The notes beneath the pieces were generated by a model. That model had not been told where the DNA came from. It did not search any database and saw only the letters and a list, made by a program, of their open reading frames with translations. From positions 1 to 25,164 of IMG/VR virus record IMGVR_UViG_3300031951_001120: a DNA stretch of 25,164 nt. The stretch is one strand, 5' to 3'. Made by a program: the position numbers and the translations under genes. Source of the stretch: a virus. Its lineage: Duplodnaviria > Caudoviricetes. Within the stretch, counting starts at the first letter, position 1, and every line of letters starts with the position of its first letter. Positions 1-25,164 of this stretch are shown here, piece after piece.

Positions 1-65
1 TTCATTACGTACATTGTAACTTCAAAGCCAAAACGCATTTCTGTTGCAGCTGGTTTAGTCCACAT
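1..65 (-). CDS. pqqA: PQQ (pyrroloquinoline quinone) precursor peptide PqqA, 3' end cut by window edge
   Basis: Manual translation from ATG at 65 gives MWTKPAATEMRFGFEVTMYVM(N/K..). It has the PqqA N-terminal W-x-K-P pattern and the core R-x-G-F-E-V-T-M-Y with the E-x3-Y pair. Strong SD AAAGGAG at 73-79. Not in the ORF track because it is short. Confidence 0.96.
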   Translation of the reverse strand, partial: MWTKPAATEMRFGFEVTMYVM

Positions 66-96
66 AGCGGTTCTCCTTTCTTTAGTATATATAAAT

Positions 97-125
97 ATTA
101 TACTACAGAATAAGAAATCTGTCAT
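97..125 (-). promoter_or_regulatory. sigma70-type promoter for pqqA
   Basis: On the minus strand, ATGACA (125-120), a 17-nt spacer and TATAAT (102-97) lie just upstream of the pqqA RBS. Confidence 0.75.
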
Positions 126-158
126 GTGTGTAACACTTAACATAGACTAAGGATTATC

Positions 159-851
159 ATTAGTAAATTTATACAACATACTTCATGTCCTAAATGTGGA
201 TCACGGGATAATCTTGCTGAGTATGATGACCATGTATGGTGCTTTGGTTGTAAGTATTACAAGACTAAAGATGATGTACATACATTACGAAGCAGATTGC
301 AGAGAACTCCTTCGATGCCATCTGATGAGTTTACTCTTGAGTTATCTAACGATATACCACTAAAAGCTAAGCAATGGTTACTTAAATATGGTATTACTAA
401 CCAAGAGATCGAGCAAAATAATATTGCGTATAACGCAAATTCTGATATACTTGTTTTGCTTCACACGCAAAATTACTGGCAAGGTAGATGCTTTGGTAAT
501 CAATCTCAAAAGTATTTATCTAAAGGTTTGAAACCATTGACAATTTATGGTAATGGTGATACAATTGTATGTGTGGAAGATATTTTATCTGCTATTAAGA
601 TAGCTAGACTTTCACCAGATTACTGTGCAACACCACTACTTGGCAGTAGTATGTCTCTAGAAACTACACAATCGCTCTCAAAACGATTTAAATCTATACT
701 GATATGGTTGGATAGGGACAAGGCTAAAGATGCGATTATGATGTCAAGAAATTTGAAACAGAGGGGTATTTTAGTTGATGTAGTTATCTCACCTAAAGAT
801 CCTAAAGAATATGACAAAGGAGAATTACTCACTTGGTTGAAGAACAGATAA
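159..851 (+). CDS. DNA primase (N-terminal Cys4 zinc finger plus TOPRIM), probable ATT start
   Basis: The frame of track ORF 297..851 is open back to a stop at 138-140 and encodes SKFIQHTSCPKCGSRDN...HVWCFGC, a T7 gp4-type Zn finger. TOPRIM motifs VCVEDILSA and IWLDRD are present. SD TAAGGA at 148-153 precedes ATT at 159. Confidence 0.88.
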   Translation: MSKFIQHTSCPKCGSRDNLAEYDDHVWCFGCKYYKTKDDVHTLRSRLQRTPSMPSDEFTLELSNDIPLKAKQWLLKYGITNQEIEQNNIAYNANSDILVLLHTQNYWQGRCFGNQSQKYLSKGLKPLTIYGNGDTIVCVEDILSAIKIARLSPDYCATPLLGSSMSLETTQSLSKRFKSILIWLDRDKAKDAIMMSRNLKQRGILVDVVISPKDPKEYDKGELLTWLKNR

Positions 852-2074
852 TAAATTTATTCTGTAAAGACAGAGATCTCTTTACAAAGTATTACAAGTA
901 TGTTAATATTAATTATATTAAAGTTAATTATAGTAATATATATAAATTATTTATAGTAATAGAGTATTACTATACTAAATATAATAATAATAATAATATA
1001 ACTAAACAAGAATTAGAGTTAGCTTATAACTCTAACTATTTACTTAAGGACTCTGAAAGAAAAGAACTATCCGATCTGTTAGATCGTGTCTTAAACGCTG
1101 AACTACCTAACCCTGATGCAGTCATTACTCTTTTAGAAGAGCATCGTCGTCGCTGTCTTGCAGGAGACTTAGCTCGACTTGCATTAGATGTTGAGGATGG
1201 TAAGTCAGATGTTAAAGACTTAATGGATAAGTTTACTGAGTTTGAACATCAAGAGGTTGAATCAGATGAACCAACTTCTATTGAATTAAACTTAGCTAAC
1301 TTACATCAATCCCAGGTTGCAACACCTGGTCTTAGATGGAGATTAGATTTTCTTAACAAAAGTCTTGGGTCATTACGCAAAGGTGACTTTGGATTTGTAT
1401 TTGCTAGACCTGAAACAGGTAAGACTACATTCTTAGCTAGTGAAATATCCAAGATGTTAGAACAAACTGAAGGAGATATTATTTGGTTTAACAACGAGGA
1501 ACAAGGAAACAAAGTCGCTATTCGGTGTTACCAAGCTGTACTTGGGGTAACAGCCGAACAGCTCTTTAATGACATTGAAAGAAATCAAGCACTGTTTGAA
1601 ACTAAAACAGGTAGTAGGTTAAAGATATATGACTTTGAAGATTCATCAAGGGCTTCACGCATTGATGCTATTCTTAAAGAATCTAACCCTGCATTAATTA
1701 TCTTTGACCAGATTGATAAGATCAAAGGATTTAAACATGATCGTAATGATCTTGAATTAAAACAAATTTACCAATGGGCTCGAGAGATTGCTAAGACATA
1801 TGCACCAGTGATTGCTATATGTCAAGCATCTGGAGAAGCTGAAGGTAAACTATGGTTAACCATGGATATGGTTGACAGCAGTAAAACTGCAAAGCAAGGG
1901 GAAGCTGATTGGATTCTAGGTATAGGTAAGGAACAAGATAACACTAGTCGTTATAGATATTTAAATATCACAAAGAATAAACTACTAGGTGACTCAGATA
2001 CTTTACCTGAACTTAGACATGGATCAACTCAAGTATTAATTAAACCTGAGATAGCAAGGTATGAAGATCTCTAA
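833..2074 (+). CDS. Replicative DNA helicase, DnaB/T7 gp4-like (SF4)
   Basis: Walker A ARPETGKTT, Walker B IIFDQID, plus NEE, CQA and ADWILGIG motifs. TTG start with AAAGGAG upstream; follows the primase. Confidence 0.9.
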   Translation: MVEEQIINLFCKDRDLFTKYYKYVNINYIKVNYSNIYKLFIVIEYYYTKYNNNNNITKQELELAYNSNYLLKDSERKELSDLLDRVLNAELPNPDAVITLLEEHRRRCLAGDLARLALDVEDGKSDVKDLMDKFTEFEHQEVESDEPTSIELNLANLHQSQVATPGLRWRLDFLNKSLGSLRKGDFGFVFARPETGKTTFLASEISKMLEQTEGDIIWFNNEEQGNKVAIRCYQAVLGVTAEQLFNDIERNQALFETKTGSRLKIYDFEDSSRASRIDAILKESNPALIIFDQIDKIKGFKHDRNDLELKQIYQWAREIAKTYAPVIAICQASGEAEGKLWLTMDMVDSSKTAKQGEADWILGIGKEQDNTSRYRYLNITKNKLLGDSDTLPELRHGSTQVLIKPEIARYEDL

Positions 2075-2204
2075 GTGGACTAGATGGGTACTACTAGACT
2101 GGGATGGTACAATCATAAGATGGTTTGACTATCCTGCTACTGGTACCATTAGGTATAAAGAACCTAAGATAAATTTAAATGACATTGAAGAATGTCTATT
2201 CTAA
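2061..2204 (+). CDS. Small hypothetical protein (47 aa, MKISKWTRWVLLDWDG...)
   Basis: Manual translation; overlaps the helicase end and fills the gap to the next RBS. Confidence 0.6.
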   Translation: MKISKWTRWVLLDWDGTIIRWFDYPATGTIRYKEPKINLNDIEECLF

Positions 2205-2213
2205 GGAGAATGT

Positions 2214-2375
2214 ATGAAGATTATTAACGCAACAGTTGAAGATATTTTACAATTTGATAACAGTATTTCTGTATCAGATGCAGAAGATCTCTTGCTTTTT
2301 GCTGATCCGCATGATACAATAGAAGAAGCAATAGATAAACTTTATGGAGAACCTCGCGGGGAATGCGCTATTTAA
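2214..2375 (+). CDS. Small acidic hypothetical protein (53 aa, MKIINATVEDILQFD...)
   Basis: Manual translation; strong SD TAAGGAG at 2202-2208; overlaps the polymerase start. Confidence 0.7.
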   Translation: MKIINATVEDILQFDNSISVSDAEDLLLFADPHDTIEEAIDKLYGEPRGECAI

Positions 2376-3517
2376 CTCTAGATGTAGAGACAACAATATC
2401 TAACAAAGGTAATCCCTTTGATAGAACTAATAAACTTTGTTATGTAGGAACAACACATGGACTCTATGATATTGAATATTCTGATACTCCGTATCGGGAT
2501 TCGTTGGGTGAAATTCAAAATCAAATTAAAGCTGCTGAGACTCTCGTTGGTTTCAACATTAAATTCGATTTACATTGGCTTAAAAGGTACCAAATAAACT
2601 TTGATAACAAACGGATATGGGACTGTCAACTAGTACATTTTATTCTTACTGGTCAGACTGAAACTTATCCTAGTCTTAACAAAGTGTGTGCTTATTACAA
2701 CTTAGAATCTAAACTAGATGTAGTGTCTGAAGAGTATTGGAAAAATAAAATAGATACTCCTGATATACCTGAAGAGATTCTTAAAGAGTACTTAGCACAA
2801 GACATCAAGTTAACAGAGCAAGTGTATCTTAAACAACTTGAACAATTAGAAACTGTACCACATTTAAAGAGACTCGTTAGTTTACACAATCAAGACTTAT
2901 TAGTCTTACAAGAGATGGAGTATAACGGTATCTTATACAATGTACCTAAGAGTATAGAAGAAGGAGATAAGTTAGAAAATGAACTTGACAAGATTGATGA
3001 ATGGCTTTATGCACACCATAATTGCCCTGAGTTTAATCCCAATAGTACTGATCACCTTAGTGCTTTCCTATATGGTGGGACTATCATCCTTAAACGGAGA
3101 GTGGCTGTTGGGACATTTAAGACTGGCACTAGAGCAGGTCAACCTAAAGAACGTTGGGAAGAGTATCCAGTAAACTTTCAAAGACTTGTTAATCCTTTGA
3201 AGGGATCTGAGTTAGCTAAAGAAGGACTATACTCTACAGATGAGAATACTCTTAGATCATTACGAGGTAGTAAGAAAGCTAAAGAAATTATTGAAACTCT
3301 TTTGTTTAGATCTACTCTTGAAAAAAGACTCTCAACTTATTACAGAGGTTTAGTTACTTTAATTAAAGACTCTAACTGGGATAATGGTATGATATACGGA
3401 CAACTCAATCAATGTGTTGCAAGAACAGGTAGACTGTCGTCTAGTAAACCTAACTTACAAAACTTTGATGGAGAAATTAAAGACTTATTTGGGAGTAGAT
3501 ATGCTACTGCAAGCTGA
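2363..3517 (+). CDS. DNA polymerase family A, N-terminal part (3'-5' exonuclease plus thumb/start of palm)
   Basis: ExoI LDVET, ExoII GFNIKFDL, ExoIII YLAQD, and PolA motifs FNPNS and TGRLSSSKPNLQN. Ends just before motif A. Confidence 0.92.
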   Translation: MRYLTLDVETTISNKGNPFDRTNKLCYVGTTHGLYDIEYSDTPYRDSLGEIQNQIKAAETLVGFNIKFDLHWLKRYQINFDNKRIWDCQLVHFILTGQTETYPSLNKVCAYYNLESKLDVVSEEYWKNKIDTPDIPEEILKEYLAQDIKLTEQVYLKQLEQLETVPHLKRLVSLHNQDLLVLQEMEYNGILYNVPKSIEEGDKLENELDKIDEWLYAHHNCPEFNPNSTDHLSAFLYGGTIILKRRVAVGTFKTGTRAGQPKERWEEYPVNFQRLVNPLKGSELAKEGLYSTDENTLRSLRGSKKAKEIIETLLFRSTLEKRLSTYYRGLVTLIKDSNWDNGMIYGQLNQCVARTGRLSSSKPNLQNFDGEIKDLFGSRYATAS

Positions 3518-4226
3518 CGCCAAACAACTAGAATGGGTTGGTGCTACATATCTTTCTCAAGATCAAGTCGCTTTAAAGGAGATCTGGGAAAGTGTTGACC
3601 AGCATAGTGATAATCAGAATCGTTTCGGCTTACCTTCTAGACTTGTTGCTAAGACATTCGTATTTCGTCTTATATATGGTGGTTCTGCTTATAGTTATGC
3701 TAATGATCCTAACTTTAGAGATATAGGTAATGAGAAGTTCTGGCAAGGTATTATAGATCAGTTCTATGATAAGTATAAAGGTCTTAAAGCCTGGCATGAT
3801 AAGATACTTAACGATGCTAAACGTGAGGGTAAACTAGTTATGCCTACTGGTAGGACTTATTACTATGCACCTGAACTAAAGTATAATAGAGCTGAATGGC
3901 CACGCACCAAGATCCTTAACTATCCAGTGCAAGGACTTGGAGCGGACCTTATGGCTATTGCAAGAGTAAGTTTAAGAAATAGACTAAAAGAAAAGGAAGG
4001 AGTAAAACTTGTTAATACTGTACATGATTCAATAATACTTGACTTTAATCCTAATATATGGGATAATATAAGTATAGTCAATTTAGTTGACAAATGTTTT
4101 AACGATATACCAGCAAACTTTAATAAATTGTTTGGTAAAGACTTCAACTTACCTATGAGAGTTGAATGTCAAATTGGCCCCACATGGGGAAATATGGAGA
4201 TTATACATGCAAATTACAGTAACTAG
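3501..4226 (+). CDS. DNA polymerase family A, C-terminal catalytic part
   Basis: Likely start ATG 3501 with GGAG at 3492-3495. Motif A LLQADAKQLE, motif B RLVAKTFVFRLIYG, NYPVQGLGAD and motif C TVHDS. Confidence 0.92.
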   Translation: MLLQADAKQLEWVGATYLSQDQVALKEIWESVDQHSDNQNRFGLPSRLVAKTFVFRLIYGGSAYSYANDPNFRDIGNEKFWQGIIDQFYDKYKGLKAWHDKILNDAKREGKLVMPTGRTYYYAPELKYNRAEWPRTKILNYPVQGLGADLMAIARVSLRNRLKEKEGVKLVNTVHDSIILDFNPNIWDNISIVNLVDKCFNDIPANFNKLFGKDFNLPMRVECQIGPTWGNMEIIHANYSN

Positions 4227-4695
4227 CGTAGTACAAAATACATTAGCAGCTTCTAATGGTAGAACATATCAACAAATAGAAGTGTATTACAAGAACGATA
4301 AAGGTGAGAATCAATCTAAAAAGTTAGTAGCATTCTCAAATCCTGAAGTATTTAAAACAGCAAAGACTTGGCAAGGTGGTGAAGTAGTAGATATTAAGAC
4401 AGTCAAGAATGCTAAGACTGGCTATTGGGATTGGGTAAGTATCGGAGGAGATAACGCAGTGAGTGAAACTAAACCAGCAAGTGCAGCAACAGGTACTAGA
4501 GTTACAGGTTCTAACTATGAAACTAAAGAAGAAAGAGCACAACGACAAATTCTTATTGTTCGTCAATCTTCTTTATCTAGTGCAGTAGAATTACTAGGTC
4601 CAGGTAAATCTGTTGATGACGTAATTAATGTAGCTAAACAGTTTGAGGCTTATGTATTTGGTGATACAGAAACTTCAGATGACATTCCTGCTTAG
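4207..4695 (+). CDS. Probable single-stranded DNA-binding protein
   Basis: Likely start ATG 4207 (GGAG at 4196-4199). Beta-rich N-terminal domain, low-complexity linker and acidic tail ETSDDIPA; located between polymerase and exonuclease. Confidence 0.55.
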   Translation: MQITVTSVVQNTLAASNGRTYQQIEVYYKNDKGENQSKKLVAFSNPEVFKTAKTWQGGEVVDIKTVKNAKTGYWDWVSIGGDNAVSETKPASAATGTRVTGSNYETKEERAQRQILIVRQSSLSSAVELLGPGKSVDDVINVAKQFEAYVFGDTETSDDIPA

Positions 4696-4703
4696 GAGTT
4701 AAC

Positions 4704-5078
4704 ATGAAAAAGTATGAAGTCTGGATTATAAGAGCATTACTATTATCAGGTATTATTCTATGTATCGTTTCATGGTCAATGTTCTTTTCCAGACTTGATG
4801 CTAAAGAACTTAAATACCTACACTATCGATACAATGATAATGTAGTTATTACTTTGTCTAATGTAGATTGCATGATACCAGAGATAAAAGATTTATATCC
4901 TTGGGCTGCTATTGCTACTAGAGTAGATGGTAATAGATTGATTGCATGTTACAAAGGTGAGGGAGAGAACATTGTTATCCAATGGTATAAAGGAGATACA
5001 TCAACTTTCCCCGCTAATGTATTCTTGGTAGATCCTAACAAGGATAAAACTTATAAGAAAGTAGAGCCTAATACTTAA
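4704..5078 (+). CDS. Hypothetical membrane-anchored or exported protein
   Basis: SD AGGAG; hydrophobic N-terminal segment WIIRALLLSGIILCIVSWSMFF followed by a small soluble domain with two Cys. Confidence 0.7.
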   Translation: MKKYEVWIIRALLLSGIILCIVSWSMFFSRLDAKELKYLHYRYNDNVVITLSNVDCMIPEIKDLYPWAAIATRVDGNRLIACYKGEGENIVIQWYKGDTSTFPANVFLVDPNKDKTYKKVEPNT

Positions 5079-5779
5079 TGCAAGCTTTAATAGATCAAGA
5101 CTTATTATGCTATAGATGTGCAGCTAGTGCCGAGAATGATGACCTCGGCATTGCTATATATAGGATAGATGAACTACTAGATAATATTCTTAATAAGACT
5201 GGAGCTACTAGTTACAGAGCATTCTTAACTAGCCCTACTAATTTTAGAAAAGATATCTACCCTGAATATAAAGCTAATCGTATTAGTCAACCTAAACCTA
5301 AACACTTAAAAGATTTGCAAGCATACAGTCTTGAGACTCTTAAGGCTGAGGTTGCACCTGACGGATTAGAAGCTGATGATGCTTTAGCTATTAATCAAAC
5401 AGAAGATACTATTATTTGTAGTCTTGATAAAGATTTACTTCAAGTACCAGGTAAGCATTTTTCTTGGGAGATTAATGGTAAAGGTTGGACTAGACCTGAT
5501 ACATTTATAGAACAAACAGAGTTAGAAGGACTTAGATTATTCTATAAACAATGTATTAAAGGAGATAGATCTGATAATGTTAAAGGCATTGATGGTCTTG
5601 GAGAAAAGAAAGCTACTGACTTGTTAAGTAATTGCACTACTGAATTAGAAATGTTTAACAGAGTAAGAGATCTGTACGGAAACGATGATGAGTTTATCAT
5701 GAATGCTAGTGTGTTATGGATCTTAAGATCATTAGATGACAACTGGAAGGATAGGTTTAATGCCCTCATTCAAGAGTAA
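5078..5779 (+). CDS. 5'-3' exonuclease / flap endonuclease (T7 gp6-like)
   Basis: Motifs LIDQD, NFRKDIYPEYKANR, LEADD, SLDKDLLQVPG and GDRSDNVKGIDGLGEKKA (helix-hairpin). Confidence 0.92.
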   Translation: MQALIDQDLLCYRCAASAENDDLGIAIYRIDELLDNILNKTGATSYRAFLTSPTNFRKDIYPEYKANRISQPKPKHLKDLQAYSLETLKAEVAPDGLEADDALAINQTEDTIICSLDKDLLQVPGKHFSWEINGKGWTRPDTFIEQTELEGLRLFYKQCIKGDRSDNVKGIDGLGEKKATDLLSNCTTELEMFNRVRDLYGNDDEFIMNASVLWILRSLDDNWKDRFNALIQE

Positions 5780-6143
5780 GTTAGAAGAAAAAGTATGGGC
5801 AACTCTTAAAAAAGAATTTCCTACAGTAAAGTATGAACCACAAAGATTTAAGTTTATTCAACCAGAGATAGAACGCACTTATATTCCAGACTTTAAAACT
5901 GGACGTAGTAACATATTCATTGAGGCTAAAGGCAAGCTTGATTTAGAAACACGAAAGAAGATGGTTTGGTTTAGAGATTCTAATCCTACTGTCCGTATTA
6001 TCTTTTTATTTATGAACCCTGATAATAAGATAACTAAACGAAGTAAAACAACCTATGCTATGTGGGCTACTGACAATGGCTTTGAATGGCTAGACTTTAG
6101 AAAGGATTGGCTTAATGCTTATAAGCAACTGTGTAAAAAATGA
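5760..6143 (+). CDS. Endonuclease I / Holliday junction resolvase (T7 gp3-like)
   Basis: FKSKLEEKV, YIPDF, IFIEAKG (PD-(D/E)xK) and SKTTYAMWA..NGF. Likely start ATG 5760. Confidence 0.9.
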   Translation: MPSFKSKLEEKVWATLKKEFPTVKYEPQRFKFIQPEIERTYIPDFKTGRSNIFIEAKGKLDLETRKKMVWFRDSNPTVRIIFLFMNPDNKITKRSKTTYAMWATDNGFEWLDFRKDWLNAYKQLCKK

Positions 6144-6309
6144 AGATGGTAGTTATGATTTTGATTTCCATGTGGAGCCTACTGAGGCTGCATTCCTCAT
6201 GGATCATGCAATTAAAGATCTAATTCACCATGGTATTATTAATGTAAACTTAGAAGAAGCTGAACAAGAATTTGAGATTCATAAAGAACTAGGAGGAACA
6301 GTACAATGA
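6115..6309 (+). CDS. Hypothetical protein (64 aa, acidic)
   Basis: ORF in the operon with AAGGA upstream. Confidence 0.65.
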   Translation: MLISNCVKNEDGSYDFDFHVEPTEAAFLMDHAIKDLIHHGIINVNLEEAEQEFEIHKELGGTVQ

Positions 6310-6419
6310 TCCAGCTAAGATATCTGAAAGAAGGCAATAGTCCTTTATTACTACAGTATAGATATAACTTTATACTCTTTGCTACTAGATGGAAAGCAAT
6401 TACAACTGAGGTAAAATAA
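6306..6419 (+). CDS. Small hypothetical protein (37 aa, MIQLRYLKEG...)
   Basis: Manual translation; AGGAGG SD upstream and ATGA overlap with the previous stop; fills the gap to 6421. Confidence 0.55.
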   Translation: MIQLRYLKEGNSPLLLQYRYNFILFATRWKAITTEVK

Positions 6420-6420
6420 T

Positions 6421-7167
6421 ATGAGTAAGATTCTTTTATTAGATATAGAGATGGCTCCTAACGTGGCTCATGTATGGGGTATATGGGATCAGAACATTGG
6501 TATTAACCAACTACAAGAATCCTCTTATGTAATGTGCTATGCTGCTAAATGGCTTGGCGATAAGAAGATGATATTTGATTCTGTTAAAAAGAGTGGAGAC
6601 AAAAAGATGCTTCAAGGTATCCATAAGTTACTTGATGAAGCTGATGCAGTAGTACACTACAATGGTAAGAGATTTGATATACCTTCTCTTAACAAAGAGT
6701 TTTTATTACATGGTATGTTTCCACCTGCACCATTCAAAGAGATAGATCTACTTACAGTAGCTAAAGGTAGATTCAGATTTGTATCTAATAAATTGGATTA
6801 TGTTGCTCAGTCATTAGGTTTGGGTAAGAAGACTGAACATAGTGGTCATGAGTTATGGGTACAATGTATGGCAGGTATTCCTAAAGCATGGAAGACTATG
6901 GAAAAGTATAACAAGAATGATGTTATTCTTTTAGAGAAAGTCTATGAACGCTTTAAACCTTGGATTAAGAACCATCTTAACCGTAACTTGTTAGAGAATA
7001 CAGGACTCTGTTGTCCTACATGTGCCTCTAAAAATTTCCAGAAAAGAGGGTATAACATGACTTCGGCAGGCAAATATCAACGATATCAATGTCGTGCATG
7101 TGGTAATTGGTTTAGGGATAATCAGAACCTTAAAGAAAAAGGCTCTGTGAAATTGGTGAACGTATGA
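6421..7167 (+). CDS. RNase H-fold (DnaQ/YprB-like) exonuclease with C-terminal zinc ribbon
   Basis: LLLDIE, HYNGKRFDIP, IDLL, NKLDYVA and YNKNDV motifs; C-terminal CPTC...CRAC. Confidence 0.82.
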   Translation: MSKILLLDIEMAPNVAHVWGIWDQNIGINQLQESSYVMCYAAKWLGDKKMIFDSVKKSGDKKMLQGIHKLLDEADAVVHYNGKRFDIPSLNKEFLLHGMFPPAPFKEIDLLTVAKGRFRFVSNKLDYVAQSLGLGKKTEHSGHELWVQCMAGIPKAWKTMEKYNKNDVILLEKVYERFKPWIKNHLNRNLLENTGLCCPTCASKNFQKRGYNMTSAGKYQRYQCRACGNWFRDNQNLKEKGSVKLVNV

Positions 7168-7385
7168 AACCTGACGCATGGATTGTAGAAGAGTTTGACT
7201 CTAATGGTCAATTAGTTTGGAAGATGATGTCTTTCTTTGAGCCTACTGAACTATCTTGGTTTAAAGACTTAAAGAGTAAGAAGCATAACATAACTATAAC
7301 ACCTATGTACAAGAACGAAAAAGAGGCTAAAAAGTATGATGGCATTAAGAAATATGATTCTAGTAGGTTTGTTATTGGCTTGTAG
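7164..7385 (+). CDS. Hypothetical protein (73 aa)
   Basis: ATGA overlap with the upstream gene. Confidence 0.65.
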   Translation: MKPDAWIVEEFDSNGQLVWKMMSFFEPTELSWFKDLKSKKHNITITPMYKNEKEAKKYDGIKKYDSSRFVIGL

Positions 7386-7518
7386 TGGGTGTGCAGACTT
7401 TCTTGTGAATACATCAGGAACTTTTGTTGGAAATATTATATCTAATAAAGTGATTAAAGAAATGGAAAAGGATAAAACAAGTGATACTAGACAAGAGATT
7501 CCTAAGAAAGCTATATGA
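7336..7518 (+). CDS. Putative small lipoprotein
   Basis: Basic residue, hydrophobic core and lipobox-like LLLACSGC; AAGAGG upstream. Confidence 0.5.
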   Translation: MMALRNMILVGLLLACSGCADFLVNTSGTFVGNIISNKVIKEMEKDKTSDTRQEIPKKAI

Positions 7519-7819
7519 TTGTTACATAACTCTGCCCCCTTTTTGTGGGTGGAGAATGCCTCCAGCTAGGAAGGTAACCTTTGAGATTACTGATGCTGAT
7601 GATCACTATGGTTTGTTTATACCTTACCCTATGAGGATACAAATCACAACTCAGAATGAGTCTTTCTACACTCTATGCGACACCCTACTTCATGAAATGG
7701 TACATCTATATCTATTCTATAATGGTCATTCAGACTATAACCAGCATGAAGAAAAGTTTAAGAAACTATCTGAAGAGATCTGTGATACTTTAATGCTAAG
7801 TCATGAACATTTTGGTTGA
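7481..7819 (+). CDS. SprT-like zinc metalloprotease domain protein
   Basis: DTLLHEMVHL (HExxH) with a downstream H..F motif (QHEEKF). GTG start with AAGGA upstream. Confidence 0.75.
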   Translation: MILDKRFLRKLYDCYITLPPFCGWRMPPARKVTFEITDADDHYGLFIPYPMRIQITTQNESFYTLCDTLLHEMVHLYLFYNGHSDYNQHEEKFKKLSEEICDTLMLSHEHFG

Positions 7820-7844
7820 CAAGTATATAATAAATTGTTATAAT
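7816..7844 (+). promoter_or_regulatory. Consensus sigma70 promoter with extended -10
   Basis: TTGACA (7816-7821), 17 nt, TATAAT (7839-7844), with TG at 7836-7837. Followed by SD TAAGGAG and ATG 7865. Confidence 0.9.
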
Positions 7845-7864
7845 ATTAGGTAAGGAGATAACTT

Positions 7865-8224
7865 ATGAGTGCATTAGATAAGCAGGTAGCAGGTAAGCAT
7901 TACAAGAAATTTAAAATTCAACCTATTCAATATATTACGGCTAACAACATACCATATATTGAGGGTAACATTATCAAGTACATCAGTAGATGGCGTGATA
8001 AAGGAGGCGTAGATGACTTAGATAAAGTCATTCATTATGTAGAACTACTTAAGGAGTTAGAAAGTGGCAAGTCAGAACGATCACACAGGAGCAAGACTAG
8101 TCTCAAAGACCTTATCAAAAGAGGGCCAAGAGAACTGGGATCTTATCTTCGGAAAAAGAATAAAGGAACAAAAGCTAACTACACAGGATATGGACCGGGT
8201 TACACTGGCGGAGTCAACTTCTAA
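7865..8224 (+). CDS. DUF3310 family protein (T7 gp1.7-like nucleotide kinase family)
   Basis: QVAGKHY...IQPIQYI...GNIIKYISRWRDKGGVDDLDKVIHY signature. The C-terminal extension overlaps the next gene. Confidence 0.85.
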   Translation: MSALDKQVAGKHYKKFKIQPIQYITANNIPYIEGNIIKYISRWRDKGGVDDLDKVIHYVELLKELESGKSERSHRSKTSLKDLIKRGPRELGSYLRKKNKGTKANYTGYGPGYTGGVNF

Positions 8225-8333
8225 TTTAGCTGAGTATGAATTGGATAAGTCAACTGGTGAAGTTACTAGAATTGATATTATCGGACAAAACGGCAACGAT
8301 GGCGATCATTATGGTCGGTCATCAGAAAGTTAA
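8064..8333 (+). CDS. Hypothetical protein (89 aa)
   Basis: GTG start with TAAGGAG SD about 7 nt upstream; ends 2 nt before the next ATG. Confidence 0.7.
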   Translation: MASQNDHTGARLVSKTLSKEGQENWDLIFGKRIKEQKLTTQDMDRVTLAESTSNLAEYELDKSTGEVTRIDIIGQNGNDGDHYGRSSES

Positions 8334-8335
8334 TT

Positions 8336-8521
8336 ATGCAACGTACTTTCCAAGAACTCTGCGAAGATCTCAAAAAATTTGATGAAACTACTCTATTAGA
8401 GCTACTAGACATATCGTCTGAAGAGTTAGTAGATAAATTTCAGGATAAAATAGAAGAGAACCTAGATAGACTATTGAAAGAAACAGATAACGAATTAGAG
8501 GAATATGATACTTATGAGTAG
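8336..8521 (+). CDS. Small acidic helical hypothetical protein (61 aa)
   Basis: Compact ORF directly upstream of and overlapping the RNR gene. Confidence 0.75.
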   Translation: MQRTFQELCEDLKKFDETTLLELLDISSEELVDKFQDKIEENLDRLLKETDNELEEYDTYE

Positions 8522-10388
8522 TTTACCAAGTGTATACCAAGAAGTAATTGCAATGAGCAGATATGCTCGTTACATACCTGAAAAGAAACGTAGAGAGACC
8601 TGGAAAGAAACTGTTACACGTCTTACTGATTACCTTAAAACTAAGGTAGAATTAACCAATAATGAGTGGGCAGAATTACATAACTCTGTATTAAACTTAG
8701 AAGTTATGCCTTCTATGCGTCTACTCATGACTGCTGGAGAAGCCTGTGAAAGAGATAATATCGCTGCTTATAACTGTTCTTATCTTGCTGTTAATAATAA
8801 ACGCGCTTTTAGTGAAGCTCTATATATACTCATGAACGGTACAGGAGTAGGATTCTCTTGTGAACGTCAAGAGATTTCTAAACTTCCTGAAATCCCTACT
8901 GAATTAAAGTATGTAGAAGATGTTATTGTAGTAGAAGATAGTAAACTAGGATGGGCTAAGGCATTCAAGAAACTATTGTCTTCCTTATGGGAAGGTGATA
9001 TTCCTACCTTTGACTTTACTAAAGTACGTCCTGCTGGTGCAAGACTTAAAGTATTTGGTGGTAGAGCCTCGGGCCCTGAACCATTAAAGAAACTATTTGA
9101 CTTTGTAGTAGAAACATTCAAAGGTGCTGTTGGTCGTAAACTAACATCAATTGAAGTACACGATATTATGTGTATGATAGGTGAGATTGTAGTAGTAGGA
9201 GGAGTAAGACGTTCTGCTCTTATTTCACTCTCTAATCTTACTGATAAACGTATGAGAGAAGCTAAAACAGGAGCGTGGTATAATGATCATTCACATAGAG
9301 GACTTGCCAATAACTCTGTCGCCTACACAGAAAAACCCGACAGTGAAACTTTCATGGAAGAATGGCTCAGCTTGGTTAAGTCCAAATCAGGTGAACGAGG
9401 AATCTTTAATCGTATTGCTGCTCAGAATCAAGCAAATAAGTGGGGAAGACGAGATCCGACTCTCAGCTACGGAACCAATCCATGCTCAGAAATTATCCTC
9501 CGTGATAAACAATTCTGCAATCTTACGGAAGTGGTTGTACGGGCAAACGATACCAGAGATACCCTTATCCGTAAGGTCAGACTTGCGACAATTCTCGGAA
9601 CTATCCAGTCAACCTTAACTAATTTCCAATTCTTATCATCAGAGTGGAAAAAGAATACGGAAGATGAAAGACTCTTAGGAGTTAGTTTAACAGGCATCAT
9701 GGATGCTAAGATTACTAATGATCCTGATCCTAAACTATTAGAGGAACTACGAGATGTCGCTAGGAAAACAAATGAAGAGTATGCTAAACAATTTGATATA
9801 CCATGTTCTACTTCTATCACTTGTGTTAAGCCTTCAGGGACTGTATCGCAGTTGGTTGATTCCGCTAGTGGTATCCATGCTCGTCACAATGACTTTTATA
9901 TTCGACGCATACGAATGGATAAAAAAGACCCGATCTACAATTATCTCAAGGAGTCAGGTGTCTCAGTAGAAGACGAAGTATTCCGCCCTGATAGTACAGC
10001 AGTATTTAGTTTCCCTATGAAAGCTCCTAAAGGTGCTATTCTTAGAAATGATAAGACTGCTATTGAACAACTTGAGACTTGGTTAATCTATCAGCGTCAT
10101 TGGTGTGAACACAAACCATCTGTAACTATTTCAGTTAAGGATGAAGAGTGGCCTGAAGTAGGTGCATGGGTATGGAAACACTTTGATGAGATTAGTGGTG
10201 TATCGTTCTTACCACACTCTAATCATACTTATCAACAAGCTCCTTATGAAGATTGTACTAAGGATCAGTTTGAAGAGTTAGCTTCTAGAACTCCTACTGC
10301 TATTGTTTGGGAGAACTTTATTGAAGCTGAAGATAACACAACAGGTCAACAAACATTGGCTTGCACTGCGGGGAGTTGCGAAATATGA
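8514..10388 (+). CDS. nrdJ: Class II (adenosylcobalamin-dependent) ribonucleotide reductase, monomeric RTPR type
   Basis: YNCSY, LMNGTGVGFS, GGVRRSALISL, TNPCSEI, FCNLTEV, TCVKPSGTVS and C-terminal CTAGSCEI; about 625 aa, with no beta-subunit gene adjacent. Start 8514 is preferred on SD spacing. Confidence 0.93.
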   Translation: MSSLPSVYQEVIAMSRYARYIPEKKRRETWKETVTRLTDYLKTKVELTNNEWAELHNSVLNLEVMPSMRLLMTAGEACERDNIAAYNCSYLAVNNKRAFSEALYILMNGTGVGFSCERQEISKLPEIPTELKYVEDVIVVEDSKLGWAKAFKKLLSSLWEGDIPTFDFTKVRPAGARLKVFGGRASGPEPLKKLFDFVVETFKGAVGRKLTSIEVHDIMCMIGEIVVVGGVRRSALISLSNLTDKRMREAKTGAWYNDHSHRGLANNSVAYTEKPDSETFMEEWLSLVKSKSGERGIFNRIAAQNQANKWGRRDPTLSYGTNPCSEIILRDKQFCNLTEVVVRANDTRDTLIRKVRLATILGTIQSTLTNFQFLSSEWKKNTEDERLLGVSLTGIMDAKITNDPDPKLLEELRDVARKTNEEYAKQFDIPCSTSITCVKPSGTVSQLVDSASGIHARHNDFYIRRIRMDKKDPIYNYLKESGVSVEDEVFRPDSTAVFSFPMKAPKGAILRNDKTAIEQLETWLIYQRHWCEHKPSVTISVKDEEWPEVGAWVWKHFDEISGVSFLPHSNHTYQQAPYEDCTKDQFEELASRTPTAIVWENFIEAEDNTTGQQTLACTAGSCEI

Positions 10389-10513
10389 TGATTGATTTTG
10401 AAATGATTGGTGGATTAAGTCTAGGGTTTGAGTTTATAGCTGATGAGTTCTTTAACTACTTACTCATAGACTTGCTTGTAGTACGATTACAATTCTCCAT
10501 AGAGAAACAATGA
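10385..10513 (+). CDS. Small hydrophobic hypothetical protein (42 aa, MMIDFEMIGGLSLGFEF...)
   Basis: Manual translation; ATGA overlaps at both ends, with nrdJ and with the SLOG gene. Confidence 0.65.
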   Translation: MMIDFEMIGGLSLGFEFIADEFFNYLLIDLLVVRLQFSIEKQ

Positions 10514-10884
10514 AGATCTGTATTCTAGGTAGTAGAAGTATAGACAAAGCAGAAACTGTCATACCTATTATTGACAAGTTTATGAAAGATCACGTCTCTG
10601 GCTCTCCCATTATTTTATCAGGGGGAGCTAAGGGTGTGGATCAGATAACTAAAGCTTATGCTAAAGCCAATGCTATCCCTCTTATAGAGTTCTTACCCTA
10701 TCATCTACTAGATAATAATGTAGAGTTTAGTAGTAAGTATTTCTTTATTAGGAATAAACAGATGATTGATAATGCAGATAAAGTACTAGTCTTTTGGGAT
10801 GGTAAGAGTAAAGGTACCGAGTATGGTATCAAGTACTCTCAAAAGAAAGGTATACCAGTTATGGTATTGAAAGTCCCTATTTAA
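10510..10884 (+). CDS. SLOG family protein (DUF2493/YspA-like)
   Basis: MKICILGSR, ILSGGAKGVD, IRNKQMIDNAD and FWDGKSKGT motifs. Confidence 0.85.
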   Translation: MKICILGSRSIDKAETVIPIIDKFMKDHVSGSPIILSGGAKGVDQITKAYAKANAIPLIEFLPYHLLDNNVEFSSKYFFIRNKQMIDNADKVLVFWDGKSKGTEYGIKYSQKKGIPVMVLKVPI

Positions 10885-10897
10885 TAGTAGGGACCTT
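10870..10897. terminator. Hairpin straddling the two convergent stop codons; candidate bidirectional terminator
   Basis: AAAGTCCCTA - 8 nt loop - TAGGGACCTT; the loop contains the shared TTAA stop overlap (10881-10884). U-tracts are short. Confidence 0.55.
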
Positions 10898-11300
10898 CTA
10901 ACTCTTTACCAATAACTCTAGCTTTGCCAGAGTCAATTGCTTCTCTAGCCATTTGAACAATCTCTTCTTTTGATTTAGCTTTCTTTCCTATCTCTCTTCC
11001 TATAGCATCATTATAATAATCCATTTCTTTCTCAGCTTTGTTCTGATTGAAAGTAATGTTCTCATTAAGAAATGATATAGTCTTAGCACCAACATCAGTG
11101 TAGTCTTGTTCTGCTAGAGCAGAGAATATGATATGACGCATAGCATCTGATTTACCATTATGCTGTGTTTCTTTACCATAAGCAGCATTAGCGGTGTTTG
11201 TAGCTATAGCCTTATTATCAGACATACCAGTAGCCTCTACTACAGCTCCTTTAGCAGCCTGAAATACCTTACTTAAAGCTTCGTCAAATTCAAAGTTCAT
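10881..11300 (-). CDS. Hypothetical protein, DUF6973-like
   Basis: HNGKSDAMRH...SA...EMDYYNDAIGREIG pattern recognised from memory; ATGA-coupled to the upstream ejection protein gene. Confidence 0.65.
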   Translation of the reverse strand: MNFEFDEALSKVFQAAKGAVVEATGMSDNKAIATNTANAAYGKETQHNGKSDAMRHIIFSALAEQDYTDVGAKTISFLNENITFNQNKAEKEMDYYNDAIGREIGKKAKSKEEIVQMAREAIDSGKARVIGKELEGPYY

Positions 11301-13912
11301 AGTATAGATGCTACGTAATCTTTAGTTTCAGGAGGTAACTTAGTAAACCAGGATTCTCCATGTTTCTTAACTGTAGATTTAACCTTATCAGGACCCCAAT
11401 TATAAGCAGCTAAAGCTTTCGCTGCATCTCCGTTAAACTCCCTTAGCATTGCTACAAAGTAGTCTCTACTAAATCGTTTGTATTCAGCTTCTGATTGATT
11501 TTGTAGTGGTCGTACTCCAAAACCAGGATCTATTCCAGTAGCAGGCATTACTTGAGTGATACCTTTAGCACCCTTAGGCGATTCTACTAATTGACGAGTA
11601 GTAGGATTAATATGCAATCCTCTAGATTCTTTATCTATTAGTTTAGTAAGTATTTGGTCAACCTCACCAGCGTTAGCCTCTGAAATAATTCTAGGAACAA
11701 AAGCAGTATTGATCATATCTGCTTTTTTATTTGCTCCACCTCCAGGAGTGGATGAGAACTTGCTAAGAGTATTCCCAGGAGAATACATCTTATCTTGTTC
11801 ATTGTGTAGTTGTTTAGCAAAAGTATTAGCCTCCTCAACAGTCCTAAACTTACCTAGATGTCTTCCTGTATCTAAGTATTGTTTAATGGCTTCGTTTTCA
11901 GTCATAATTCTGCCATCATCAGATACTGTAGGTATTAAAACTTCTTTACCTCCAATTCCAACTGACATACTTCTGACTGTGCTTATAGTACCATCGGCAT
12001 TTTTCACCACTGGTCTATTCTTGAGATCGATATTACCTTCTTCAACTGGTTTCACTTTCATGGATAACTCGCTAACATTCTTAGTAAAGATGTCTTGATA
12101 GTATCTTGAGTAGAACTCGTTAGATACTTCATTAGGATTTTTACCTTGTAATGTAGCGTATGCTTTTAACGCTGTATTAATACGACCAACATAGTTAGTA
12201 TTAAATTCTTCTGAACCGCCTGTAGCGATTAATGAGCCATCCCAATTCTGACTAATACGAACTTTCTCATTAGGATTCTCAGCTCTGTACTTCATAAAGT
12301 TATTATATATAACTCTATTGTATTCGTCAACACCTTTTAGTAGTTGAGCACTTTGATATTGGTCCATGTACTTAGCAGCTTCTTTAAACTTAGGATCACC
12401 TATTTGTTTAAACATTTCTTCCATAGCACCAAATTGTTTCTTTTGTTGTACTTGTCTGTCTCTATTGCTTAGGTAGTCAGAATCAAAGTTGATATAACTG
12501 ATATAGTTATCAATAGATTGTTTAAAGACAGGAACTACTGTAGCATCACCTTTACTAATACTATTAGCAGAAGAGTTCAAATAACCACCATTAATAGATA
12601 GTTTCTGACCATTCTGTAATATAATGGAACCAGGTTGAAATATATTATTAATTGTATTTTGTTCTTTTGTAGAGGCACTACTACTTTCCATTTTCTTTAA
12701 AATACCTGATACTGTAATGTCTCCATATCTAACTAAATCTTCTTCTAGTTTTTTTTCAAGATTAAATTTATTAAGATAAGGAGCAAGATCACTAAGAGTT
12801 TTAGTATATACAGGATCAATACCTGCATTTCTTAATTCTAATTCTGATAGTTTAGTAGTAATCTTAGAATTAGTTTCAAGAATCTCAGCAAAGTTCTTAC
12901 CTGAAGTATCATTCTTCAATGCTGTTACTAAGCCATCAATTTGTTTATTGAGGAAGTCAGCAGCTTCTTTGATCTCTGGTTTATTATAGAACTTACCAAA
13001 TTTAGTAGAGAACTCTAATTTTTGTTGATTAGCTAACAAATCAATAGTAGTAAGCTTCTTATCAAGAGGCATACTAGGATCTTTCATAAGAGTATTAAAC
13101 TGAGATAAAGAGTTTCTGTAAGTGTTATTAACAACAGACCAATGTACATTGTTATTAACAAGTTCTTGTAACTCAACCTCACTTACATTCTTTTGAGTCT
13201 TAGCAAGCATTTCTGCATTATTAGCTACTCTTTGATCATTCATAGCTTTACGAACTTCTGTATCTAAAGCAGCATAATCTAGATATTCTTGGCCATCTTC
13301 TCCCCTAACCTTAGGAGCCATGATAAAGAACTTCTCACCTAACTCTCTTAAGTTCTTTCTTTCTTCTTCTTGAGTTTTTCTTACAGACTCATACAAAGCA
13401 GTATCCATCTTAATAGTTTGTTGGATATTGTTTAATTCAAGAGTTTGTTGAGCTTTAGATAAAATCTCTCTAGTAAAAGCTGGATTTTTTGCTACAGCAT
13501 CACGAGTTAATTGATTAATACGAGAAGAGAATTCGTATTCATTAATCTTACGTTGATCCTTAGCAGTTTGTAAGAAGTTAGTCTTATCATTAATTGACTT
13601 AAGAATACCAGGTAGTTCTACATCTTTTGTTGTAGGATCTACAGCTTTATCTTGAAGACTCTTAAGATCTAAATTAGTTTGAGCAATAAAAGTAGGACTT
13701 TGTCTTTGATAGTCTTCAATGTTAGCTTTGATGCTAGATTCAATATCACTTACTGTACCTGCCTTAATCATTTCTCCTACACCTTCAGTAATAAAATTAG
13801 CAGACATAGCTAAATTAGATAAGTCATTTGATATCAGTCCTGCCTTGCTAGACACAGGATTAGCTGAGTAACTTGGTAGACTCATTGTTTGTGAAAAGCG
13901 TTCTTGTGCCAT
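11297..13912 (-). CDS. Internal virion (ejection) protein with C-terminal lytic transglycosylase (SLT) domain
   Basis: KESRG (catalytic Glu), SPKGAKGITQVMPATG, ALAAYNWGP and LPPETKDYV; the rest appears helical; last of three internal virion genes. Confidence 0.88.
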   Translation of the reverse strand: MAQERFSQTMSLPSYSANPVSSKAGLISNDLSNLAMSANFITEGVGEMIKAGTVSDIESSIKANIEDYQRQSPTFIAQTNLDLKSLQDKAVDPTTKDVELPGILKSINDKTNFLQTAKDQRKINEYEFSSRINQLTRDAVAKNPAFTREILSKAQQTLELNNIQQTIKMDTALYESVRKTQEEERKNLRELGEKFFIMAPKVRGEDGQEYLDYAALDTEVRKAMNDQRVANNAEMLAKTQKNVSEVELQELVNNNVHWSVVNNTYRNSLSQFNTLMKDPSMPLDKKLTTIDLLANQQKLEFSTKFGKFYNKPEIKEAADFLNKQIDGLVTALKNDTSGKNFAEILETNSKITTKLSELELRNAGIDPVYTKTLSDLAPYLNKFNLEKKLEEDLVRYGDITVSGILKKMESSSASTKEQNTINNIFQPGSIILQNGQKLSINGGYLNSSANSISKGDATVVPVFKQSIDNYISYINFDSDYLSNRDRQVQQKKQFGAMEEMFKQIGDPKFKEAAKYMDQYQSAQLLKGVDEYNRVIYNNFMKYRAENPNEKVRISQNWDGSLIATGGSEEFNTNYVGRINTALKAYATLQGKNPNEVSNEFYSRYYQDIFTKNVSELSMKVKPVEEGNIDLKNRPVVKNADGTISTVRSMSVGIGGKEVLIPTVSDDGRIMTENEAIKQYLDTGRHLGKFRTVEEANTFAKQLHNEQDKMYSPGNTLSKFSSTPGGGANKKADMINTAFVPRIISEANAGEVDQILTKLIDKESRGLHINPTTRQLVESPKGAKGITQVMPATGIDPGFGVRPLQNQSEAEYKRFSRDYFVAMLREFNGDAAKALAAYNWGPDKVKSTVKKHGESWFTKLPPETKDYVASIL

Positions 13913-16900
13913 TATGGATTTTCCCTTCCGTGTATAGTATTAAGTAACTCAAATGTTGATTTGTTTTGTTTATCTTTCAATAAATTCTCTAGTTTTTGAT
14001 TGTTTTCATTATACTGGTTATTCATCTTGGTCCAAGTATATTCAATTAAACTACGTTTTAGAGTTCTTCTGGTTTCTTTATCTAACTCCCAGATTTGATC
14101 TCTGACTTCTTTAATCTTATCTTTGTCCCATTTAGTACCATCGTCATCTTGTAGAGTAGATAAGAAACTATTAACAAGAGCTCGTTTAGTAGATTCTAAA
14201 TTAGGATCATTCTTAATATCAGGATCTGAAATAATCTTAATTAATTCTCTATGGATACTAGCTGCCATGTCTTTAACTTCTGTAGTTCTATCTTTCTTAA
14301 CATTAGCTGCTGCCCAAATGTCTTCTTCTTTAGTAGTAGTAAAGCCTATGATTTGAGCAAATGCTTCTGCACGAGTAGACTCTAGACCAAGAGGTTTACC
14401 TTGTTTAGTAATCTTGTCATTGATTGCAAGCATTACCTGAGCTTTAGCCCAGTTATCCATACCTGAAGCAAAGCGAGAAGCTTCTAATACTACACGACCA
14501 AAGTTTTGATCTGTGATCTCTTTAGTAGCTAACCATGAGTTAAGAGTATTAATAGTATCAGGGATACGACCAATAGCTGATAATGCTGGGAATCTAAATC
14601 CGTTAGTTTCACCATTTAAAGTTTTAACAATCTCTACTGCTAAATCAATGTATGGAATACCTAAACCAGACTCACCATATGGGTTAATGTCTTTAGAGAA
14701 GTTAATCTTAGGATCAATATCATCTCCTGCAAGAGCTTTAAACATACCATTCATAACACGATCATAAGCACCTTTTCTGATCTCTTCTTTTAATTTAAGA
14801 ATGTCAGGATCTTGAGTAGCTGTTAGAGCATCCATTAAGATCTTACCACCGATCACACCGTAAGCACCCCATAGTAATCCTCTAGATGCTAAGAGTCTAG
14901 CTCTATCAGATCTTGAGAGAATACTACCACCTTCTTGGAAACCAAGTAGGAATTGTTTTTGTGTAATTGCAGCGAACTGCATCAAGAATGATAAAGCACC
15001 ACGTTGATATGGTAATGAACCTGCTCTACTCATAGAGCCTGATAATCTCCAAGCTTCATATGAGATAGCCTCACGAGCTGCTGGAGTATTCCAGTTCTTA
15101 CCTGGATTTTGTTCTAACCAGAAATCCTTAGCTTGTAGCCACATAAACATTCTATTAGATAACTCAGCTGCATCAAAACCAACTGCTCTAGCTAATCTTA
15201 CAGTTGCACTAGGAACTGCAGTAACATTAGCAACTCCTCTTTCTAATGGAGTTTCAATTAAAGGTCTAGTAGAATCTGTTAAGATTTGGTTAACGAGTAA
15301 GTTTTGGTCAACTCCTTGGAATAAACCAGACTCTTTCATAGCTTTAACTGTAGCATCAAACTCAGCTTTATCCACTAAATTCTTTACAGAAGCATGAGCA
15401 AACTTACTTACTAAGTTCTTATAAGGTTTTAACATTCTAGCATCATCTAGTACAGCTAATCTAGTAGCAAGCATTAATGCTACGTTCTTAGATCCTTTAA
15501 TAGGATTAGCTACAACCATTTCAAAGATAGGTTGTGTTTGTACGAACCATTGTCTAGGAACGTTAAGAGTAATATAGAATAAAGAAGCTATTCTTTGTGG
15601 AGCATTGATAATCATATTCTTGTTACCAATCTCACGTAGTACATTACCTGGAACTTTATATTTTTCTAGAACATCAGCTACACCAACAAGAGCACTAGGA
15701 ATAGAATCAGACCATTCTGCAAAAGAAGTAATGGTGCTGTAGTATTCAAACTCTGCTTTGGCTTTCTCAAATTTAGCTTTCTCAGCCTCACTCATAGCTC
15801 TTGGTAAGGGCTCAATAAGTTCTATTCTAGGAGGGAACTCACCTTCTCTAACTCTAGGTAAAAATTCTTTGTAGTTCTTAATGAAATAAGATTCAAAGAC
15901 ATCTTTGTAAGATCTCATTGTATCCATTCTAGCAAGACTTTGAGATGTTTTAATTAAAGCTGAAAGAGGATCTTCTATCCTAGCAGGACCATTTAATGAC
16001 GGTAAACGCTCCCCTCTACGCATAGCATTACGAACTATATCCCCATGTACTTCGTATAAAGAAACTCTATCTGATAAAGATTCCTCTCTAGCTTTTCTCA
16101 AAGTAACCTTTTGATCAGGATACCTTCTTTGGAACTCTGTAAGTAAAGCATCAGCTTCATACTTAGTAGAAGCAGCTGCCACAGTTCTAGAATAATTTTC
16201 TAGTTTAGTTTTGTCTTGGATTAAGTATCCATTTACATTTAATTCGTTTGGAACAGCATCAATAAAGAAGTGTTCTTTGTATAGAATAGGAGAGTATCCA
16301 GGTATTCTTCTGATAATCTTTTGTGGTAATACGTCTAGTTTTACTCTATCCCCTACTAATCCATACTCATAGATCTTACCAGTAGATGCGTCAGTGAATG
16401 ACTTCTCAAGAAGAACAAGTTGTTTACCACCAACATTGTATACACCATCAGTCTTAGCTCTGTCTAATTCAAACTCAACAGGTAAGTCTAGAGTTAAATC
16501 CCATACAGATTTAGGTGGTAGGCTACCCTCACCCACGAAAGAAAAATCAGTCCTAGCGGCTCCTATGTAGCCATTATCTTTGTATAATCCTTGTTTGTAT
16601 CCTTTTTGGAAGAGTTCATTACGACGTGCTCTATCAGTAAGAGCAAGATCAAAGTAATTAACTTGTCTCCAGTATACTTGTTTCTCGAATAAAGCTTCTA
16701 GTTCAGCTGTAGATAACTTAGGGAACTTAGCTCTTAACTCTGCTTTAGTAAATAACTCTCTACCTTGATCTAAGGCATCAGATACTACTGCTGCTAGTTC
16801 TGGTTTAAGTTTACCATCACCTAGTTTAGTCTTAATAATGTTAAGAGTTTGTGATGATAAGTAAGCTGCTCTTTCAGACTGTCTACCTAAACCTTGTTCA

Positions 16901-18738
16901 ATCCATGGTGCAAACTTACCAGAAGGAGTAATCCATTTACCAAATGTAGTTTGAGCAATCTTAGAAATATCAAACTTCATACCAAAGTCTAGAATAGTTT
17001 TTACAGAGTCGGGACCATTAAGAGTCACATCTAGTAAGTCATAGTCTTTCTTATATTCCCACTCTACTGCAAACTGTTTATTATCCATTACATCTGATGT
17101 AAATTTAGGATCAGCTCTTAGGGAATCAGGAGTATATTTTTGACCAGTAACTCTGTCAGTAATGTATACTGAACCTTTTTCTTCTGCAGGTAAAGTATCA
17201 ACTAATGATTTTAAATTATCATAAGCATTGATAACACTCTCTCTAGAATTAAATAAGTAGTTACTATCACGACCAAAGACAGCTTTGAATTCAAATGTAG
17301 TATCTGCAACGTTAACTCTTGAGTTAGATTGCATGTAAGTAGGAGCAGTTCTTTCGTTAATGATTCTATTAACCGCAGAGATATCACTCATTCTTTCTTC
17401 TACATTAATGATATTAGGATCAAAGCGTGTAGTTTCTAGAACGTTTTCTAGCTTCTTATTTAGTTCAATAATGTCTCTATGTAAGTCTGGATTGTTACGA
17501 ACATCAGGGAATTTTTCACTCGTTTTAGGTAAAACGTACTTATGAATGAGTACACCTGGTTCACCAGCACCTATAGATGTAGCTGTTTGACCTGATGAAT
17601 CCTCAATACCAGCTTTAATAATTGGAGCAGCAACACCGGGATTAGCCTCTACTGTATTATCAATAGGACTATCAGGACGAACATCAATAGTCTCAGATTG
17701 AGTTTTAAGTTTCTTTCCAAGAGCTTTAGCTCCTTTGAATAAAGGACCACCAAAGATCATAGCAGCGTCAGTAATAACTTGGACTTGTCCTGGTTTAGTT
17801 TTACCTGAATCTACACCAGCTTGATCTAGTTTCTGAACGACAGTACCAATACCACCTTGAATGCTATTGATTACTGAACCTTCAAACTCTTTCTTAACAG
17901 TTTCAAACTCTGACTCTAAACCTAGTTTCTTAACTATAGTTTCAAGTCTCCAGTCAGACCAAGATACAATAGGATTTGTTTCAGCCCATTCTTCACCTTT
18001 AGCTAAGGCACCTTGCCAGTCTATATTCTCTTTATTTAAAGCTTGTTTAGTGATACTAGTAAATGCATGGCCTCTAGACTCTAAGAAGTTAGGAATACTA
18101 GTAAAGAAGTTAGCTAATCCTAAGAGTTCTCCTCCTACATCTTTAGCAATTTGAGATGGAGCAAGAGTCTTTCTGAAATCAATAGTGCCATCAGGTTTTC
18201 TGATAATAAGGCCTGGAGTAATACCTTCCCAGATAGCTGTGGAGTTCTCGATTACAGAGTCAATAAAGCTTTCTTTACTATAGTCTTCTTTTCTAGAAGC
18301 AATTTCTAGTTTTTTAGTAGGCAATAAGTTAACATTAGTGTCTTGAGAAGCATCATCTAAATGGGTATCTCCCATTGTAACTGATGCAGCTCTTTGAACA
18401 TACTTATCTTTGATATCAGTAGAGATATATCCTGTGACAGAGTATGTAGATAGGATGTTTCTTTTTTGTTCTCTAGATAGTGATGGATCATTAATGAGAC
18501 CTAGAACAGCTTCTTTATTAGTAGAAGACTGTTCATTCATCCACATCTTTTTAGCATCTTCTAAAGATTGAGAATACCCTTCCTGCGTTAATTCACCATA
18601 CATTCTTGTATAGTCATTAATCGGATCATTACTATAAGATCCTGCAGCATAGAAAGCATCATCACTAGCCTGTGTTTCAGGAACAGGCTTGTTATTTACT
18701 TCTATGGTAGGTAATACAAAATCTTCAGAGAATTCCAT
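13912..18738 (-). CDS. Large internal virion / ejection protein (1608 aa)
   Basis: Size and position in the podoviral ejection cluster after the tail genes; no catalytic motif recognised. Confidence 0.7.
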   Translation of the reverse strand: MEFSEDFVLPTIEVNNKPVPETQASDDAFYAAGSYSNDPINDYTRMYGELTQEGYSQSLEDAKKMWMNEQSSTNKEAVLGLINDPSLSREQKRNILSTYSVTGYISTDIKDKYVQRAASVTMGDTHLDDASQDTNVNLLPTKKLEIASRKEDYSKESFIDSVIENSTAIWEGITPGLIIRKPDGTIDFRKTLAPSQIAKDVGGELLGLANFFTSIPNFLESRGHAFTSITKQALNKENIDWQGALAKGEEWAETNPIVSWSDWRLETIVKKLGLESEFETVKKEFEGSVINSIQGGIGTVVQKLDQAGVDSGKTKPGQVQVITDAAMIFGGPLFKGAKALGKKLKTQSETIDVRPDSPIDNTVEANPGVAAPIIKAGIEDSSGQTATSIGAGEPGVLIHKYVLPKTSEKFPDVRNNPDLHRDIIELNKKLENVLETTRFDPNIINVEERMSDISAVNRIINERTAPTYMQSNSRVNVADTTFEFKAVFGRDSNYLFNSRESVINAYDNLKSLVDTLPAEEKGSVYITDRVTGQKYTPDSLRADPKFTSDVMDNKQFAVEWEYKKDYDLLDVTLNGPDSVKTILDFGMKFDISKIAQTTFGKWITPSGKFAPWIEQGLGRQSERAAYLSSQTLNIIKTKLGDGKLKPELAAVVSDALDQGRELFTKAELRAKFPKLSTAELEALFEKQVYWRQVNYFDLALTDRARRNELFQKGYKQGLYKDNGYIGAARTDFSFVGEGSLPPKSVWDLTLDLPVEFELDRAKTDGVYNVGGKQLVLLEKSFTDASTGKIYEYGLVGDRVKLDVLPQKIIRRIPGYSPILYKEHFFIDAVPNELNVNGYLIQDKTKLENYSRTVAAASTKYEADALLTEFQRRYPDQKVTLRKAREESLSDRVSLYEVHGDIVRNAMRRGERLPSLNGPARIEDPLSALIKTSQSLARMDTMRSYKDVFESYFIKNYKEFLPRVREGEFPPRIELIEPLPRAMSEAEKAKFEKAKAEFEYYSTITSFAEWSDSIPSALVGVADVLEKYKVPGNVLREIGNKNMIINAPQRIASLFYITLNVPRQWFVQTQPIFEMVVANPIKGSKNVALMLATRLAVLDDARMLKPYKNLVSKFAHASVKNLVDKAEFDATVKAMKESGLFQGVDQNLLVNQILTDSTRPLIETPLERGVANVTAVPSATVRLARAVGFDAAELSNRMFMWLQAKDFWLEQNPGKNWNTPAAREAISYEAWRLSGSMSRAGSLPYQRGALSFLMQFAAITQKQFLLGFQEGGSILSRSDRARLLASRGLLWGAYGVIGGKILMDALTATQDPDILKLKEEIRKGAYDRVMNGMFKALAGDDIDPKINFSKDINPYGESGLGIPYIDLAVEIVKTLNGETNGFRFPALSAIGRIPDTINTLNSWLATKEITDQNFGRVVLEASRFASGMDNWAKAQVMLAINDKITKQGKPLGLESTRAEAFAQIIGFTTTKEEDIWAAANVKKDRTTEVKDMAASIHRELIKIISDPDIKNDPNLESTKRALVNSFLSTLQDDDGTKWDKDKIKEVRDQIWELDKETRRTLKRSLIEYTWTKMNNQYNENNQKLENLLKDKQNKSTFELLNTIHGRENP

Positions 18739-18752
18739 TAATTTATCCTAGT

Positions 18753-19289
18753 TTAACCAAAAATAGATCCAATTTTTTTCATTGATTCAAAGCCACCTGA
18801 CATGTCAAATACTTTACCAGATACTTGACCTAAATCTTGCCAACCTTTAGCTTCACCCATAGCTGTATAAGCTTCAGTTCCAGCTGTACCAATAGCTCTA
18901 CCAAAACCTGCTTGAGTATCAATAGCACCAATATTAGTATCTCGTTGAGTAGATACTGCACCAATAGCACCAACTGATGAAGATGTACCAGCTAAACCTA
19001 AACCACCACCAGTAGTTTCTGTAGTAATTTGAGCACGTCTAATACGAGCTTCTCTCATTTGAGCTACTCTTTGTCTTTGAGCATTAATGTCATTCAATCT
19101 ATTTTGTAGATCAGACTGACGTTGAGTTGCTGCTGAAGCTTCTTTAGTAGCTTTCTTTTGTTGGAACATACTGACTCCACCCATAACTGCACTAGCTACA
19201 GAAAAAATAGGGGAAACAGCATTAAATACACTAGTTACTGCTGCTACTGCACCACCATATCCTACTTTCCTTACATTCTTATGTTTCAT
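18753..19289 (-). CDS. Small internal virion protein (T7 gp14-like position)
   Basis: Gly/Ala-rich hydrophobic N-terminus then a Gln/Arg coiled coil (QRQRVAQMREARIRRAQI); synteny. Confidence 0.7.
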   Translation of the reverse strand: MKHKNVRKVGYGGAVAAVTSVFNAVSPIFSVASAVMGGVSMFQQKKATKEASAATQRQSDLQNRLNDINAQRQRVAQMREARIRRAQITTETTGGGLGLAGTSSSVGAIGAVSTQRDTNIGAIDTQAGFGRAIGTAGTEAYTAMGEAKGWQDLGQVSGKVFDMSGGFESMKKIGSIFG

Positions 19290-19291
19290 AA

Positions 19292-19597
19292 TTATAACTC
19301 CAATTTTAAAATATATCTATAACCATCTTCTACCTGAGCTATAAACCCAGTATCTTTAAATCCCCAAAATTTATTAAACTTCACTGCTCTTTCAGAGTCA
19401 CATAGACTATGTACCTCTGTAATCCCTGACTCTTTTAAAGTCTTTTTAATAATACTCCAAACCTTTTTATAGCGTCTGCATTCAGTTAAACTCCATCTTT
19501 TAAACTCTAAATGCATTATGGTTTTTTGTAAAAAAGGTTCATAACTTAAACCTACAAAACCATTACCTTCTTCTTTATATATTACTTTTAAACTCAT
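19292..19597 (-). CDS. GNAT-like protein (T7 gp13-like position)
   Basis: KFNKFWGFKDTG resembles the GNAT C-terminal motif; sits between the tail nozzle and ejection genes. Confidence 0.55.
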   Translation of the reverse strand: MSLKVIYKEEGNGFVGLSYEPFLQKTIMHLEFKRWSLTECRRYKKVWSIIKKTLKESGITEVHSLCDSERAVKFNKFWGFKDTGFIAQVEDGYRYILKLEL

Positions 19598-21846
19598 TAC
19601 GGTTTACTTGTTGCTGTTGCTGTGACTCCCCAACCAAGTATTTGCATATCCTTACCAGCTTCAGATTGAATCTTAAGACTTACTGTTTTACCAGAACCTC
19701 TTAGTTTATTTCTAGTTACAATTACAGCATCACCATAATCAAAGGGATCAGTATCACCAGTAGGAATATAGTTTCGTAGGAGTCTATAGGCTTGGAACTG
19801 ATTTCCCCATTTACCACTATTTGCAGAGTCTGCCCAATTCCATTGTGATTGAACTAAACAAGATGAAGGATTATCTAGTTCTAAATTAGAACCTACAGTA
19901 GAGAAACCATCCTCAGTTCTATTAAAGTAGAAGAATATATAAGGAATTTGTTTACTTCTCATAATATCACCAAATAACTCGTAGCCAGTGATTAAGTAAC
20001 TTGAGTAGTCTGCTCCAGTTCCTGAACCAGCTAGTTCCCAATCAGTAAAGCTTCTATTTAAATATTTAGATACAGTAAATGAAGTACCTCTGATAGTTAA
20101 GAAACTAAACTGAGAACTTCTTGAAGCAACTACATCTTGAGTAATAATAACAGCGTCACTAGACGTGACTATAACTTCATCTGTATCTACTAATACGTTA
20201 GTATCTTCTGATGCTACAGCATATCCTGGTATCTCTATATAGTCAGCTATATAAGGAGAATTACTTGCTAATGATGAAAACTCATTAACATAGAATGCTT
20301 CTAGCGTAAGATCTAATACTAACTCTTTATTATATTTATTTATATAATTAGCAGTAGTGTAGGTATCAGTATCATTATATAACCAACGAACTCTATTCTC
20401 TTTTTCATCATAGAAACCTTTACAGAAGTTTTTACCTACTGTAGGGATGTCTAAGAATAAAGACTGAATAGTAGTTAATGATATAGATTTAGCTGAGAAT
20501 CTACCAGAAGAAGGATCTGGACTTAGTAAATAGATACCAGCTTTAGACCAATATAAAAATGTACCATTTACATTAACAATGGATTTAGCATTCTTAACAC
20601 CATTCGTTGATATTTTACTTGTTTGGAAAGATGTAGCAATAAAGCCACCAGTATCTCCATAAACTTCCCATACGCCATTATCTGCAAAAACTAATAGTGA
20701 AGCTTGGCTAGAAACAATCTTAACAATTTGAGTTGCTTCTGGAATCTGAATAGTACCACCGTCAGTAGTAACTAAGTCATTAATATTAGCATCTGTAGGG
20801 TCAGCTTCTTGATAGCAAACACCTAGTTTGTCATCACCAGTAATAATAGTAGTAAAGAATACATAACCACTATAGTTAGGAGATCTTGAATCTCCACTTG
20901 AAATAGAAGAGTTAACTCCTGAATAGAATATACGGCCTGCATAAGAAGCTACTGTAGAGAAAGCACCATTTTCTTTATCTAATGGTAAACCTGTAATACC
21001 AGAATTAGCTTCTCTTTCAGTACCTCTATTAAAGGCATCAATAATATAACTACCCTTAGCAACCTGATAGTTAGATGTAGAATTCTTTTCTAGGGTATCA
21101 CCATCATACTTTTCAAAGTTAGCATCTGATGGATTAGTTATCTTACCAGTTACCCAAGTATCAGCATTAGAAGGGTAGACAGTTAACTGAGTAAAGGTAC
21201 GATCAATAGCATCAGCACCAGTAGTAGTTTGAACAGTAGGAGACCAGCCTTGATTTCTTAAATTATATTTATGAGTAACTGATAAAGTAGAAGGTCTTTG
21301 ATTAACTAAAAGATTATCATTAACTCCCCAGATATCTCTAACTTCAACTGTAATAGTTGTTTGAGTTACTGTATCTGTACTAGAATTATAGGCTAAAAGA
21401 ACAGGATTGGTAAGATCTTCAGAAACAATAATGAGTTTATTGTTAATTGTAGCTGTTTCAATATCAGCATTACCAAGACCTGATATAGTAATTGAAGATC
21501 CACCGTTTAGTAGATTGGAACTTGGAGCATTAGTAAGTAAGTCGAGAAACCATAACTTATCAAGAATACGAACTACACCAATAGCTACTGTGGTATCACC
21601 ACCTGGCATATCCCATTTATGAAAAGATTGCTTACCAGTAGCGAGAGCACTTGATGTGAATCCTGTAGATGTAAGAGAATATCCTCCCTCGTAGTCTACT
21701 CCTAGACGTCTAGATCTAGAACCATTACGATTAAGGACAAAGTTACGTTCATCTATAGAAGCATTCTCAGGGAATGTAAGAGGACTAGCCTCAGTAATTA
21801 ACCCTTTGGTAAAGGATCTATAGATCTTCTCATTACCTACAGCCAT
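19597..21846 (-). CDS. Tail tubular protein B / nozzle
   Basis: 749 aa, beta-rich; N-terminal SFTKGLITEASPLTFPENASIDERNF..GSRSRRLG; synteny. Confidence 0.8.
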   Translation of the reverse strand: MAVGNEKIYRSFTKGLITEASPLTFPENASIDERNFVLNRNGSRSRRLGVDYEGGYSLTSTGFTSSALATGKQSFHKWDMPGGDTTVAIGVVRILDKLWFLDLLTNAPSSNLLNGGSSITISGLGNADIETATINNKLIIVSEDLTNPVLLAYNSSTDTVTQTTITVEVRDIWGVNDNLLVNQRPSTLSVTHKYNLRNQGWSPTVQTTTGADAIDRTFTQLTVYPSNADTWVTGKITNPSDANFEKYDGDTLEKNSTSNYQVAKGSYIIDAFNRGTEREANSGITGLPLDKENGAFSTVASYAGRIFYSGVNSSISSGDSRSPNYSGYVFFTTIITGDDKLGVCYQEADPTDANINDLVTTDGGTIQIPEATQIVKIVSSQASLLVFADNGVWEVYGDTGGFIATSFQTSKISTNGVKNAKSIVNVNGTFLYWSKAGIYLLSPDPSSGRFSAKSISLTTIQSLFLDIPTVGKNFCKGFYDEKENRVRWLYNDTDTYTTANYINKYNKELVLDLTLEAFYVNEFSSLASNSPYIADYIEIPGYAVASEDTNVLVDTDEVIVTSSDAVIITQDVVASRSSQFSFLTIRGTSFTVSKYLNRSFTDWELAGSGTGADYSSYLITGYELFGDIMRSKQIPYIFFYFNRTEDGFSTVGSNLELDNPSSCLVQSQWNWADSANSGKWGNQFQAYRLLRNYIPTGDTDPFDYGDAVIVTRNKLRGSGKTVSLKIQSEAGKDMQILGWGVTATATSKP

Positions 21847-21848
21847 TA

Positions 21849-22058
21849 CTACTCCTTAGATTCAGTTTTAGCTTTTTTAGTTTCTTGTTTTTCTAAATAC
21901 TTATTAATAGCTGTTTCAGCAAAGGTTTCATTCGTAAAGATACCAGTTAATTCCTCTGGTAATTCACCACCAGAACCAAATTGAATTTTATATTGTGCTG
22001 AGACTTTATCTCTATAAACTTGTATTTCTTTTCCGTTAGGAGTTGTGTATGTCTTCAT
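21849..22058 (-). CDS. Hypothetical protein (69 aa)
   Basis: ORF coupled to its neighbours; GGELPEELTGIFT segment. Confidence 0.7.
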   Translation of the reverse strand: MKTYTTPNGKEIQVYRDKVSAQYKIQFGSGGELPEELTGIFTNETFAETAINKYLEKQETKKAKTESKE

Positions 22059-22237
22059 TATTTCTTTTTCATTTTCTTAAGAGTTTGAGCTAATCTAGCA
22101 CGTTGACCCATTTTACCTGGTTTCTTAGCTGCAGCTGCAAGTTTAGCTGCTGGAATTGTCTTACCTTTTTTTACTCCTAGAGCTTCTCTTAACGCTCCTG
22201 GTTTTTTGATTGCTTTTTGAATCCACTTTTCTGCCAT
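22058..22237 (-). CDS. Small very basic protein (59 aa, MAEKWIQKAIKKPGALREALGVKKGK...)
   Basis: Manual translation; AAAGGA SD upstream; its TAA overlaps the ATG of the next gene. Confidence 0.8.
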   Translation of the reverse strand: MAEKWIQKAIKKPGALREALGVKKGKTIPAAKLAAAAKKPGKMGQRARLAQTLKKMKKK

Positions 22238-22304
22238 TCTTTTTTCCTTTCGAGTACTGCTGTGAGTTAATAAATGCTGGAGTATTACTAGTTAGCATTA
22301 CCAT
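22161..22304 (-). CDS. Small ORF (47 aa) with capsid-N-terminus-like head and basic tail
   Basis: MVMLTSNTPAFINSQQYSKGKKNGRKVDSKSNQKTRSVKRSSRSKKR*; TAATG-coupled to the tail tubular A stop codon. Confidence 0.5.
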   Translation of the reverse strand: MVMLTSNTPAFINSQQYSKGKKNGRKVDSKSNQKTRSVKRSSRSKKR

Positions 22305-23074
22305 TAGTAATGTCCTTTTGTACTTGGTTTACGACCATAATTAGGATACTTAATACCATTGCTAATCTTCCAAGCTTCTTGACTCATCTTACGCTTTTGA
22401 CTTACTGAGATTTGTTCTGCTTTAGCATTAGGTAATTGTTTAAGATTTAAGAATGCTGCTGATTTAGCTTCATTAAGAAGATAAGTAAACATTTGTACGG
22501 GTAAATCTGGAGTAAAGGTATCAGAAAGAGTAAATACTACTGAACGTTTACCATGACATTGAGTTTTACTATTCTGTAAGCTAGATTCTACTGCAGAGTT
22601 ATAAGCATCAAATACTAAGTAATCATCATCAAATGAAGTAAAGTATTGTGGAGCTCTGTCATCATAGACATTAATCTTAATACCTGTAGAGTCAGTAACT
22701 ACTGTAATCTTAGAATCTGTACTTAATCGTTGATCAGTAATATCTAAGAACTCTTCAGGAGTTTTATATTCAATCTTTGTGAATCTATTACGAGTTTCCC
22801 CAGGTTTAGCACAATTATACTTAATCCATTTAAGATCTATAATTGTTTCTGGGATTCTCATATGAGTAGGTCTAGAGATAGTACCACTAGTACCAAGTTG
22901 AAAGAGTTCATATAACCATGGAAAGTCTTTACCATCTACAATATTGTAGTAAGATGATTTAACTATCTGAGCTACTTGAAGAGATTCAACGCTATCATTG
23001 ATAGAGTTCACTTCGTCTGATGACATATCAGACATTATGTCTTGTACAATCTCAAGTAGTGTCATCTTAGCCAT
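22304..23074 (-). CDS. Tail tubular protein A / head-tail adaptor
   Basis: MTLLEIVQDIMSDMSSDEVNSI N-terminus typical of gp11-like adaptors; AGGAG SD; synteny. Confidence 0.75.
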   Translation of the reverse strand: MAKMTLLEIVQDIMSDMSSDEVNSINDSVESLQVAQIVKSSYYNIVDGKDFPWLYELFQLGTSGTISRPTHMRIPETIIDLKWIKYNCAKPGETRNRFTKIEYKTPEEFLDITDQRLSTDSKITVVTDSTGIKINVYDDRAPQYFTSFDDDYLVFDAYNSAVESSLQNSKTQCHGKRSVVFTLSDTFTPDLPVQMFTYLLNEAKSAAFLNLKQLPNAKAEQISVSQKRKMSQEAWKISNGIKYPNYGRKPSTKGHY

Positions 23075-23083
23075 GATGTACTC

Positions 23084-23653
23084 CTATAGTTTAACAGCAG
23101 ATAATCCTGCTTCAATAACTGTAATTGCTGTAGAAGATGATGTAGCATCACCACCAACATACATTGATAATGTTTGACCTGCTGTAGCAGTTACTAAACC
23201 AGTAGCTGAAATATGTAGTTTATCAGAACCATTACTAAATTTAGATACAGTAAGAGTTCTACCACTAGATGTTCCACTTAAGTTATATTTAAAATTGTAT
23301 ACAGTACCATTTGCAATAGCTGCTGTACTAAATTGACACCAGAAGTTAATCATATATGTACCAGCTTCTGTAAGTGTAATTATTCCTGTACTAGGAGATA
23401 GAGTTAATACGTTAGATACTCCTGATGTCCACTCACCTGTTGGATTGAGTTTAGCATATGCAGAAGATCCTGAAAGAGTTTGTGACGTTGCACCAGCATC
23501 TATATAAATCTCACCATGAGCTTTACCTGGAGGATATTGCCAAGAACCTGATCCTGCTCCATCGGATACATATACCTTACCTATAGTAGCAGCTGCTACA
23601 CCTTTAGGTTCATGGATATCTGGATCTGTAATTAAATTATGCTGTATCGTCAT
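23084..23653 (-). CDS. Virion structural protein, possibly a fibre/spike with a C1q/TNF-like C-terminal domain
   Basis: N-terminal HEPKG...GKVYVSDGAGSGSW; beta-rich C-terminus (ITLTEAGTYMINF, ATAGQTLSMYV). Confidence 0.55.
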   Translation of the reverse strand: MTIQHNLITDPDIHEPKGVAAATIGKVYVSDGAGSGSWQYPPGKAHGEIYIDAGATSQTLSGSSAYAKLNPTGEWTSGVSNVLTLSPSTGIITLTEAGTYMINFWCQFSTAAIANGTVYNFKYNLSGTSSGRTLTVSKFSNGSDKLHISATGLVTATAGQTLSMYVGGDATSSSTAITVIEAGLSAVKL

Positions 23654-23667
23654 TTAGAATTCCTTAG

Positions 23668-23699
23668 AGAAAGGGAAAGCCCCTACTAATGTAGAGGCT
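23668..23699 (-). terminator. Intrinsic terminator after the capsid and decoration genes
   Basis: Minus strand AGCCTCTAC-ATTA-GTAGGGGCT followed by TTCCCTTTCT; intergenic. Confidence 0.7.
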
Positions 23700-23715
23700 A
23701 TACCCAGTTTACTAC

Positions 23716-24207
23716 TTAGTCCTTGTTGTAAACATACTCAACAACGATGCGACCTGCACCTGTGAGTAAGTCATCAACTGAAGGAGCTACTACTAGTTCA
23801 CCAGCAGCAGTACCAATAGTTTTACCTACTAGAGCACCTGCACCAGTTACTACATTACCTGCAGTACCAATAGCTGTTTGTGTAGCTTCAGCAGCAGCAA
23901 TCAAGCCATCAGCATCAATTGCTACACCTGCAGAAGTATACAAACCAATGTTTAAGTCTGTAGTTGTAGAAGTTGAAGTGAATGCTACATCAACATACAA
24001 TTTAGCAGAAACGATTGTTGCATTAGCAGGGAGGACAAATTGAAGACCATTACTTCCATAGTTAGGAAGATCATTGTAATCAAAATCCCAAACTGCAGAT
24101 TTTACAACACCGTTCTTTGTTGATTGTTGACCACCAAACTTACCGTTTGTAGTACGAACACCGTAGTAATTAGCTACGCCTCTTTTACCGTCGATTTCAA
24201 AACCCAT
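23716..24207 (-). CDS. Probable capsid decoration / minor capsid protein
   Basis: 163 aa, Ala/Gly/Thr-rich and beta-type, directly after the MCP and before the terminator; AAGGAG SD. Confidence 0.65.
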   Translation of the reverse strand: MGFEIDGKRGVANYYGVRTTNGKFGGQQSTKNGVVKSAVWDFDYNDLPNYGSNGLQFVLPANATIVSAKLYVDVAFTSTSTTTDLNIGLYTSAGVAIDADGLIAAAEATQTAIGTAGNVVTGAGALVGKTIGTAAGELVVAPSVDDLLTGAGRIVVEYVYNKD

Positions 24208-24218
24208 GTTATTTCTCC

Positions 24219-25164
24219 TTAGTATGTAGAACCGCTAGTTAAAATAACACCAAGTGTGTCAACACGTTGGGCACCGAAACCGAAACGAGAAGTAACTTGA
24301 TACTTATCAGCACGTTCTTCGTTGTCTCTCCAACCTTCAGTCTTAGGAGCACGTCTCCAAGCATGCATGATTGGTTTTGTTGAGTCATCAGATACGCACA
24401 TAAATACGTTAGCTACGTCACCAATTTCCGCTGTATCGTTTGCTAAGCCATATGAAGAAGCGTTTAATGCTTCTGTAGCTGTCTTAACTGGTAAACGATT
24501 AGAAGTCCAGATGTCGAAACCAAAGATGTTTTTAACAAATTTATGGTCTTTAGCAAAACCTTCTGTAACAATACCTTCGAACATTGGGTTGTTAGATACG
24601 TTAACTAAGTTAGAAATGCTATTTAATGTTGCTTCAACGATTGGATCAACAATAGCGATACGACCTGCTGCAGGAACATTAGCTTTATCAAATGCTAATT
24701 TCATAGCAATGAAGTCAGATAATGTCATAACGCGTGTTGATGCTGAAGCACCACCAGCTACCCAACGATGTGGACGGCCGTTAACTAAGTTAACATTAGC
24801 GTTAGTTTGAGCAGCGTTAGCTACTGATAAGAAACGTGATTCATGGTTTTCACCAAGAGCACGTGTTGATTCCATTGCACGCATAGACATTAATGAGTCT
24901 ACTTGAGCACCATCTTCACGGAGGTCATCACTAACTTTCCATGCGTCACCAACGTAGTCAGTGATAGCAAGTGTGATAGTACCTGTGTCGATAGGGTTAA
25001 AGTTTAATGGTGTATCTTCAGCTGCATCTTGAATTGATACTGTACCAACTGTTTTGATGTTTAAAGTAGTGCCAGAACCAAAGTCTGATACATCTCTCCA
25101 CATACCTTCAGGTAGTAAGAAATCATGTAAGTTATCAAGAATAAACTGTGAATACTGTTGTGCC
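24219..25164 (-). CDS. Major capsid protein, 5' end beyond the window
   Basis: The frame is open past the track start to the window edge (AQQYSQFILDNLHDFLLPEGMWRDVSDFGSG...). Features include GTTLNIKTVG, FDKANVPAAGRIAIVDP, IFGFDIWTSNRLP and RFGFG; first gene of the structural block. Confidence 0.88.
   Translation of the reverse strand, partial: AQQYSQFILDNLHDFLLPEGMWRDVSDFGSGTTLNIKTVGTVSIQDAAEDTPLNFNPIDTGTITLAITDYVGDAWKVSDDLREDGAQVDSLMSMRAMESTRALGENHESRFLSVANAAQTNANVNLVNGRPHRWVAGGASASTRVMTLSDFIAMKLAFDKANVPAAGRIAIVDPIVEATLNSISNLVNVSNNPMFEGIVTEGFAKDHKFVKNIFGFDIWTSNRLPVKTATEALNASSYGLANDTAEIGDVANVFMCVSDDSTKPIMHAWRRAPKTEGWRDNEERADKYQVTSRFGFGAQRVDTLGVILTSGSTY

Follow-up and report, generated by a model that had tools for sequence, protein, structure and literature searches.

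A host-type pqqA cassette divergent from the primase gene of a phage likely infecting Methylophilaceae

What is a gene for PqqA, the peptide precursor of the cofactor PQQ, doing beside the primase gene of a phage, and does it belong to the phage at all? In bacterial PQQ synthesis, PqqD/PqqE join a Glu and a Tyr residue of the peptide and PqqB/PqqC complete the cofactor, one peptide being spent per cofactor. The window, that is the whole stretch of DNA analyzed here, is a complete contig of 25,164 bases (IMG/VR record IMGVR_UViG_3300031951_001120). At its left end a minus-strand ORF (1..65) starts with an ATG at position 65, reads MWTKPAATEMRFGFEVTMYVM plus two bases (21 full codons and 2 bases) and then runs off position 1. 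The initial annotation took this ORF for PqqA, and both family profiles bear this out. The window peptide matched PF08042 with 42.8 bits (E 4.7e-11, cut-off 21.1) and TIGR02107 with 39.3 bits (E 4.1e-10, cut-off 20), that is above the curated cut-offs and far above chance. PHROGs contains no family for the PqqA peptide. The E-x3-Y core consists of Glu15 (23..21) and Tyr19 (11..9). The contig end cuts the gene 7 nt short of the 72-nt length seen in relatives, and those relatives were used for the stop codon and the left-hand sequence.

Relatives were collected by a primase search of IMG/VR, which gave 37 loci, 22 of them with primases at least 71% identical and 15 at 47–66%. A complete pqqA of 23 codons and a stop was located upstream of the primase gene, and divergent from it, in 19 of the 22 close relatives; the sequences of the remaining three begin at the primase. 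All 19 copies end in ...VMNK and the stop codon; a missing stop, named at first as a refuting case, was not seen in these relatives. Glu15 and Tyr19 are kept in 19/19, both residues being demanded by the search pattern itself. Phage genes flank pqqA on the right in the window, on the left in relatives L005 and L007, and it lies in the interior of record G009. In L007, which has a short leader like that of the window, the genes to the left are a zinc-ribbon ORF followed by an ATP-grasp protein, a glutamine amidotransferase and an amidoligase. L005 has the same leftward genes and is part of G009 (44,369 bases, rated 100% complete). The case in which host chromosome or a chimeric join lies left of position 1 is thereby removed as far as relatives can remove it. 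No pqqB–E genes were found beside pqqA, whose neighbors are the primase gene and, in relatives, the zinc-ribbon ORF. A pqqB/pqqE motif occurred in 0 of 157 viral pqqA loci, in agreement with the stand-alone cassette originally described.

The amidoligase, glutamine amidotransferase and ATP-grasp genes are located in the early region (L007 747–3996, L005 777–4020, plus strand). An amidoligase and a glutamine amidotransferase are noted as auxiliary metabolic genes (AMGs) of the MEP401/402 lineage in the report on those phages (PMC10580990). A tie between pqqA and these genes was considered and rejected: pqqA is far away from them in other members of the lineage, and in MW202697, which has genes of this kind, no pqqA was found.

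Among 15 distinct pqqA coding sequences, pS was 0.341 and pN 0.030 (pN/pS 0.087), and 13 of the 17 variable bases were at third positions. pqqA is maintained by purifying selection in the relatives. Since pN was 0 over codons 8–21, at a pS of 0.34, selection acts on the peptide.

The plus strand of the window encodes a primase, a DnaB-like helicase, DNA polymerase A (two ORFs), nucleases and a ribonucleotide reductase, and the minus strand encodes internal virion, tail and capsid proteins, so that the genes form two opposed blocks. The primase gene (159..851; phrog_47, E 5e-24; zinc-finger cysteines in frame from 159) is the first replication gene and is divergent from pqqA. The gap of 93 nt first given between the two is correct provided that the primase starts at the ATT at 159–161. 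Methylophilales phages MEP401 and MEP402, which are Zobellviridae infecting an OM43 strain (PMC10580990), were the closest named phages (helicase 64%, capsid 76–78%). Replication and capsid modules of the MEP401 type, opposed blocks and a split polymerase are all present in the window; this placement uses the top named helicase and capsid matches and the layout. MEP401 and MEP402 also carry an unannotated pqqA, but theirs lies at the distal end of the late genes, is another allele and lacks the box described below. In the window the polymerase is split over 2363–3517 and 3501–4226 (plus strand), and likewise in L005 and in MEP401/402 (PMC10580990). Because of this kinship and of its pqqA allele, the phage likely infects Methylophilaceae.

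The allele was compared with those of bacteria. A pattern derived from the window peptide, which by design favors Methylophilaceae-type alleles, matched 122 GTDB stretches; Methylophilaceae or Methylophilales appear in 69 of the 80 listed titles, nine titles give higher ranks only and two are from one Acidovorax-labeled MAG. The 21 residues of the window PqqA are identical to a common host allele, and its coding sequence, compared with three host copies, has 2 differences in 63 bases. In 11 of the 19 relatives the full peptide is identical to that of 29 of 130 host matches. The host assignment made in the initial annotation, together with the allele type it named, is supported by these allele matches as well as by the kinship to MEP401/402. 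Three host genomes contained 3, 5 and 4 copies of pqqA, and hosts are reported to carry 3–12 copies against one enzyme cluster (PMC4109929). pqqB was within the fetched flank at only 14 of 80 host pqqA loci, so a stand-alone cassette is the host's own design. Orphan host copies and the phage cassette are thus alike in the shared 21-residue allele, the spacing from box to −10 and the stand-alone layout. They differ in two ways. Host copies mostly end in a hairpin and a T run (among 40 listed), whereas in the close phage relatives the hairpin is long, imperfect and lacks a T run, or is missing; and the phage box, unlike that of host copies, doubles as the ribosome-binding site (RBS) and start of the primase gene.

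The expression signals were examined on an alignment of the window and 11 relatives (12 rows), in which the spacer between the hexamers varies. The Shine-Dalgarno sequence AAAGGAG was confirmed at 79..73 (minus strand), 7 nt upstream of the ATG, with AAGGA in 12/12 rows. The proposed promoter ATGACA-N17-TATAAT is present at 125..97 with 11 of 12 matches, and it is conserved: the −10 hexamer TATAAT (97..102) is invariant in 12/12 rows and so is the GAC of the −35-like hexamer ATGACA (120..125), 17 nt before it. Taken alone, however, such a promoter is at chance level, as a consensus scan of window positions 1–1200 found 6 sites against 7.0 ± 2.7 in shuffles. The scan was therefore dropped as standalone evidence and used only with conservation. 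The predicted transcription start is near position 90.

The span of 1–125 marked at first turned out to be too short, since it leaves out an operator-like box at 163..134. The motif was found in 119 host upstream regions as a 17-bp palindrome with a second half-site, and its matrix was trained on hosts only. In the window, the 17-bp palindromic box CTAATGATAATCCTTAG (147..163, minus strand) matches this motif upstream of Methylophilaceae pqqA, and a second, weaker half-site is at 134..142 (minus strand; host-matrix score 5.0, reached by 0.6% of window positions). On the 50-column host matrix the window box scored 30.7, against a host median of 29.4. On 36 columns it was the best site in the window, 27.3 compared with 7.2 for the runner-up. 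A 17-column score of at least 12 was reached in the upstream regions of 111/123 hosts, 19/19 relatives, 5/7 annotated phages and 39/117 other viral loci; in the controls it was reached in 0/74 and 0/68 downstream stretches, 1/17 relatives and 2/1,230 host shuffles. The 17-mer scores at pqqA of MEP401 and MEP402, which have no box, were −4.4 and 2.2. Box and −10 are separated by 61 nt in the window, in 19/19 relatives and in 71 of 109 scored hosts, where this is the commonest spacing. Box, −35, −10 and Shine-Dalgarno sequence are arranged with host spacing.

The center of the box is about 65 nt before the predicted transcription start. Because of this position near −65, the host's own pqqA regulator likely activates the phage promoter through this candidate box. 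A pattern scan of three host genomes gave 16 loci; all five scoring at least 29 precede pqqA (two of them belong to the training set), and the next-best locus (15.0) precedes pqqB. No regulator gene consistently adjoining pqqA was seen at the host loci. The layout of the box resembles that of LysR-type sites and its core a Fur box. It departs from the T-N11-A rule for LysR sites, and neither assignment is claimed. In a host genome of 1.3 Mb (G011), a pqqB operon without a leading pqqA yet keeps a weaker box (L302 1501–1517, plus strand), and three pqqA copies are elsewhere in that genome.

The box covers the RBS of the primase gene (AAGGA, 149–153) and its probable ATT start (159–161; together 149..161, plus strand). 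No in-frame ATG, GTG or TTG precedes position 297 in the window primase, and the codon aligned to 159–161 is ATT in 9, ATG in 8 and TTG in 2 of the 19 relatives. The ATT at 159–161 is most likely the start. Could the box be a mere look-alike of a Shine-Dalgarno sequence plus start codon? Other sites in the window scored at most 12.0, compared with 22.2, and the primase RBS regions of seven cassette-free relatives scored at most 8.7, so the match is more than such a look-alike. A further idea, in which the ATT start would be dictated by the box, was also rejected, as the host column is A at 0.51 and C at 0.48 and relatives starting with ATG retain the box. Part of the conservation of the box may serve primase translation, because the box overlaps the RBS and start. 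A box over the RBS of a divergent neighbor was observed also in L008, Venkman and MW202481 (near L040 2010–2026, L041 2901–2917 and L008 4756–4772). This recurring overlap suggests a way of fitting the cassette into a compact genome.

Two hairpins were found in relatives. L001–L008 have a 52-nt imperfect hairpin directly after the pqqA stop (L005 4706–4757, minus strand), without a T run. It covaries: over seven sequences, 97.8% of the cells in 20 pairs are paired and six pairs changed on both sides. This hairpin, which lies outside the window and is absent from L010, L018 and L020, may act as an RNase III site or as a 3′ stabilizer. Differing hairpins of like shape follow pqqA in L013–L017 and in L019/L021, and a pattern related to the 3′ hairpin occurs near the start of L005 and L007–L009. 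The other hairpin is at the predicted start of the pqqA mRNA; the five relatives folded gave z from −1.7 to −3.6 (L003 287–331, minus strand), and between relatives there is a G-C to C-G swap as well as G-U pairs. Most relatives have it. It is missing at window 66–92, and the leaders of the window and L007 are 18 nt shorter. Rfam searches of the window, L005, L013 and L019 gave 0 matches, so neither hairpin is a curated family.

How widely is pqqA carried by phages? A tblastn search against 50,697 phage records gave 12 pqqA matches. Nine are Methylophilales or Methylophilaceae isolate records (Venkman, P19250A, MEP301, MEP401, MEP402 and four Melnitz records), a bare count and not a proportion of Methylophilaceae phages. 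The others are one uncultured phage and two contigs labeled Acinetobacter phage. One of these two was checked (L315 419–4742, labeled Acinetobacter phage MD-2021a); it is a bacterial pqqABCDE operon and probably host DNA. The isolates with pqqA span sipho-, podo- and T4-like phages. Seven records were opened out of the 10 matches other than those labeled Acinetobacter, and none annotates pqqA, so that the gene is indeed overlooked, as first suspected; in two of the seven a hypothetical ORF is called on the strand opposite pqqA. In IMG/VR the core pattern matched at least 120 viral stretches, and about 2,200 are estimated.

Within the lineage the position of pqqA changes. The fetched flanks of the 15 distant loci (primase 47–66%) contained no pqqA, four of them having fewer than 240 bases upstream; among the ten listed, with primase identities up to 56–58%, the site is empty. 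Whole records were searched for 8 of these 15; pqqA turned up at another place in four, all of them among the five records with a completeness of at least 90%. In three it follows the ribonucleotide reductase gene and in one it is near the record end. Across the lineage pqqA recurs at different sites: before the primase gene, after the ribonucleotide reductase gene and toward the end of the late genes. It was not found in G002 (97% complete, whole-record search) nor in two complete Manatee Spring relatives, where the search gave no match in any record. In the primase tree 3 of 19 inner branches are well supported, and no order of gains is claimed.

Viral PqqA itself is not new, contrary to what the initial annotation implied. 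It was published in 2020 as an AMG of Methylophilaceae phages, in the T4-like Lake Baikal population VP_266 with a predicted Methylophilaceae host (Coutinho et al. 2020, PMC7678222). VP_266 and the window are alike in phage-encoded PqqA, in the predicted host family and in the proposed boost of methanol oxidation. They differ in that the window comes from a Zobellviridae-type podophage of about 44 kb, in which pqqA stands alone and the scanned proteins include no methanol dehydrogenase. A selection analysis, a promoter and a box are not given in the parts of the VP_266 report that concern PqqA (PMC7678222). pqqA also appears in a list of virus-encoded genes (PMC13188868), and in the relevant part of another paper PqqA is mentioned only as co-expressed with defense systems in hosts (PMC11118758). 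By term search, pqqA is absent from the main texts on MEP301 (PMC8024684) and Venkman (PMC8163748). The string pqq occurs 0 times in the main text on MEP401/402 (Yang et al. 2023, PMC10580990), and that on Melnitz (PMC9004378) has no pqqA and names PQQ once, as a medium additive (1 nM). The open-access literature yielded no paper describing the box or the occurrence of pqqA among cultured Methylophilaceae phages. With viral PqqA already in print the surprise is capped; it has been known since 2020, and the host-type box is a testable addition.

The classical AMG is psbA of cyanophages. Like AMGs of the psbA type, pqqA is a host gene whose product, a component of energy metabolism, is consumed or turns over fast, and it is retained by phages that share a host group without being related. 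It differs in that phage PqqA, by its predicted function, would be a substrate for host enzymes and not an enzyme or a subunit. Judging from the sequence comparisons, we consider it probable that phage pqqA is an AMG under the control of the host-type box, which adds precursor for PQQ synthesis by the host. A host DNA-binding protein, the regulator of host pqqA, would recognize the box and activate the promoter, and host RNA polymerase would transcribe the gene as a short mRNA during infection. Host PqqD/PqqE would then cross-link Glu and Tyr of the phage peptide, and PqqB/PqqC would finish PQQ. The precursor may well be the dosage-sensitive part of PQQ synthesis, because hosts keep 3–12 copies of pqqA per one enzyme set, in which case about 165 bp would suffice for the phage to add flux. 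More holo-methanol dehydrogenase would give energy, and carbon from the ribulose-monophosphate cycle, for phage DNA synthesis. Several points speak against this reading. Hosts already carry several copies, and the gain from a single extra one may be slight unless transcription in the host declines or the phage reaches a higher copy number. pqqA is not universal in the lineage, not having been found in G002 or the two Manatee Spring relatives. The box may be conserved in part for primase translation, MEP401/402 have pqqA but no box, and the 5′ hairpin of most relatives is missing from the window. In engineered strains higher expression of pqq genes is reported to give only limited gains in PQQ yield (PMC9851590). 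A broader proposal is put forward more tentatively, as one that we doubt somewhat more than we believe: pqqA would be near-core in Methylophilaceae phages, with repeated acquisition in podo-, sipho- and T4-like types, and the captured operator that doubles as primase RBS and start would place it in the host PQQ regulon, to be switched on by a methanol-sensing regulator of the host.

Other explanations would keep the peptide and change the benefit, or give up the peptide altogether. PQQ has antioxidant activity, and the peptide might feed PQQ synthesis with the gain lying in a redox buffer, in another quinoprotein or in release at lysis. The scanned proteins of the window and 29 scanned proteins of the complete relative G009 include no methanol dehydrogenase, and the conservation of pqqA fits any use of PQQ. 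We nevertheless regard this as unlikely: in the isolate collection pqqA is confined to Methylophilaceae phages, phages of other PQQ-making hosts being unmatched apart from the Acinetobacter-labeled contigs, and Baikal relatives are reported with methanol dehydrogenase as well (PMC7678222). A somewhat smaller chance is given to a regulatory or decoy cassette, in which multiplying phage DNA would soak up the host regulator at the box, antisense transcription would adjust the primase and early operon, or surplus peptide would tie up PqqD/PqqE. Such a role would suit a box placed on the primase RBS and start, a pqqA pointing against the early operon, the boxes over a divergent gene's RBS in L008, Venkman and MW202481, and the covarying hairpin directly after the stop in L001–L008. 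It is hard to reconcile with a pN of 0 over codons 8–21 at a pS of 0.34 with Glu and Tyr intact, and with pqqA at unrelated sites, box-free in MEP401/402.

Small and numerous host cassettes could also be gained often by recombination and then lost, which would make pqqA a neutral passenger. The many orphan host copies, the difference of 2/63 bases from three of them and the complete relatives without pqqA are what such a passenger would leave. Purifying selection on pqqA largely refutes this reading, however, and it is very improbable given one fixed site across primases 71–89% identical, synonymous divergence, 0/19 broken copies and the presence of pqqA in sipho-, podo- and T4-like isolates. 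As the contig end cuts pqqA, host DNA fused to it by misassembly, or a prophage edge, was considered too. We give this hardly any credence: 19 independent contigs share the junction, L007 with the same short leader continues into phage early genes, and pqqA lies inside G009.

If the AMG reading, which we prefer, is true, the phage boosts a central energy pathway of its host with a consumable peptide, not an enzyme, for about 165 bases. In lakes and along coasts, Methylophilaceae are abundant consumers of one-carbon compounds. Since cultured phage–host pairs (Venkman, Melnitz, MEP301, MEP401/402 and P19250A) have an unannotated pqqA, the idea is testable at once. With about 2,200 estimated matches in IMG/VR, pqqA may serve as a host marker, and the box is a handle on an uncharacterized regulator of PQQ synthesis.

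Two further regions of the window are recorded here. Positions 845–1030, at the start of the helicase gene, are very AT-rich, with an AAT run coding for asparagines, and are a possible replication origin. At the junction of the opposed blocks (10510–11300) there are a SLOG-family gene (PF10686) and a DUF6973 gene, and pqqA of the distant clade sits at the gene-block junction that matches this region.
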